A stretch of 64,000 nucleotides of DNA from Armatimonadota bacterium (GTDB lineage: Bacteria; Armatimonadota; HRBIN16), in contig OY781964.1 in NCBI GenBank assembly GCA_963677485.1, positions 2,434,980-2,498,979 of the forward strand. The letters are read 5' to 3'. Shown piece after piece: positions 1 through 64,000 of the stretch. The position numbers were made by a program, and so were the translations under genes. How positions within the stretch are numbered: the stretch's first letter is position 1; each line of letters begins with the position of its first letter. The notes under the pieces are model-generated. The model had not been told where the DNA came from, made no database searches, and saw only the letters and a program-made list of their open reading frames with translations.

Positions 1-1635
1 GCCTCCTACGACCCGGAGGTTATCGAGCGCGACCTAAACCACATCAAGCAGTTCGGCATGAATTCGGTCAGCATCTTCATCTACGCCGAAAATGCGAAAG
101 ACCAGAATCTGCTGGATATGCTGCGGCGCCTCGATGCCCACGGTATGAAGGCCAGCCTTGCGCTCCGTCCGGGCACACCCATCGACTTCCAGTGGAAGGA
201 CATCAGCTCCATCATCAAATATAACAGGCTGTGGGAGAACGACGCGGTGTTCGCCTATGACCTCGCCTGGGAGCCCAGCTTTGGTTCGCGTGAGGAGCGG
301 GCGATTTTTGACCCAGAGTGGGAACAGTGGATCATCGAGCGTTACGGAAGCATCGCCAACGCAGAGCGTGACTGGGGATATGCCGTGCCGCGAAAGGCAG
401 ATGGCAGCATCTCAAACCCCTCACCCGCTGAGGTCGACACCGACGGAGCCTGGCGTAGAATGACCGCCGCCTACCGGCGGTTCCTTGACACTGTGTTATA
501 CAAGAAATACGGAGCCGCCCGCCGACTGGTGCGCAGCATTGACCCCAACCACCTGGTTAGCTTCCGCATGAGCGAGGCCGCTAGCCCCACCTACCACTGG
601 GAAGGGCGGATACCATACGACTTCCCATACCTTGCCGCCGCGGTGGATTTCCTGGCTCCTGAGGGTTACGGTCGGATAGGAAGTTGGGAGGATGTCAAGC
701 CCGGTTGGTTCCAGAACGCATACGCTCGCTGGGCTGCCCCGCGTAAGCCGATGATCTGGGCTGAGGCCGGGGTGAGTGCATGGGACACCGCGCAGATGGC
801 CTCTACCCCTGCCAAGCTGGAGTTCCAGGGATCACTGTATGAGCACTACTACCGCCTCATCACCTCCAGTGCGTGCAGCGGAATCATGTATTGGTGGTAT
901 CCGGGCGGTTTCCGATACGGCGAGAACAGCGATTACGGCATCATCAATCCCGATGGCACCGACCGGCCATCCACAAAGGCGATTAAGTCGAATGGACCTG
1001 CCTTCCTGATAGGACCTTCTCGAAAGAAGACCGATATGTGGATTGGGATCGACCGCGATGCCCATACCGATGGCGTCGCGGGTATCTACAGTCAGGTGAA
1101 GGACCGCTTTTGGGATGCCATTAGCAAGGGGAAGACTCCAGGTTTGAGGACCGCCGGCACAGGCACTAACTCCTCAAATTGCTCACTGGTGGCCGTTGGT
1201 AACACCCCATGCAACGGCAGCAATCCGCCGAAATACCTTGACGCCGCGATCGACTCCGTGCAGATACTGGCAGTCGATGGCAGGTGGACAGAGGTCGCCA
1301 AAGGCGGGACCATTAAGGTCAACGCGAACAAACCGGTGCAGATGAGGGTTGAGTTCACCAACCTGGGCGAGGCAAAAATGGTGGCACCCGCGGGTTGCTT
1401 GCAAACCGGACAAGTCTATATCGTGGCAAAAGTTCATAACGCCACACTGCGTCTTCCCATCCGGGCCAGTGTGCCGCAGCAGGAGTCAGCGACTCTGCAG
1501 GGGGTGGTTGCGCCGGCTGGTCTTGTGATGCCGCAAGAGGTGGCGCTGCACTCCGAGGCGTGGGGCCGCACGCCTTTTGGCGAGCGGTTCAGTTTCACGC
1601 TTGTGGGTGGTGAGGGCGCGTCGACCGGCAGGTAG
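1..1635 (+). CDS. Glycoside hydrolase, TIM-barrel type (GH5/GH42-like), 5' partial. The reading frame is open from base 1; the first in-frame Met at 58 is probably internal.
   Basis: Frame is open from the window start and reads ...DPEVIERDLNHIKQFGMNSVSIFIY..., typical of a clan GH-A (beta/alpha)8 hydrolase N-terminal region. The long ORF ends TAG at 1633-1635. Confidence 0.6.
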   Translation, partial: ASYDPEVIERDLNHIKQFGMNSVSIFIYAENAKDQNLLDMLRRLDAHGMKASLALRPGTPIDFQWKDISSIIKYNRLWENDAVFAYDLAWEPSFGSREERAIFDPEWEQWIIERYGSIANAERDWGYAVPRKADGSISNPSPAEVDTDGAWRRMTAAYRRFLDTVLYKKYGAARRLVRSIDPNHLVSFRMSEAASPTYHWEGRIPYDFPYLAAAVDFLAPEGYGRIGSWEDVKPGWFQNAYARWAAPRKPMIWAEAGVSAWDTAQMASTPAKLEFQGSLYEHYYRLITSSACSGIMYWWYPGGFRYGENSDYGIINPDGTDRPSTKAIKSNGPAFLIGPSRKKTDMWIGIDRDAHTDGVAGIYSQVKDRFWDAISKGKTPGLRTAGTGTNSSNCSLVAVGNTPCNGSNPPKYLDAAIDSVQILAVDGRWTEVAKGGTIKVNANKPVQMRVEFTNLGEAKMVAPAGCLQTGQVYIVAKVHNATLRLPIRASVPQQESATLQGVVAPAGLVMPQEVALHSEAWGRTPFGERFSFTLVGGEGASTGR

Positions 1636-1671
1636 GGTGGGGTTCTCAACCCGCCCTGAAGGTCTTAATTG

Positions 1672-1886
1672 CCTATGTCCGGGGCGGTTTTCCCCTAACC
1701 GCGCCGGTCTTGGTCCCGTCACCAATCTATCACGGCTATCCGCCAGACCGGCGCGGTCTTGAGGTTTCTGCAACAGCTAGCCAGCAGCCAGACCGCCCCG
1801 GACATAGGCAACGCTAGACTTGGACCGGCGCGGTCTTGAGGTTTCTGCAACAGCTAGCCAGCAGCCAGACCGCCCCGAACTTAGGC
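1672..1886. repeat. REP/MITE-like palindromic element, about 1.5 units. It has terminal inverted repeats CCTATGTCCGGGGCGGT / AGACCGCCCCGGACATAGG and an inner inverted repeat ACCGCGCCGGTCT / AGACCGGCGCGGT.
   Basis: Inverted repeats are directly visible. The same unit recurs at 24971-25044, at 31531-31693 (opposite orientation) and as a 4-unit tandem array at 48646-49300. Confidence 0.8.
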
Positions 1887-2048
1887 GATTATAGGGGCGT
1901 GATGTCATGGTGGCTGGATTAATGCGTGAAAAATCCACACCCGACCAATACAGCCCTCCCGTTCGCACCCCCATGCTTGACATTCACACCCAAATCAGCT
2001 ACTCTACCCCTAAAGATCGCTCCGAAAGCTTCTTCCAGGAGAATTGGT

Positions 2049-5000
2049 ATGAACATCTCGCACAACGCTATCGACATCGCCCCATTCGCTCTGCCCAACT
2101 GCGCAGAAGGTGAAATCCGCTGGGAGGAGCCGCGCGACATCAGCCGCTTGGTGCTCCGATTCGCTACAGATCCCACCTCTGACATCATCGTGCGCTACCA
2201 GCGTAACCTCTGGCCGAACAGCCGGGTGGAGCGCGACTACAGGGGCATCGACAACGCGATGCAATATGGATGGGGAGCGGTTGACGACTGGTTCAACACG
2301 CCCTGGGTTGAGGCCAGCGTGGAGATCCGAAAGCTCGAAGCCTGTGTGTATGAGATCAGCTTCCAGCCGCTCTGCTCTGAACTACCCGATTACACCGACT
2401 ACAACGTGCAGTTCCGGCGCACTATGGGTTTGAAGATTCAAGCCGATACCCAGATAGATGAGTTGAATGTCTATACTCGCTGGGAGCCCACCTCCACCAC
2501 ACTGGAGGTCCAGCTTGACTGCGGCGGAGAAACCTCGGGCGGCATCAAGGCGGTGCATTGCTACAACACGGTGATTGAGGGCATCGACGGGCAGCTCTCA
2601 GACCGCAGCTTCAGAGTGCGTTTCAGACACCTGCAGGCTGCGATGGCCCATGCGGGTGATACCGGGCATGTGCGGTTTGAGCTAGACCATGACCAGTTCA
2701 CCATCTCGCTGGAATCCCTGGCCAAGCAGGGCCCCATCTGGTATGAACCGGAGCATATCTATACCAAACGTGCTGACGACCGGACCAGCTTTGAGGACTA
2801 CCTGCAGTCCATTGAGGGTGCCTCCACGTTGAATCAACGCGTGCTGGCCACCCACGACCAGGGTCTCGGTGGGGCTCTGATGGGCCAACCCCGCGCCCAT
2901 CCAGTGTCCAACAGCATCGGGTGCAAGTATGCCCGGCAGCGGTTCTGGGTGGAGTATAACGGTGACCTGGTGCTGACCAAGTCCAACATCGACTTAGTGA
3001 CGATGAGCGATACCCCACGCTATCTGAACAAATCGGATGCGCGACTGTTCTTTGGATTGGAGTCGTGGCGCAGCATGGGGCGGTTCGCTGACCCGTCACC
3101 TGTGCTCGCGCAGAACCTGCATTTCGTGTCTGACGGCCTGGTTTGCGAACAGAAGAGCTATGCCATCCCGTTGTTGAAGGGTATCGATGAGCCGTTGACG
3201 GGGGATGACAGCATCATTGCGATGGTGCGCATGCGCTTCCGCAATGACGGCTTCATGCTCATCAAAATGGAGCTGCCGCTGGAGTATTCAGCCGAATCAG
3301 CCCGTTCCAGCAACCGCACGGGAGCTGGTCATTATGACAAGAACACCAATGACTACCTGGTGCCCCTCAGCCCGCGCGAGCCGTTGACCATTGAACGAGA
3401 GAAAGGCACCACGCTGGTCTACGGTCGGCATGATGGCCAGAAAGTGCTGCGTTTCATGATCGATGCTGACAGTGATGTGCAAATCTCCACCACCGAGACG
3501 GGGCTGGTGATCAGCCAAATGCTGAAACCCGGCGAGGGCTGCGAGGCCATTATCAAGCTGCCCTTCATCGCCCTCGACAGGCCTGATGAGTTGGCGGCCC
3601 TGCAGGATCTCAGCTTCGAGAATGGCTACCAGCAGATTCGAAAATACTGGTATGATCAAGCCGCCTTCGGCACGCAGCTCCACACCCCAGAAGCGCGATT
3701 GAATGAGCTGCACGCCATCCACCCCGCACATGTCGGCACCGCGGATGTGGGCATGAGCGACGAGCCGGATCTAGTGAACACCTCGGTGGGCTCATCGACA
3801 TATGGCAACTTCGTGAACGAATCGGTGATGATCATGCAGGAGCTGGATGAACGCGGTCTGCATGATGAGGTGCGCCGACGGCTGGCGGTCTGGCTGAAAT
3901 ACCAGGGACAGATAGGACTGACCGGAAACTTCAGCGACCATGACGGCGTGTTTTACGCTGCAGGCGGTTTTGAAATGGGTGAGACCTACAGCCAGCACCA
4001 CGGTTGGGCCCTCTGGGGGTTCGCGGAGCATTATTTCATGACTCGCGACAAAGAATGGTTCAGTTCGATCGCACCCCAGCTCATCAACGGGGGCGATTGG
4101 GTGTTCCGGCAGCGTGCTTTGACTATGGAACCACTGCCGCATTCACGGGGATGGGAACACGGCTTCATGCCCGCAGCCAGCCTGGAGGACGTGGCCGACT
4201 ACTTCTACTGGCTAACCACCAACACCATGAGCTGGAAGGGTGTAGACCGCCTGGCTGCCGCTTTCGAGGCATGCAAACATCCGGAGGCGGCGCGACTGCG
4301 TCAGGAGGCCGATGCGTTCAAAGCCGACCTGCTGCGGGGCTTCAATACCGCCCGGCAGCACAGCCCCATCGTGCGCCTTCGGGACGGCCGGTGGGTGCCG
4401 CACACTCCCAGCCGGTTGTATCGGCGCGGGCGTGATTCGGGCTGGATCAGGGAGGTGCTGGAGGGCTCAGTCTACCTGGTGATGATGGGACTGATCGATC
4501 CAAACAGCAAACAGGCGGGCTGGATTCTGGACGATTATCAGGACAACCGCTACATCAGCGAGGACTACGGCTACCCCATCTACGATGTGAAACACTTCTG
4601 GTATGACAGCGGCGGGTTCTCCTGCCAGCCGAACCTTTTGGCCGGACTGATGCCGCATCTGGACAGAGATGAAATAGAGGTCTACCTGTGGATGTTCTAC
4701 AACGCCTGGGCGGCCACTTATCGCGAAGAGACCAATGCGATGGTGGAGCACCCCATGCCGGTGCTGGGGCAGTCCAACTCCGCGTGGGTGAAGACCAGCG
4801 ACCAGGCGAACTCCCAGAGGTGGCTGCGTTACATGTTTGTGTATGCCCCGCATGATGTGCTCTACATCGGCAGGGCGGTTCCCAGAGGGTGGCTGAAGAG
4901 CACCAAGCCGGTGGGCGTCAAAAGGGCAGCGACGCATTTTGGTGTGGTCGATGCCGCGTACATAGCCATGCCATCCAGGTATACCATCAGGCTAGATATC

Positions 5001-5186
5001 CAACTTAACCTACACTCCACACCGGAACGCATCATCGCCCGGTTCCGGCATCCTGAGAAAAAGCCCATCATCGATCTGCGAGTGAACGGAATGCTTCATG
5101 AGCAGTATGATCCGGTCACCGGTGATGTGGATATTACGGGTTTCACTGGGAAAGTAAGTGTAGAGGCAAGATATGAATCTTTATAA
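2049..5186 (+). CDS. Large hypothetical protein (about 1045 aa), possibly glycoside-hydrolase-like with an (alpha/alpha)6-barrel. The ORF-track start at 1926 lies inside the REP element.
   Basis: Long uninterrupted ORF. The ATG at 2049 is preceded by GGAGAA. The central region (HHGWALWGFAEHYF, NGGDWVFRQ) resembles six-hairpin glycosidases. Family not assigned. Confidence 0.6.
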   Translation: MNISHNAIDIAPFALPNCAEGEIRWEEPRDISRLVLRFATDPTSDIIVRYQRNLWPNSRVERDYRGIDNAMQYGWGAVDDWFNTPWVEASVEIRKLEACVYEISFQPLCSELPDYTDYNVQFRRTMGLKIQADTQIDELNVYTRWEPTSTTLEVQLDCGGETSGGIKAVHCYNTVIEGIDGQLSDRSFRVRFRHLQAAMAHAGDTGHVRFELDHDQFTISLESLAKQGPIWYEPEHIYTKRADDRTSFEDYLQSIEGASTLNQRVLATHDQGLGGALMGQPRAHPVSNSIGCKYARQRFWVEYNGDLVLTKSNIDLVTMSDTPRYLNKSDARLFFGLESWRSMGRFADPSPVLAQNLHFVSDGLVCEQKSYAIPLLKGIDEPLTGDDSIIAMVRMRFRNDGFMLIKMELPLEYSAESARSSNRTGAGHYDKNTNDYLVPLSPREPLTIEREKGTTLVYGRHDGQKVLRFMIDADSDVQISTTETGLVISQMLKPGEGCEAIIKLPFIALDRPDELAALQDLSFENGYQQIRKYWYDQAAFGTQLHTPEARLNELHAIHPAHVGTADVGMSDEPDLVNTSVGSSTYGNFVNESVMIMQELDERGLHDEVRRRLAVWLKYQGQIGLTGNFSDHDGVFYAAGGFEMGETYSQHHGWALWGFAEHYFMTRDKEWFSSIAPQLINGGDWVFRQRALTMEPLPHSRGWEHGFMPAASLEDVADYFYWLTTNTMSWKGVDRLAAAFEACKHPEAARLRQEADAFKADLLRGFNTARQHSPIVRLRDGRWVPHTPSRLYRRGRDSGWIREVLEGSVYLVMMGLIDPNSKQAGWILDDYQDNRYISEDYGYPIYDVKHFWYDSGGFSCQPNLLAGLMPHLDRDEIEVYLWMFYNAWAATYREETNAMVEHPMPVLGQSNSAWVKTSDQANSQRWLRYMFVYAPHDVLYIGRAVPRGWLKSTKPVGVKRAATHFGVVDAAYIAMPSRYTIRLDIQLNLHSTPERIIARFRHPEKKPIIDLRVNGMLHEQYDPVTGDVDITGFTGKVSVEARYESL

Positions 5187-5282
5187 GGGTGGGATCCGGT
5201 TTGTGAAAAGCGACTGCTATGTACCGCTTGAAGAGGCGCATACCGGCCACCCGGTGAGCTAAAAGTAGACCAGAGCCTTCCT

Positions 5283-5486
5283 ATGGGCCGTGGCTGCATC
5301 GTGCGGCTGGACGACTCCGACATCCCCCACTGGAGCACCTCCATCGCGCAGGTACTGCGCCAGATGGCGGCCAGTCAGCCCGATCTGCACGGGGTGAACC
5401 CCAGGCAAGATGGCAAGTTCCGCACCCAGTTTTCCGATGGCTGGTTGAGTTTCGATCCGAAGACGGGCACGACGCGCTGGGAGTAA
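5283..5486 (+). pseudogene. Orphan C-terminal fragment (about 65 codons) paralogous to the C-terminus of the CDS at 7021-8712.
   Basis: The translation GRGCIVRLDDSDIPHWSTSIAQVLRQMAASQPDLHGVNPRQDGKFRTQFSDGWLSFDPKTGTTRWE aligns residue for residue with ...GRGRIVRLDDADIVRWSAAIAQMLRQMAAKQPELHGVNPKQDGKWRTQFTDRWLSYDPKTGKTRWE at the end of 7021-8712. No upstream coding continuation exists. Confidence 0.7.
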
Positions 5487-5695
5487 TCTCGATTCGCGGA
5501 TGATGCGGGTTTCTGGGGGCCTTCGGTCCAATCTGTCCGAACCGGCGGGAATGGTAACCTGCGAATGGATCCGACAGTAATATTACCTGTTTTTGGGCAT
5601 ACCGAGGTGTAAACGAAGTATCTATGAAGCTTATATGTGTTACGATTATAGACGATATCTAGTCTTTTTAGCGATCATATGTGGAGGGCCAACAA

Positions 5696-6376
5696 ATGAT
5701 ACATCGTAAAGCCTTTACGATCTTGGAGCTGCTAGTCGTCATTGCCATTATTGGTGTGTTGGCCGCAGTGTTATTCCCGGTCATCATGGGCGCCAAGCAG
5801 AAGAGCAAAAAGGTAGTGTGTCTATCGAACCTTCACCAGTGCGGTGTAGCACTTAGGTTGTATATGGACGACTATGGCACCAATGTTCCGCCAGACACCG
5901 CTGTGGCACGTGAACTACTTAAGAAACAACCCACCTGCTGTCCCAACGACAAAGAGTGGACAAAAGGCTGCACACAGCAGTTTGGACCGCCCATGATTGG
6001 ATCCTATGCCTATGTTCGCGCTATTCCCGGCATGGAGAAAGTGCCTGATGATAAACTCACCCATTTTTTCAACTTGAAGAGTTCGGATTTTTATAACAAC
6101 GAAGGTGTGATATGGATGGCTGATGTATTCCATTCGTCGCACGGAATACCTGCTCCATACTATGTTGATAAGGAAAGCCTCCCCGAGTATTGGAAAAGAG
6201 TAAACACAGACCGAACTTACATGCCAGACAATCAGATCCGACTGTTCGATGACGGTCATGTGAGTATGAGTAAACCTACCACCATACATACTGCTATTGG
6301 ATCGACGAACATCGGATTTGCCTGGGGAACTGTGTTTGAGCTAGACGACGGCATGAGCAATGAATTCCAGCACTAG
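5696..6376 (+). CDS. Prepilin-type N-terminal cleavage/methylation domain protein. It is a pseudopilin-like, DUF1559-type protein with an H-X9-DG motif.
   Basis: N-terminus reads MIHRKAFTILELLVVIAIIGVLAAVLFPV, followed by ...KVVCLSNLHQCGVALRLY. The C-terminal end carries ...RLFDDGHV. GGAGGG lies 8 nt upstream of the ATG at 5696. The region is AT-richer than its flanks. Confidence 0.8.
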   Translation: MIHRKAFTILELLVVIAIIGVLAAVLFPVIMGAKQKSKKVVCLSNLHQCGVALRLYMDDYGTNVPPDTAVARELLKKQPTCCPNDKEWTKGCTQQFGPPMIGSYAYVRAIPGMEKVPDDKLTHFFNLKSSDFYNNEGVIWMADVFHSSHGIPAPYYVDKESLPEYWKRVNTDRTYMPDNQIRLFDDGHVSMSKPTTIHTAIGSTNIGFAWGTVFELDDGMSNEFQH

Positions 6377-6405
6377 AAGTTCGTTGAATATAACACATAC
6401 ATGAT

Positions 6406-6942
6406 TTGGAGGTCGCAGGCTTGATAGATAACATACGGAATGCCATATTGTGCATATACTCTTCGCTGCGTGATGACATCACCTCAAATAAGAAACTGGC
6501 GGTGGCTTACGTGTTTATACTTTTTCTGACTGGGTGTATAACGGCACTTATATGGTATTTGTTCATGGTACCAACGGAAACGACCATAAGGCCGGTTGGG
6601 CCACCTCCGGCAGGTAGCTTTATCACTCTATTCCATATAGCTATTTTTGCGTTGACAATTGTCAGCATTGCTTGTTTATTAAGGTGGTACTGGCCACTAT
6701 TTGCGATGATGCTGTTTATCTATTTCAGTTGGTCGATGTATTTGGCATCCACCGCCATGAGCAATGATCCAAATGGAGTAGACCGTATGGGTGTGTTCCT
6801 CATCATATTCCCAACCGCATTGGTAACACTAGCCGTCCCATCATTGGTGTTCTATGTATTGTGTTTCCTGGCACAGTTGCCACGTCCACAAAGCAGGGGT
6901 TGGGGAGCGTTCCTGAGGGAGCATCAATCGATAGGTAAGTAG
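6406..6942 (+). CDS. Hypothetical multi-pass membrane protein; the start codon is uncertain (TTG at 6406 or an internal start).
   Basis: ORF with several hydrophobic helices (LAVAYVFILFLTGCITALIWYLFMV, IAIFALTIVSIACLL, GVFLIIFPTALVTLAVPSLVFYVLCFL). It lies in an AT-rich island. Confidence 0.4.
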   Translation: MEVAGLIDNIRNAILCIYSSLRDDITSNKKLAVAYVFILFLTGCITALIWYLFMVPTETTIRPVGPPPAGSFITLFHIAIFALTIVSIACLLRWYWPLFAMMLFIYFSWSMYLASTAMSNDPNGVDRMGVFLIIFPTALVTLAVPSLVFYVLCFLAQLPRPQSRGWGAFLREHQSIGK

Positions 6943-7020
6943 AGCCGATTCGCGATCGACCCCCTCCAAACCGTCGCGGTTGGCTGGAGTAGTGACAAGA
7001 TAATAAGGTGAGAATTTCGA

Positions 7021-8712
7021 ATGCCATATAACGCCGACAAGATGCACTTCGCCTCCGGCGTGTTGATGCTGCCCGATTTTCCGGGCTGTAACAACCGGGG
7101 CGTGATCACCGATCAGATGGTGCCCGGTCACGACCATGTGGAAGCCTACCTCTTCTGGCGGATGCTGGAGCCTCAGCAAGACCGGTGGCAATGGGATAAG
7201 GTCGACGAAATTTTGGAGCTGATGAAGCCCCGCGGCCAAAAGATGCTGGCCACCCCATGGTTGAACTACGCCCCCAAGTGGTTTGTGAACAGCGACCGTT
7301 ATGTGCCCCTCCAGGAGATGCACACCGGCAAGACCGTCGACCTGCTTTCCATCTGGGCTCCTGGCACCTGGTGGGTGTATGAGCACTTCTACAAGCAACT
7401 GGCAGCGAAATACGGCGATCAGATCGACATCATAAAGGTCAGCCTGCCCAGCTCCGACTTTGGCGAGGTGGGTTACCCCATGGGGGTGGCCGACTTCACC
7501 TCAGGTAGGATGTATGGTGAGCCGTTCCCGCAGTCCAAGGACGCCTGGCATATGGGCATGTGGTGCGGCGACCCGTATGCGGTGGCGAGCTTCCGCAAGG
7601 CGATGTCTCAGCCTTACCGCTCGCTGGGTGCTCTGAACAAGCTTTGGTGCACGAGCTACACGCACTGGGACCAACTGGAAATGATGCGGATAGAGGATCG
7701 CAAGCAGTGCACTCAGCGCTGGCTTGACCTAATGGCCTGGTACAACAACAGTCAGGTAGAGGCCACACGCAAGGCCATGAAGATCGTGCGAAAGTACTTC
7801 CCGAAAGCCTATCTGGAGGTACCGCTGGGTTACGGCTGCGATCTGCCGCAATACGGCTGCGACCGCACGGCTCTGTGCCGCGTGGTGGGCGAGTTCGGCA
7901 ACGCTGCCGTGCGCAGCACGCACGGCAGCTTCAACCGATGGGTTGTGCCTGCTGCATACTGGTTCTATAAGCGTATGGCACCGGTCTGCCACAGATACGG
8001 CGCAGGTTTTGGTACAGAGCCGCCCGGTGGAGACCTCACGCCAGCCGAGATGAAACGGCAGCTTTTTGAGGATGCCAGCGGAGGTGTGAATCTGCTGTAT
8101 AGTTATTATCAAAACTGGCACACGCTGCCGGATGTAGCCAAACAATGGAGCACCTTCTGCCGACCTTCGAAGCTCTCTATGGTCTCAGTGGGTGTGATCT
8201 ATTCCAACACTCAGATGGCCCTTGACCTCGCCGAATACCCCGTCGGGCAGTGGGAGCTGTTCGACGCACTTCGCCCCACAGTGGACATGGATGTGGTCGA
8301 TGAACACATGATGAGCTGGGGCTGGCTGTCGCAATACAAGCTGCTGATCAACACCAACGGCAAGACATATCCCAAAGAGTGCCTGAGCCTTCTGTGGAAG
8401 TGGCTGCAAAAAGGCGGGGTGCTGATCACCCGCGGCGGGTCAACGTTGTCGGACGTCGAGGGGCGCGCCTGGCCTATCGGGGAGCTGAATGTGGAACAGA
8501 GCGTCCCCGTGGGCCGTGGGCGCATCGTGCGGCTGGACGATGCAGATATTGTGCGTTGGAGTGCTGCCATCGCCCAGATGCTGCGGCAGATGGCCGCCAA
8601 ACAGCCAGAGCTACACGGCGTGAACCCCAAGCAGGACGGTAAATGGCGCACGCAGTTCACCGACCGATGGCTGAGCTACGACCCGAAGACGGGCAAAACC
8701 CGCTGGGAGTAG
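7021..8712 (+). CDS. Glycoside hydrolase, GH42-like (beta-galactosidase family) TIM-barrel protein.
   Basis: Motif YLFWRMLEPQQDRWQWDKVDEILELMKPRGQKMLATPWLNYAPKWF matches the GH42/GH35-type W..LEP..G.Y.W..D.V...P.W arrangement. GAGAA lies upstream of the ATG. Confidence 0.55.
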   Translation: MPYNADKMHFASGVLMLPDFPGCNNRGVITDQMVPGHDHVEAYLFWRMLEPQQDRWQWDKVDEILELMKPRGQKMLATPWLNYAPKWFVNSDRYVPLQEMHTGKTVDLLSIWAPGTWWVYEHFYKQLAAKYGDQIDIIKVSLPSSDFGEVGYPMGVADFTSGRMYGEPFPQSKDAWHMGMWCGDPYAVASFRKAMSQPYRSLGALNKLWCTSYTHWDQLEMMRIEDRKQCTQRWLDLMAWYNNSQVEATRKAMKIVRKYFPKAYLEVPLGYGCDLPQYGCDRTALCRVVGEFGNAAVRSTHGSFNRWVVPAAYWFYKRMAPVCHRYGAGFGTEPPGGDLTPAEMKRQLFEDASGGVNLLYSYYQNWHTLPDVAKQWSTFCRPSKLSMVSVGVIYSNTQMALDLAEYPVGQWELFDALRPTVDMDVVDEHMMSWGWLSQYKLLINTNGKTYPKECLSLLWKWLQKGGVLITRGGSTLSDVEGRAWPIGELNVEQSVPVGRGRIVRLDDADIVRWSAAIAQMLRQMAAKQPELHGVNPKQDGKWRTQFTDRWLSYDPKTGKTRWE

Positions 8713-8740
8713 GGGCCATTGGCGGGTTTGTGTCAAGCTT

Positions 8741-9083
8741 CATCGGTCGGATCGGTCGGATCCGTCCGATGAATGGTGCGTCACGTGGCACGGATGGCGG
8801 GTACACAACGCAATGGCGCAAAGGTGCAAGGGACGCAGAGGGGTATTCCATCCGCGTTCATCTGCGTCCATCCGCGGTTTAGGTAATCTTTCGCAGCAGG
8901 GGTGCCCACCGTCCGCTTCACCGGACCGGTACTGATCAGCGATGGGTGACAAGGCTCGCTTTAGCGGGTTGCCGGAACCCGTCGCACATGACCGCGTAGC
9001 GCGGACGACGGGCATCCAACGCAATGGCGCAAAGGGGCAAGGGACGCAGAGGACCATCCCATCAGTCCCCATCCGCGGTTCAC
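8741..9083. repeat. Word-repeat island W1. It holds two copies of ...ACGCAATGGCGCAAAGG[TG]GCAAGGGACGCAGAGG...CCATCCGCGGTT, plus CATCGGTCGGATCGGTCGGATCCGTCCGATGAATGG.
   Basis: Direct reading: 9-10-bp periodic variants of a decamer. The module CCATCCGCGTTCATCTGCGTCCATCCGCGGTTTAGG is shared with 10192-10268. Confidence 0.8.
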
Positions 9084-9199
9084 AAAAAAACTAATATGCC
9101 TGTTAAGCAGTTGACATTTATTGAAACGAAGGCGTATAGTCATATCATGCTGTAAAGGAAATGGACCCAATCCGCATGAGTGGGAGAGCCAACCGTAGA

Positions 9200-9413
9200 T
9201 ATGACTCGCCTCGTCGTCTTTTTCCATGGATGGCAGCCGTTCCTTCTGGTTGTTGTATTCTTGCTGATGTTCATGAACCGCAAACGACCAGACTACAAAG
9301 CGCGCGGTGTGCTGATCTGCACTGCCGCAGTGTTGGTCTTTACGCCAGTAGTTGGGTGTGTCCAAGGCATGCGCTACAATCTCAGTATCGTCGTAATGGT
9401 ATTAAGTTGGTAA
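9200..9413 (+). CDS. Possible small membrane protein (about 71 aa); weak call.
   Basis: Hydrophobic two-helix ORF (LVVFFHGWQPFLLVVVFLLMFM...VLICTAAVLVFTPVVGCV). It overlaps an alternative ORF at 9161-9517 in another frame. No strong RBS. Confidence 0.25.
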
Positions 9414-9557
9414 AGTCGTCTACGCCCCAGCATATAGTGCAAGACGGATCTGGTATCATGGCTACGATATGTGGCCAGAGTTATGACATTCATATGGGTG
9501 ACGTGAAGGGATATTAAACGTCTACCAGAAACTTCGTATGTGCAAAGGAGTGTTGAA

Positions 9558-10151
9558 ATGGATCAAGAATGTTCTGTGTGCGGCCGAGTGCAGCCTGTAG
9601 AAAGTCGCTATTGCCCTTACTGTGGTGCCGATCGTCAGACCTCAAGCCGGCGTGACGACGGTGTGCAGTCAATAAAGTCCTACATATTACGTATAGTTTT
9701 AATATTAGTGGCTGTGTTTGTCGTGATCCCGGGGTTGGTAAGGCTTATCGTGGGGTTGTTTGTGGTTTCCTATTTCGGATCATCGCCGGTGCCAGAACAG
9801 CAGGTGCAGGTCAGTAATCCATCGACACCAGAAGTGCATACTACACAGACCTCTGGCGGCGTTCTTGGCGGCGGTAGTGTTAAAGCACCAAAACATATAT
9901 CGGGTTCGATCCGCACTTACAACGGCAACACGCCAGTGAACACACCCCACCAGTTTATGTCAATATCAAAATATCGTATACCGGGAATGAAGATATATGT
10001 AAAAGTAGGGGCTGGCGTATACACATATCACGCAGCTTACATCAGCGATGATGGGATTAATTGTGATGTGCGATTCCCAGATGGGTCGGTCGGAAGGATG
10101 GAGAACCGTGCTCTCAATAAACTATATACCGACTATTTGGCCCCTCGCTAG
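9558..10151 (+). CDS. Zinc-ribbon domain membrane protein, hypothetical.
   Basis: N-terminus MDQECSVCGRVQPVESRYCPYCGAD (CxxC...CxxC), then a transmembrane helix ILRIVLILVAVFVVIPGLVRLIVGLFVV and an extracytoplasmic tail. AAGGAG lies 8 nt upstream of the ATG at 9558. Confidence 0.6.
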   Translation: MDQECSVCGRVQPVESRYCPYCGADRQTSSRRDDGVQSIKSYILRIVLILVAVFVVIPGLVRLIVGLFVVSYFGSSPVPEQQVQVSNPSTPEVHTTQTSGGVLGGGSVKAPKHISGSIRTYNGNTPVNTPHQFMSISKYRIPGMKIYVKVGAGVYTYHAAYISDDGINCDVRFPDGSVGRMENRALNKLYTDYLAPR

Positions 10152-10182
10152 CCGGGTTAAGGGGGAATATCAATCCACAGAT

Positions 10183-10270
10183 GACGGGCATCCAACGCAA
10201 AGACGCAAAGGTGCAACGGACGCAGAGGGGTATCCCATCCGCGTTCATCTGCGTCCATCCGCGGTTTTAG
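10183..10270. repeat. Word-repeat island W2: CAACGCAAAGACGCAAAGGTGCAACGGACGCAGAGGGGTATCCCATCCGCGTTCATCTGCGTCCATCCGCGGTTTTAG.
   Basis: Near-identical to 8806-8882. Together they form direct repeats bracketing the 1.3-kb AT-rich segment at 8883-10182. Confidence 0.8.
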
Positions 10271-10496
10271 TAACCCTCCGCTGCGGCGGCGGCACCTCGC
10301 CGGGCAAGAAGCTTAAGAACGAAAAACCCAGCAGATTTACCCGTCCTGCATCCCTTGCACAACCCCGATATACCAAAATGCACCCAATCGGTAGTATGAT
10401 ATGTTGGTATAGAGTGTCGGTGTTTGGCAATTATAACAAAGCTGATCACGCCCCTATCCTTAGTATTCCGGCATTCCGAAGAAAGGATCAGTGTTC

Positions 10497-13400
10497 ATGG
10501 CACGTCCGCGTATCACCATTGACGGCAACGAAGCGGCAGCTTATGTTGCATACAAGACTAACGAAGTCATCGCCATCTATCCCATCACACCTTCATCCAA
10601 TATGGGTGAGTGGTCGGATGAATGGGCAGCCAAGCATGATAAGAACATCTGGGGCGTAGTACCCAGCGTGAAAGAGATGCAGAGTGAGGGAGGCGCCGCT
10701 GGTGCCGTGCATGGTGCCCTTCAAGCTGGATCGCTGACCACCACATTCACCGCAAGCCAAGGCTTGCTGTTGATGATCCCGAACATGTTTAAAATCGCTG
10801 GCGAACTCACCAGCACCGTGTTCCACATCGCAGCCCGAACAATCGCTACCCATGCACTTAGCATCTTCGGTGATCATTCGGACGTCATGTCCACCCGAAG
10901 CTGCGGCTGGGCCATGCTGAGCAGCAACAACGTGCAAGAGGTCATGGACCTGGCGTTGATTGCTCAAGCCGCCACTCTGGAAGCCAGGGTGCCCTTCATA
11001 CACTTTTTTGACGGTTTCCGCATTAGCCACGAGTTGTCCAAAATCGAGAAGTTGACCGATGAGGACATCAGGGCTATGATTGACGACGATCTCGTGAATG
11101 CGCACCGACAGCGCGGGCTTAACCCAGAGCACCCGGTGATGCGCGGTACCGCCCAAAACCCAGACGTCTTCTTCCAGGCTCGTGAAGCCTGCAACCCATA
11201 TTACGCCGCCACTCCCGCCATCGTTCAGAAGGCTATGGACAAGTTTGCCTCCATCGTTGGCCGCCAGTACAAGCTGTTCGATTATGTGGGTGCTCCAGAC
11301 GCAGAGCGTGTGGTCATCGCCATGGGCAGCGGTTGTGAAACGGTGGAAGAGACCGTTGAAGCACTGTTGGCTAAGGGCGAAAAGGTCGGCGTGCTGAAGG
11401 TTCGCCTCTACCGTCCATTCTCACCAGAGGATATGATTGCCGCCATCCCGACCACCGTGAAGAGCCTCGTGGTGCTGGACCGCACCAAAGAGCCCGGTGG
11501 ATTGGGCGAGCCTTTATATCAAGACGTGATGACCGCCTATGCAGAACGCTACAACGAAACCGGCATCCTGCCTCCCAAGATCATCGGCGGCCGCTACGGA
11601 CTGAGCTCCAAGGAGTTCACCCCAGCTATGGCCAAGGCTGTGCTGGATGAGCCGTTGAAGGCCCATCCCAAGAACCACTTCACAGTGGGCATTGATGATG
11701 ACGTGTCTCATACCAGCCTGGAGGTTCCTGAATTCCACGTGGAGATGAATGACGTCACCCGTGCCATGTTCTGGGGACTGGGAGCCGACGGTACCGTTGG
11801 TGCCAACAAGAACTCCATCAAGATCATCGGTGAAGATACCGACAACTACGCTCAGGGCTACTTCGTGTATGACAGCAAGAAGTCCGGCGCAGCCACCACC
11901 TCCCACCTTCGGTTTGGCCCACGCCCCATCAAGGCGCACTACCTTATCCAGAAGGCGAACTTCATCGCTGTTCACCAGAGCAACTTTATTGAGCGATACG
12001 ATGTGCTGGGAGCGGCTGCACAAGATGGCGTGTTCCTTCTGAATACCCCATTCAGCGCCGACGAAGTCTGGGATCAGATGCCCAAGACGGTGCAAGAGCA
12101 CATTATCAATAAGAACCTTCGCTTCTTCGTGATCAACGCTTACGATGTGGCTAAGAAGACCAACATGGGTGTGCGCATTAACACCATCATGCAGACATGC
12201 TTCTTTGCCATCTCCGGTGTTCTTCCTCGCGAAGAGGCTATTGAGCACATCAAGAAGTCCATTAAAAAAACTTACGGTAAGCGCGGTGATGCCATCGTAG
12301 CACAGAACTTCGCTGCTGTGGATGCCGCTCTGGAATACATGCATCAGGTCAGCGTTCCATCAACCGTCAGCAGCAAGATCGATATGCGCGCAGCGGTACC
12401 GGAGAATGCTCCTGAGTTCGTGAAGGGCCTGACGGCTGAGATCATCGCAGGACGCGGAGACGCTTGCCCTGTGAGCATGATGCCAGTCGATGGCACCTTC
12501 CCCACAGGCACCACCCAGTGGGAACGCCGCAACATCGCTCTGGACGTACCGGTCTGGGATCCCAGCACCTGTATCCAGTGCGGCAAGTGTTCGCTGGTCT
12601 GCCCGCACGGTGTCATCCGCAGCAAGGTTGTCAGTGACGCTGAGCTGGCTGGTGCTCCTGAAGGCTTCCAGACCACTGCTGCCAAGTGGAAAGAGTTCGA
12701 TGGCAAGAAATACACGCTTGCTGTGTCGGTGGAAGACTGCACTGGCTGCGGCTTATGCGTAAACTACTGCCCCGCCAAGAACAAGAGCAACGTCAGCCTG
12801 AAGGCCATCAACATGACCCCTCTGGCCGACGTGCGCGAAAAGGGCATGGCCGACTGGGACTTCTTCAAGAGTCTCCCAGCCACCGACCGTGCTAGCGGGT
12901 TGCGCTTCAACATGACCAAGAACCTGCAGTTGCTTGAACCCTACTTTGAGTTCAGCGGTGCCTGTTCTGGTTGCGGCGAAACACCATACGTGAAGGTGAT
13001 CAGCCAGATGTTTGGCGATCGCATGATCGTGGCCAACGCCACCGGATGCTCCAGTATCTACGGCGGTAACCTGCCCACCACCCCGTGGTGCCAGGACAAG
13101 GACGGCCGCGGTCCGGCATGGGCCAACAGCCTGTTTGAGGACAACGCCGAGTTCGGTCTGGGTATGCGTCTGGCTGTTGATCAGCAGCGCGGCTACGCCG
13201 TCAGCATGTTGACCAAGCTGCAAGACAAACTGGGTGCGGAACTGGTTGACGCGATCGTTCATGCCGACCAGAGCAGCGAAGAGGGCATCGCCGCTCAGCG
13301 CGAGCGAGTGGCTGCCGTCAAGGCGAAGATCACCGCTTGTGATTGTGCAGACTGCACGAACCTTCTGGGTGTTTTGGACCAGATGGTGAAGCGCAGTGTG

Positions 13401-14054
13401 TGGATATTCGGCGGCGACGGTTGGGCATACGACATCGGCTACGGCGGTTTGGATCACGTGCTGGCTAGCGGCCTGAACGTGAACGTGATGGTTCTGGACA
13501 CCGAGGTGTATTCCAACACCGGTGGACAGGCCAGCAAGGCCACTCCGTTCGGTGCTGTCGCGAAGTTCGCCTCCGGTGGTAAAGAGACCGGCAAGAAGGA
13601 CCTCGGTCTGATGCAGTCCTCCTACGGTAACGTGTATGTGGCTCAGATCGCCATGGGTGCCAACGAGGGCCAGGCTTTACGCGCCATTCAGGAAGCGGAA
13701 GCTTATGAAGGCCCGTCCCTGATCATTGCGTATTCGCACTGTATCGCCCACGGTATCGACATGGGTAACGGCCTTGCACAGCAGAAACTGGCTGTGGATT
13801 GCGGTTACTGGCCGCTGTGGCGTTACAACCCGTCATTAGTTGCCGAAGGCAAGAACCCATTCGTGCTTGATTCCGGCGATCCCAAGATCGCGTTGAAGGA
13901 CTACATTTCAACCGAAGGCCGGTACAAGATACTCATGAAGTCTAACCCGGAAGCTGCTGCGGCCCTAGCTAAGCTATCGCAAGCAGCCGTTACCGAGCGC
14001 CTGAAGCACTTCAAAATGCTAGCGGCTGCCCCCGGCAGTGCAGAACAGGCCTAA
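10497..14054 (+). CDS. nifJ: Pyruvate:ferredoxin (flavodoxin) oxidoreductase, single-polypeptide PFOR.
   Basis: 1185 aa. [34 protein letters not shown] is the canonical PFOR N-terminus. Two 4Fe-4S ferredoxin motifs ([26 protein letters not shown]) and TPP-binding [10 protein letters not shown] are present. GAAAGGA lies 9 nt upstream of the ATG at 10497. Confidence 0.93.
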
Positions 14055-14071
14055 CGGAGAAGGAGATGACA

Positions 14072-15070
14072 ATGGATCTGAGAACCACATACCTGGGGTT
14101 AGAGTTAAAGAACCCCATCGTCGCCTCTTCGTCACCCGTCACATACACTGTGGAGGGCATTAAGAAGCTGGCAGACGCCGGAGCTGGTGCCATCGTGATG
14201 CACTCTTTGTTTGAAGAGCAGATCACCATGGAAGGTCAGCACCTCGACTACTACCTCACCTCAGGCACGGAGAGCTCCGCGGAAGCGATCAGCTATTTCC
14301 CTGAAGCTGAAGACTATAAAGTGGGCCCAGAGGCCTATCTTGACCTGATCAAACAGGGCAAGAAGCTGGTGGATGTGCCCATCATCGGCAGCTTGAACGG
14401 TGTGAGCACAGGCGGCTGGGTGGACTACGCGTCCAAAATCCAGTCGGCTGGTGCTGATGCGCTTGAGCTGAACCTCTATTATCTGCCCACCGATCCCAAG
14501 ATCACCAGCAGCGAGATCGAGCAGGTCTATCTAGACGTGCTGACCGATGTCAAGAAGGCTGTGAGCATCCCTGTGGCAATGAAGCTGAGCCCATTCTTCA
14601 GCGCAACGCCCTGGGTGATCCGCCGATTTGCAGAGGCCGGTGCGGATGGTCTGGTCATGTTCAACCGCTTCTACCAGCCTGACCTCGATCTGGAGGCCCT
14701 TGAGGTCGTTCCCGATCTGAAGTTGAGCAAGAGCTATGAGATGCGCCTGGCCCTTCGCTGGGTGGCGATCATGAGCGGCAAGGTGAAGTCCGATCTGGCA
14801 CTGACCACCGGTGTGCATACTGGCCAGGACGCGATCAAAGCGTTGATGGCTGGTGCGAAGGTGGCCATGGTGGCCAGTGAGCTGCTTGAGAACGGTCCGA
14901 AGCGCATTACAGCTATGCTGCAGGAGATGACCGACTGGCTGACGGAACACGACTACGAGAGTGCCGCGCAGTGCATCGGCAGTATGAGCCAGCAGCACGT
15001 GGCGGAACCCGCCGCGTTTGCCCGCGCGAACTACCTGAAGACTCTGAAGAGCTACCAGCTCCGCTGGTAG
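14072..15070 (+). CDS. Dihydroorotate dehydrogenase-like (class 1 DHOD / dihydropyrimidine-dehydrogenase-like) FMN TIM-barrel protein.
   Basis: [13 protein letters not shown]...PIIGSLNG...[10 protein letters not shown] pattern of the DHOD family. GGAGAAGGAG lies 6 nt upstream of the ATG at 14072. The gap after the PFOR stop is 17 nt. Confidence 0.75.
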
Positions 15071-15085
15071 GCCTCTGAAGTGCCA

Positions 15086-15128
15086 AATCATCCCCCCCGG
15101 GCTCCCCGGCGGGGGATGATTGCGTTTT
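15086..15128 (+). terminator. Rho-independent terminator after the PFOR / DHOD-like operon.
   Basis: Hairpin AATCATCCCCCCCGG-GCTCC-CCGGCGGGGGATGATT, then TGCGTTTT. Confidence 0.8.
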
Positions 15129-15177
15129 AGTATCTTACCAACCATATTTTGAACACGGTGTATAGAATATTCTGATA

Positions 15178-16713
15178 TTACGCACCACACAAAGCGTTAG
15201 GCACAACGATCTGGCGAATAGCAAGTGCTGCCATGATGATACGCTTGCCAAGTGCAGTGAGGTAGTATTTGTAGCGTTTACCGCATTTTTTAACGAGCCG
15301 GAATACTCGGCATCGCTTGATGAAGTATGATATCTGAGAGCTGGACATCTGCGGTAAGGCTTTTTGAAGCATACGGTTTGTGATCCCGCTGATGCATCCC
15401 TCTCCGCGAGCAAGTGCAATGAGACATTCCAAATCCTTCTTGAGGAAAAGGTTGAATCCTCGATACGAGCGATGATCACGGGTGGTCGAGGTCGCGATTT
15501 TGATGATCTGATGTTCACCATCGCTGTTGTCATCAAGGGCGGAAAGAAAGTCAAGATATCTGTTGTTTGCAGATAATAACAGTTCCCTCAATGGAGGAAG
15601 GCTGTAGATGGTCTTTTGCATAGGGGCGTATTTAATCTCAGTCGTCCCATCATGATGTTCTACCTCACGGTAGTGTTTAAATTCAGAGACGTCATTCACA
15701 GTCGTCTCGATACGCAAGATTATCCCTTGCTTGTCATACATTTTGATAGAAGCCCATCCCATGTAGTGTTTGATGCGCGTGCCTTGTATGCGGCGATCGA
15801 ACTTGTAGTCAGTGCCGATCTCAGCGAGTGTTCGCCCATCAAGTTTCTTACCAAGAAACATCGCGATAGACTCTGGCGTTACCGTATGTATCGCTGTTTT
15901 GACTAGATTATCGTAGATGGCTTTGAGGTCTTCGGCGCGTTTGAACACGATGTCTGTAGCATATTCCACCTGCATTAGCGACCAATGATATGAATTGTCA
16001 GCAAGCCGTATCACGGGGCAATACATTCTGGCAAATGCATCCAGCGCATGGTGCAGCTTATCAGCAGGAAAAGCGTCTGCCAGCCTCTGAGCACAGCTAA
16101 AGTCGTCGATTTTTACAAAGGCGTTGTCCAGTGGAGTGAAAACTACTCCCTCGGATTGAAGGCAATGCGCGAGATAATTGTGTCCATTACAATAGAATTG
16201 CAGACGGAAGGGCACCCAGGTCGGAACTCGTAGATAGCACAGTCCAAACTCTGCATCGATGAAATAGAAGTAGTAATGAAGACACTTGGTCTCCTTGATA
16301 TTCAGCCGGGTTTTGTGGGTAATCTTGTCGTGCCACGGGGTGTATGCAGGACATTTTTCCAACACTGAGAATATGTGGACGAGACCGGGGTGACACCCTC
16401 GACTACTAATGATCTCTTTGATGCGGTCTTCTTTTCGAAATGAAGAGGCACGGCGTATATACTCAATTTCAATGCTGTTGGTAACGGCAAGGCGTTCCGC
16501 ATTGGCTTTGATCTCATCTCGTAGAGGTTCGGCAAATTCCTTAGGAAAGTCAAATAGCCTGATGTTGCGTTGATGAAGATAGATGCCCATTCCGTCGCTA
16601 TGACACCAGCCTGGGATTGTACCGGTGATAACTATGCGGTCGAAGCATGAATATACCCCAGCTATCTGCTTTGCATAGCGTTCTTGAAGTGATGTCATTC
16701 TGGGCAACCTCAC
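15178..16713 (-). CDS. AT-rich orphan hypothetical protein (511 aa) of likely foreign origin; could be transposase-like or defence-related. Family not recognised.
   Basis: Long ORF whose base composition is visibly AT-richer than its neighbours (by eye, not computed). It lies between the operon terminator and word-repeat island W3. No Walker, HNH or DDE motif could be assigned with confidence. Confidence 0.55.
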   Translation of the reverse strand: MRLPRMTSLQERYAKQIAGVYSCFDRIVITGTIPGWCHSDGMGIYLHQRNIRLFDFPKEFAEPLRDEIKANAERLAVTNSIEIEYIRRASSFRKEDRIKEIISSRGCHPGLVHIFSVLEKCPAYTPWHDKITHKTRLNIKETKCLHYYFYFIDAEFGLCYLRVPTWVPFRLQFYCNGHNYLAHCLQSEGVVFTPLDNAFVKIDDFSCAQRLADAFPADKLHHALDAFARMYCPVIRLADNSYHWSLMQVEYATDIVFKRAEDLKAIYDNLVKTAIHTVTPESIAMFLGKKLDGRTLAEIGTDYKFDRRIQGTRIKHYMGWASIKMYDKQGIILRIETTVNDVSEFKHYREVEHHDGTTEIKYAPMQKTIYSLPPLRELLLSANNRYLDFLSALDDNSDGEHQIIKIATSTTRDHRSYRGFNLFLKKDLECLIALARGEGCISGITNRMLQKALPQMSSSQISYFIKRCRVFRLVKKCGKRYKYYLTALGKRIIMAALAIRQIVVPNALCGA

Positions 16714-16792
16714 GAAAGGGTGTTTGAATGTATATTACGTGGCGAATGCAATCATTCCTTTTTTGGTTGCGGCTAAGCCGCCTTAGGGGGGG

Positions 16793-17150
16793 TGGATTGT
16801 CTGAACCACGGATTACGCGGATAATTCGGATGACACGGATGGGGAGGCGGGTTTGTCACGCGAAGACGCGAAGACGCGAAGGGGGTGGGGAGTGTGTCAC
16901 GCGTAGACGCGAAGACGCGAAGGGGAGGCGGGTTGGACGGATGCGAGGGCGCGAAGACGCGAAGGGGCAAGGCGGGTTGGATGTATGCGAGGGCGTGGCG
17001 GGTATGGTGCGTATGGCTACCCCTGGGAACGCCAATCTCCCGATTGGCATTTCCCTTCCCCATTCGCGTTCATTCGTGTTCATTCGCGGTTAAAATGAGC
17101 CAGCAACAGGTCGGGTAGGATGAGTAGGACGAGTAAGGTAAGGGTAGGGC
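16793..17150. repeat. Word-repeat island W3, the richest in the window. It contains CTGAACCACGGATTACGCGGAT, GTGTCACGCGAAGACGCGAAGACGCGAAGG x3, CATTCGCGTTCATTCGTGTTCATTCGCGGTT and GGTAGGATGAGTAGGACGAGTAAGG.
   Basis: Direct reading. The modules are shared with islands at 26425, 44183, 53463, 57714 and 62350. The ORFs called here (16728-17093 and others) are repeat artefacts. Confidence 0.85.
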
Positions 17151-17157
17151 TGCCGCG

Positions 17158-17712
17158 CTAGCTCCAGTTGATGGGCCGTTTGCGGGGTTTGCTGAGGGTT
17201 TTGGGGGGTGCTGGGGTGCGGGAGTTGCGGATGCGCAGCACGCAGATAACCAGCGCCATCACACCCACACCGATGAGCAGCAGGGGGTAGTTCCGCCGGC
17301 CGTGGACAATGCTGATATATCCGTGCCCCAGAAAATAGAAGCCTAGCGCGGCGAGGTATGTGATCTGGGTGCTGTTTGTTTCGCCCTTGAAGGCCATGCG
17401 AATCGCGCTGTAAGCGGCCAGCAGACCTACTGTGATGCGCATACCGACTTCCACCCAATACTCGGCTGGATTTTCAACGACAGTATGCAACAGATCGCGC
17501 AGCAGAACCGCACTCACGGCGGCTACGCCTACTGCCACCCATAGCAGAATATAACGCCGCGTCTGGGGGATTATCAACCCGATGCAGACGACCGCCGCGA
17601 TGAGGCTTTGAGCCGATTGCTGCGGAATCTGCTTAAAGCCCTCGCTATACGGTGCCAGACACGCGGCTATCACAGCGGGAATGGCCAGCTCTGCCCATGG
17701 GGATAACTTCAA
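17158..17712 (-). CDS. Hypothetical integral membrane protein.
   Basis: 184 aa with 5-6 hydrophobic helices. Lies immediately downstream of 17719-18354 on the same strand. Confidence 0.55.
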   Translation of the reverse strand: MKLSPWAELAIPAVIAACLAPYSEGFKQIPQQSAQSLIAAVVCIGLIIPQTRRYILLWVAVGVAAVSAVLLRDLLHTVVENPAEYWVEVGMRITVGLLAAYSAIRMAFKGETNSTQITYLAALGFYFLGHGYISIVHGRRNYPLLLIGVGVMALVICVLRIRNSRTPAPPKTLSKPRKRPINWS

Positions 17713-17718
17713 CGGATG

Positions 17719-18354
17719 TTAGTCCTCAGCGAGAAGCTGCTGCATTAACTCCTCGGTTTTCCCTTGTAAATACTGTGCGCTATCGTAGGCACAGGTCAGA
17801 ATTTGGTCCAGCGTCACGCCAGTGCCGGTGACGGCATCGAACTGCATGTAGAAGTAGGCCGGATCGGCAAAGAGGGGCTCAATGCGCAGGTCGCAGTGGA
17901 ACATCGCCTCTTCAAATGTGAACCGTAGACCCACCCCGCGTAGTTGGCTGCCGAAGTGCTTGCGCAGCGATTCGCCAGGCAGGCACAGGAAGTTGTCTAC
18001 GCTGGACTCCGTGGACGCACCGCCGGCATCGCGCTTGCCGATCCACTGCACGGCCCCTGTGAAGGCGTCACCCAGCAGCAGGCCGTCGCGAAATGCGGCG
18101 AGTGCGCGCACGGAACGGGCCGATTCTGGGTTGATCGGGTCCGCCTCGCTCACGTAGATGGTCTGCTGTGGACTCACGAACAGCCCTTCTCTGCTGTCGT
18201 TGTTAATGTAGCCCAGAAAACCTGGCATCTGAGTTTGCTGGGGGGCAAAGCTAGGGCCGAGTGCCTCCAGCAGGCTGTTGTGGCGCGGCTCGCTGAACTG
18301 CCCAATGTCTGTGTTCAGTGTGATCTGTAGCTTGTTGAGGATCGTTTCTGGCAT
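17719..18354 (-). CDS. Hypothetical protein (211 aa).
   Basis: Uninterrupted ORF with GC-rich codon usage like its neighbours. No family recognised. Confidence 0.5.
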   Translation of the reverse strand: MPETILNKLQITLNTDIGQFSEPRHNSLLEALGPSFAPQQTQMPGFLGYINNDSREGLFVSPQQTIYVSEADPINPESARSVRALAAFRDGLLLGDAFTGAVQWIGKRDAGGASTESSVDNFLCLPGESLRKHFGSQLRGVGLRFTFEEAMFHCDLRIEPLFADPAYFYMQFDAVTGTGVTLDQILTCAYDSAQYLQGKTEELMQQLLAED

Positions 18355-18463
18355 TCTAAACTCCGTTTGGTGTTACCTTATAAAGCGTACTGGCCATCAG
18401 GGCCTTTGTCAAGATGCCGCAATGCCGGCTGTGGTTAATGGTGCGAAACCATGCGGTGTGATT

Positions 18464-19297
18464 TCATCTACCGGCCTCGCGTAACACCTCGTCGGCTGCT
18501 GTGGGGTTCTTTTGCTTTCGGAGAAGTTGCTCCGCGGCCTGGTAGAAGCGTCGGGCGGTGTCGGTATCGGCCAAGTCACGAGCGCTTCTTGCCGCGGCGA
18601 GCAGTGCGGCGGGGCTGTCGGTTTCCAAGGCCGCCCACTGTCGGCATAGACGGGCTGCGGCGATGAGGTCACCTTGCTGCCTGCATTTTTCGATGTCACG
18701 CACCAGTAGCAGTCGAGTGGCAGCGATATTGATGCCAAAGGCGTAAGCCAGCGTCACCGCGAAAAGAAAAGCCAGCAGATGCCCTGCGTAACCCACCTGC
18801 ATCTGCCCGTTCACCAGGCTTTGCATCAGCATCACCAACTGCTGCACCACCATGGCACATATGATGATCAATACGCTGGGAATGCGAACCTGGCCTAGAT
18901 TGAAGCCCACATATGCAAACCGTACGGCGCATAGCCCCATGGCACCAAAGACCAGGCTGCTCATGCCGATTTGTGGCTGACCCGCCAGGTCAGGACGGAA
19001 GGCGCTGGTGAACATCGCTTGCCCAAGGTTGCCAGCAAACGCAGCCGCCCAGACCACCAACAGATTTTCACGCGAACGCAACTTGAGCTCCAGAGGCAGG
19101 TAGAACATCATCATGCCCATCAGGTTGCCTGACAGGTGCCCCCAGTCGGCATGAACAAACAGTGCGCTGAGGGGAGCCCATAACGGGAAGCCAGCCGGGA
19201 TAAGCTGCACCCAGCCTATCCACGACTCGCGGTTAGGTATTATTTGAATCAGCACTGCAGTCAGCAGTACGATCAGTGTAGAAAAAGGCCAATTCAC
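18464..19297 (-). CDS. Rhomboid-family intramembrane serine protease with a C-terminal helical (TPR-like) tail.
   Basis: HADWGHLSGNLMGMMMFY (H...HL..N), GMSSLVFGAMG (GxSxxxG serine motif) and GHLLAFLFAV (histidine helix) are present in the correct order. Confidence 0.7.
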   Translation of the reverse strand: MNWPFSTLIVLLTAVLIQIIPNRESWIGWVQLIPAGFPLWAPLSALFVHADWGHLSGNLMGMMMFYLPLELKLRSRENLLVVWAAAFAGNLGQAMFTSAFRPDLAGQPQIGMSSLVFGAMGLCAVRFAYVGFNLGQVRIPSVLIIICAMVVQQLVMLMQSLVNGQMQVGYAGHLLAFLFAVTLAYAFGINIAATRLLLVRDIEKCRQQGDLIAAARLCRQWAALETDSPAALLAAARSARDLADTDTARRFYQAAEQLLRKQKNPTAADEVLREAGR

Positions 19298-19382
19298 CCT
19301 TTTAGATTAACGGCTTCCTTCCTATATGGCAACTCACTCCGATTTCCTGTGCGGGTACTGATGTCATGCATCGGCTGTGTGA

Positions 19383-20495
19383 CTAATACTGAATGGTGCG
19401 ATCGGCACCTGCTCCATATCTTGCCACCTTCAACGTGCGTTGGAGCCGGTCTATTGTAAAAACATCCCAGGCGGTTTCATCGGCCGTATCATCTATTAAT
19501 GGCGTGGCCGTCGGTCCGATACCCACACCGCTTCGCGCGCAATGGCAGGCAATGTGCGTGATGCCCTGAATGACATCCACCTTATCGGTATGCACGTGAC
19601 CGTAGATGCAACCGATCAGCTCCATTGGCCCTTGAGCCCCAAAATCTACATCCAGTGAGTAGGCAAAGTCACCTTCTGACTGCTCCGAGTAGGGGGTGCC
19701 CGATTGCCAGGCCCGCAGTAAGCTCAGCATCGCCTGCGTGTTGTTTATGGCCAGGTCGCCTTCAAAAGTGAGGCTGAACTCCAGTGGAATATGGCTGAAG
19801 ATGAGCACGCTCCAATCCGAGCCATCCGGTTTATCGCTGAAATTCAAGGCGGTATGGGCTATCCAGTTCAGTTGCGCATTGGAGAAGCTGTATTCCCATT
19901 GGCCTAGAAACCTGGGTGATCCGTTCTCCTTCAGCGTATACGGTATGTCGATCACGTTTAAGAAGATGGCTCGGATTTTGGTGGCAGGCAAGTCGTAGTA
20001 GTAATACAAACCGTGCGGATGGAGCGGATCGAGCTGAGCGATACCCTCGATGTGTTGAAACAGGCGGGTATACTCGTCAACCGGATATACAGTGTTTGCA
20101 TGCGAAGGCTCCGGGTTTTCGTTGTGGTCGTATATCGTATTGTCATCGTGGTTGCCCTTCACAGGAAAAATCGGCAAACCCGTGACCTCGGCCCGCATCA
20201 GCGCTGCCAATTCCTCGTAATAGCTCAATACATTCTCACGGGGACCATTTTGTATGAAGTCGCCGCCAACGGCCACGAATAATACCGGGACACTTTGCAC
20301 CAGCCGGCCCAATGCGGCGAAGCTGTGCATGACAGGCTGGCATTGATGGTAATAGTGCAGGTCGCTGATGAACGCAAATGAGGCTGTGTCAGGAGTTTGG
20401 TGGCTGAGAACGGCCTGCACGGTTTCATTAAGTTCGGCGTCCGAATGTGAAGGCAAACAAGAGTGTGGCACGTAGACCCTCCCGGTAGATGGCAA
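19383..20495 (-). CDS. Metallophosphoesterase (calcineurin-like phosphoesterase).
   Basis: Motifs GDFIQNG, GNHDDN and GHVH. The first in-frame Met is at 20495. Confidence 0.75.
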   Translation of the reverse strand: MPSTGRVYVPHSCLPSHSDAELNETVQAVLSHQTPDTASFAFISDLHYYHQCQPVMHSFAALGRLVQSVPVLFVAVGGDFIQNGPRENVLSYYEELAALMRAEVTGLPIFPVKGNHDDNTIYDHNENPEPSHANTVYPVDEYTRLFQHIEGIAQLDPLHPHGLYYYYDLPATKIRAIFLNVIDIPYTLKENGSPRFLGQWEYSFSNAQLNWIAHTALNFSDKPDGSDWSVLIFSHIPLEFSLTFEGDLAINNTQAMLSLLRAWQSGTPYSEQSEGDFAYSLDVDFGAQGPMELIGCIYGHVHTDKVDVIQGITHIACHCARSGVGIGPTATPLIDDTADETAWDVFTIDRLQRTLKVARYGAGADRTIQY

Positions 20496-20690
20496 ATATG
20501 GTGTTCAGCACCGTCGTCATGCTGTTGATATGACTGTATCACACTGCGGTCGTGCCGTCAAAACGCAGATGCGGTGTGTGTGCCATGGTGTATGATCTTC
20601 GGGCAAGGAAGGCGTCCATTACAGAACAACACGAACACAAATGAGCTCTTCTGAGTCATATAAGAGACGAAACGCCGTGTAAGCAGCTGG

Positions 20691-20775
20691 TCGTAGGGGC
20701 CGTGCCTTGTGCCGGCACTAACAAATATCGTATGAACAACGATTAGGACCACCACAAGGGTGACCCCTACGACAG
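20691..20775. other. Structured element in the divergent intergenic region. A 10-bp long-range inverted repeat GTCGTAGGGG...CCCCTACGAC encloses the perfect palindrome GTGCCGGCAC.
   Basis: Seen directly. It could be a 5'-leader structure or an sRNA; the strand is unknown. Confidence 0.3.
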
Positions 20776-20896
20776 CATCAGTTACAGCCTGGGCTGCCGT
20801 GTCAGCACGAGCAGGTGATTCCCGCTGGGTGTCATTTTATGTGACGAAATGCGGCATAGTGTATATATTTGGTGGATGTGGTATACTTACGTCTTG

Positions 20897-21658
20897 ATGG
20901 TACATAACGTCTTTACCAAACCACAGCGCGTTGGCCTGCTTGGAATCGGCACCGATCCTGTTACCATGGAACAGGCCATTCAGCTCATCCAGTATTTTAT
21001 CGAAGAGGGCCAGCCTCATCACATCGTCACATGCGATGCCAGTATGGTGGTGATGGCTCAGGCTGATTCTGTTCTTGGTGATATCGTGCGCAGAGCCGCG
21101 CTTGTCACCCCTGACTCCATCGGCATTCTCTGGGCTTGCAAGAAATTGGCCACCGCGATGCCGGAGCGCGTGAGTGGGGTAGACATTGTTCAGCGGCTGG
21201 TGGCACTTAGTGCGCAGTCCAATGGGCCGCGTCTTTTCTTTTTGGGGGCTGCACCCGGCATTGCCGATGCTGCGGCTGAGCGTATGAGGGTGATTTACCC
21301 TGGAGCTCAGATTGTGGGTAGTGCTCATGGTTATTTCTCGGAATCCGATGAGCCTGAGGTCATAAAGGCGATCCAGGCGGCGAAACCTGATGTGCTTTGC
21401 GTTGCACTCGGGATACCGAAGCAAGAAAAATGGATTGATAAACACGCAAATAAACTAGGAGTGCCTGTTTTAATCGGCGTTGGGGGTACATTTGATGTAT
21501 TATCCGGCCGTGTGAAACGGGCACCCAAGCTGTTTCAGACACTCAATATCGAATGGGTATGGCGGTTAGCCAGTAACCCATCTAAAATAGCGAAAGTGAG
21601 TCTGCTGCCCAGGTTTGCCTGGATGGTGCTCACTGCAAAGCAACCAAAAGGTGATTAG
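20897..21658 (+). CDS. WecB/TagA/CpsF-family glycosyltransferase.
   Basis: LLGIGTDPVTMEQAIQLI...ALGIPKQEKWI...VLIGVGGTFDVLSGRVKRAPK is the family signature. The ATG at 20897 is in frame with the ORF-track start at 20849. Confidence 0.85.
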   Translation: MVHNVFTKPQRVGLLGIGTDPVTMEQAIQLIQYFIEEGQPHHIVTCDASMVVMAQADSVLGDIVRRAALVTPDSIGILWACKKLATAMPERVSGVDIVQRLVALSAQSNGPRLFFLGAAPGIADAAAERMRVIYPGAQIVGSAHGYFSESDEPEVIKAIQAAKPDVLCVALGIPKQEKWIDKHANKLGVPVLIGVGGTFDVLSGRVKRAPKLFQTLNIEWVWRLASNPSKIAKVSLLPRFAWMVLTAKQPKGD

Positions 21659-21660
21659 AT

Positions 21661-22140
21661 ATGGGGCAGGAGATCATCCTCACTCAAGACGGCTACGATA
21701 AACTGCATGCCGAGATAGAACAACTTCGAAATGTCGGCAGGCCTGAGATATCAGAACGAATTCGCCAGGCACGTCTTCTGGGCGACCTTAGCGAAAACTT
21801 CGACTATCAAGACGCCAAACACCAACAGGGACTGATGGAAGCACGCATCAATGAACTGAAGGCTATGCTTGAAAATGCCCGCATCGTGGCAGGGGCCACC
21901 GATAACGGTGTGGTAGGGATAGGTTCACTGGTTTCCGTGAAAGACGAATTCGAAGACGAATACACGATCAAACTGGTTGATACCATCGACCCGGAAAATG
22001 AGCAGGACATCGATATAGACTACGTCTCAGCCGATTCCCCCATGGGGCGTGTGCTGATTGGCAAGAAGCAGGGTGCTTCCATCACTGTAGAGGGTGAAGG
22101 CCGTTCTTTTGATATCGAAATCCTCTCCGTCAGCCTCTAG
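21661..22140 (+). CDS. greA: Transcription elongation factor GreA.
   Basis: 159 aa. LTQDGYDKLHAEIEQL...DLSENFDYQDAKHQQGLMEARINEL... is a canonical GreA. Confidence 0.93.
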   Translation: MGQEIILTQDGYDKLHAEIEQLRNVGRPEISERIRQARLLGDLSENFDYQDAKHQQGLMEARINELKAMLENARIVAGATDNGVVGIGSLVSVKDEFEDEYTIKLVDTIDPENEQDIDIDYVSADSPMGRVLIGKKQGASITVEGEGRSFDIEILSVSL

Positions 22141-22144
22141 CGAG

Positions 22145-23314
22145 GTGCGTGAACTCCCGCGCCTTCCGCACTTCACGGTCACAGCCCGCTCACACCGGGC
22201 CCGTTGCGGAGAACTCACACTACCGCACGGCCTGGTAGAAACACCAGTTTTCATGCCCGTTGGCACGCAAGGTACCGTGAAAGCCATGACCCAGGAAGAG
22301 CTTGTCCAACTGGACTTCCCCATCATTTTGTGCAACACCTACCACACCTATCTTCGCCCTGGTCATGAGCTGATTGCTCGTGCGGGGGGGCTGCATGGGT
22401 TTATCAACTGGCAGGGGAATATCCTGACCGACTCTGGCGGGTTTCAGGTGTTTTCGCTGCAGGAGCTGCGCACCATCAGTGAGCACGGTGTGGAGTTTAA
22501 GAGCCACCTTGATGGATCCAAGCACCTGTTCACCCCCGAACGTGCCGTACGCATCCAAGGCGCGCTGGGCAGCGATATCATGATGGCTTTTGATCAACTA
22601 GCCGCCAACCCCTGCACCAAGCAGCAGTCGGCTGAAGCAATGGAGCGCACCCACCGGTGGGCAAAGCGCTGCGTGGACGAATGGCATACGGCCCGTGAGG
22701 AGTGGCAGCGCGGAGAGAACGAGATGCTTCCCAACCCGGGACAGGTTTTGTTCGGCATCGTGCAGGGTGGGATATACGACGATCTGCGGCAGCAAAGTGC
22801 GGAAGCCATCGCGGAACTGGACACGCCCGGCATCGCGATCGGCGGTGTGGCGGTGGGTGAGGAGAAGGCGCTGATCTTCAGCACGGTGGAGTACACCACG
22901 CCCCTTCTACCGGACCACAAACCGCGCTACCTGATGGGTGTGGGCGAACCGGATGATATCCTGCACGCCGTGAGCTGTGGTGTGGACATGTTCGACTGCG
23001 TGCTGCCCACGCGGCTTGCCCGCAACGCCGCTATGATGACGCACTACGGCCGGGTGAACCTGCGCAACAGTAAATACAAAGAGCAGTTCACACCGGTTGA
23101 CGATCTGTGTGATTGCCAGGTGTGCCGGAACTACTCCGCAGCGTATATACATCACCTGTTCCAGGCCAAAGAGATACTGGCGGCCCGTTTGGCTACCTTC
23201 CACAACCTTTACTTCTTGCACCAGCTCATGGCAGACATCCGCGTAGCCATACGGGCGGAACGTCTGGATGCCTTTGCCGCGGAGTTCCTCAGCCTCTACC
23301 AAGCGGCCCAATAA
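22145..23314 (+). CDS. tgt: tRNA-guanine transglycosylase (queuine tRNA-ribosyltransferase).
   Basis: FTVTARSHRARCGELTLPHGLVETPVFMPVGTQGTVK aligns with the Tgt N-terminus. DSGGFQV, MAFDQ and CxCxxC (CDCQVC) motifs are present. The probable start is GTG at 22145, directly after the greA stop; the ORF-track start at 22094 overlaps greA and is rejected. Confidence 0.88.
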   Translation: MRELPRLPHFTVTARSHRARCGELTLPHGLVETPVFMPVGTQGTVKAMTQEELVQLDFPIILCNTYHTYLRPGHELIARAGGLHGFINWQGNILTDSGGFQVFSLQELRTISEHGVEFKSHLDGSKHLFTPERAVRIQGALGSDIMMAFDQLAANPCTKQQSAEAMERTHRWAKRCVDEWHTAREEWQRGENEMLPNPGQVLFGIVQGGIYDDLRQQSAEAIAELDTPGIAIGGVAVGEEKALIFSTVEYTTPLLPDHKPRYLMGVGEPDDILHAVSCGVDMFDCVLPTRLARNAAMMTHYGRVNLRNSKYKEQFTPVDDLCDCQVCRNYSAAYIHHLFQAKEILAARLATFHNLYFLHQLMADIRVAIRAERLDAFAAEFLSLYQAAQ

Positions 23315-23390
23315 CGCGCTGCCCATCGCCTTCCTCGCCGCATTACCCACAGATGAAGGAACCTGCTCCGGTAGTGGTGAATATGTTGGC

Positions 23391-23960
23391 ATGAAGGCTG
23401 TGATCATCGATGGAAATATGGACCCCTCACCCACGACGGGCACCGTGATACACTGCTTGGAACCCTTGCTGGTGAGCAACGGGTATCAGGTGAGCACCAT
23501 CACGCTGCGTGAGATGAGCGTTCAGGCCTGCACGATGTGCCAGCAGTGCTCCATCACGGGAGAGTGGAAATGCACACATGGCGACGAATGGCCATTGATT
23601 GCGAAAGGCGCGAAGTCAGCCGATCTGCTGCTGTTGCTTTCACCCATTAGCTTTGGCGGGCACTGCTCGCTGATGAAGAGCTTCCTGGACAGGCTGTTAT
23701 ACAATCTGTCACCTAACTACATGCGCCATCAAACCGCCGCTGCTCCTGGCCGGAGTTCCCACAGCATCCCACGCATCTGCACAGTAGGGATGCTGGTTGG
23801 TGCAGACCCTGAGCAGGAGACCACCTTCACGGAGCTTTGCCGCCGGAACGGATTGAGTTTCGGCTGCCTTCGCTGCAGCTCAATCGTGATGAGTAACCTG
23901 CCGCCCCAGCGCGTGCTGCTCAAACAAATGAAGCAGTTGCTGGAAGGGGTGGCGGGTTGA
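23391..23960 (+). CDS. Flavodoxin-like fold NAD(P)H-dependent FMN reductase / iron-sulfur flavoprotein-like protein.
   Basis: MKAVIIDGN... opening; a CTMCQQC...C cysteine cluster; LLLLSPISFGGHCSLMKSFLDRL. The ATG at 23391 is taken as the start. Confidence 0.6.
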   Translation: MKAVIIDGNMDPSPTTGTVIHCLEPLLVSNGYQVSTITLREMSVQACTMCQQCSITGEWKCTHGDEWPLIAKGAKSADLLLLLSPISFGGHCSLMKSFLDRLLYNLSPNYMRHQTAAAPGRSSHSIPRICTVGMLVGADPEQETTFTELCRRNGLSFGCLRCSSIVMSNLPPQRVLLKQMKQLLEGVAG

Positions 23961-24598
23961 GTTTCCCAGATGCACTGATTGTGGTGGGTAGCCCAAGGCC
24001 TGGCGGAGGCACTTCAGGCTCATTGGCTGCTGACCTCAGCAAAGGGCTGAGCCGCTACGGTCTGCGCTGTGAGACGGTGAATGTGGAGCAGGCGGTCAAG
24101 CTGATATACGAGCGCGAATCGACCATCGAAATGCTGAACAAATGCCGACTGCTGATATTTAGTTTTCCCACCTACACCGATGCTCCGCCGGCCATCATGA
24201 TGCGCTTGATGGAGATCATCGCCAGCCGGCGGGCCGATGGCAGCTACACCGGCCAGCCCGATTTTGTGGCGATTGCGAATGGCGGATTTCCAGAAGCGGC
24301 GCATAACGCCGTGAGCTTGCGCATCTGCCGTTGTTTCGCTGGTCAGGCGGGATTGAATTGGCTGGGCGGGCTGAGTGTGCCGGAGGGGCTGGCCATCAAC
24401 GGCATTCCGCTGGAGCAGCTCGGTCGCATGGCATTGGGCGTACGCAAAGCGTTAGCGCTTACCAGCTTCGCATTGGCCAGACGCCAGCCCATCCCCGCGC
24501 AGGCCATTGAGCTGATGGCCCGCCCGATGATCCCCCCGGCGGTCTATTCGCTGCTGGGCCGCATGGGCTGGCCGAAGAAGTCGCGCGGCCAGGCGTAG
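23957..24598 (+). CDS. Flavodoxin-like NAD(P)H-dependent oxidoreductase (second tandem copy).
   Basis: ALIVVGSPRPGGGTSGSLAADL...LLIFSFPTYTDAPPAIMMRLMEII. The TTG start overlaps the previous stop (TTGA), suggesting translational coupling. Confidence 0.6.
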   Translation: MSFPDALIVVGSPRPGGGTSGSLAADLSKGLSRYGLRCETVNVEQAVKLIYERESTIEMLNKCRLLIFSFPTYTDAPPAIMMRLMEIIASRRADGSYTGQPDFVAIANGGFPEAAHNAVSLRICRCFAGQAGLNWLGGLSVPEGLAINGIPLEQLGRMALGVRKALALTSFALARRQPIPAQAIELMARPMIPPAVYSLLGRMGWPKKSRGQA

Positions 24599-24633
24599 AT
24601 CCTGCGGTTTACCCGAAACGGGAGATTAGCATC

Positions 24634-24890
24634 CATGACCACATTGCCGCGACATAAATATCAGTCTATTACCCACAAATATTGCATGGCCAGTAGGTCA
24701 CCGATTCCGCGACATAAATGTCTCGGCTATTGAACACTAAGACTGCTGAAGCAGTCTTCATTAACGTTATCTATGTCGGCAAGGAGCTCCGCAGCCCGGT
24801 TTAGCGGGCTTGTTGATCAATAGCCGAGACATTTATGTCGCGGCACATGGTCGAAACGATCCCAACTGGATTTGTGGGTAATAAACTGGG
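24634..24890. repeat. Nested palindromic element. It has 27-bp perfect inverted arms CCGCGACATAAATGTCTCGGCTATTGA, an outer TTACCCACAAAT/ATTTGTGGGTAA pair, inner hairpins AAGACTGCTGAAGCAGTCTT and AGCCCGGTTTAGCGGGCT, and a third variant copy of the arm.
   Basis: Seen directly in sequence. It sits about 300 bp upstream of dinB. Confidence 0.8.
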
Positions 24891-24970
24891 TTCCTGCACC
24901 GCACGGCTAATCATTAGCGGCCGGCGTCGCTTCGCTCCGGCCGGCGCAAGGAGGGTCTTGTTCGCGAAAC

Positions 24971-25044
24971 CAGTCTTCCTGGCTAACCGCCAGAACGGCG
25001 CGGTCATGAGCTTTCTGCTGCCGCTAGCCTGCGCACAGACCGCC
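24971..25044. repeat. REP/MITE-like element, partial right half (...AGAACGGCGCGGTCATGAG...CAGACCGCCCCGGACATGG).
   Basis: Matches the right inverted repeat and the inner right arm of the family. Confidence 0.7.
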
Positions 25045-25090
25045 CCGGACATGGCCAATTGGGCTGCGGTGGTCATCACCCAATCTGCGT

Positions 25091-25172
25091 CATCTGTGTA
25101 ATCTGTGGATGACCCTCCCCCTTCGCTTCTTCGCACTACCCCCCAATCTGCTATACTTGAACATATAGCGAC
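25091..25172. repeat. Word-repeat island W4 (CAATCTGCGTCATCTGTGTAATCTGTGGATGACCCTCCCCC...CCCCCAATCTGC).
   Basis: Shares the AATCTGCG...TCTGTGTAATCTGTGGAT module with 26531-26564 and 62771-62800. Confidence 0.7.
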
Positions 25173-25191
25173 CACCACAACAGACCAACGG

Positions 25192-26403
25192 ATGCGAAAC
25201 ACCATGGGAACACCTGACAGGATCATCTTTCTGCTTGATATGGATGCGTTCTTTGCCAGCGTGGAGGAACGGGAAGAGCCTGATCTGAAGGGGCATCCCG
25301 TCATTGTGGTCGGCAGCCCAAGCCCCCGCGCGGTGGTGTGTGCCGCCAACTATGAGGTTCGCAGATATGGGGTGCATTCCGCCATGGCCTACAGCCGGGC
25401 GATGCGCCTCTGCCCTCACGCCAAAGTGATCACGGCACGCCCGGAGCTCTATCGGGCGACCTCCCGCCGCATCTTCGCGATCTGCGAGACATTTACCGAT
25501 CTGGTGGAGATATCATCCATCGACGAGTGCTATCTGGACATGGCTCCCACAGCAGAGCGGTTTGGCGGGGCTGTGGAGGCTGCCAGGGCGCTCAAGAACC
25601 GCATCCGCACAGAAGAACGGCTCACACGCACCATTGGCATCGCCCCGAACAAGATGCTGGCCAAACTGGCTGCTGGCATGAAGAAGCCCGATGGGCTATT
25701 TCAGATCACCGCACAGGATGTCCCCCGCCTGCTCGCGGATCTGCCCGTTGGTGAGATCAACGGGATCGGCGACAAAACCGCGGCCAAGCTGAAGTCCATA
25801 GGCGTGAGCACTGCAGGGACATTGGCCACTATTGATAGATCGGTTCTGTGCAGAATGTTCGGGAAGACTGGCGACTGGCTGGCGGACGTCAGCCGCGGCA
25901 TCGACCATTCGCCGGTCGTGCCCTACTACAACAGCCCAGCGCCCAAATCGGTCAGCAACGAACACACGCTTGAGAACAACACCCACGACATGGAGCTGCT
26001 CCGACGCACTTTACGATCCCTGTCTGAGCAAGTTGCCAGCAGTCTGCGGAAGAGCGGGCTGTCCGCGAAGACCGTGGGGCTGACGCTGCGTTACAGCAAC
26101 TTTGAACGCATCACCCGCAGCAAGACGCTCAATGACACCACCGATGATGGCCTCGTGATATACCAGTCGATACTGCCGTTACTGGATGCCGCGATGAAGA
26201 ACTCCAGGTCGGTGCGTTTGATTGGGGTATTTACGGGGAACCTCACCCAGGGAGCCACCCAGCATGGTCTGTTTGACAACCCGAAACTGAAAAGTCTCAC
26301 CGATGCCGTGGATGCCATGAACGACAAGCTGGGCAAGATCGCCGTGAAACCCGCCTCCCTTGTGAACATCGACCAGGATGACCACATCACCTTCCAGGGG
26401 TGA
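25192..26403 (+). CDS. dinB: DNA polymerase IV (Y-family, DinB).
   Basis: RIIFLLDMDAFFASVE...VIVVGSP...RAVVCAANYEVRRYGVHSAM...SIDECYLDM is a canonical Y-family palm. Start at ATG 25192 (or 25204); the ORF-track start at 25105 lies inside the repeats. Confidence 0.9.
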   Translation: MRNTMGTPDRIIFLLDMDAFFASVEEREEPDLKGHPVIVVGSPSPRAVVCAANYEVRRYGVHSAMAYSRAMRLCPHAKVITARPELYRATSRRIFAICETFTDLVEISSIDECYLDMAPTAERFGGAVEAARALKNRIRTEERLTRTIGIAPNKMLAKLAAGMKKPDGLFQITAQDVPRLLADLPVGEINGIGDKTAAKLKSIGVSTAGTLATIDRSVLCRMFGKTGDWLADVSRGIDHSPVVPYYNSPAPKSVSNEHTLENNTHDMELLRRTLRSLSEQVASSLRKSGLSAKTVGLTLRYSNFERITRSKTLNDTTDDGLVIYQSILPLLDAAMKNSRSVRLIGVFTGNLTQGATQHGLFDNPKLKSLTDAVDAMNDKLGKIAVKPASLVNIDQDDHITFQG

Positions 26404-26424
26404 GGGGCTGGGCGGATATATTAT

Positions 26425-26564
26425 CTGAACCACGGATTAACCGGATGGCAAACTTGGCCCCTTTGCGTTATGTTCCCCGCCATTCGTGTTCCTTCGTGTG
26501 AATTCGTGGTTAAGAACCTCCCCAGTCAATCCCAAATCTGCGCACTCTGTGTAATCTGTGGATA
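26425..26564. repeat. Word-repeat island W5 (CTGAACCACGGATTAACCGGATGG...CATTCGTGTTCCTTCGTGTGAATTCGTGGTTAAG...AATCTGCGCACTCTGTGTAATCTGTGGAT).
   Basis: Modules are shared with W3, W4, W6 and W9. Confidence 0.8.
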
Positions 26565-26569
26565 TAAAC

Positions 26570-27433
26570 CTACCCCTTCACCAGCCGCAGCAGACAAACC
26601 TCAGGCCGGCAGCCGAACCGCAGCCAGACGGGCCCACGGCCCACGGTGCCCACCCCGCGGCCCACATACAGCGTGGGCTGAGGCATGGGCCGCCCCAGCC
26701 GCCTGGCGATGGTGCCGGGTGATACCAGACCATCAGCAAGCCAGCCGCCCAGGCGGGTGTGGCTGTATAAAGCGTGCAGGAAGGGCAGCCGCACCTGACC
26801 ACCATGGGTGTGGCCGCTGAGGATGAGCTCAAACTGGCTGCAGCGCTCATCTTCCAGGATGTCCGGCGAGTGCGAAATCAACAGACGCAGATCGGCGGCC
26901 TCACCGAGTGGGGGCAGCACCTCACCCAGCCGCGCGGAGTGCAGGAAGGCATCATCCACACCGCCTATCCAGATCGCACTACTGCGATCCGGCAGGGTCA
27001 GCTTGTAGGACTGGTTCTCCAGCACGGTCACCCCAGCCTGCCGCATCTTCTCGCGCAGATGCGGCCAGGTCTGGGCGATGTCATGCTTATGCTCGGTGTT
27101 GCCTTTCACCGCAAAAGCACCCAGCCGGGGTTTCGCGGCGTGGACTATCCGCATCAGCGGCTCGATCCCGCTGGCGGAGTTGGCAAAATCGCCATCCAGA
27201 ACCAGCAGGTCATACTCACAGCTCTGCAGAAGCTTCAGGGTGCGTCTCTCAAGGAAACTCCAACGGGTGGTATGAAGGTCGGAAAGCAGCAGGATGCTCA
27301 GCCCATCCAGAGCGGTCGGTAACTGCGGGAGTGGGATGTCGCGCCGAGTCAGATGCAGCAGTCTGGGTTCCACCAGCGCACCATATGCGTAACAGCCCAG
27401 CAATAAACTACAAACAGCCTGCAGTGGGTTCAT
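26570..27433 (-). CDS. Metallophosphoesterase (calcineurin-like, YkuE-type).
   Basis: Motifs LLSDLH, VLDGDF, GNTEHK and SGHTHGGQVRLPF. Confidence 0.8.
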   Translation of the reverse strand: MNPLQAVCSLLLGCYAYGALVEPRLLHLTRRDIPLPQLPTALDGLSILLLSDLHTTRWSFLERRTLKLLQSCEYDLLVLDGDFANSASGIEPLMRIVHAAKPRLGAFAVKGNTEHKHDIAQTWPHLREKMRQAGVTVLENQSYKLTLPDRSSAIWIGGVDDAFLHSARLGEVLPPLGEAADLRLLISHSPDILEDERCSQFELILSGHTHGGQVRLPFLHALYSHTRLGGWLADGLVSPGTIARRLGRPMPQPTLYVGRGVGTVGRGPVWLRFGCRPEVCLLRLVKG

Positions 27434-28173
27434 GCCTCGGCACCTTCAACGGGCTTGTGGATGATCGCAGCGATGCTGACGCCCCAGGGCAGGTTCACGT
27501 GGTCTAGCAACTGCAGCTCAAGCTGCTGGATTTGGATGAGCAGCCGGTTGAGCCAGGCAGGCAGCCGCGGGATGTGCGCCTGCGGGCCGGAGGCGTCTTT
27601 ACGCCGCAGCAGGCGGGTGATCACCGCAAATGGGAACAGCAGCCAGAGCGCGTAACTGGTGCGGGTGATGTGGAACCCAGCCGTGGCGCATCGTGCGGCT
27701 AGCTGAGGGGCGGTGTATCGGCGATGGTGCATCAGTGCCAGATCATGCTCGCTCCATAGTAGTCCGAAGGCGGGCACGGTGATGACTGCAAACCCTCCCG
27801 GTTTAAGCACGCGGTAGAACTCCTGCAGAGCGGCGATGTCATCTTCAAGGTGCTCCAGGATGTCCGTGGCCACAATCACGTCAATGGAGTCTGCGCGCAG
27901 CGGAAGGTGCTCTGCTTTCGCCTTCATCAAGCCCGTCAGCTCGCGTTGGAGGCAGCAGCCCAAAGCCAGCGGCGACAGATCAATGCCGATCACGCGACCA
28001 AACGGCAGCAGTTGCTGCATGGTGGCACCGGTGCCGCAGCCGATATCGCAGAGCACTAATGGTTTGGGGGGACGAACAGACTGGATGAACTGGCAGACTA
28101 ACTGGCGTCGGCTGACATACCACCAGTATCTGTCCTCGTGATCGAACATGCGCTGGTACTCAGCTGGATTCAT
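27430..28173 (-). CDS. Class I SAM-dependent methyltransferase.
   Basis: VLCDIGCGTGATM (motif I) and LKPGGFAVITVP. It overlaps the downstream gene by 4 nt. Confidence 0.85.
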   Translation of the reverse strand: MNPAEYQRMFDHEDRYWWYVSRRQLVCQFIQSVRPPKPLVLCDIGCGTGATMQQLLPFGRVIGIDLSPLALGCCLQRELTGLMKAKAEHLPLRADSIDVIVATDILEHLEDDIAALQEFYRVLKPGGFAVITVPAFGLLWSEHDLALMHHRRYTAPQLAARCATAGFHITRTSYALWLLFPFAVITRLLRRKDASGPQAHIPRLPAWLNRLLIQIQQLELQLLDHVNLPWGVSIAAIIHKPVEGAEA

Positions 28174-28924
28174 ACAGGCTCTTGTTCAGCGATCTATGGC
28201 GTCGGCGGATCTGTATCAGTTTGTGGAACATCTGGTTGGCGTCGCGGAACAGGGAGACTTTGGAGCCCTCCACATGGTGCCACTTCACCCCAACCTCTTT
28301 GACTCCAAAACCGAGCCGTCTGGCTACCACAATCGCCTCGATATCAAACGCGAAACCATCTTCCTGGCAGCGCGAAAAAATCTGATCTGAGGCCTTTTTG
28401 GTAAATATCTTAAAGCCACACTGCGTATCGATAATCCCGGGCACCGCAAGGGCCTGAACGATCAGGTTAAAGCAGCGTCCCGCCATCTCACGGTACCATG
28501 GCTGCCGTTTCTCAAGCTTCGCGCCTCTGCAGGCACGGCTGGCGATCACCACATCCGCCTGGTTATTCACGATGATAGGCAGCAGATTTTCGGTTTCGTC
28601 CAGAGGGGTGGCCAAATCGGCGTCCATGAACATCACGATGTCACCGCGCGCCTCCAGCATCCCAGTTCGCACCGCGTATCCCTTGCCGTGGTTCGGGGTG
28701 TAGTCGATCAGTCTGACCTTCGGATGCTCCACTGAAAAGCTCCGCACCAGTGCCGCGGTACCATCGGATGAGCCATCGCTCACGATGATTATCTCAAATT
28801 CGCAGCCTATAGCCTGGAAAAAGTCCCACATCTCGGGTAGAGTGCTGTGAAGGCGGGTCTGCTCATTATAGGCGGGTACAATCACAGATAGATGATGGCT
28901 ACTAAGTAGGGATGACTGCAGCAA
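28160..28924 (-). CDS. Family 2 glycosyltransferase (polyprenol-phosphate / dolichyl-phosphate glycosyltransferase-like).
   Basis: LSVIVPAYNE, IIIVSDGSSDGT and FMDADLATP are GT2 signatures. It overlaps the methyltransferase gene by 14 nt. Confidence 0.88.
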   Translation of the reverse strand: MLQSSLLSSHHLSVIVPAYNEQTRLHSTLPEMWDFFQAIGCEFEIIIVSDGSSDGTAALVRSFSVEHPKVRLIDYTPNHGKGYAVRTGMLEARGDIVMFMDADLATPLDETENLLPIIVNNQADVVIASRACRGAKLEKRQPWYREMAGRCFNLIVQALAVPGIIDTQCGFKIFTKKASDQIFSRCQEDGFAFDIEAIVVARRLGFGVKEVGVKWHHVEGSKVSLFRDANQMFHKLIQIRRRHRSLNKSLYESS

Positions 28925-29115
28925 GATAAACCTCAGTACGCAACTTAACTCAGGGTGTCACATTTAATATTGTAACGCACAGGTAATAGCTTCCCATAAT
29001 TTCACGGATATCACGAAAATACCATATCCAGGCGGTGGTAACTGGTACATTCAGTATGGGCTAATAGAACCCAGTCACAATCGAAATAAACAGCATTTAG
29101 ATATGAGGGGACATC

Positions 29116-30189
29116 ATGAACGCAAAAGAGAGAGTTCTCGCGGTGATCAACCGACAACCGGTCGATCGACTGCCTATCGATATATGGATGACCGGCGAAG
29201 TGCGCCAGTCGCTTCTTGAGCATTGTGGAGTGAACGATGACTTTGCTCTCTACAAAGCTCTGGGTATCGACAAAATCGTGTGGGTGGGTGCCGGCTATAC
29301 TTACAACCCCACCGCCGAGGCCGATGCTGCCGCTGGTCTATACCGATCCACCTATGGTCAGCCTTCGCGTGCGAAGCAGTCGGGCAACGCCATGTATCTG
29401 GAATCCGCTGGTGCTCCGCTTTTGGGTTATGACACCATCGAGTCGCTGGATGACTACCCCTACTGGCCAGACCCGGACAAGTTCGACTATGAGGGCGGGG
29501 CGGCGGCCTGCAAAGCGGTCTCTTCGGAATATGCCACCTTGGGCCCGTGGGTCAGCTTCTACGAGATTTTCTGCGGTATGCGCGGGATGGAGCAGGCGAT
29601 GATGGATGTCATCGATGACCCCGACTACGTGCAGGCGGTGCTGGACCGCATCGAATCGACCCAGACCGAGATGATGAAGCGCTTCTTTGCCGTTGTGGGT
29701 GATTCGCTGGACCTGGTGTTTATCAGCGACGACATGGGCAGCCAGTCAAGTCTACTGATCTCGCCACGACAGTGGGATATGCTGATCAAAGAGCGCATGC
29801 ACCGCTGGTGCAAGATGATCCATGACGCCGGTTATAAGGTGTTTTACCACACCGACGGGGCCGCCGAGGCACTCATCCCGAGGTTGATTGATGCTGGCAT
29901 CGACATCCTGAACCCCATCCAGCACATCTGCCCGGGCATGGAGATGGACCAACTGAAGGCCAAGTATGGCGACAAGATCATCTTCCATGGCGGTGTGGAT
30001 AACCAAGGGGCTCTGCCGTTTGGCAGCGTGGCCGATGTAGAGGCCGAAACAATGGACTGCTTGACCAAGCTGGGGGCCGGTAAAGATGGTTATCTGCCCT
30101 GCAGTTGCCACAACATCCAGGCTGGCACCCCCGTGGCCAACATCATCGCGATGATTGAGACCGTGAAAATTCGCAGCTCCGAACTGTAG
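29116..30189 (+). CDS. Uroporphyrinogen decarboxylase (URO-D)-family protein (MtaA/CmuA-like).
   Basis: 357 aa. RQPVDRLPIDIWMT...YKVFYHTDGAAEALIPRLIDAGIDILNPIQ matches the URO-D fold family. GAGGGG lies 5 nt upstream of the ATG. Confidence 0.75.
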   Translation: MNAKERVLAVINRQPVDRLPIDIWMTGEVRQSLLEHCGVNDDFALYKALGIDKIVWVGAGYTYNPTAEADAAAGLYRSTYGQPSRAKQSGNAMYLESAGAPLLGYDTIESLDDYPYWPDPDKFDYEGGAAACKAVSSEYATLGPWVSFYEIFCGMRGMEQAMMDVIDDPDYVQAVLDRIESTQTEMMKRFFAVVGDSLDLVFISDDMGSQSSLLISPRQWDMLIKERMHRWCKMIHDAGYKVFYHTDGAAEALIPRLIDAGIDILNPIQHICPGMEMDQLKAKYGDKIIFHGGVDNQGALPFGSVADVEAETMDCLTKLGAGKDGYLPCSCHNIQAGTPVANIIAMIETVKIRSSEL

Positions 30190-30221
30190 CGGATGCGGTG
30201 GTTTGGCCGTACAAACCAAAT

Positions 30222-30256
30222 GCAGGGCGAGTGATCATCGCCCCTGCGTTATTTTT
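30222..30256. terminator. Bidirectional rho-independent terminator between the convergent URO-D-family gene and folP.
   Basis: Hairpin GCAGGGCGA-GTGATCA-TCGCCCCTGC followed by GTTATTTTT. A second hairpin, TGGTTTG-GCCGTA-CAAACCA, lies just upstream. Confidence 0.7.
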
Positions 30257-30310
30257 AGTAGCACCTTATTGGGCCACCCAATCCGTCCGATGAACGAGCA
30301 GCAACAGCCT

Positions 30311-31141
30311 CTACCGTCCCATTATCGCCTCAGCCACGCGGACGGCGGGTACCACACGCTCCACATCATGCACCCTCAGCACATTCGCGCCGTTCATCAT
30401 GCCAATAATGCAGGCGGCGATAGTGCCATCTACGCGTTCCAATGGGGGTGCGCCGTTCAGAACGGCACCGATGAAGCTCTTCCGCGAGGCTCCGAGCAGG
30501 ATGGTCATCCCGAAGCGTTTGAACCGGTCCAGCTCGCGGATGATCTGCAGATTGTGCTCCACGGTCTTACCAAACCCGATGCCGGGATCAATCCAGATTT
30601 TCTGCTGCTTCACGCCAGCCTTCAAAGCCACCTCGATCTGGCGTTCAAGAAAATCGCAGATTTCGCCGATGAGGTCATCATAGTGGGGGTTGAGCTGCAT
30701 GGTGCGGGGGTCGCCTTTGGTGTGCATGATACAGCAATGTGCGTCATGTTCTGCGATCACACGGGGCATATCGGGGTCCGCGGTCAAACCGCTGACGTCA
30801 TTCACCAAAAAAGCACCAGCCTCAAGAACCATCGCTGCAACGGCAGCCTTGGTCGTATCAATTGAGACTGGTGCTTTGGTAACTAGCGTCTTGACCACCG
30901 GCAGCACCCTTTTGATCTCTGCCTCTTCCATAATAGGGAGGCTCCCCGGACGGGTGCTTTCGCCACCAACATCGATAAGATCAACGCCTTGCTGTATCAG
31001 CTCGAGACCGCGATGAACCGCGTTGTCATGGCGAAGGAACCGCCCACCATCTGAGAAAGAGTCTGGGGTTACGTTCATTATCCCCATAACTAAGGTGCGA
31101 TCGATGCTCAGACGCTCCGAACTCTGCGGGGGATTCTCCAA
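30311..31141 (-). CDS. folP: Dihydropteroate synthase.
   Basis: VMGIMNVTPDSFSDGGRF...GVDLIDVGGESTRPG...GKTVEHN is a canonical DHPS. Confidence 0.92.
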   Translation of the reverse strand: MENPPQSSERLSIDRTLVMGIMNVTPDSFSDGGRFLRHDNAVHRGLELIQQGVDLIDVGGESTRPGSLPIMEEAEIKRVLPVVKTLVTKAPVSIDTTKAAVAAMVLEAGAFLVNDVSGLTADPDMPRVIAEHDAHCCIMHTKGDPRTMQLNPHYDDLIGEICDFLERQIEVALKAGVKQQKIWIDPGIGFGKTVEHNLQIIRELDRFKRFGMTILLGASRKSFIGAVLNGAPPLERVDGTIAACIIGMMNGANVLRVHDVERVVPAVRVAEAIMGR

Positions 31142-31530
31142 TATTTGCTCCTTTGTTGGGCGTTTTGAAGTCTCCTACGCGTCCGCTCATACGGTGTCCT
31201 CGACTTTCTTGTCAAGTTGCGGACCTGCTACCCGGCCTTTTTCTCTTTCCGTTTTACCAAACTTGCCGGGTTGCTTGCTACTCGAGGTAACCGCTTCGGC
31301 TACCCGATTCGCCGGTAATGAGAACTTGCCAGGATAGTTCTGGTATTCAGTTTACCTGCTATCTTATAGCGGGCTTGGTATCAACTGAACTATATTAGTA
31401 ATACCCGGTCCTGACAGCTTGAATCTTCTTTTTATGCCCAATTACATAAGTATTATTACTAGTTTTTTGGTATCACTTGACACTACACAGTATTGCAAGG
31501 TTATTCTTTGGTAGCTACTCAGACATTAAT

Positions 31531-31693
31531 GGCTATGTCCGGGGCGGTCTGTGCGTAGGCTAGCGGATGCAGAAGGCTCAAGACCGCGCCGGTCTGGCGG
31601 TTAGCCCTAAAAGATTTTTGTCGGGAACAAGACCGGCGCGGTCTATAGACTGTGGCCACCGCAGGCGTACTGACAGACCGCCCCGGACATTGG
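31531..31693. repeat. REP/MITE-like element, full unit in inverted arrangement.
   Basis: GGCTATGTCCGGGGCGGTCT...CAAGACCGCGCCGGTCTGGCGG...AAGACCGGCGCGGTCT...CAGACCGCCCCGGACATTGG. Confidence 0.8.
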
Positions 31694-31718
31694 TAAACCA
31701 GTGAGTTCAAGGGAAATC

Positions 31719-34229
31719 TCACAAGGTGCTGGTCGGGTCGATGTCGATACTGAGTTGGCAGCCCTCCGGAAGGGTGATTCGCGGCAACGCCGCCTCCAGC
31801 AGAGCGGGCAGCTCGGACGGCTGCTGCACCTTCACCAGGCAGTGGTATCTATAAACACCCCTCACTCGACTGAGCGGTGCCGGCGCGGGGCCCATCAGCA
31901 GAGCCTTGGTGTTGCGGAACTGCACCATCTCCGCGAGCCGTAGCACCAGTTCGGCTGCGCCGACCTTGGCATCGGCTTCGACTTCGCTATTCACCACCAG
32001 GTTCGCCAGCCGTGAGAAGGGCGGGTAGCCCAACTGCCTGCGCAGCGGGATCTCGTGCTGGTAAAAGCCGAGGTAATCATGCTGACTGGCGCAAACCACC
32101 GCCTCATGCTCCGGGTTGAAGCTCTGCACGAACACCAGACCGGGTCGCTGCGAACGTCCCGCTCTTCCCGCCACCTGCGTGAGCAGTTGGAAGGTGCGTT
32201 CGCTGGCTCTAAAGTCGGGCAGGTTCAGCCCGCTGTCGGCCATCACCACACCTACCAGGGTGACGTTCGGAAAGTCCAGCCCTTTCGCCACCATTTGGGT
32301 ACCGATCAAGATATCCGCCTCATGGGCACGAAACTGGGCCAGTAGTTCGTGGTGAGATCCCTGACGCTGGGTGGTGTCGCGGTCCATCCTCAGAATGCGG
32401 GCATCCGGGAATAACCGCTGCACCTCCTCCTCCACCCTTTCGGTGCCAAGACCAAACGGCAGCGGATTGGGGGCCTGGCAGGTGGGGCACTTATCCGGTA
32501 GGGGGATGCTGTAGTCGCAGTGGTGGCACCGCAACAGCCCGTCAGCCTTGTGATAGGCCAGCGACACCGCGCACTGGTTGCACTTGATGGCGGTGCCGCA
32601 TTTGCGGCACATCACGAACATCGCCCAGGCCCGGCGGTTGATCAGCAGGATCACCTGCTCCCTCCAGCGCAGCGTATCTGTAATGGCGTTGGCCAGTGCG
32701 GAGCTGAAGATGCTGTTCTTCACCCGCGAGGCTTCGCGCATATCGACGATATGCACCTCCGGCATGGCGTTGCCCGACACGCGGCTGGGGAGGCAGAGCA
32801 GTTGCTCCGCCTGTTCCGCATGGTAGTAGCTCTCGATACTCGGCGTGGCGCTGCCCAGAAGCAGCACCGCTCCTGCCTGCTTAGCCCGGAACAGCGCGAC
32901 GTCACGCGCGTGGTATCTGGGCGAGTGGTCCTGCTGTTTGTAGGTCGCCTCGTGCTCCTCGTCCAGAATGATCAGCCCCATATGCTTTAACGGCGCGAAC
33001 ACCGCGCTGCGGGCGCCCACCACCACCGGGGCTTCGCCTTCCGCTACCCGCTGCCACTCATCAAACCGCTGACCGTTGCTCAATGCGCTATGCAGCACCG
33101 CCGCAAGCTCACCGAACCGCTCGCGCACCGCCTGCACAAGCTGGGAGGTCAGCGCAATCTCAGGCACCAGCAGCAGCGCGCTCCTGCCCTGCTTCAGGCA
33201 GTGCTCGATCGCCCGCAGGTAGACCTCCGTCTTGCCTGAGGCGGTCACCCCAAACAACAGCCACTGCCGGAACTCCGATGTATCGAGCCCGGTGTTGATG
33301 GTATCCAAAACTTCCGCTTGGTCCGATGTCAGCTCAAACTCGTGGTGCATCGCCGCTTTCTTGAGGGCTGCATCCACCATCGTAAATGGGTCGCGGCGCA
33401 CAGCCCGGTCGGTGATGCGGATGATACCCTTGTCCGACAGCGATTTGGCTGCGGAGCGTGTGGTGTGCAGCAGTTCCAGAAGTTCGGCCAGAGGCACGAC
33501 CGCATGATCCGGCTGCATCAGATGCGCCAGCAACGCTGCCTGTTTGGGCGCCCTATGCTTAAGGCCTTCCATGAGTTCCTCGGCCAACGCGTGACTGCAC
33601 GCCAGCTCCGCGTGCTGCACTAGCTTCTGGCGTGTGCTGGGCAGCTTCACCACACTCGCCTCGACCAGCAGGTTCCTGCGCTTCAGTTTTTGTATGGCGA
33701 TGCTGAGCTGGCTCGCTGGTATGCGGGCCTTTAGCCCCGCTTCCGGCAGCTCTCCACCGGCATCGCGGAGCAGGTTCAACAGCCGCTGCTCTACCGACAG
33801 CGCTTCGTCCTCAAACAGCTCCCGCTGATCGGCCTGAGGGGTCAGCCGCACCACCTTCTGTATTCGGGCGTGCATCTGCACCGGCGCAAGCAGATTAACG
33901 CACCGGCTGAGGGGGGCGTGATACTCCGCCGCCATCCACTCCGCCAGTTGCAGCCGCGGTCCGTCAATAGTGACCTCACCTTCTACAAACAGGCTGATCG
34001 GCTTGAATGACTCCATCTCACCAGGCTGACAGGTACGCAGCCGCGCCACGATGCCCAGCACCTCACGCCCGTGGAAGCTCACCAGCGCGCAGCGACCCAA
34101 CGCCGCCTCCGGGACCAGTTCCACAGGTACAAGATAGCTATATAACTCCTGAAGGGCCACAGCCAGGTTGATGACCAGGTCGGCCACGAGCGGAGCAGAC
34201 AGGCAGGTATTTTCTTCCATCACAGCCAA
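31719..34229 (-). CDS. priA: Primosomal protein N' (replication restart helicase PriA).
   Basis: 836 aa. Walker A GVTASGKTEV, DEAH-like LIILDEEHE, and a cysteine-rich zinc-binding region CRKCGTAIKCNQCAVSLAYHKADGLLRCHHCDYSIPLPDKCPTCQ. Confidence 0.92.
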   Translation of the reverse strand: MAVMEENTCLSAPLVADLVINLAVALQELYSYLVPVELVPEAALGRCALVSFHGREVLGIVARLRTCQPGEMESFKPISLFVEGEVTIDGPRLQLAEWMAAEYHAPLSRCVNLLAPVQMHARIQKVVRLTPQADQRELFEDEALSVEQRLLNLLRDAGGELPEAGLKARIPASQLSIAIQKLKRRNLLVEASVVKLPSTRQKLVQHAELACSHALAEELMEGLKHRAPKQAALLAHLMQPDHAVVPLAELLELLHTTRSAAKSLSDKGIIRITDRAVRRDPFTMVDAALKKAAMHHEFELTSDQAEVLDTINTGLDTSEFRQWLLFGVTASGKTEVYLRAIEHCLKQGRSALLLVPEIALTSQLVQAVRERFGELAAVLHSALSNGQRFDEWQRVAEGEAPVVVGARSAVFAPLKHMGLIILDEEHEATYKQQDHSPRYHARDVALFRAKQAGAVLLLGSATPSIESYYHAEQAEQLLCLPSRVSGNAMPEVHIVDMREASRVKNSIFSSALANAITDTLRWREQVILLINRRAWAMFVMCRKCGTAIKCNQCAVSLAYHKADGLLRCHHCDYSIPLPDKCPTCQAPNPLPFGLGTERVEEEVQRLFPDARILRMDRDTTQRQGSHHELLAQFRAHEADILIGTQMVAKGLDFPNVTLVGVVMADSGLNLPDFRASERTFQLLTQVAGRAGRSQRPGLVFVQSFNPEHEAVVCASQHDYLGFYQHEIPLRRQLGYPPFSRLANLVVNSEVEADAKVGAAELVLRLAEMVQFRNTKALLMGPAPAPLSRVRGVYRYHCLVKVQQPSELPALLEAALPRITLPEGCQLSIDIDPTSTL

Positions 34230-34261
34230 TATGATAGCAGAACAAACCGGAGGTTGCGCCT

Positions 34262-35785
34262 TTGCCTAAACCAAACCTGCTCTTTCTGATGTGCGACCAG
34301 TTGCGTTTCGATGCCATCGCAGCACTAGGCAATGCGCAGATATGCACCCCAAACATTGACCGACTGGTGAAGCGGGGTGTCTCGTTCACCAATGCCTACA
34401 GCAGTTGCCCGGTGTGTGTACCCGCTCGGGCCACACTGCGGACCGGCTGTGAGCCCTTCCACACCGCCGTGACCGAAAATGCGATGCCGCACCCGCTGCC
34501 CGATCAACCCGCAGATATGGAAGAGCGGTGCGGCAAATTCCTGGGTCGCACCATGCAGGGCCTGGGCTACCGCACATTTGGCATCGGTAAGTTCCATGCT
34601 GTGCCGGATGCCTGGCAGAACCTGGGTTACGACATCCAATTACACAGTGAGCCGCAGCCCCAAAGTGCAGAATGGCGCAAGCGTGACCACTACACCCATT
34701 GGATTGAGACCGAACACCCCGATTTTGCCTACCTGGAGAGTTTCCAGGGCGAACGCAGTGACTGCTACTACATCCCGCAGTGTGCCCCCCTGCCCCGCGA
34801 TCTGTGCATGGAGGGCTGGGCAGCCGAACAAACACGCAAGTTCATCAGTGAGCAGCCGACAGGGCAGCCGTGGTTTGGGTTTGTCAGCTTCTTTGGCCCG
34901 CATCCGCCTTTTGCACCACCCGTGCCTTTTAATCGCATGTACAACCCAGAAAACATGGATGTACCCATACTTGGTGAGATCGGCACCGACCATTTGGATG
35001 ACACCATACCCAGCATGAACTACGCGGTCTGGGCTGAGCAGATCGGGCCTTTGCTTAACCGGCAGCTCAAGGCGCGATATTATGGCGAAATCAGCTATAT
35101 CGACTGGTGCATCGGCATGATTCTGGATGAAGTGGAGAAAAGGCCCGATGCCGCCAACACCCTCATCGCGCTCTTCAGCGACCATGGCGACCACCTCGGA
35201 GACCATCACGCCTGGCAGAAGGAGAGCTTCTTCGAAGCAAGCTGCCACATCCCTCTGCTCATCAGTTGGCCTGGCCAACTCAAAGCGGATGTGCGTGACG
35301 ACCAACTGGCGGCCCTGACCGATCTGTTCGGCGTGGCCACCCGAGCAGCCGGAGCGGCCGAAATGCGCGACGGGCACGATATCCTGGGAGCTCATTTAGG
35401 GCAGGTGGCCCCACGCGAACGGCTGTATGGTTATTACGGCAGCCCTGGGGAGCGCAGCTTCAAGACTATGGTGCGATGGGAGCACTGGAAAATGATCACA
35501 ATGGCCAATGGCGGCCGAACGCAGCTGTTTAATTTGGAAACCGACCCCTATGAGATGAAAAACCTGGCCTATTCCCAAAGCAAAATATCAAAACGAATGG
35601 TAGAATGGTTGACAGAGCAGTTGATACGCCATCCATTTACAGCTCAGGCAGTACATGATGGACAGCTTATACAACTCGCATTCGAAATGGGTCCACGGCA
35701 AAGGCTGTGCCAGTTTGGATACCCTGGACCTGTTGGCTCTTTCTTCCCGGACGACCCTGCTGTTGTGTGGAAGGAACTAAAATAA
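34262..35785 (+). CDS. Sulfatase (arylsulfatase family, Cys-type).
   Basis: NLLFLMCDQLRFD...SSCPVCVPARATLRTG carries the C-x-P-x-R formylglycine motif; SDHGDHLGDH follows. It is divergent from priA with only a 32-bp gap. Confidence 0.9.
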   Translation: MPKPNLLFLMCDQLRFDAIAALGNAQICTPNIDRLVKRGVSFTNAYSSCPVCVPARATLRTGCEPFHTAVTENAMPHPLPDQPADMEERCGKFLGRTMQGLGYRTFGIGKFHAVPDAWQNLGYDIQLHSEPQPQSAEWRKRDHYTHWIETEHPDFAYLESFQGERSDCYYIPQCAPLPRDLCMEGWAAEQTRKFISEQPTGQPWFGFVSFFGPHPPFAPPVPFNRMYNPENMDVPILGEIGTDHLDDTIPSMNYAVWAEQIGPLLNRQLKARYYGEISYIDWCIGMILDEVEKRPDAANTLIALFSDHGDHLGDHHAWQKESFFEASCHIPLLISWPGQLKADVRDDQLAALTDLFGVATRAAGAAEMRDGHDILGAHLGQVAPRERLYGYYGSPGERSFKTMVRWEHWKMITMANGGRTQLFNLETDPYEMKNLAYSQSKISKRMVEWLTEQLIRHPFTAQAVHDGQLIQLAFEMGPRQRLCQFGYPGPVGSFFPDDPAVVWKELK

Positions 35786-35914
35786 AGCATCAAAGTGTAT
35801 TCTGTGTTACACTTATTCAGCTAACCGTATATCGAACACCATGCCCCCTGTTGGGCACCAATATCGCTAGCTTTCCATAGCGTAAATATACCATGCTGTA
35901 ACAGGAGGATCCCC

Positions 35915-38900
35915 GTGCGTCGACGCTTGCTTGCAATACCCATGCGATGGCAACTAATGGTGCTTGTGATCGTCACTATGGCTCCTCTTCTTGTGGGCTT
36001 GAGTTTGTTGTATTTGGATATATCCTCCAGCTCATACCAGAATGTGATCAACAATACTAAGAGCATCTCACAGGCATTTACCACCAGCCAGGAGACACTG
36101 CTTGATAACACCTATACTTTACTCTCCACCCTGGCCGATGTGGCAGCGCAAAAAGACATAAACCAGCTCCATAAGATACTGACTCAGGTCCATCGCCGCT
36201 CACCAGAATACCTGAACCTGTTCTATGTTTCTGCCGATGGGGTAGTCCGGTCCTCCGTATTACCCGCTCACCAAACATATCTAGGTGACCGAAGCTACGT
36301 GAAGGATGCGATCAGCAACCGGTCTTTCACAGTGGGCAGTTATCAGGTTGGACGCATTACCAAACAACCCACAATTAACTGTGGGTATCCTGTCTTGGAT
36401 TACTCAGGTAAGGTGATCGGGGTGGTGGCGGCCTCTATCGGCTTGTCGAATCTTTCTGAGATGTTTCAACGTTCTAACCTGCCAGAAGGCTCCCATATGG
36501 TTATGAGCGACCGCAATGGGGCTGTGCTGGCATCGACCGATGCCGATACGCAGGTAGGGCTTCAGGAAACCGAATATGTCCGCATGATTCTGGCGAACAG
36601 GCGGAGCCTGGCAGACATGGTAGAGGAAAAATCGGACCATGGGGTAGTTTACCATCACATCACTCCCCTGTTCATACGCCAATCCACTGTGCCGTACAGC
36701 TATTTGCGTATCAGCATACCTCGATCATCTATCATGCAAACAGCACACCATAGGTTGCAGTGGCTGTCCGGTTGGCTGATACCCTTTCTCATTCTTCCGT
36801 TGGTATTGTCATACATAGTAGGTCATCGCTACATCAGCAAGCGCCTTGATGCGGTGGTACAGACCGCGCGGAAACTGCAATCTGGGGATCTGTCTGCACG
36901 CTCAGCGCTTGAAGACGACCTTGGTGAGATTGGGATGCTGAGCAGTGTGTTTAACGAGATGGCTGACTCGGTTCAAAAATGGTATCAGCAACACCAGTTG
37001 GTTGAGAAGCAGTTGCGCGACAGCGAATCACGGTACCGCAATCTCGTGGAGCAGCTTCCTGCGGTCACTTATGTGATGGCATTCTCTAGTCACAGTGCTG
37101 AGGTGCTTTTCTTAAACTCGCATATTGTGGATATCACCGGCTATAAGGCCAGTGATTTCATCACCAATCCCACATTGCTGTCCTCACTGGTGTATAGCCA
37201 GGACCAGCCTGCATATAGGGCCTCCATGAATGTAGTGGCGAGACGTGAGCCGGTAGAGCTTACCTACCGCATCATTACCAGGTATGGTGATACGCGATGG
37301 GTATACGAAAAGTCGCAACTGATTGAATCTGCACAAGATGACAGTATCGTGATTCAAGGACTGCTGCTTGACATCACCGACACCCAGACCATGGCTGCTG
37401 AGCTGCACCAGAGTGAGGCGCGCTTCAAGCTGCTGGTCCAGTCAATGGGTGAGATGGTCATCACACTCGATTCAAACTATCGAGTGAATGGCATATACGG
37501 CTCCTCCGCCGATGTGCCGATTGGAATTGCCCCTGCCATTGGCCAGAACATCACTGATTTCCTGCCCGACTCTATTGCAGAGCTGCATATTAGGTATATG
37601 AGGCTATCGGAGCAAGGTCTGCCGCAAAGCTTTGAGTGGACCATCAACCAGCACGGCTTCGAATGGTTCCTTTTGAGCTCAGTCAGTTCGGTGATTCATG
37701 AATATAATGGCCATCAAGGCTATGTGGTCGTGGTGAAGGACGTCACTGAGATGAGAATGGCTGAAGCTGAGAGACGACAGCTCGATATGAAGATGCAGCA
37801 ATCTCAACGGCTAGAAAGCCTTGGTTTAATGGCAGGCGGTATTGCTCACGATTTTAACAACCTGCTTACTGGTGTCATGGGACATACCAGTTTAGCCATG
37901 TCCTGCGTCCCACAAGATCACCCGGTATACCAGGAGCTTGTTCACATATCGACAGCGACCCAATACGCCTCAGACCTGGTGAAGCAGATGCTCGCCTATA
38001 GTGGCCATGACAGCTTCCAGAAGCGAATACTAGACCTCAATAATGCGGTGCGGGATATGACCCAACTGCTGACTGTTTCCATACCGAAAAATGTGAAAAT
38101 CAACACCGAGCTCCAGTCTGGTGTGCTCGCAATAGAATCCGATCCTGTGCAGCTTCAGCAGGTGCTGATGAATATAGTCATCAATGCCGGTGAGGCGATT
38201 GGAACCGCCGCTGGTCAGATAACCATACGTACCGGCAACCGCCTGATCGGTGAAGACGAGTTATCAAACGGCTACATGAATGATGGGTTATCGGCCGGAA
38301 TGTATACTGTGGTTCAAATCATAGACACAGGATGCGGCATGGATGCGGAGACGCTGATCCGATTCTACGACCCCTTCTTCACCACGAAGTTCCCCGGACG
38401 AGGGCTGGGATTGGCCGCCGTTTTGGGTATCATGCGCAGCCATTCGGGCGGAATTCACGTGGTCAGTCGTCCAGGCGAAGGCACCACATTTACCTTGATT
38501 TTCCCATCTGTCTCGGAAGATGTTCCTGTGGAGGTGACTGCTGCTGATGGTGAGGACTGGCAGCCGGAGCATCAACTACACGCGCTGATAGTTGATGATG
38601 AAGAGGGTGTTCGGTTGGTGGCTACAGCCATGCTGAATCGTTTAGGTCTGACCGTAGAGACAGCCTGCGATGGTCAGGAGGGTGTTAACCTGGTCACCGC
38701 AAGTCCCAGCAAATACGATCTGATCGTGCTGGACCTTACGATGCCGAATATGGGCGGCGAAGAGGCTCTAGAACACATACGACAGTTATGTCCGGACATC
38801 CCGGTCGTCATCTCATCCGGGTATACCGAGATCGAAATGGAACTGCATTCTGACGAACGCCGGTTCGATGCGTTCCTTCAAAAGCCATACAGGTTAGAGC

Positions 38901-38956
38901 AGGTAAAGCAGGTGATCTCACAAGTTATGCGTGCCAGACAGACACGACATTCGTAG
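35915..38956 (+). CDS. Hybrid sensor histidine kinase / response regulator (Cache-like periplasmic sensor, HAMP, PAS, HisKA, HATPase, REC).
   Basis: Two transmembrane segments flank a periplasmic domain. HAMP is followed by PAS. H-box GIAHDFNNLL; G2-box GRGLGLA; receiver ALIVDDEEGVR...DLIVLDLTMPNMGG...VVISSGY. Confidence 0.9.
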   Translation: MRRRLLAIPMRWQLMVLVIVTMAPLLVGLSLLYLDISSSSYQNVINNTKSISQAFTTSQETLLDNTYTLLSTLADVAAQKDINQLHKILTQVHRRSPEYLNLFYVSADGVVRSSVLPAHQTYLGDRSYVKDAISNRSFTVGSYQVGRITKQPTINCGYPVLDYSGKVIGVVAASIGLSNLSEMFQRSNLPEGSHMVMSDRNGAVLASTDADTQVGLQETEYVRMILANRRSLADMVEEKSDHGVVYHHITPLFIRQSTVPYSYLRISIPRSSIMQTAHHRLQWLSGWLIPFLILPLVLSYIVGHRYISKRLDAVVQTARKLQSGDLSARSALEDDLGEIGMLSSVFNEMADSVQKWYQQHQLVEKQLRDSESRYRNLVEQLPAVTYVMAFSSHSAEVLFLNSHIVDITGYKASDFITNPTLLSSLVYSQDQPAYRASMNVVARREPVELTYRIITRYGDTRWVYEKSQLIESAQDDSIVIQGLLLDITDTQTMAAELHQSEARFKLLVQSMGEMVITLDSNYRVNGIYGSSADVPIGIAPAIGQNITDFLPDSIAELHIRYMRLSEQGLPQSFEWTINQHGFEWFLLSSVSSVIHEYNGHQGYVVVVKDVTEMRMAEAERRQLDMKMQQSQRLESLGLMAGGIAHDFNNLLTGVMGHTSLAMSCVPQDHPVYQELVHISTATQYASDLVKQMLAYSGHDSFQKRILDLNNAVRDMTQLLTVSIPKNVKINTELQSGVLAIESDPVQLQQVLMNIVINAGEAIGTAAGQITIRTGNRLIGEDELSNGYMNDGLSAGMYTVVQIIDTGCGMDAETLIRFYDPFFTTKFPGRGLGLAAVLGIMRSHSGGIHVVSRPGEGTTFTLIFPSVSEDVPVEVTAADGEDWQPEHQLHALIVDDEEGVRLVATAMLNRLGLTVETACDGQEGVNLVTASPSKYDLIVLDLTMPNMGGEEALEHIRQLCPDIPVVISSGYTEIEMELHSDERRFDAFLQKPYRLEQVKQVISQVMRARQTRHS

Positions 38957-39049
38957 GTAATGCCCATAGATGGGCAGGTTCAATTTGCTGTCTGTCCAGG
39001 CAGCAATGATTACTTCGCTGCTAAGGCAAAGGGCTTGATCTATTCCATT

Positions 39050-39142
39050 TTGTGGACATCAGTGGTAAAGCGGAACAGGTAGGCGTGGAAGCTGTCGTCG
39101 CCTTTCCATTTCATGACACAGGTGTCGCCGCCAAACTTCACC
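39050..39142 (-). pseudogene. Orphan fragment homologous to the C-terminal segment of the secreted GH-like protein at 42341-44071.
   Basis: Minus-strand translation VKFGGDTCVMKWKGDDSFHAYLFRFTTDVHK matches KFGGDTCVVKWKTDDSFHTYLFRFTADAKK. Nucleotide similarity to 42450-42545 is visible by eye. No upstream ORF exists. Confidence 0.65.
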
Positions 39143-39187
39143 GTAGCCCGTTATTCCCACTTCGCAAACACTTAACCTAAGGACACA

Positions 39188-42100
39188 ATGATGCACATCG
39201 GCCGAAGACTCATCTTGCATACAGCACTCATGACTATGCTCGTTTTCGCATTACTCGGATCCGCCTTCGCCGCGAAGCTTGATGACCTGGAAAGGGCATT
39301 CACCAATCCGCCGGCAGCGGCGAAACCAGGCGTGCTCTGGATGTGGATGGGCTGCAACCTCAGTAAACAAGGCATCACACGTGACCTGGAGGCGTTGAAA
39401 GCGGCAGGCTTCAACCGCACCACGATGTTCAGCCTGGCCGATGTCACTACACCATGGGCTGGGGAGATCGGCAACAGCCCGACCCCCGAGATCATATCAT
39501 GGACCGAGCCATGGTGGTAGTTGGTGTGTCATGCGGCACTTGAATCGAAGCGGCTGGGGATGGACTTCGGGATGTTCAACGGACCGAGTTATGAGTCAAG
39601 CGGAGGTCCTTGGATCACTGCAGAGAACTCCATGCAGCAGATATGTTTTTCACAAAGCCCTGTTAACGGCGGAGGGCTGATCAGCATATCTCTGCCTCGC
39701 CCTACCGTGGATCTGCGTGCTGTGCAGTCATTCCCCGTGTTCAACCCGAACACCGGCCTGGTTGAGATGCCGATAATTCCTGAACGTCAGAGTTATTACC
39801 GCGACATCGCGGTGCTTGCCATGCCCGCCGATGGTGTCGTGTCAAAAGACCAGATCATCGACCTGAGTTCCCAACTCAGTGCTGACGGCAGTCTTAACTG
39901 GAAGGCACCGACAGGGAACTGGATCATCTACCGGCTTGGTCATACCACCATGGGCACGCTCATCCAACCCGCACAATGGAAAGCAACGGGCTTCGAGTGT
40001 GACAAGATGAGCCTGGAAGCCGTCACGTTCCACATGAATCACATGGTGGGTGAGATCAAGAAGCACATCGGCGATCTGATCGGCAACAGCTTCACTCATG
40101 TGCATTTCGACAGCTACGAGGCAGGCACACCCTCATGGACACCCAAGATGCGGGAGCAGTTCGCCAAGAGGCGCGGGTATGACATGACACCTTACCTGGC
40201 TACATTCGCTGGACGCATTGTGGAAGGCGACCCACAAACCAGCAAGTTTCAAGCTGACTTCAATACCACCACTCAGGATATTTATCGCGATGTGTAGTTT
40301 AGTACCGTGCAAAAGATTCTTCATGAGGCAAAACTCGAATTCCTGTGCGAGCCATACGGCGGTCCATGGAGACAGACGGATATCATGCCAAAGGTCGATC
40401 GTGTGATGACTGAGTTCTGGACCGGAGGCGGACGCTATCAGCCCTATGAGGTGGAGTCCACCATCGCGGCACTGAGGAAGAGTGGGCAGAACATCGTGGA
40501 GGCAGAGGCCTTCACCGGCGGTCCAGGAGACAGCCAGTGGAGCGAAACACCGGATTGGCTGAAACCCATCGGCGATGCGGCCTACTGTGCTGGCATCAAC
40601 CGCTTCGTACTGCACCGCTTCCCGCAGCAGCCATGGGATGACCGATACAAACCGGGTGCCACGATGGGACAGTGGGGCACGCACTTCGACCGCACACAGA
40701 CCTGGTGGGAGCCCGGAAAGGCGATGACCAAATACTGGCAGCGATGCCAGGCGTTGCTGCAGTTTGGCAAAATCGCACCACTGGATTTCGTGGTAGATGA
40801 TTCCGCACCTTCCGGGTTTTCACCACGAGCCATTCACCGACGCACTGCGAAGCAGGATGTATGGTTCGTGGCGAATCTAGAGCGTACCGAAGGCGTGGCT
40901 GCGTGTGTATTCAACATCTCGGGCAAACAGCCTGAGCTATGGGATGCAGCAACGGGTGAACGACGTGTTCTCTCCGATTTCCAGATATCAGGCGGAGAAA
41001 CTAAGATTTATCTGAAGTTCGCACCCACCCAGAGCTTCTTCGTGGTGTTTCGCCAGCCGCTTACCAAATCTCAGATCAAGAAAAGCAACAACCCAAAACT
41101 TATACCAGTCACCGAGATAACGGGAAGCTGGGATGTCAGCTTCGACCCCAAATGGGGCGGTCCAAAGTCCGCTAAATTTGACAAGCTGACCGACTGGACT
41201 TCCCGTCCTGAAGCTGGTATACGCTATTACTCAGGGACGGCCATCTGCCGCAAGAGCTTCGATGCAACCCACTTCAAGCAGGTCACCTACCTGGAGCTAG
41301 GAACGGTGAATCACATTGCCCGCGTTCGCTTGAACGGTCGCGATTTAGGGGTGGTCTGGTGCGCTCCCTGGGGTGTGCATCTGCCCGCGAAACTGCTCAA
41401 ACCCAAGGGCAACATGCTTGAGATAGAGGTCACCAACGTCTGGGCTAACCGGTTAATTGGCGATGAACAACAACCTGCCGATTGCGAATGGCTGCCTGGG
41501 CACATGGGCGGCTGGTTCTTGAAGCGGTTCCCCGATTGGTTTGTGAAGGGTCAAGCACGACCATCCAAGGGTCGCTATTGCTTCACCACCTGGAACTACT
41601 TCACCAAAGACTCTCCGCTGGTGCCTTCAGGCTTGCTGGGGCCGGTTCGGCTGATGTCGGAAGACTGGAGCTACGCAGGCGCGCCGGTCTTTCCGGTCAC
41701 ACCTATAACCCTCCGGTCACGGGTTGGCGATACGAGCTCATCCGAGTTTGAGAATGATGTCTTGAAAAGTGGATTAGTTCCGGTTGCCAGCATCACTGAC
41801 ACCGCACCCGCACGTGATGGCGGGGGCCAGAGCGCCGATGTACTGTTTAACGGCACCACGCTGAACGGCTCTGGCGGATCAGATACCCTTAACGATGGCA
41901 AGACCTTCCGCGGTTATGGCACAGGCAGCCTGTTGGATATCCGCTTCGATACAGCCAAAAATCCCAAGGGTTACGACCTGACAGCCATTCGCAGCTTCGC
42001 CGGACACTTTGACAGCCGGTCCAGCCAGAGCTACACGCTGCTGGTCGCCTTTGCCGGTGACCCGATGAAGTTCATTAAGTTAACGTCGGTAAAGCTACTC

Positions 42101-42274
42101 TACGGCGGGAAATCCACTGAGTTACGAATCGCCGCACGGGATGGCGGCGTGCTGCGCAACGATGAGGGCTGCAGGGCCTCTGGCGTAGCGGCAGTAAGGT
42201 TCGCTTTCGATGATGGAGCTGTAGGCTTCAATGTCTACCGCGAAGTATGCATTGTTGGAACACCGACACGGTAA
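39188..42274 (+). pseudogene. Glycoside hydrolase, GH106-like (alpha-L-rhamnosidase family; assignment tentative), 1028 codons, interrupted by two in-frame TAG codons (39518-39520 and 40295-40297). Pseudogene, sequencing artefact or readthrough candidate.
   Basis: The three ORF-track pieces (39188-39520, 39521-40297, 40307-42274) are all in the same frame and contiguous. Signal peptide, then FTNPPAAAKPGVLWMWMGCNLSKQGITRDLEALKAAGFN N-terminal motif. Both stops are TAG, in a G-TAG-TT context. Confidence 0.7.
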
Positions 42275-42340
42275 ACAGGTCCGCACATAACTACAAGGGC
42301 AGACGACTAACGCGCTTAGAAGCTGCCCCTGCAGGCCTGC

Positions 42341-44071
42341 CTACCTGGCTGCTTTTGCGAAGACCTTGATCCACTCGATCTCTATCTTCGTGCCTGGGGT
42401 ATCGGGGAAGTCCGCCCGGATGTTCTTCAGCATCTCGTCTTTTTTGGCGTCGGCGGTGAAACGGAACAGGTAGGTGTGGAAGCTGTCGTCAGTCTTCCAT
42501 TTCACGACACAGGTGTCACCCCCAAACTTCATCTTGTCCGTCTCCCAGAAGAAGTTTCCCTTATCGGATTCGCCAGCATTATTGATACGAACCCGTATGG
42601 CGATGCCCTCAATGTTGGATATCGGCCCCCAGTTGCCCGGGATGATCATGAAGGGGTCTCCGTTGGTGACGGTCATCACGGCTTTGCCACCGATCAGCTC
42701 CGGACCGCTCATATTAGCGATACCCAAATTGGTCCGTAGCTGGCCGGCTGGCCACTCAGATATGGCGTTCTTGGGCAGTTCCGCAGGGTCGACTACATAG
42801 GCAACACTCTTGTTGGCGACAAATACCGGTGATGGTGGGCCAGCTTCAACCTTCACCGCCGCCGCGAGCTGCTCATCGTCAAGCACGCTGTATGACCGGA
42901 CCTGCTCAGGGGTGGGACGGGCCCACTTGTTAGGGCCTTTGTTACCAAACACCCGGCGGACCGCATCGAGGTGCGAAAAGCCGAACTCCTTAGATGGCTC
43001 CAGGTGTGATCCCTCTCCCCACTCATTCCAGGCCTCGATCATGAAGTATGGGAACTCGGGTTTGACTAGTGCTTTTCCGTTGCGCAGCATCTGCTCGAAC
43101 AGCGCGGGCGTCCAGCCGGTGCGCACCCAGTTCGGCTGACCACCAGGAAGCGTCCGAGGGCTGTCGTCCCAACCCGCCTGCGCTCCCACGATGAACGGCT
43201 TCTTCTTGCCCAGCATCTTTTGCCAGATCGGCTTTACCCCTTCCACAATCTCCGAGTAGGGGGCTGAGCCGGGGAAGGTCCAGTAGGAGTCCGTCAGCAC
43301 CCAGTGGTAGCTATAAGAGGTGAACGCATCGCCGACAGGCACATCCGCGACCAGGCTGGGCTCGTTGTTGTCCCAAACAAGGAAGAGATCACCCAGACCA
43401 CGCGCCCGGCAGAGCGCATTCAATCGCGGCAGCACCTTGAGCTGGAACTTATCCGCCCCGCCGCATGCTGCCAGAATCGGCTTGATGTCCAGGATCATAA
43501 ACACAGGTCGGCCCTTGATCTTGAGGTAGTTCGGGCGGACGAAGTAGTTGTCCACGCAGTATTTGATCATCGCTTCCAGCGCGTCAGGGTCAAATACGAA
43601 CGTCCGCTTATAGTCAAGTCCGTGATTACACCAGTTGATGCAGAACTGCATCTGCTCGTTGTAGCGGGCGTTCAGGAACCCCTTCTCCAGACTTCTAGCC
43701 AGCCGCTTCTCGCCGTCACTATAATACCAGTCGAAAGCAAACCAGCTAATACCCGCCTCAAGCGCCCACTTGATGTGCCAGTCGTTCACCTCGGGCATCG
43801 AGTCGTCGTAGAAACTCAGCACCGGCCGCGGTTTTGGCAGCTTCGCGATAGCGGACATCCACTCACTCTGCTCATCGAAGGTCGGATATGGGTAGTCATT
43901 GGTGCCGGCTTTGCGGTACCAGCCAGGGAAAATGTAGGTTCCCACCTTGATGCTGGTTTCCACCGGTTTTGGCGGCGGCACCGGATAGGCAGTATCGGCA
44001 CGTGTGATGACAGACACCCCCAGCATAAATCCCATCATACAAATCAGCAGCAGAGTTGTTGTTCTATCCAT
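42341..44071 (-). CDS. Secreted TIM-barrel glycoside-hydrolase-like protein (GHL / GH99 / GH71-like; family unassigned) with a C-terminal beta-sandwich module.
   Basis: Signal peptide MDRTTTLLLICMMGFMLGVSVITRA. Core SFYDDSMPEVNDWHIKWALEAGISWFAFDWYY. The C-terminal module is duplicated as a fragment at 39050-39142. Confidence 0.6.
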   Translation of the reverse strand: MDRTTTLLLICMMGFMLGVSVITRADTAYPVPPPKPVETSIKVGTYIFPGWYRKAGTNDYPYPTFDEQSEWMSAIAKLPKPRPVLSFYDDSMPEVNDWHIKWALEAGISWFAFDWYYSDGEKRLARSLEKGFLNARYNEQMQFCINWCNHGLDYKRTFVFDPDALEAMIKYCVDNYFVRPNYLKIKGRPVFMILDIKPILAACGGADKFQLKVLPRLNALCRARGLGDLFLVWDNNEPSLVADVPVGDAFTSYSYHWVLTDSYWTFPGSAPYSEIVEGVKPIWQKMLGKKKPFIVGAQAGWDDSPRTLPGGQPNWVRTGWTPALFEQMLRNGKALVKPEFPYFMIEAWNEWGEGSHLEPSKEFGFSHLDAVRRVFGNKGPNKWARPTPEQVRSYSVLDDEQLAAAVKVEAGPPSPVFVANKSVAYVVDPAELPKNAISEWPAGQLRTNLGIANMSGPELIGGKAVMTVTNGDPFMIIPGNWGPISNIEGIAIRVRINNAGESDKGNFFWETDKMKFGGDTCVVKWKTDDSFHTYLFRFTADAKKDEMLKNIRADFPDTPGTKIEIEWIKVFAKAAR

Positions 44072-44182
44072 GGCGTTACTCCAGTCACACGGTCAGAAGA
44101 GATGAGATGATCAGCCGAAATGGCCGCTCATCTGTATCATTGTAAGCCGAATAGGGTGTTCAGGGGAAGGCGCGGTCATTCT

Positions 44183-44293
44183 CCTTCGTGTTCATTCGTG
44201 TGAATTCGTGGTTAAGAGAAGACCGGTAGGATGAGTAGGTCGAGTAGGACAGGTTCCATACCCTCCGCGTCCTCCGCGTCTCCGCGTGACACC
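44183..44293. repeat. Word-repeat island W6 (CCTTCGTGTTCATTCGTGTGAATTCGTGGTTAAG...GGTAGGATGAGTAGGTCGAGTAGGAC...CTCCGCGTCCTCCGCGTCTCCGCGTGACAC).
   Basis: Same modules as W3. The last module is the reverse complement of the GTGTCACGCGAAGACGCGAAG type with A/G variation. Confidence 0.8.
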
Positions 44294-44409
44294 ATTACGG
44301 AACATAGCCAATCACGGCAGCGGCTTGTTATCATGATGGTGAGCTACCACTCAGTAGACCCTCACAACGAAGAATATTCATACTTATACGCACGCAATGG
44401 AGGAACCGC

Positions 44410-46758
44410 ATGGCTTTGAAGGTTTGGTATACACAGCCCGCCCAGCAGTGGGAACAGGCGTTACCGGTGGGTAACGGACGATTGGGCGCGATGCACTTCG
44501 CGGGCGCCTCAATTGACCTACTGCAACTGAATGAACACAGCCTTTGGAGCGGTGGACCGCAGCACGCGGACAACCCTGGCGCGCGTGATGTTCAGGATAA
44601 AGTGCGTGAGCTGATTTTCGCCAACCGCTACGGCGATGCTCAGAAGCTGATGTCGGAGCATTTTGTGTGCAAAGGGCCCGGCAGCGGGATGGGCGTGGGA
44701 GCGAAGGTAGCCTTTGGCTGCTACCAGACCCTGGGTGACTTAAATCTGGAATTCGAAGGGGTCACCGAAACCAGTGCTTATCAGCGTGAGCTGGACATCT
44801 CGCAAGCGGTCGCCCGCTGCCAGTTCACCGCCGATGGCGTGGTTCATAAACGTGAGCTGTTCAGCAGTGCCGCGCATCAGGTGCTGGTCTACCGCTGCCA
44901 GGTGGATCGTCCCGGCGCTTTGTCGGTGAAGATCGCCATGAGCAGGGCAGACGCCGTCACCGTGGCAGTTGAGGCTCTGGACATCGTGATGCGCGGTGAA
45001 GTCACTGGCAGCGAAATGCGCCAGGGCACCCAATACTGGTCGCGGCTGCGCGTGCTGCATGACGGCGGCGAGCTGAGCGTTGAGGGCACCGCTTTGAAGC
45101 TTCAGGGGGCGACCAGCTTTACGCTGCTGGTTTCTGCAGGCACAGACGTGGTGCCATACCAGCCTATGAAGCGCAACACCGAATTCGTATCTACGGGGCT
45201 CGATCGCCTGAATAAGGCAGCCAAAACGCCCTATTCGCTGATCCTCAGCGAGCACATCCGTGACTACCAGCAGCTCTTCAATCGCTTTGAAATCGAGCTC
45301 GGGCGCTCAGAAGGTGACCATCTGCCCACAGATGAGCGGCTGAAGCGCGTGTCCAAGGGGCAATCCGACCCAGGCTTTGCGGCGCTCTACATGCAGTATG
45401 GACGATATCTGCTGATCAGCAGCTCGCGGCCAGGTGGCCTACCCGCGAATCTACAGGGGTTGTGGTCAAAAGAAATCCAGACACCTTGGAATGGCGATTA
45501 TCACTTGAACATCAACGTGCAGATGAACTACTGGCACGCTGAGGTGACCAACATCCAAGACTGCCATGAGCCAATGATGAAGCTCATCGCCTCACTGGTG
45601 AAGCCCGGTCGTGTCACAGCCAAGCAAATGTACGGTGCCCGCGGCTGGGTGGCGCATGTGGTGACAAACATCTGGGGGTTTACCTCTCCTGGTGAGGACA
45701 TCCGATGGGGCAGCACCCTCAACGGCGCGGTTTGGCTCTGCCAGCACCTGTGGGAGCACTATTCGTATCAGCCGGATGAGGCGTTTCTGAAGTGGGCGTA
45801 TCCCATCATGAAAGAGGCGGCGCTGTTCTTCTGCGATGACCTCGTGCGCCATCCGAAATACGGTTGGATGGTCACCTGCCCGTCCAATTCGCCGGAGAAC
45901 CACTTCCGGTCGCCAGACGGGGTCGATGCCACCATCTGCGCGGGACCCTATATGGACACGGAGATCATCACGGAGCACTTCAGGAATTGCATTGCCGCTG
46001 CCGAGATTCTGGGCAAAGACACCACATTCCGCAAGCAGCTCTCGGAGCTCATAGGCAAACTGCCCCCACTCAGGACAGGCAGCGAGGGCCAGTTGCTGGA
46101 GTGGCTGGAGGAGTTCCCGGAACTGGAGCCCACCCACCGGCACACATCGCATCTGTTCGCACTGTATCCCGGGACGATGATCGACCCTGTGATGACGCCC
46201 GATCTGGCCACAGCCGCGAAGGTGACCATGAAACGCCGCGGGGATGTCAGCACCGGATGGTCAATGGCCTGGAAGTCGCTCTTCTGGGCACGGCTGGGCG
46301 AGGCTCAGCGCGCCTACGAGCTGCTGAGCGGCCTATGGCGCCCAGTGCTTAGCACTGAAGCCGACTACAGCGCAGGAGGGGGCAGCTACCCTAACCTGTT
46401 CTGTGCGCACCCACCATTCCAGATCGATGGCAACTTCGGCGGGGCGGCGGCGATTGCGGAGATGCTGCTGCAAAGCCACAACGGCGAGATTCGGCTTCTG
46501 CCGGCATTGCCGGACGCATGGCCGAATGGGCGGGTTTCGGGTATCCGTGCCAGAAACGGCCATGAGCTGAGCCTTCAGTGGCAACACGGCAAGCTGCAGC
46601 GAGTGGATCTGCGTGTGGGCAGCGCGGGAGATGTCAAGCTGCGCTGGCCGAAAGGCCTGCAGCCTCGCGGTCAGTCAGCCGATGCGAAGCTGGGTGAGGG
46701 CGAGATGCTGCTGTCCGGCTTAAGCGCAGGGCAGATGGTCAAGCTGGAGTTTTCGTAA
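44410..46758 (+). CDS. Glycoside hydrolase family 95 (alpha-L-fucosidase, AfcA-like).
   Basis: VWYTQPAQQWEQALPVGNGRLGAMHFAGASIDLLQLNEHSLWSGGP is the hallmark GH95 N-terminus. 782 aa. Confidence 0.88.
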   Translation: MALKVWYTQPAQQWEQALPVGNGRLGAMHFAGASIDLLQLNEHSLWSGGPQHADNPGARDVQDKVRELIFANRYGDAQKLMSEHFVCKGPGSGMGVGAKVAFGCYQTLGDLNLEFEGVTETSAYQRELDISQAVARCQFTADGVVHKRELFSSAAHQVLVYRCQVDRPGALSVKIAMSRADAVTVAVEALDIVMRGEVTGSEMRQGTQYWSRLRVLHDGGELSVEGTALKLQGATSFTLLVSAGTDVVPYQPMKRNTEFVSTGLDRLNKAAKTPYSLILSEHIRDYQQLFNRFEIELGRSEGDHLPTDERLKRVSKGQSDPGFAALYMQYGRYLLISSSRPGGLPANLQGLWSKEIQTPWNGDYHLNINVQMNYWHAEVTNIQDCHEPMMKLIASLVKPGRVTAKQMYGARGWVAHVVTNIWGFTSPGEDIRWGSTLNGAVWLCQHLWEHYSYQPDEAFLKWAYPIMKEAALFFCDDLVRHPKYGWMVTCPSNSPENHFRSPDGVDATICAGPYMDTEIITEHFRNCIAAAEILGKDTTFRKQLSELIGKLPPLRTGSEGQLLEWLEEFPELEPTHRHTSHLFALYPGTMIDPVMTPDLATAAKVTMKRRGDVSTGWSMAWKSLFWARLGEAQRAYELLSGLWRPVLSTEADYSAGGGSYPNLFCAHPPFQIDGNFGGAAAIAEMLLQSHNGEIRLLPALPDAWPNGRVSGIRARNGHELSLQWQHGKLQRVDLRVGSAGDVKLRWPKGLQPRGQSADAKLGEGEMLLSGLSAGQMVKLEFS

Positions 46759-46774
46759 CTCGCCGGTACAGACC

Positions 46775-46806
46775 AGGGGCAGGCCGTTTGGCCTGCCCCT
46801 TTTTTC
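46775..46806 (+). terminator. Rho-independent terminator after the GH95 gene.
   Basis: AGGGGCAGGCC-GTTT-GGCCTGCCCCT followed by TTTTTT. Confidence 0.85.
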
Positions 46807-46919
46807 AGTTGGACGGTGATCCCCATTCGACTCACCCCTCACTACCATCCGCCTCCGCCATTAAGCCGCTTCGAGTAGAATCTACTGGGTATAGAATTCA
46901 CATAGCATGGGGTGTATAG

Positions 46920-48635
46920 ATGAGTATCAAGTATTACGAAACGCTGCCGGATGTATGGTCAGAAGGGGCTCTGTTTGCCTATTCAGGCATCGACGGACCT
47001 ACCTGCACAGCATCGGGGTTTGTGTCTACTCTGCTGGAAAAACCTTTCGGGCTGCTAATTCATACACCCATGCAGCGCATGATCCGGTTTCTGCTCAAAG
47101 GCGGTGGACATGTCGACCTTGTCACGGGTGACTTAACGGCGATGGTAACCACTCTGGGTAATTTCGGACTGGCATACAGTGAGTGGCACACCATCATTGG
47201 GATATTACCTGAGCAGGCGGAAGTGCGTGTCGTCCGTGAGTTCGGCCTGTGGGAGAACCTGAACGATGTGGCGATCTCCGTGGACGAGGCAACTCACGAC
47301 GCGGTGGTCATGCAGGCGGTGGGCAGCCGCCTCGCCATCTGCTACGGCGATTGTCTGGAGCAGGCCATGGGCCGTCTCGATGATGCATTGAAGCTGGACT
47401 TTGAAACAGTCGCCATCGAGCGTATGAGGTTCGCAGGATCCGTAATGGGCCTGACCGATAAGTATCAGGCGTTACTGATGAAATGTCTGTGCGTGATGAA
47501 GGTCAACACCTTATGGCCTGAGGGGGCCATCAAACGACGCTGGAGCACCCCTGACCGCCTGCCGCACCGTCATATGTGGATGTGGGATAGCGTGTTCCAC
47601 GCCCTGGGCATGCTGCTGTATGACAGCGCGCTGGCTTGGGACTTCGTCGATGCCGTACTCGACACCCAGCAGGAAGATGGCATGATCCCGCATATGGACC
47701 GCATTGACGGCACCCATTCCGAGATCACACAACCTCCGCTGCTGGCTTGGGCCGTGAGGGAAGTGGAATCGGGGCTGAGCGATCCTCAGTGCCTGCAGAT
47801 GGCATATCCTAAGCTGCTGAAATACCTGGAGTGGTTTGACGCCAACCGATGTGATGAGGCCAGCGGGCTGTATTACTGGCACATTAATGAGGATGCAAAC
47901 AACCGCTGCGATGAGAGCGGTATGGACAACTCCCCACGGTTTGATGGAGGCGTTCGGCTATTAGCCGTCGATCTGACCTGTTATCTGGCAAATGAGTGGG
48001 CCAACATGGCGATTATCGCCGAACGAATGGGGCTTGATGACGAAGCGGATCAGGCCTGGCAGCGGTCAGCACAGCTGGCGGAGCAGATTTATCTGCGCAT
48101 GTGGAACGAAAAGAGCGGCTTCTACCATGACTTGCATCTTGACGGCTCGTTTAGTCCTGTGCTGGCCGTGAGTGGGTTCCTGCCGCTTCTGCTGCCCTCC
48201 TTGCCTAAGACACATCTGGCTTCACTACTGAAGCACCTGGATAACCCCATGACTTTCGGCACACGCTACCCGGTGCCCTCGGTGGCCGCGAACGACCCTT
48301 CCTATGGTCACGACATGTGGCGCGGGGCCACCTGGGTCAACATGAACTGGATGATCTACACTGGTCTGAAGCTGCAAAGAAAGCCCAAAGAAGCCCGCAA
48401 GCTGGCCAAGGCGACCATCGACGCCGCCGAAGCAGCCGCTAAAGCGCATGGCGTGATCTTTGAGTATATGGACAGCGCAGGCAAGATGGCGCCTACTCTG
48501 CTTGACCGTAAGGGTAAATGCGAGAACAAGCCGTACCTGGTGGGCAAGATGGATTCCGTGCGTGATTACCACTGGAGCGCGGCATTACTCGCGCGCATGA
48601 TCGTAGAGGTTGCCAAGCTCAAGAAGCAAGGCTGA
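46920..48635 (+). CDS. (alpha/alpha)6-barrel glycoside hydrolase, GH63 / mannosylglycerate-hydrolase / trehalase-like.
   Basis: WSEGALFAYSGIDGPT...HMWMWDSVFHALGMLLYDSALAWDFVDAVLDTQQEDGMIPHM is typical of the GH63/GH37 six-hairpin clan. Confidence 0.65.
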   Translation: MSIKYYETLPDVWSEGALFAYSGIDGPTCTASGFVSTLLEKPFGLLIHTPMQRMIRFLLKGGGHVDLVTGDLTAMVTTLGNFGLAYSEWHTIIGILPEQAEVRVVREFGLWENLNDVAISVDEATHDAVVMQAVGSRLAICYGDCLEQAMGRLDDALKLDFETVAIERMRFAGSVMGLTDKYQALLMKCLCVMKVNTLWPEGAIKRRWSTPDRLPHRHMWMWDSVFHALGMLLYDSALAWDFVDAVLDTQQEDGMIPHMDRIDGTHSEITQPPLLAWAVREVESGLSDPQCLQMAYPKLLKYLEWFDANRCDEASGLYYWHINEDANNRCDESGMDNSPRFDGGVRLLAVDLTCYLANEWANMAIIAERMGLDDEADQAWQRSAQLAEQIYLRMWNEKSGFYHDLHLDGSFSPVLAVSGFLPLLLPSLPKTHLASLLKHLDNPMTFGTRYPVPSVAANDPSYGHDMWRGATWVNMNWMIYTGLKLQRKPKEARKLAKATIDAAEAAAKAHGVIFEYMDSAGKMAPTLLDRKGKCENKPYLVGKMDSVRDYHWSAALLARMIVEVAKLKKQG

Positions 48636-48645
48636 TAATGCCTTT

Positions 48646-49300
48646 GACCGGGGCGGTCTCGGTTGCCTATGTCCGGGGCGGTTTTCCCTAACCACGCCGG
48701 CCTTGATCCATGCGTGACGAGGGATTTACGGCTAACCGCCAGACCGGCGCGGTCTTGAGTCTTCTGTAGCCGCGAGCCTCCTGTCAGACCGCCCCGGACA
48801 TAGGCAATGATTGCTTCTCGATATTATGGCCAGCGTCCGGGGCGGTTTCTCCTAACCGCGCCGGTCTTGATCTATGCGTGACGAGGGATTTACGGCTATC
48901 CGCCAGACCGGCGCGGTCTTGAGCTTTCTGTAGCCGCCAGCCTCCTGTCAGACCGCCCCGGACATAGGCAATGATTACTTCTTGATATTATTGCCAGAGT
49001 CCGGGCGGTTTTCTCCTAACCGCGCCGGTCTTGATCTATGCGTGACGAGGGATTTACGGCTATCCGCCAGACCGGCGCGGTCTTGAGATTTCTGCAACCG
49101 CAAGCCGCCTGTCAGACCGCCCGGACATAGGCAATGGTAGCTTCTCAATATTATGGCCAGAGTCCGGGGCGGTTTTCCCTAACCGCGCCGGTCTTGATCT
49201 ATACGTGACGAGGGATTAACGGCTATCCGCCAGACCGGCGCGGTCTTGAGCCTTCAGTAGCCTCGAGCCACCTGTCAGACCGCCCCGGACATAGGCAATG
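48646..49300. repeat. Tandem array of four REP/MITE-like units of about 160-165 bp. Each has inverted repeats GTCCGGGGCGGT...AGACCGCCCCGGACATAGG and inner arms ACCGCGCCGGTCT...AGACCGGCGCGGT.
   Basis: Four head-to-tail copies are directly visible with scattered point differences. The array fills the whole gap between two convergent GH genes. Confidence 0.9.
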
Positions 49301-49328
49301 GTAGCACCAGCAATCCGCAGAATCTCCC

Positions 49329-52300
49329 CTACGGCAGCCTGACATCCGTGTAGCTGCCGACGCTCAACTTCGCGCTGGCGGCACTAAGGTGGACGCGCAT
49401 GGCGCCCTTGAACGGCTTATACACCAGCTTCTCGACATCATAAAGAACAGGCAGTTTGGCGGTGGGGATGGTGGCCCGGTAGGCCCCGTCCTTACCCAGC
49501 GGGATGTCCTGCCAGATGTCCTCACTGGGCACAAACTCCGCGCGGATGCTGGCTGGTGTGAGCGGTTTGCCGCTGATTTCGTAGAGCCTGGCGGCGATCT
49601 GCAGACCGCTTTTCGAAGCCGTGACGCTGGTGCGCATACCCATCTGGCCCATCAAACGGCGGGCATGGGCGATAGCCTTCACATGGTCGCCTTCAGACTG
49701 CGCGGTGTTCATGGCCTCCAGCTCATACTGACTGGCCGCGGTGAGGGCTTTCAGGCCTTTCCAGCGTGCGGCGACAGTTTTAGCCTGCGCCACGGCGGCC
49801 TGAGCTTCTTGCTGTGTGCTCTTCTGCATGAACTGCACGTAGCATTTGCCGTTAGCCTCCATCGAGACCGTGCCGCTGAAGCCTTGCCCGCTCCAACTGT
49901 CGCTGGCTACAGCAGCACTGCTCTCATACCGCGACTCCACCAACCCGAACCTCTGTGCCAGAGGGCGCAAATCCACATCCATCTTGACCGACTGGTTGCT
50001 AGTGTTGATGAACACCACAAACATATTCATGCCATCGCTGAGGGCCATCGTCTCCAGCCGCTGTCGTGCAGGAACATCCAACATGTAGCTGGCTTGAAGC
50101 AGTCTGGTACCCGGAACAGGCTGGTCGTTCAAGTAAGCCTGGCTGCCCTCGACCGCGTTTTTGGGGTCGCTCCACCAGCCCAGGTGCAGGTCCGGAGTGC
50201 CCTTGTCTGCCGTCATGCGCACATAAACTGTGGCATTAGCCGGCGGTGATTTTTGCAGGGTGAGGGTGTAGTTGGCACCATCGGTGAGAGGGGCGTCGAT
50301 ATGCTTGCTTCCCAGCAGCTCACCGGATGGGCTGTCGATGAACGCCTCCAGCGTCAGCCCATACTCATGCTTTTTCGTATAGGTAGGCACGTTGATGGAG
50401 ATGGAGGTCAGGCCCTCTGCGAATGTTTTGATGGTCTGACCCAGACTGAGACCGTCGACCACCTGATGGGCATCCCGCGGGCCGTTGAAGTTGCCGTTGC
50501 TCCAAGTGGTGGGCTGCTTGGCCATGTCGCTATTGTTGACAAGCACCGTGCGCAAGCTGTCGGGCAGTTGGCTGGCCGCATCGAACACGCTAGTGCTGGC
50601 TATCCGTCGGATTTCGCCTTTGCCCACGCGCTCTGACGCCGGGCCAGGTGTATCGGTGATGAGTATACCGCCCTGCTGTACATACTCATCGAGCTTGGTC
50701 TGCACGTCGGGCTCGATCAGTGAGTTGCCCAGGCTGATGAGGTATTCATAGCCTTTGGCCTCACCTTTGCGCAGCAGATTGTCTGAAAGATAGTATTTGG
50801 CGATCTGGTTTTGTATACAAGAGATGTGTATCTCGTCCCACTTGGGTTGATACCCACGCAGTGCCCAGGTCGGGTGCGAGCGGTAAACCGCCACCGAGGG
50901 CGTCACGGGGTGCATCCCCTCCAGCACGGGTGAAAGCAGCTTCAACTCCATAAACAGCCGGTCGATAGCCTTCTCGCCTGGAGTGCCGCGCACGCCCCAC
51001 TCGCCATCGGGCAGGGTACCCGACCACTGCACCAATCCGAGGTGCCAGGCTCCGCTGCCAATGGTCTCGCTGATGTAGCGGGTGGCGGCTTGTGGGGTGA
51101 AACTGCGTCCTCCACCGCGGGCGGTGGGATCCGTAAACTTGTAGGCCAGCCGGTTGGGGCTGTAGGGCTTGCCAAACGGCAGCAGGGTTTCAATATACTG
51201 CATGTTGAAGTAGCTCGGGTCGTCGTCTATGATGATCTGACCCGTCTCCCAGCCGTCGCTGTTGGAGACGAACAGATCAGGCGACCACCCCATGCCCGCG
51301 TAGGTGTTGCCAGTGAATATCGTGCCGTGGTTGCAGGTAAAGGCGGGCTTGCTGAGGTCCACATCACGGAAAGCCTGGTAGAACTGTCCCGAATGTTCCG
51401 CCATCGCCACGAAGCGGAAGTCCAGCCAGTCTTTCCAACTCTGCTGCTCGCTGGGAGCACGAGGCGCGTCCAGCTTCTCCCAGCTTGGGTTTTGGCTGCT
51501 CCAGGCCTTGTTCAACGCCTCTAGTGTGCCGTATTTATGTTTTAACCAGGCGCGGAAGTGGTTCAGGCTGGTTGCGCTGTAGTCGGTCCATCTATTGGCA
51601 TCAAGATAGGTGTAGTAGAGGCTTTCACCGCCCATCAGCCAGTAGATGACATTCGGGAAATCGCTCAAGGCCTTGGCGTTGATTCGGCAAAACTGCCGTG
51701 AACCCAGCACAAATGCGGGGTGCTCTAGACCGTTGCAGGGCACCATGGTGCCGAACATCCCGCCTAAAATCGGCTGGTTATACTGGTCGAGTTGCACCGA
51801 TTCGGGGAACTTCTTCATAAACCATTCGGGCATATATGGGAAACCAGGGTTATTCCAGTTACCCAGATTCGCCACCACATATAGCCCCAATTTCGACATG
51901 ATGGTGGCTTGGTTTGGACCTAGCACCAAGCACTGATGCTTCTGATCTGAGGCGACCACATCCTGCCACTGACCATTAGCATGGATCTGAAGTTCAAAAT
52001 CGAAGTTGGCGTAGTTTCCACCATCGGAGCCTGCCTTCCCCTGGGAATAGGGGTTGTTCTCCCGTGCCCACCAGGCGACATAGCTGCCGGTTGGGCGTGA
52101 AAGAACCAGCTGGTATTTACCGGCGGACTGGGGCTTAAATCGGAACTCGGCATGTTGATTGTCTTTCAGATAGCTGCTCTGCCCTTTGGCCGCGTCGGCC
52201 CACGACTTGCCGTTCCACTTCTGAAGGCTCCAGTTGCATTGGCTGTTGGTGCTCATCATGGTGGCCAGGCAAGGGCCGATACCGTCAAAAGCAGCCGTAG

Positions 52301-52592
52301 CGGTGAATGACTGCCAGAGCTTGGTGGGGGCCATCACATTGCTGACCCCGCAGCCATACGGTGCAGAGGCATCTTGCGTCGGAGTCCACATGGCACCAAT
52401 CGAACCAGTATTGGCATTGGTCTTGGCCATTTCCGCCCAGTCTGCCTGCTGATCGACAAATGGATAGCCGTAATACTGAAGCGGCTGCTTCACTATGGGC
52501 TGCCATTCCGGTTTCAGCGAGGTGCTGATGGGACCAGCCATGGCCATTCCGCCAACGACTAGAGTGATACCGAGGTGTAGAATCCGACGCAT
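49329..52592 (-). CDS. Large secreted glycoside hydrolase with a GH42-like (beta-galactosidase-type) domain.
   Basis: Signal peptide. ...YSATSLNHFRAWLKHKYGTLEALNKAW matches the GH42 F..WL...YG....LN.AW motif. 1087 aa. Confidence 0.65.
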   Translation of the reverse strand: MRRILHLGITLVVGGMAMAGPISTSLKPEWQPIVKQPLQYYGYPFVDQQADWAEMAKTNANTGSIGAMWTPTQDASAPYGCGVSNVMAPTKLWQSFTATAAFDGIGPCLATMMSTNSQCNWSLQKWNGKSWADAAKGQSSYLKDNQHAEFRFKPQSAGKYQLVLSRPTGSYVAWWARENNPYSQGKAGSDGGNYANFDFELQIHANGQWQDVVASDQKHQCLVLGPNQATIMSKLGLYVVANLGNWNNPGFPYMPEWFMKKFPESVQLDQYNQPILGGMFGTMVPCNGLEHPAFVLGSRQFCRINAKALSDFPNVIYWLMGGESLYYTYLDANRWTDYSATSLNHFRAWLKHKYGTLEALNKAWSSQNPSWEKLDAPRAPSEQQSWKDWLDFRFVAMAEHSGQFYQAFRDVDLSKPAFTCNHGTIFTGNTYAGMGWSPDLFVSNSDGWETGQIIIDDDPSYFNMQYIETLLPFGKPYSPNRLAYKFTDPTARGGGRSFTPQAATRYISETIGSGAWHLGLVQWSGTLPDGEWGVRGTPGEKAIDRLFMELKLLSPVLEGMHPVTPSVAVYRSHPTWALRGYQPKWDEIHISCIQNQIAKYYLSDNLLRKGEAKGYEYLISLGNSLIEPDVQTKLDEYVQQGGILITDTPGPASERVGKGEIRRIASTSVFDAASQLPDSLRTVLVNNSDMAKQPTTWSNGNFNGPRDAHQVVDGLSLGQTIKTFAEGLTSISINVPTYTKKHEYGLTLEAFIDSPSGELLGSKHIDAPLTDGANYTLTLQKSPPANATVYVRMTADKGTPDLHLGWWSDPKNAVEGSQAYLNDQPVPGTRLLQASYMLDVPARQRLETMALSDGMNMFVVFINTSNQSVKMDVDLRPLAQRFGLVESRYESSAAVASDSWSGQGFSGTVSMEANGKCYVQFMQKSTQQEAQAAVAQAKTVAARWKGLKALTAASQYELEAMNTAQSEGDHVKAIAHARRLMGQMGMRTSVTASKSGLQIAARLYEISGKPLTPASIRAEFVPSEDIWQDIPLGKDGAYRATIPTAKLPVLYDVEKLVYKPFKGAMRVHLSAASAKLSVGSYTDVRLP

Positions 52593-52613
52593 ATGCTGTT
52601 CCTGTCCTTCCGA

Positions 52614-53351
52614 CTAGTAGCCGAGAGACTTCATGTAGTCGATGCACTCTTTAGCGACCTGCATCGGCTTGCCGTAGGTGTCGTCCTGTTCGATGATGAG
52701 GTATTCCACACCCTTGGTGGCCTCCAGTGCGAACAGAGCTGGCCAGTCGATGGTGCCGCTGCCCACGGAGATCATCTTGCCCTCAGTGTCCATATCTTTG
52801 ACGTGCAGCAAGGGCAGGCGACCTGCTCGCTTGTTGATGGCTCCTGCGATGTCCTGCCCGCCATGCTTGACCCAGAACAGGTCGAGTTCGGCGTTCAAGT
52901 CGGGCGCATTGGTGTAAAGAAGATCGAGACCGAGCTGACCTTCATAGGTGCCGAACTCAAAGCTGTGGTTGTGATAGCACAGGGTGATACCCAGCTTGGC
53001 CAGTTTTTCGGCTCCGGCTTGCATCATGGCCGCGGAGGCCTTCCATGCGGCCGCGTCGCTGCGCATCTCTTCAGGGATGTAAGCCACTGTGAAGTATTTT
53101 GCACCGAGTGTTTTGGCGTTGGCGGCGACGGTATCGCAGTCGGCCAGGTCGTTAGGACCGCCATGCATGGAGATGGCCTGCAGGCCGTGTTTTGCGAGTG
53201 TTTCGGCCAACTTTTCAATGGACAGGCCGTAGGTGCCGGCGGTCTCAACATACTTATAGCCCATTGCGGCCAAACCGGCCAGGGTGCCGTGTAGGTCGGC
53301 ATCGGCGGCGTCACGAACGGTATACAGTTGGATAGCGAGTTGCGGTTTCAT
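52614..53351 (-). CDS. Sugar phosphate isomerase/epimerase (xylose-isomerase-like TIM barrel).
   Basis: LAIQLYTVRD...GYKYVE...LCYHNHSFEF...LLHVKD is the AP-endonuclease 2 / xylose-isomerase-like TIM-barrel signature. Confidence 0.85.
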   Translation of the reverse strand: MKPQLAIQLYTVRDAADADLHGTLAGLAAMGYKYVETAGTYGLSIEKLAETLAKHGLQAISMHGGPNDLADCDTVAANAKTLGAKYFTVAYIPEEMRSDAAAWKASAAMMQAGAEKLAKLGITLCYHNHSFEFGTYEGQLGLDLLYTNAPDLNAELDLFWVKHGGQDIAGAINKRAGRLPLLHVKDMDTEGKMISVGSGTIDWPALFALEATKGVEYLIIEQDDTYGKPMQVAKECIDYMKSLGY

Positions 53352-53462
53352 CTAGTCACCTCAAAAGAGTATTATGTGCGATGCGTACACCTTCATATTA
53401 ACCAAGATGGGGGCTGGTTCCTCTATGTGGGCCCGATTTTAGAGCTGCGAAAACTACTCAGC

Positions 53463-53489
53463 CTCACGCGAAGACGCGAAGACGCGAAG
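53463..53489. repeat. Word-repeat island W7 (CACGCGAAGACGCGAAGACGCGAAGG).
   Basis: Identical to the octamer module in W3. Confidence 0.75.
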
Positions 53490-53551
53490 GTAATGACCGG
53501 CGCGGTTTAACGACATGGGCCGGTGTCGTGGACCGAAGCTGATCAGCTCAC

Positions 53552-54170
53552 GTTGCCGCGGGTTTAGTCACCCCATGAATGGGGTTCCCTCACCGCGCGT
53601 CTAGGTTATCGCAGCCCGCAAGCGGGCGCATGTTGCCCTCCGCCAGCGCCTGCAGGAGCGTAGCGACGCGGGCAGCCATCTAATCAGCGACGGGTGATGG
53701 AGCCCCCTGGGGCGATGGAACCCGTCGACACGGGACGGTCGTTGATATCGGAGGTGTTTAGCCCTCGCTGCCGCGGGTTTAGTCACCCCGTGAACGGGGT
53801 TCCCTCACCGCGCGTCTAGGTATTGGCAGCCCGTAATCGGGCGCATGGCCCTCCGCCAGCGCCCGCAGGAGCGAAGCGACGCGGGCAGCCATCTGATCAG
53901 CGACGGGTGATGGAGCCCCCTGGGGCGATGGAACCCGTCGACTCGGGGCCGCTCACCTATATCGCAGGCTACCAGCCTCGCTGCCGCGGGTTTAGTCACC
54001 CCATGAATGGGGTTCCTTCACCGCGCGTATAGGTATTTGCAGCCCGCAAGCGGGCGCATGGCCCTCCGCCAGCGCCCGCTGGAGCGAAGCCGACGCGGGC
54101 AGCCAACTGATCAGCGACGGGTGATGGAGCCCCCTGGGGCGATGGAACCTGTCGACACGGGCGTGTTGAC
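53552..54170. repeat. Tandem array of about 2.9 copies of a 216-bp unit rich in hairpins. Candidate structured ncRNA or satellite.
   Basis: Units start at 53552, 53768 and 53984 (period 216). The hairpin CACCCCATGAATGGGGT in units 1 and 3 reads CACCCCGTGAACGGGGT in unit 2; the A-T pair becomes G-C, a compensatory change. Other conserved hairpins: GCCCGCAAGCGGGC and GCCCCCTGGGGC. The small ORFs at 53601-54204 are repeat artefacts. Confidence 0.85.
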
Positions 54171-54234
54171 CCATGTCAAGGCAGGAGAGAAAAGGTATGG
54201 TCATAGCTACAAAATCCCTCCGCCGTCCGTTGCT

Positions 54235-55308
54235 CTACCAGCAGCTCTTCAGCAGCTCAATCATATACCGGAAGTTCTCAAACTTCGCGTCGGCAGGCAC
54301 GGCGTGGTCGACCGCCGGTATCCAGCCGCCCCGCGCATACAGCTCACAAGCCTTGGGCACGACCTCGTTCCACACATCCTGCCGGCTGCGTGACAACACC
54401 CGCTTGTCCAGACCGCCAAAGAACTTGAACTCGGGGAAGCGTCGGGCGTAGTCGAGCAGCGACTGCACCGAGGCGATCTCCACCGGACTGGTGCCTTCGA
54501 TACCCGCCTCAATCCAGAGCGGAATCAACTCCGAAATATGGCCGTCGCAATCCACAAACACCGTCTCGCAGCCCAGAGATCGGGCTTCCTGCACCAGTTC
54601 TTGGTATCTTGGCACAAGCTTTTGCCTGATGATGGCCGGGCTGACCATGCAGGCGGTCTTGTAGGCCATGTCTTCGCTGATCATCAAGTTGTCGATACGG
54701 GCCCCAGCCAGATGCGTACGCAGCAGCCGGATGTTAAAGTCCAGAACGAAGTCGAGCATCTCATCGATCAACTCAGGCTGGTCGATGAAGGCGATGGAGA
54801 GCCCCTCAAACCCCAGCCACTGCCGCATGGTCCAGTAGAAGCCCAGTATGGTGAACATGAACGGCCGGTCGCTCGTATGGCTGCGGGCGATGGCCTCATC
54901 GTAACCGGGGTATTGCCGCCCCAGGTCTTCGGGGTCATACCTCTGCGTCATCGCCAGGAAGTCCTGCCTGCTTTCCACAGGGAACTTCAGCCATTTGCGT
55001 GTGACGAACCCGGAGCCCTGCGCGTCGACTCCGTCGATGCGCAGCGCACCCTCTTCGTCATAGTAAGTGATGTGGCCGTCTTTCTGCTCCACTACCCGTT
55101 TTTCAAACTGCGGGTAGTGTGAGATCGCCACCGGGATACCGTCAAACTGGTCATACCCCAGCAGCTCCTCAGTGGATATACCCTCAGGATGCCCCTGCTT
55201 CAGCCACTCCTTCATGGTGGCGGGGCGTGTGGGGAACGTCCAGATGAATGGAGCATCGGGACGTTCGAATCGCATGATCTTGTGGAATCGCTCCCTGGGT
55301 GTCATCAT
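54235..55308 (-). CDS. Uroporphyrinogen decarboxylase (URO-D)-family protein, second paralog.
   Basis: 357 aa, the same length as 29116-30189. ...VFVDCDGHISELIPLWIEAGIEGTSPVE parallels ...VFYHTDGAAEALIPRLIDAGIDILNPIQ. Confidence 0.75.
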   Translation of the reverse strand: MMTPRERFHKIMRFERPDAPFIWTFPTRPATMKEWLKQGHPEGISTEELLGYDQFDGIPVAISHYPQFEKRVVEQKDGHITYYDEEGALRIDGVDAQGSGFVTRKWLKFPVESRQDFLAMTQRYDPEDLGRQYPGYDEAIARSHTSDRPFMFTILGFYWTMRQWLGFEGLSIAFIDQPELIDEMLDFVLDFNIRLLRTHLAGARIDNLMISEDMAYKTACMVSPAIIRQKLVPRYQELVQEARSLGCETVFVDCDGHISELIPLWIEAGIEGTSPVEIASVQSLLDYARRFPEFKFFGGLDKRVLSRSRQDVWNEVVPKACELYARGGWIPAVDHAVPADAKFENFRYMIELLKSCW

Positions 55309-55313
55309 GGCTA

Positions 55314-56549
55314 TTACCTGCGGTAATCGGCTAAGGGAACCAGCTCCGACAGTCGCACGTTGCGGTGCTCTGCAATGGAGGTGTTCGCCGAGATGCCGAT
55401 CAGAATAGAGACGGCACCAGCATAGGAACCCGCGGCGTGACCTAGCGGGTCAGGCACGTTGCCCTCGAACAGCATCTTCAGCAGCCGCGCATCACCACCG
55501 CCGTGGCCTCCGGTTGACTTTGGCACCGCGTAGGTCAGTTTAGCCCCGGTGCGGTCGTATATGTCGTAACTAAATGCCGGGTCGGCGGTACGCATTCCGC
55601 TATGATATTCGGCCGCTTCCAGCCGCCCCTTGGTTCCGCTGATGGCGATCTTCCAACCCTCATATGGCGAGTGGGCGATCAGCGAATAGGTGAGCAGAGC
55701 TCCGCGTGAATAGCGCACATTCACGCTCATGCTGTCCTCGATGTCTATCTCATCGGCGAACACGCAACGGTCACGGAAATAGCTGTCAGCCGATTCGCAG
55801 TTGAGGTACATCGCACTGCCGAAGCTGTCTTTGGTGATGTCGTAGAAGAATTCGCAAGTGTTCTTGTGTAGGCAGGTCAGGCATCTCTCGCCGCGGTTCT
55901 CACGGGTGGGACCATAGAATCGCCGTGTGCCGAATGCCATGACCTCTTCGGGCTCCTCGTCGATCCACCAGTTCACCATGTCAAAGTGGTGGGTGGATTT
56001 GTGAACCAGCAGGCCGCCAGAGTTCTCTTTTTTACGGTGCCAGCGGCGGAAGTAGTCAGCACCATGTGTGGTGTCCAGCAGATACTCAAAGTCCACATTT
56101 AGAATATCGCCCACGGCACCGTCCTTCAGCGCCTGCTTGATGGCGGTGACATACGGGGTATACCGATAGTTGAAGGTGATGGTCAGCTTCCTGCCCGTGC
56201 GCTTCTCGCACTCCAGCAGAGCCTGGCATTTCGCGGGGTCGATGGTCATGGGCTTTTCGGATATGACGTCGATACCGGCCTCCATGCACTTGATGGCATA
56301 TTCATGGTGGAAGCGGTCGACCGTGGTGATGATGGCGGCATCTGGCTTGGTTTCGGCCAGCATCAGGTCGACATCCTCATAGATGGAGCAGTCCAGACCG
56401 GCCTGCTTGACCACTTCCTGGCAGCGCAGAATGTTGATGTCATAGATTCCGACCACTTTAGCGCAGTGGCTGAAGGTGTTGGCGATGGGCTGGGCATACA
56501 TATAGAGTGCCCTACCGCTGGCTCCGATCAGTACATATCTTTTTTGCAT
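55314..56549 (-). CDS. Gfo/Idh/MocA-family oxidoreductase.
   Basis: YVLIGASGRA...IITTVDRFHHEYAIKCMEAGIDVISEKP carries the NAD-binding Rossmann fold plus the EKP motif. Confidence 0.88.
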   Translation of the reverse strand: MQKRYVLIGASGRALYMYAQPIANTFSHCAKVVGIYDINILRCQEVVKQAGLDCSIYEDVDLMLAETKPDAAIITTVDRFHHEYAIKCMEAGIDVISEKPMTIDPAKCQALLECEKRTGRKLTITFNYRYTPYVTAIKQALKDGAVGDILNVDFEYLLDTTHGADYFRRWHRKKENSGGLLVHKSTHHFDMVNWWIDEEPEEVMAFGTRRFYGPTRENRGERCLTCLHKNTCEFFYDITKDSFGSAMYLNCESADSYFRDRCVFADEIDIEDSMSVNVRYSRGALLTYSLIAHSPYEGWKIAISGTKGRLEAAEYHSGMRTADPAFSYDIYDRTGAKLTYAVPKSTGGHGGGDARLLKMLFEGNVPDPLGHAAGSYAGAVSILIGISANTSIAEHRNVRLSELVPLADYRR

Positions 56550-56567
56550 GATGGCTTTTGTTTTCCC

Positions 56568-57614
56568 TTAGCTTTTGTTGATAGCGACCGGTCCGGTGGA
56601 ACCCCTGACGACCAGTTCAGTTAGTATGGTATGTGAGTTGGATGGTAACTGTGGTTGGAGACGCAGGTTGCGAAGCACCAGCACCGCCAGCCTGGCGATT
56701 TCGGCAGGGTTGTCCTTCACTGTGGTCAGAGGTGGATCACAGTAGAGCCCCTCTTCTGTGGCACCCCAGCCGACGATGGACAGATCGTCCGGTATCCGCA
56801 GCCCCATGTTCTGAGCACCTCGGATGGCACCGATCGCCAACGGGTCGTTGACGGCGACCATGGCGGTGACATCCGGGCGGCGGGTTAGAAGTTGTTTCAC
56901 CGCCTCAATGCCTCCAGGGAATGAGGCTTCCGAGCTGGTCTGGATCAGTGCAGGATCGAATGCGATCCCCGCCAACGCCAGACCTTCGCAGTAACCTGCG
57001 TATTTGGCCACCGAGGTGGCTCCGGTTAGGTCCGCGCCGGGCAGGAAGGCGATCTTCCGATGTCCCAGTGCTGCGAGGTGCGACACGCTGTCACGGAAGG
57101 CTTGTATTCGGTCTGAGGTCACCGACAGGATATCGGCACCGCCGTAGGGGTAGAGGCTGACCAGCGGCGTTCCTGCTTGTTTGGCTTGCAGCATGTATTC
57201 CTGAGCGGCATCGAATGCATCCCACATCATCAGTATCCCGAAAGGCTGCAGGTCGATGGCGCGCTGGAACATATCGACCGTCTCCTGGTGTGATCCGGCG
57301 ACGTAGACCGCCGTGGGCAGGTTGGCGATGGCGGAGTTGCGGGTCAGCTCCATGAACAGGTCCACCGTGCCGCCGCGGATGCGGGTGCCGGAGACGACGA
57401 TGATGATCATGTCCAGATATCCGCGCTTCAGCGCCGCGCCGATGACATCCAGCTTATAGCCCATCGCGGCGGCGGTTTCCAGGATTCGGGTCCGCACCGA
57501 ATCCGATATGCGCGAACTTTTCTTGCCAGAGAGCACATACTGCGCACTGGCGTAGGACACCTCGGCCGCATCTGCCACATCGCGGATTCGGACCTTTCGG
57601 CCGGCTTCAGCCAT
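56568..57614 (-). CDS. LacI-family transcriptional regulator.
   Basis: VRIRDVADAAEVSYASAQYVLSG helix-turn-helix, followed by a periplasmic-binding-protein-like sugar-binding domain. Confidence 0.88.
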   Translation of the reverse strand: MAEAGRKVRIRDVADAAEVSYASAQYVLSGKKSSRISDSVRTRILETAAAMGYKLDVIGAALKRGYLDMIIIVVSGTRIRGGTVDLFMELTRNSAIANLPTAVYVAGSHQETVDMFQRAIDLQPFGILMMWDAFDAAQEYMLQAKQAGTPLVSLYPYGGADILSVTSDRIQAFRDSVSHLAALGHRKIAFLPGADLTGATSVAKYAGYCEGLALAGIAFDPALIQTSSEASFPGGIEAVKQLLTRRPDVTAMVAVNDPLAIGAIRGAQNMGLRIPDDLSIVGWGATEEGLYCDPPLTTVKDNPAEIARLAVLVLRNLRLQPQLPSNSHTILTELVVRGSTGPVAINKS

Positions 57615-57713
57615 AGTGATGGCCCCTTTCAGGGTAAGTAATTCGAGTAACCATGTTTATCATATCGGGTTTTCGTGGGATTTCAAGGGGGCAGGGAACA
57701 GCGGAGGGGAGGT

Positions 57714-58071
57714 GGGGCTGAACCGCGGATGGACGCAGATAGACGCGGATGGGGAGGAGTATCTGAACCACGGATTACGCGGATGACACGGATGGGTTCG
57801 GATGGAGAGGGAGTGCCTACACCACGGATGGACGCAGATAGACGCCGATGGGGGAGTGTCTGAACCGCGGCTTACGCGGATGACACGGATGGGTTCGGAT
57901 GGAGAGGGAGTGTCTATTCTACGGATGGACACGGATGGACACGGATGGACACCGATGGGTTCGGATGGGAGGTGCATCATCAACCACTATACACAGTTAC
58001 TTATCCTCTATGGTTCAGATGCTCCCTCTCCATCTGTGTCATCATGAAAATCCGTGTAATCCGTGGTTCAG
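57714..58071. repeat. Word-repeat island W8 (CTGAACCGCGGATGGACGCAGATAGACGCGGATGG, CTGAACCACGGATTACGCGGATGACACGGATGGGTTCGGATGG x2, ACGGATGGACACGGATGGACACGGATGGACACCGATGG...AATCCGTGTAATCCGTGGTTCAG).
   Basis: Direct reading with 10-bp periodicity. It ends with a reverse-complement copy of the GAACCACGGATTAC module. Confidence 0.85.
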
Positions 58072-58134
58072 AAAAATAACTACAGCGGCAGTGGGCGTCG
58101 GGGATGTGCTAATCAGGCGAACAGCAGAAGGCCA

Positions 58135-58181
58135 TACAAACAAAAGGCATCGACCGCCCCGGTGAAGGGGCGGTCAACACT
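58135..58181 (-). terminator. Rho-independent terminator for the minus-strand operon 60382-58190.
   Basis: Perfect hairpin GACCGCCCC-GGTGAA-GGGGCGGTC. On the minus strand it is followed by CTTTTGTTTG. The stem shares the REP core GACCGCCCCGG. Confidence 0.75.
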
Positions 58182-58189
58182 GGCGGAAG

Positions 58190-58648
58190 CTACTTGACTT
58201 CCAGAAGCACGGGGGCAGTGTAGTTGTCGGGTAGGGTATCTACCTGGTACTCGCGGCTGAGATTCGGGTAGTCTGAGAACTTCGCGAGCTTGGCTGTGAT
58301 GGTGTCTTTGGCCTTGTTCTTCTTGATGGCAGGAACGATCTTGCCGTTCAAGATGCCCCATCGAAGCACGCGGATCACGGTGCCGGGCTTCACGCCATCG
58401 ATTTTGCCACCCTTGACCGCCTTGACTTTCCACTCTTGTGCGATCAGCACATTCAGGTAAGGTTTCACACGGTTAGGATCCGGCACTGGAGTGACCTGGC
58501 TAATTGTGGCCGTGACGCTGATCTTGGTGATGGCCTTGCCCTTAGGTGCCACGGACGGGGCCGTGATCTGCTGCGTACTGACGGCAGCTACCGTTCCTAG
58601 CATTAATACTGCTGCGAAAGATGCTGGTACCCATTTTGCGATTTTCAT
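58190..58648 (-). CDS. Small secreted hypothetical protein (152 aa).
   Basis: Signal peptide MKIAKWVPASFAAVLMLGTVAAVS. AGAGGGA lies 6 nt upstream of the ATG. It is 21 nt downstream of the previous gene. Confidence 0.6.
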   Translation of the reverse strand: MKIAKWVPASFAAVLMLGTVAAVSTQQITAPSVAPKGKAITKISVTATISQVTPVPDPNRVKPYLNVLIAQEWKVKAVKGGKIDGVKPGTVIRVLRWGILNGKIVPAIKKNKAKDTITAKLAKFSDYPNLSREYQVDTLPDNYTAPVLLEVK

Positions 58649-58669
58649 TATGTTCCCTCTCGTATTTTT

Positions 58670-60382
58670 TTATTGCCATCGAACGGCGTCTAGGCCCAGT
58701 GTGATCCCTGGACGCTCACGGAAGTCAAATACCAGGAATCGGAATGTTTCCAAATCCGGTATTGAACTGAGTGGTATGCGGTAATCCATCCAACTGGAGC
58801 TGAATACGGAGCCTTTCGGCACCAGAGTATACGGCTTTGATTGCCAGAACTCTCGGTCTGCCGCAAAGAAGATATTGACAGGCCCGGGCTTGCCGTCGCC
58901 TTTTAGCATCAAATGTATCTCCTTGGCTCCCTTCCATAACTGGGTTTCAAAGTTGAAAAGCTGCACGGTGTTATCGACAAACGGGGTAATTGAATAGGCT
59001 CGTTTGCCTTCCGGGGCCGGAGTTGTAAATTCTGTGCTGCCGGCGATGTTCACAAACAGATCGTCGCCGCTCTCGGCGTTGATCAGCATGTTCGGGTATT
59101 TCGAATAAGCCGCGGTAATACCCAGTGAAGATGGCTTCACTATTTGCGGCAGGTTGGCGGATGCTCCCAGGTTTTTCGTTTGAACCTGTCCATAAACCAT
59201 TAGCTGCATCTCCGGGTCGTAACAGGGCAGATTGACCTGGTAGCTGCCGTCTGATTGTTTCACCGCGGGTATGCGATGCCAAACGCAACCCTCAAACCTG
59301 GGCAGGGTTTTATAGCTGTAATTCACATCGATGTATACTGGGGCCTCTTCAGAGTTGAATGAGAAATAATACACCAACTTACCGTCGACCACTGACAGCT
59401 TCCCGTCTGACACCGTCGGAATGGGCGGTGTGTTATACAGCGTATGGAATATCCAGGGGTTATACCCCTCCAGCTCTTTACGGCCGGTCTGCGAGTGTGC
59501 CCGGTTTGGCGCGATCGCCAGGAACTTCACGCAGCGCAAGTGCGAATACATGTAGATCAAGGCGTCGAACTGCGAAAGATAGTCGTTGGCGCAGGACTGC
59601 ACGTAGATGGGTGATGATCCATACTCGCAGTAAGCGGCTGGCGAGTAGAGCCGATACTGTGCATAGTTAGCCTTACCGACATAGTCGACTACGGATTCGT
59701 CACCTTGTTTGTCTACCAAAAAGCCAGTTCCGTGCCAGATGAGGAAGGATTTTGGGCGGTTTTCAATCGCATGAAGCAGACCGACAGCCTGCCCCGAGAG
59801 TGAATATCCTGAAACCATCATCTGCGACAGGTCACACTCAGGGCGTGTGCCGACATAGGTAATCGTGCGCCGCAATGCGACCACCAAGTGGTAGAACCAG
59901 CTTTGCTGCGGATCCATGGGGTAGAACTGCTTGAACGGCGGGCCACCAAGGGTCAGCATCTGTTTTGGGTCTGTCTTGGCATCTGTGCTGCATACCATGA
60001 CACCACACCGGCCGGCCAACGCTTCCGCTATCAGTGGCTTTGTATTGACTCCCTCATTGATGACCGTTAAATGCACCGGCAGTTTCTGAGCATTCTTGGG
60101 GTATACAAGGTAAAGAAATACGCGTACACCGGGTCGACCAGTGATTCGGATAGCCTCGATGACGATCATCTTTTTGGTGCCGTCTGCCGCGGTCATCATC
60201 TGCTCTGTGCGTTTGATCACATCAGGTGCCAACGGGACCGAATCGATGTCCTTAAGGTCGAAAATCCCTATCCTGCCGTTTACCGGTTGTCTGGGTTGAA
60301 GTGTCTGTGCGGTCAAGGCCGAAGCCGCTAGAGTAGCCAGAGCCACCAGCACGGCTATATTGCGGACACTTGTTTTGGCCAT
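58670..60382 (-). CDS. Secreted hypothetical protein, possibly alpha/beta-hydrolase (esterase)-like with a C-terminal beta-sandwich.
   Basis: Signal peptide MAKTSVRNIAVLVALATLAASALTA after the ATG at 60382 (GGAGA 8 nt upstream). A possible nucleophile elbow VSGYSLSGQAVG is present. Family uncertain. Confidence 0.55.
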   Translation of the reverse strand: MAKTSVRNIAVLVALATLAASALTAQTLQPRQPVNGRIGIFDLKDIDSVPLAPDVIKRTEQMMTAADGTKKMIVIEAIRITGRPGVRVFLYLVYPKNAQKLPVHLTVINEGVNTKPLIAEALAGRCGVMVCSTDAKTDPKQMLTLGGPPFKQFYPMDPQQSWFYHLVVALRRTITYVGTRPECDLSQMMVSGYSLSGQAVGLLHAIENRPKSFLIWHGTGFLVDKQGDESVVDYVGKANYAQYRLYSPAAYCEYGSSPIYVQSCANDYLSQFDALIYMYSHLRCVKFLAIAPNRAHSQTGRKELEGYNPWIFHTLYNTPPIPTVSDGKLSVVDGKLVYYFSFNSEEAPVYIDVNYSYKTLPRFEGCVWHRIPAVKQSDGSYQVNLPCYDPEMQLMVYGQVQTKNLGASANLPQIVKPSSLGITAAYSKYPNMLINAESGDDLFVNIAGSTEFTTPAPEGKRAYSITPFVDNTVQLFNFETQLWKGAKEIHLMLKGDGKPGPVNIFFAADREFWQSKPYTLVPKGSVFSSSWMDYRIPLSSIPDLETFRFLVFDFRERPGITLGLDAVRWQ

Positions 60383-60648
60383 AAATCGTTCTCCATTCAT
60401 CGCATCGTGGCGAAAAGGTATTCGGAAGAGTTTGTGCCCTACTGGGATGCGCTTACGGCAGCGTGAGCTAGCCCAAGATTCACGAACTGATGTTATTTTA
60501 CACTCAACTACAATTATACTGACTTTATATTGGCATACTATGGTATCAACTTTGATAAAGCAATGTTTTCGTGTTTGCCGCCGTTATTGTAAAATGATAA
60601 CAACTGGTGACACCGCACATTACCGTGTTTGCAGTAGGGAGTTATTCG

Positions 60649-61521
60649 ATGGACCACATCATAGGACCGCTGACACAGCTCTATTTATTACTCATGGTGG
60701 CATACATCGCCTTCATCATCGTGAATCATAATCGCACGGCATCTGGGCAACCACCTATACGCGCTGCCGTCTGGAGCTACACCGATGCCTGGCCGATGGT
60801 TCACGCTGTGGCGATTATATCGATGCTGGGCACACTGACGGCCGCCATGTTTAGAACGGGTAAAACCGGCTCTGGTCGATTGGATTTCCTGACTGTTTTG
60901 CTGCCTTCAGCGTTCATGCAGAATGCAGGCATGGTCATCGTGGTGCTGTTGTTTGTGTGCGCGTTATACCGAATCAGCGGCAAACAGCTTGGATTTACAT
61001 TTGACGCCAAGCAACTTATGAAGGGGATCGCGATCGGTGTGCCGACTTTCGTTGCTGTGGCGCTCTTGGCCATCACTTTGATTGCGGTGTTACACGGGCT
61101 ATTTGGGGCCGCTGCCGTGAACAAACTTGTCGAAATAAGTGACAAGCTAAACGGTGCGAACCAGATCATGGGTGATTTGAAAACAAACAAAGAGCTGCTG
61201 GGATTTATCATCATGGCCTCGGTGTTGGCACCGATTGGTGAGGAGTTCTTTTTCAGAGGCTGGTTATTCAACATGATCAAAATCCGAACCACCAAAATTG
61301 GATTGGCAATCTGGGGATCGGCGGTGTTGTTTGCGCTCATTCATGTGGCCCCTTTATCGATTATGATGATCATACCGCTTGGCGCGTGGCTGGCATGGAG
61401 TTACCATATATCGGGAAGCATATGGAAGAACATAGGCATTCACTCATCGTATAATTTGATGATGTGCATCATATACGTAGTAGCGAAGTCTTATGGCTTA
61501 GATATCGACAAGGTAATATAG
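60649..61521 (+). CDS. CPBP-family intramembrane glutamic endopeptidase (CAAX protease / Abi domain).
   Basis: IGEEFFFRGWLF (EExxxR motif) and FALIHV (second His motif), with multiple transmembrane helices. AGGGAG lies upstream of the ATG at 60649. Confidence 0.8.
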   Translation: MDHIIGPLTQLYLLLMVAYIAFIIVNHNRTASGQPPIRAAVWSYTDAWPMVHAVAIISMLGTLTAAMFRTGKTGSGRLDFLTVLLPSAFMQNAGMVIVVLLFVCALYRISGKQLGFTFDAKQLMKGIAIGVPTFVAVALLAITLIAVLHGLFGAAAVNKLVEISDKLNGANQIMGDLKTNKELLGFIIMASVLAPIGEEFFFRGWLFNMIKIRTTKIGLAIWGSAVLFALIHVAPLSIMMIIPLGAWLAWSYHISGSIWKNIGIHSSYNLMMCIIYVVAKSYGLDIDKVI

Positions 61522-61522
61522 C

Positions 61523-62335
61523 ATGGAAAAAAATAGAACTGGTATTATAGCGGCGTATGTGCTGCTTCTGATGTTTGGATTAGGTTTCATCGTCCGCTAC
61601 AGCGGTTTGAGCCTAATTGGAGTGAAGCAGACGCAAGTGGCCTTCTCAAAGATAATGGACCAATCGGGTGACAGCCAGGCGTTGTACGAAGAGGCACTTC
61701 GGCGTTTAGGCGATCGGGCTGAGATTACGAAACAACAACAAGTATTGGGCATTCTCGCCAGTATGTCGGCATACCGTGCTGTCAGGCAGGTTGCCAGTCA
61801 CCTGCTCAGTCAGCCCGATATTGCCAATGACAAAGTCAACCGCCGTATGCTTTTGTCGATGAGAGGGGCAGCCTCCCTGGAAACCGGTTATATGAAAGAG
61901 GGTCTGGCTGACTATGAGGCCAACTGGAAGGCAAATTCTAGCGAAGCGAAAGCCAAAAACGACTTAGCTTATGCGCTGGTGCTGAACAAAGTGGACCTGG
62001 ACCGTGCCGAGGGGTTGGCTGCGCAAGCCTACAACAGTGAGAACAACGCCAGTTTCGCAGACACTCTGGGATGGATAGCCATTTACCAGGGGAACTACAG
62101 CAAAGGGTTGCAGTTACTGCTGGATGCATCTGGCGATGTGCCGGATGCGTATGAAGTCAGATATCATGCCGGAGTGGCATACTGGGCCACGGGTGACTAT
62201 GCCAAAGCTGCGACCGAATTGACGATGGCGATCAAGCTTTACAAGACGAATCGCCGTGGTACGAACTCCGCCTATCAAGCGGTACTCGATCTAGTGAACG
62301 CCAAAACGCCTTTCAGGACGGAGCTGATTCCGTAG
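61523..62335 (+). CDS. Membrane-anchored TPR-repeat protein.
   Basis: N-terminal transmembrane helix, then TPR-like helical repeats (AYALVLNKVDLDRAEGLAAQAY..., YHAGVAYWATGDYAKAATEL). There is a 1-nt gap after the CPBP gene, indicating an operon. Confidence 0.6.
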   Translation: MEKNRTGIIAAYVLLLMFGLGFIVRYSGLSLIGVKQTQVAFSKIMDQSGDSQALYEEALRRLGDRAEITKQQQVLGILASMSAYRAVRQVASHLLSQPDIANDKVNRRMLLSMRGAASLETGYMKEGLADYEANWKANSSEAKAKNDLAYALVLNKVDLDRAEGLAAQAYNSENNASFADTLGWIAIYQGNYSKGLQLLLDASGDVPDAYEVRYHAGVAYWATGDYAKAATELTMAIKLYKTNRRGTNSAYQAVLDLVNAKTPFRTELIP

Positions 62336-62349
62336 TAAACCGCAACTTC

Positions 62350-62845
62350 TCCTCCGGATGGCCTCACGCGGAGAGCGCGAAGGGGAAGGACCATCCACAG
62401 ATTACGCAGATTACGCAGATTACGCAGATTGGCTGAACCGCGGATAGACGCAGATGAACGCGGATGGGACATCTCATGACCGGGGCGGTCATGCAGTAAC
62501 CTGGCGGCACCAGAAAGCTCAAGACCGTGCGGGTCTTTTGTTTGAACCACGAATGAACACAGATAGACACGAATGGACGCAGATGAACGCGGGTGATCGA
62601 ACCACAACGTATAAGCTATTGGCCAAACCGTAGTTAACGCCAGACACACAGTGCGTAGTCACATACCTCCGCGCCTTTGCTTCTTGGCGTCTTTGCGTTG
62701 AATCCCGATTCTACCATCCATGTCATCCGATCCATCTGCGTTCATCTGCGTCTATCCGCGGTTAAGACAATCTGCGTAGTCTGTGTAATCTGTGGATGAA
62801 TCCTCCCCCTCCGCGTCCTCCGCGTCTCTGCGTGAGACACACCCA
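62350..62845. repeat. Word-repeat island W9 (GATTACGCAGATTACGCAGATTACGCAGATTGG; CTGAACCGCGGATAGACGCAGATGAACGCGGATGG; GAACCACGAATGAACACAGATAGACACGAATGGACGCAGATGAACGCGGGTG; CCATCTGCGTTCATCTGCGTCTATCCGCGGTTAAG; AATCTGCGTAGTCTGTGTAATCTGTGGATG; CTCCGCGTCCTCCGCGTCTCTGCGTGAGAC).
   Basis: Direct reading. Copies in both orientations occur within one island. The ORFs at 62275-62649 and 62364-62570 are artefacts. Confidence 0.85.
62476..62543 (+). terminator. Hairpin pair inside W9: the palindrome CATGACCG-GGG-CGGTCATG, and the terminator-like AAGACCGTGCGGGTCTT followed by TTGTTT.
   Basis: Seen directly. The stems reuse the REP-family cores (GACCGGGGCGGTC, AGACCG..CGGTCTT). Confidence 0.45.
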
Positions 62846-62868
62846 CAGGAGCCCACACCACCCCAACG

Positions 62869-64000
62869 CTATATCCGCTCCGGGGTGCCCTTGCGCAGCT
62901 TCAGCATGTTGCCCTTCATCGTCAGCTCTCGCGCGGGTGTGGCCGCCAACTCTACCGCGGCGGTGACGTCGCGCCGCTGGTCGCTCATCTCATTATCGGA
63001 AATAGTGATCGCCTTGCATCGTGCCAGCCGGATCAACGCGGCCCGTCGGATGGTAGGCTTCTGCAGCGCGGTGCGGATGGTGTTCTTGCGGATGGTCACT
63101 TTGGCGCAAGCCTGCAGCGAGATCGCACAGCCGGGATAGTCTGTGAAGGAGTTGCCCTCAATCAAAATGTTGGTGGCATACGGCGTGGCTGTGGGCGCGT
63201 ATTTGGAGTCGATCGAGCCAATCTCAATGGCCCCGCTTTGTGGACTGCCGCTGTAGAATCGCCCTTTGCCTGTGCCGATGATCTTGTTGTTTCGGATCAC
63301 CAGGTTGTTGGGGATGGGACCTTCAGGCCAACCTGGGTCGTTGTGGATGACGAGCGCTGTGCCGTTGGTGTCGTTGATCAGGCAGTTCTCAACGATGCCG
63401 TTGCAGCCCTTCAAGTTAGCCGCAAACCGACGGTGCCCCTTCATGCTGCAACCTGTGATTTTGTAGCCATTACCGCTGGCGGACAGGTTATATAACGTGT
63501 CGGCCTTTTGGTGGGTATCGCCGACCACCACTCCACTAATGGGTGTGTCGAGGGTAATGGTGAGCTGCCCAGGCTGCTGATCAAGCTTGGTGACTCGCCC
63601 CTGCCCACGCACCACGCCTTCTAGACCGCTGAACACTTGCACCAGGTCGCCCTGCTTCATGTTGCTCCAGCCCATTTTGAAGCGCAGTTGGTCAGGGGCG
63701 GGCTGCTCGGAAACTACATACGCGGGGCAGTAGATGTTGATGGCGTCGTCCGCCATGCCCTCGAAGTGGCAGTTTCGGATGAGCGGGCCCACGCGGTTGC
63801 TCTGGCAGTGGATGCCATCGGAGCAGGTGGTCAGCAGACGGTTGGTGCCCGGGCGAATCTTCACGCGAAGGTTCTCTATCAACGTCTGGTCTTTCGCGCC
63901 GACCAATGCCACATTCAGGCTGCTATAGCTGTAGATTGTGATATTGCGGAACACCACTTTGCTGCTGTCGATGGCGTGCAGAACGCTCAATCCCAACCGG
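62869..64000 (-). CDS. Right-handed parallel beta-helix (pectin-lyase-fold) protein, possibly a GH28-like glycosidase or lyase. It is 5' partial, continuing beyond the window end.
   Basis: Repetitive ...NCHFEGMADDAINIY..., ...ITGCSMKGHRRFAANLKGCNGIVENCLINDTNG..., ...VIRNNKIIGTG..., ...ILIEGNSFTDYPGCAISL... coils typical of beta-helix repeats. The ORF is open to the window edge. Confidence 0.65.
   Translation of the reverse strand, partial: RLGLSVLHAIDSSKVVFRNITIYSYSSLNVALVGAKDQTLIENLRVKIRPGTNRLLTTCSDGIHCQSNRVGPLIRNCHFEGMADDAINIYCPAYVVSEQPAPDQLRFKMGWSNMKQGDLVQVFSGLEGVVRGQGRVTKLDQQPGQLTITLDTPISGVVVGDTHQKADTLYNLSASGNGYKITGCSMKGHRRFAANLKGCNGIVENCLINDTNGTALVIHNDPGWPEGPIPNNLVIRNNKIIGTGKGRFYSGSPQSGAIEIGSIDSKYAPTATPYATNILIEGNSFTDYPGCAISLQACAKVTIRKNTIRTALQKPTIRRAALIRLARCKAITISDNEMSDQRRDVTAAVELAATPARELTMKGNMLKLRKGTPERI

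Follow-up and report, generated by a model that had tools for sequence, protein, structure and literature searches.

The three head-to-tail repeat copies found in the spacer between a sugar-phosphate isomerase/epimerase gene and a URO-D family gene are probably (at roughly 75%) a three-unit allele of a VNTR-like array, made from a dispersed, non-coding and multi-palindromic intergenic repeat, and not a dedicated array of sRNA genes. The window, by which we mean the entire 64-kb stretch of Armatimonadota DNA that was analysed, contains these three copies only, and the conserved 20–28-mers of the unit gave no chance matches in shuffles of the window. Judged by sequence comparison, the unit family would best be classed as lineage-specific mosaic intergenic repeats of a small clade of Armatimonadota, of the same kind as the REP, BIME, MIRU, NIME and BOX elements.

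Tandem Repeats Finder (TRF) placed the array at 53554–54161, with a period of 213, 2.8 copies, 89% matches and a score of 968, and in all 2.8–3 head-to-tail copies with a period of 213–215 bp are present at 53553–54177 (Table 1). The mean column identity of the three copies in a MAFFT alignment is 90%. These values bear out the tandem triplet and the approximately 90% identity of the original prediction, and the unit starts given by the family profile lie within 1–3 nt of those proposed, but the regular period of 216 bp and the last copy of about 190 bp proved to be approximate: by the profile, successive units start 215 and 213 nt apart, and some 197 nt are left for the third. The main hairpin (hairpin 1), closed by A...T in the two outer copies and by G...C in the middle one, is present exactly as quoted, and two further conserved hairpins were found in the alignment as written. 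The first of these reads GCCCGCAAGCGGGC except in copy 2, where it is GCCCGTAATCGGGC; the other, GCCCCCTGGGGC, is invariant across the three copies.

The array lies in an 884 bp spacer between two minus-strand genes, and the family assignments of these genes (AP_endonuc_2 and URO-D, by Pfam and NCBI name) agree with the location first described. It is 202 nt upstream of the start of the AP_endonuc_2 gene and 57 nt downstream of the stop of the URO-D gene, the latter being antisense to the unit orientation used here. Ahead of unit 1 is a degenerate copy of the unit tail and linker, as is usual at most arrays of the family, and a BLAST alignment of the window to a multimer consensus begins at 53541, in phase 219 of 229. 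Next to this is a short remnant of a hairpin module, D2, the remainder of which has been deleted in the window spacer relative to the orthologous locus L026 of a related chromosome. At its other end the array stops at unit 3, without the terminal partial unit known from many other arrays, and the orthologous array in a third genome (L036) ends alike.

Table 1. Features of the repeat array and its surroundings (window coordinates).
Feature	Position	Strand	Basis
AP_endonuc_2 gene (sugar-phosphate isomerase/epimerase family)	52614..53351	-	ORF list; Pfam and NCBI name
ACGCGAAG x3 micro-repeat, same spacer	53466..53489	+	TRF; conserved in orthologs L026 and L036 (alignments)
D2 hairpin module remnant, 12 nt (GACCGGCGCGGT)	53495..53506	+	Alignment with L026, which has the full module
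Degenerate unit tail/linker copy ahead of unit 1	53511..53552	+	Flank alignment of 40 units; alignment with ortholog L026
Repeat unit 1, short form, and linker	53553..53767	+	TRF; nhmmer family profile positions 2–214, 197.7 bits; alignment
Hairpin 1 of unit 1, CACCCC-A-TGAA-T-GGGGT	53569..53585	+	Pattern match
Repeat unit 2, short form, G-C variant of hairpin 1, and linker	53768..53980	+	nhmmer profile 1–216, 199.6 bits; alignment
Hairpin 1 equivalents	53784–53800 (G...C, unit 2); 53997–54013 (A...T, unit 3)	+	Pattern match
Repeat unit 3, short form	53981..54177	+	nhmmer profile 1–213, 188.4 bits; boundary mapping
URO-D family gene	54235..55308	-	ORF list; Pfam and NCBI name

A search for further copies, as had been suggested, found the unit to be abundant elsewhere. 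The 20-mer GATGGAGCCCCCTGGGGCGA, which is invariant in the unit, has 36 exact sites in 30 stretches of OW818647.1, a related Armatimonadota chromosome of 5.3 Mb, and these sites are on both strands and mostly single, with some doublets and triplets. A family profile built from near-full-length copies gave 77 matches in the stretches fetched; on OW818647.1, 47 matches to full or half units reach at least 100 bits and fall into 39 arrays of 1–4 units, which with the array in the window make up the 40 arrays considered here. Thirty-eight of the 40 are intergenic, with no overlap with predicted genes. Gene contexts were taken from a simple codon-usage gene caller, which reproduces the database calls in the window, and comprise 20 co-directional, 7 convergent and 6 divergent arrangements. 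Within the co-directional contexts the unit is antisense to the genes 15 times (the window array among them) and sense 5 times, a bias that hints at an orientation-dependent effect, unlike a purely neutral repeat. Plasmid, phage and viral-contig records returned no match to the unit family, and such an origin was rejected. A scan of JGI metagenomes found the unit start on one short contig only, and the sole match of GATGGAGCCCCCTGGGGCGA to a Bacillota MAG is a chance match of 28 nt.

The period of the family is about 230 nt, made up of a 216-nt unit and a linker of about 14 nt. Individual units are 197–217 nt long and each contains several separate palindromes (at least five), the stems of which are conserved while loops and linkers vary; a 50-nt block, GATCAGCGACGGGTGATGGAGCCCCCTGGGGCGATGGAACCCGTCGAC, is invariant. 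The units in the window belong to a short form (about 199 nt) without the 16-nt inner hairpin, GGGAC-TGGC-GTCCC, that is otherwise nested in hairpin 1, and this short form is also found at several OW818647.1 loci, sometimes beside long-form units in one array. The whole 213–230-nt period is homologous between copies, and even a linker stretch of about 30 nt, the only more variable part, is alignable, in agreement with the earlier statement that the array is not a CRISPR.

Mapping of the boundaries revealed a recurrent composite order, consisting of the D2 hairpin, a tail, n units, a partial unit and a further module. D2 is a hairpin module of about 85 nt that ends with ...GACCGCGCCGGTCTGGCGGATAGCC. 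It adjoins the unit sequence at position ~180 (GAACCCGTCGAC...), a junction that recurs at about 17 of the 35 D2 copies, and the tail and the n units come after it. Array and solo elements typically begin at unit position ~180 or ~221 and end at position 21, the latter (...CGGGTTTAGTCACCC) being a frequent end of arrays, and further recurrent modules are located 3' of arrays, for example ACACNACTCCGTTCCGGGAGCTGACGCTCC. One locus (L016) represents the form without any full unit. The unit ends carry no GTAG-plus-hairpin; a separate GTAG-hairpin repeat is present in the related genome and interrupts some of the units.

Comparison of orthologous loci revealed changes in the number of units. On OW818647.1, the ortholog of the window locus (L026; genes with 86–91% nucleotide identity) has one long-form unit, compared to the three short-form units of the window, and its spacer also has a full D2 module, reduced to the remnant in the window, and a palindromic element of about 190 nt that is missing from the window spacer. 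The third genome, GCA_054606775.1, has one short-form unit at this locus (L036), a state that may reflect the collapse of an array because the genome is a short-read MAG. At a second locus, there is one unit plus D2 in OW818647.1 (L013), and two units with no intact D2 in GCA_054606775.1 (L045). Unit numbers are 3, 1 and 1 at the first locus, and 1 and 2 at the second. Both loci, which are the only two in the comparison, are occupied in all genomes, and the combination of conserved positions and differing unit numbers shows that the position of an array is kept while its copy number changes. A locus in a more distant relative (L047) was considered as a clean empty site and rejected, as it has a different synteny along with no unit.

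Sequence identity within arrays is 0.893, compared to 0.843 between arrays (permutation p<2e-4), and every copy in the window is most closely related to the other two. Similarity within arrays, together with the variable copy number, therefore points to VNTR-like arrays that have grown by local duplication. Expansion and contraction would proceed by replication slippage or by unequal recombination between units, and some sequence may also have been exchanged between loci. For example, a compensated variant of the inner hairpin, the indel CGGAC...GTCCG, is carried by 4 units at four OW818647.1 loci, one of which is L013, while the ortholog of L013 (L045) has the major form, and this distribution hints at such an exchange.

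The presence of the family at about 40 intergenic sites, on both strands, would also suit a MITE-type non-autonomous transposon, in which the arms of the unit are terminal inverted repeats, the transposase is provided in trans and the tandem arrays are secondary. The 5' arm of the unit does match the reverse complement of the 3' arm at 15 of 21 positions (counted from the consensus), and other elements located in these spacers are present in some genomes and absent from others. However, the borders of array and solo elements (~180 or ~221 to 21) do not coincide with these arms, so that terminal inverted repeats are not found at the element ends, and no target-site duplication was detected at the mapped borders of the 40 arrays. 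The two orthologous loci compared gave no filled site with an empty counterpart, both being filled in every genome; none of ten array-flanking proteins is a transposase or recombinase; and no autonomous IS sharing the unit ends was found, the only linked IS having unrelated ends and inserting into the unit. These results weigh against a classical MITE, and we consider this explanation unlikely.

The linked IS belongs to the IS4/Tn5 family and specifies a transposase of 465 aa with Tnp_DNA_bind, DDE_Tnp_1 and Dimer_Tnp_Tn5 domains. It inserts at GGTTTAGTCACC of the unit, both orientations being known, its ends (CAGTCTATTACCCACAAATA) are unrelated to the unit, and about 12 bp of unit sequence is duplicated at the insertion. 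At two loci (L038 and L040) a direct duplication of GGTTTAGTCACC borders the IS on both sides, and the flanking sequences, when joined, restore an ordinary array end, from which it follows that the unit is the target of the IS. Another locus, L035, has 47-nt inverted repeats that include unit positions 3–22, and was alone in suggesting that the IS terminal repeat takes in the start of the unit; this was rejected, and L035 is probably a chimeric short-read assembly, or an IS between inverted units. A non-autonomous relative with the same end as the IS is found at the same site in two OW818647.1 loci, and in the window at 24669–24843. REP elements are the insertion targets of specific IS elements (Tobes and Pareja 2006, PMC1525189), and the Armatimonadota unit, with an IS4/Tn5-family IS that targets GGTTTAGTCACC, resembles them in this respect.

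The replacement of A-T by G-C in hairpin 1 had been taken as a signature of selection on RNA structure, a claim that comparison with the wider family did not support. Among 35 long-form units, the closing positions of hairpin 1 are A·C in 30, A·A in 4 and A-T in 1, and among 8 short-form units they are A-T in 5, G-C in 2 and G·T in 1, so that pairing is possible in 8/8 short forms and in 1/35 long forms. Most of the family has A·C, and as a single substitution leads from the ancestral A·C to either A-T or G-C, a double change need not be invoked. From these sequences, the closing pair would matter only after the inner hairpin has been lost. The pairability of all eight short forms, which are not independent, hints at a constraint on the small hairpin, and is equally compatible with a palindrome maintained at the DNA level or with templated correction within a quasi-palindrome. 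Seen against the wider family, a single compensated pair in a tandem triplet is weak evidence.

Across the family as a whole, pairing is highly conserved, as would be the case if the units were functional structured RNAs (cis-acting in untranslated or intercistronic regions, or transcripts of about 200 nt) with hairpins selected as RNA. Paired cells amount to 96.5% in a local model and 98.6% in a long-range model, compared to about 40% in slid controls; conserved stems with variable loops and linkers, and the 15:5 orientation bias relative to genes, also fit. Folds of a single unit are somewhat more stable than those of shuffled sequences (plus strand, -99.9 kcal/mol, z -2.2; minus strand, -97.5 kcal/mol, z -2.7), and a few genuine compensated changes, including one G·T intermediate, indicate some constraint on the hairpins, which could be at the RNA level. 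However, the covariation check on 36 units found double-sided changes at just 3 pairs (local) and 2 pairs (long-range) among 38–56 pairs, no more than in shuffles, 124/500 and 150/500 of which reach the observed count of double changes. The excess of doubly changed cells is mostly one event, a C-G to T-A change at alignment columns 120/136 in 10 units from four loci, and these columns alone consistently set those 10 units apart from the rest.

The details of the pairing also argue against selection as RNA. Where the local hairpins deviate from Watson-Crick pairs, the combinations are G·T in 12 cases, A·C in 11 and others in 9, without strand asymmetry. The arms of the long-range model have four invariant G·T positions per unit, and long-range pairing (as G·U) is therefore feasible on one strand only, which in itself would favour an RNA, but this strand is usually antisense to the flanking genes, including those of the window. 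The CCCC/GGGG and GCCCGC/GCGGGC motifs each occur four times and can pair locally or crosswise, so that several mutually exclusive structures are possible. RNAalifold, applied to 36 units, predicted a long multibranch hairpin for the plus strand (-74.3 kcal/mol, 56 pairs, 2 double-sided changes) and a different fold for the minus strand (-70.7 kcal/mol, 51 pairs, 0 double-sided changes). The two strands are about equal in how well they fold, and their structures differ and exclude one another.

Signals of a dedicated transcript were also sought. A consensus scan detected no sigma-70-like promoter or intrinsic terminator in the array, and the Rfam search that had been recommended (Rfam 15, gathering score) returned nothing for the window or for four long-form array loci. 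A permissive scan of the region (E<=10) gave two far sub-threshold snoRNA matches only, and a known RNA family was rejected. Given the lack of promoter, terminator and Rfam matches, and covariation that does not exceed that of shuffles, a putative tandem array of sRNA genes or a leader riboregulator, two of the three options originally offered, is unsupported; the third, a 'structured satellite', is close to what was found, a dispersed family of hairpin-forming, non-coding repeats. With copy number varying freely between close relatives as well, it is distinctly unlikely that the units are functional structured RNAs of any type. If the array is instead a variable-number intergenic repeat, as we favour, the hairpins would be a built-in property of a palindromic module, kept at the DNA and/or RNA level, and any effect on the cell would be of the REP type. 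Read-through from the minus-strand URO-D gene, if any, would place very stable stem-loops, at about -98 kcal/mol for each unit, in the 3' untranslated region, and these could impede 3' exonucleases or be processed.

The distribution of the family on OW818647.1 is uneven. All 30 loci are within 0.19–3.52 Mb of the 5.32 Mb, as represented by stored stretches that may not span the whole chromosome, and 11 of the 30 are found in 1.8–2.1 Mb. The longest arc free of loci measures 2.0 Mb (P=5e-5), and the loci have their circular mean at 1.94 Mb. The gene-strand-corrected GC skew, negative before ~2.05 Mb, turns positive there (permutation p=0.0005), which by the usual polarity is probably the replication origin; motifs of DnaA, ParB, GyrB, RpmH and MnmG gave no matches in the stretches searched. 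The family appears to be confined to about 60% of this chromosome, centred on the skew switch. Loci beyond 2.5 Mb are all on the minus strand (7/7) and those below 2.0 Mb have mixed orientations; replication strand was rejected as the cause of unit orientation, there being no clean switch at the skew breakpoint.

It is highly unlikely that this distribution marks a family of functional, lineage-specific structured modules of about 200 nt, with a tuned number per locus, centred on the skew switch and excluded from the opposite ~2 Mb. If true, their function would be at the DNA level (chromosome organisation or replication-linked structure), or that of a new class of cis-acting structured RNA insulating neighbouring transcription units. 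The clustering of the loci, the 2.0-Mb empty arc and the central position of the skew switch could also be read as the mark of DNA-level binding or structural sites, clustered in arrays and tied to chromosome organisation or replication, and the long invariant blocks of the unit, including a direct repeat of a 14-mer, are conserved as sequence beyond structure. However, spread from a founder locus by local duplication and recombination would give such clustering equally well, origin marker genes were not found in the stretches searched, and copy number is not conserved between relatives. Nor does the window have any solitary sites of the 14-mer. The idea that the unit consists of four copies of a 14-mer protein-binding site was rejected, only two forward copies being convincing and the reversed 14-mers having 3–4 mismatches, no better than shuffles. 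Such a role is very improbable. A coding explanation, with small Arg-rich peptides as products or with the repeats as a relic of a repetitive protein-coding gene, can be dismissed with near certainty, since the short ORFs (41–70 aa) that overlap the units on both strands do exist as first reported, but no frame across the unit is open in more than 4/36 copies, unit lengths are split 11/13/12 over the residues modulo 3 (indels are therefore frequent), database gene callers placed no gene in the spacer, and an ATG with a ribosome-binding-site-like sequence at 54180–54198 is not conserved in L036, all in keeping with the non-coding nature proposed at the outset.

The closest parallels are among the dispersed repeats of other bacteria. 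REP elements and their BIME mosaics, known from enterobacteria and pseudomonads, are extragenic, high-copy, palindromic sequences that form stem-loops, occur in combination with short modules between genes, and are passively transcribed. A REP is a single palindrome of 20–40 nt, accompanied in many cases by a 5' GTAG and a cognate RAYT transposase. The Armatimonadota unit is likewise extragenic, high-copy, palindromic and part of a mosaic with other modules, but it measures ~200–216 nt, with at least five palindromes and without the GTAG signature, and its copies are arranged head-to-tail whereas the orientation in BIMEs alternates. The MIRUs of mycobacteria are 40–100 bp long, and many have small ORFs coupled to the flanking genes. 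Similarities to MIRUs include a single unit family forming tandem arrays at about 40 dispersed intergenic loci, the positions of which are conserved and the unit numbers of which vary between related genomes. The Armatimonadota unit differs in being twice as long or more, strongly palindromic and without a conserved frame. The pneumococcal BOX and neisserial NIME/Correia elements are intergenic, with a fixed order of modules, an internal module of variable copy number and a predicted stable secondary structure; BOX and Correia modules are 45–150 bp, and the Correia type is bounded by clear terminal inverted repeats with a TA duplication. The Armatimonadota repeats share with these the modular design, fixed order, variable internal module and intergenic location, but there is no sequence relationship, and the arrays are without such ends or duplications.

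This is a previously undescribed repeat family in the Armatimonadota, a poorly studied phylum, and it combines a large, palindromic and tandemly variable unit with a mosaic of at least two other modules and a specific landing site for an IS4-family element. For annotation, the spacer should not be labelled as an sRNA or riboregulator locus. The arrays represent a natural system for studying how palindromic repeats spread and are tolerated, and are potential strain-typing (VNTR) markers for these uncultured organisms. Such arrays also break short-read assemblies: short-read contigs with the URO-D gene break off 89–115 nt beyond the gene, as expected at a repeat.

The 216-nt repeat family is unevenly distributed on OW818647.1, the 5.3-Mb chromosome of a related Armatimonadota bacterium. 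On the contig as stored, it is found only within 0.19–3.52 Mb of 5.32 Mb (loci L004–L034), with 11 of 30 loci falling in 1.8–2.1 Mb, and the largest arc without loci, also on the contig as stored, is 2.0 Mb (P = 5e-5). The distribution is centred on a sign switch of the GC skew at about 2.05 Mb, the probable origin of replication; a search of the stretches examined for origin marker genes gave no hits.

The repeat unit is itself the target of an insertion sequence of the IS4/Tn5 family, which encodes a 465-aa transposase and has the ends CAGTCTATTACCCACAAATATC. Insertion is specific to GGTTTAGTCACC, which belongs to the unit's 5' segment; it occurs in both orientations and generates an approximately 12-bp duplication. 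This behavior is analogous to that of REP-targeting IS elements. This IS4/Tn5-family IS was not seen on the Mb-scale Armatimonadota contigs. The IS shares the end sequence AGTCTATTACCCACAAATAT with a MITE-like palindromic element (CCGCGACATAAATGTCTCGGCTATTGA...) that carries a 51-nt inverted repeat. A copy of the latter lies in the array spacer of the OW818647.1 ortholog (L026) and is absent from that of the window, and the site therefore represents a filled/empty polymorphism.

A second long-period tandem array is present in the window, with a period of 164 nt, 3.9 copies and 91% identity. Its core is the hairpin module D2 (GACCGGCGCGGTCT...AGACCGCCCCGGAC), which is also dispersed in the window in both orientations. 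Arrays of the 216-nt family normally have this module in front of them. The spacer holding the 164-nt array is about 670 bp long in the window but only about 217 bp in the OW818647.1 ortholog, so that the copy number of this array is also variable.

Intergenic DNA in the window's genome is unusually rich in repeats. Many micro-repeats of 8–10 nt (ACGCGAAG, three times, CACGGATGA, CAGATTACG, ACGGATGGAC and CCATCCGCGT) return in several spacers of the window and build longer inverted pairs. A separate REP-like family, consisting of GTAG followed by a GC-rich hairpin (e.g., GTAGGGGCGAACGGCGTTCGCCCTA), either substitutes for the centre of some 216-nt units or flanks units in OW818647.1; a regex search of the window gave no match. 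Two pairs of diverged direct repeats, with about 3.2–3.4 kb between partners, look like paralogous gene segments, not intergenic repeats.

Coordinates of repeats, mobile elements and gene-level features in the window and in stretches of related genomes (L-numbers)
Feature	Location	Remarks
IS4/Tn5-family IS	L035/L039 183-1820; L038; L040-L043	relative in L044
MITE-like element	window 24669-24843; L004 ~268; L030 ~2922; L026 ~6950-7140	
164-nt tandem array	window 48671-49305	
Dispersed D2 copies	window 1732-1894; 24979-25064; 31525-31702	
Micro-repeats	window 16858-16922; 53466-53489; 57722-57958; 62398-62466; others	inverted pair, e.g., 62407-62467 with 62732-62792
GTAG-hairpin family	L007, L008, L021, L028	OW818647.1
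Diverged direct repeats	window 5245-5499 with 8471-8725; 39049-39140 with 42440-42531	75%; 83% identity
URO-D + GH42 clusters	window 49329-55308; L045 3001-6001; L047 3001-7980	
Isomerase/epimerase leader	window 53352-53440	minus strand
Leader palindrome	window 53375-53389	
LacI-family regulator	window 56568-57614	

In the leader of the isomerase/epimerase gene, the 55 nt immediately upstream of the start codon match those of the ortholog at every position (100%), compared with only 86–91% identity in the genes themselves. This conserved segment holds an imperfect palindrome (TGTGCGATGCGTACA), flagged as terminator-like by a scan, that may serve the nearby LacI-family regulator as an operator. 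In that case, the genes downstream would be transcribed from a promoter of their own, and the array would fall in the 3' part of the transcript of the URO-D gene. In each of at least three clusters, paralogous or orthologous, URO-D-family genes adjoin those for GH42 beta-galactosidases, a pairing that recurs in these sugar-utilization loci.
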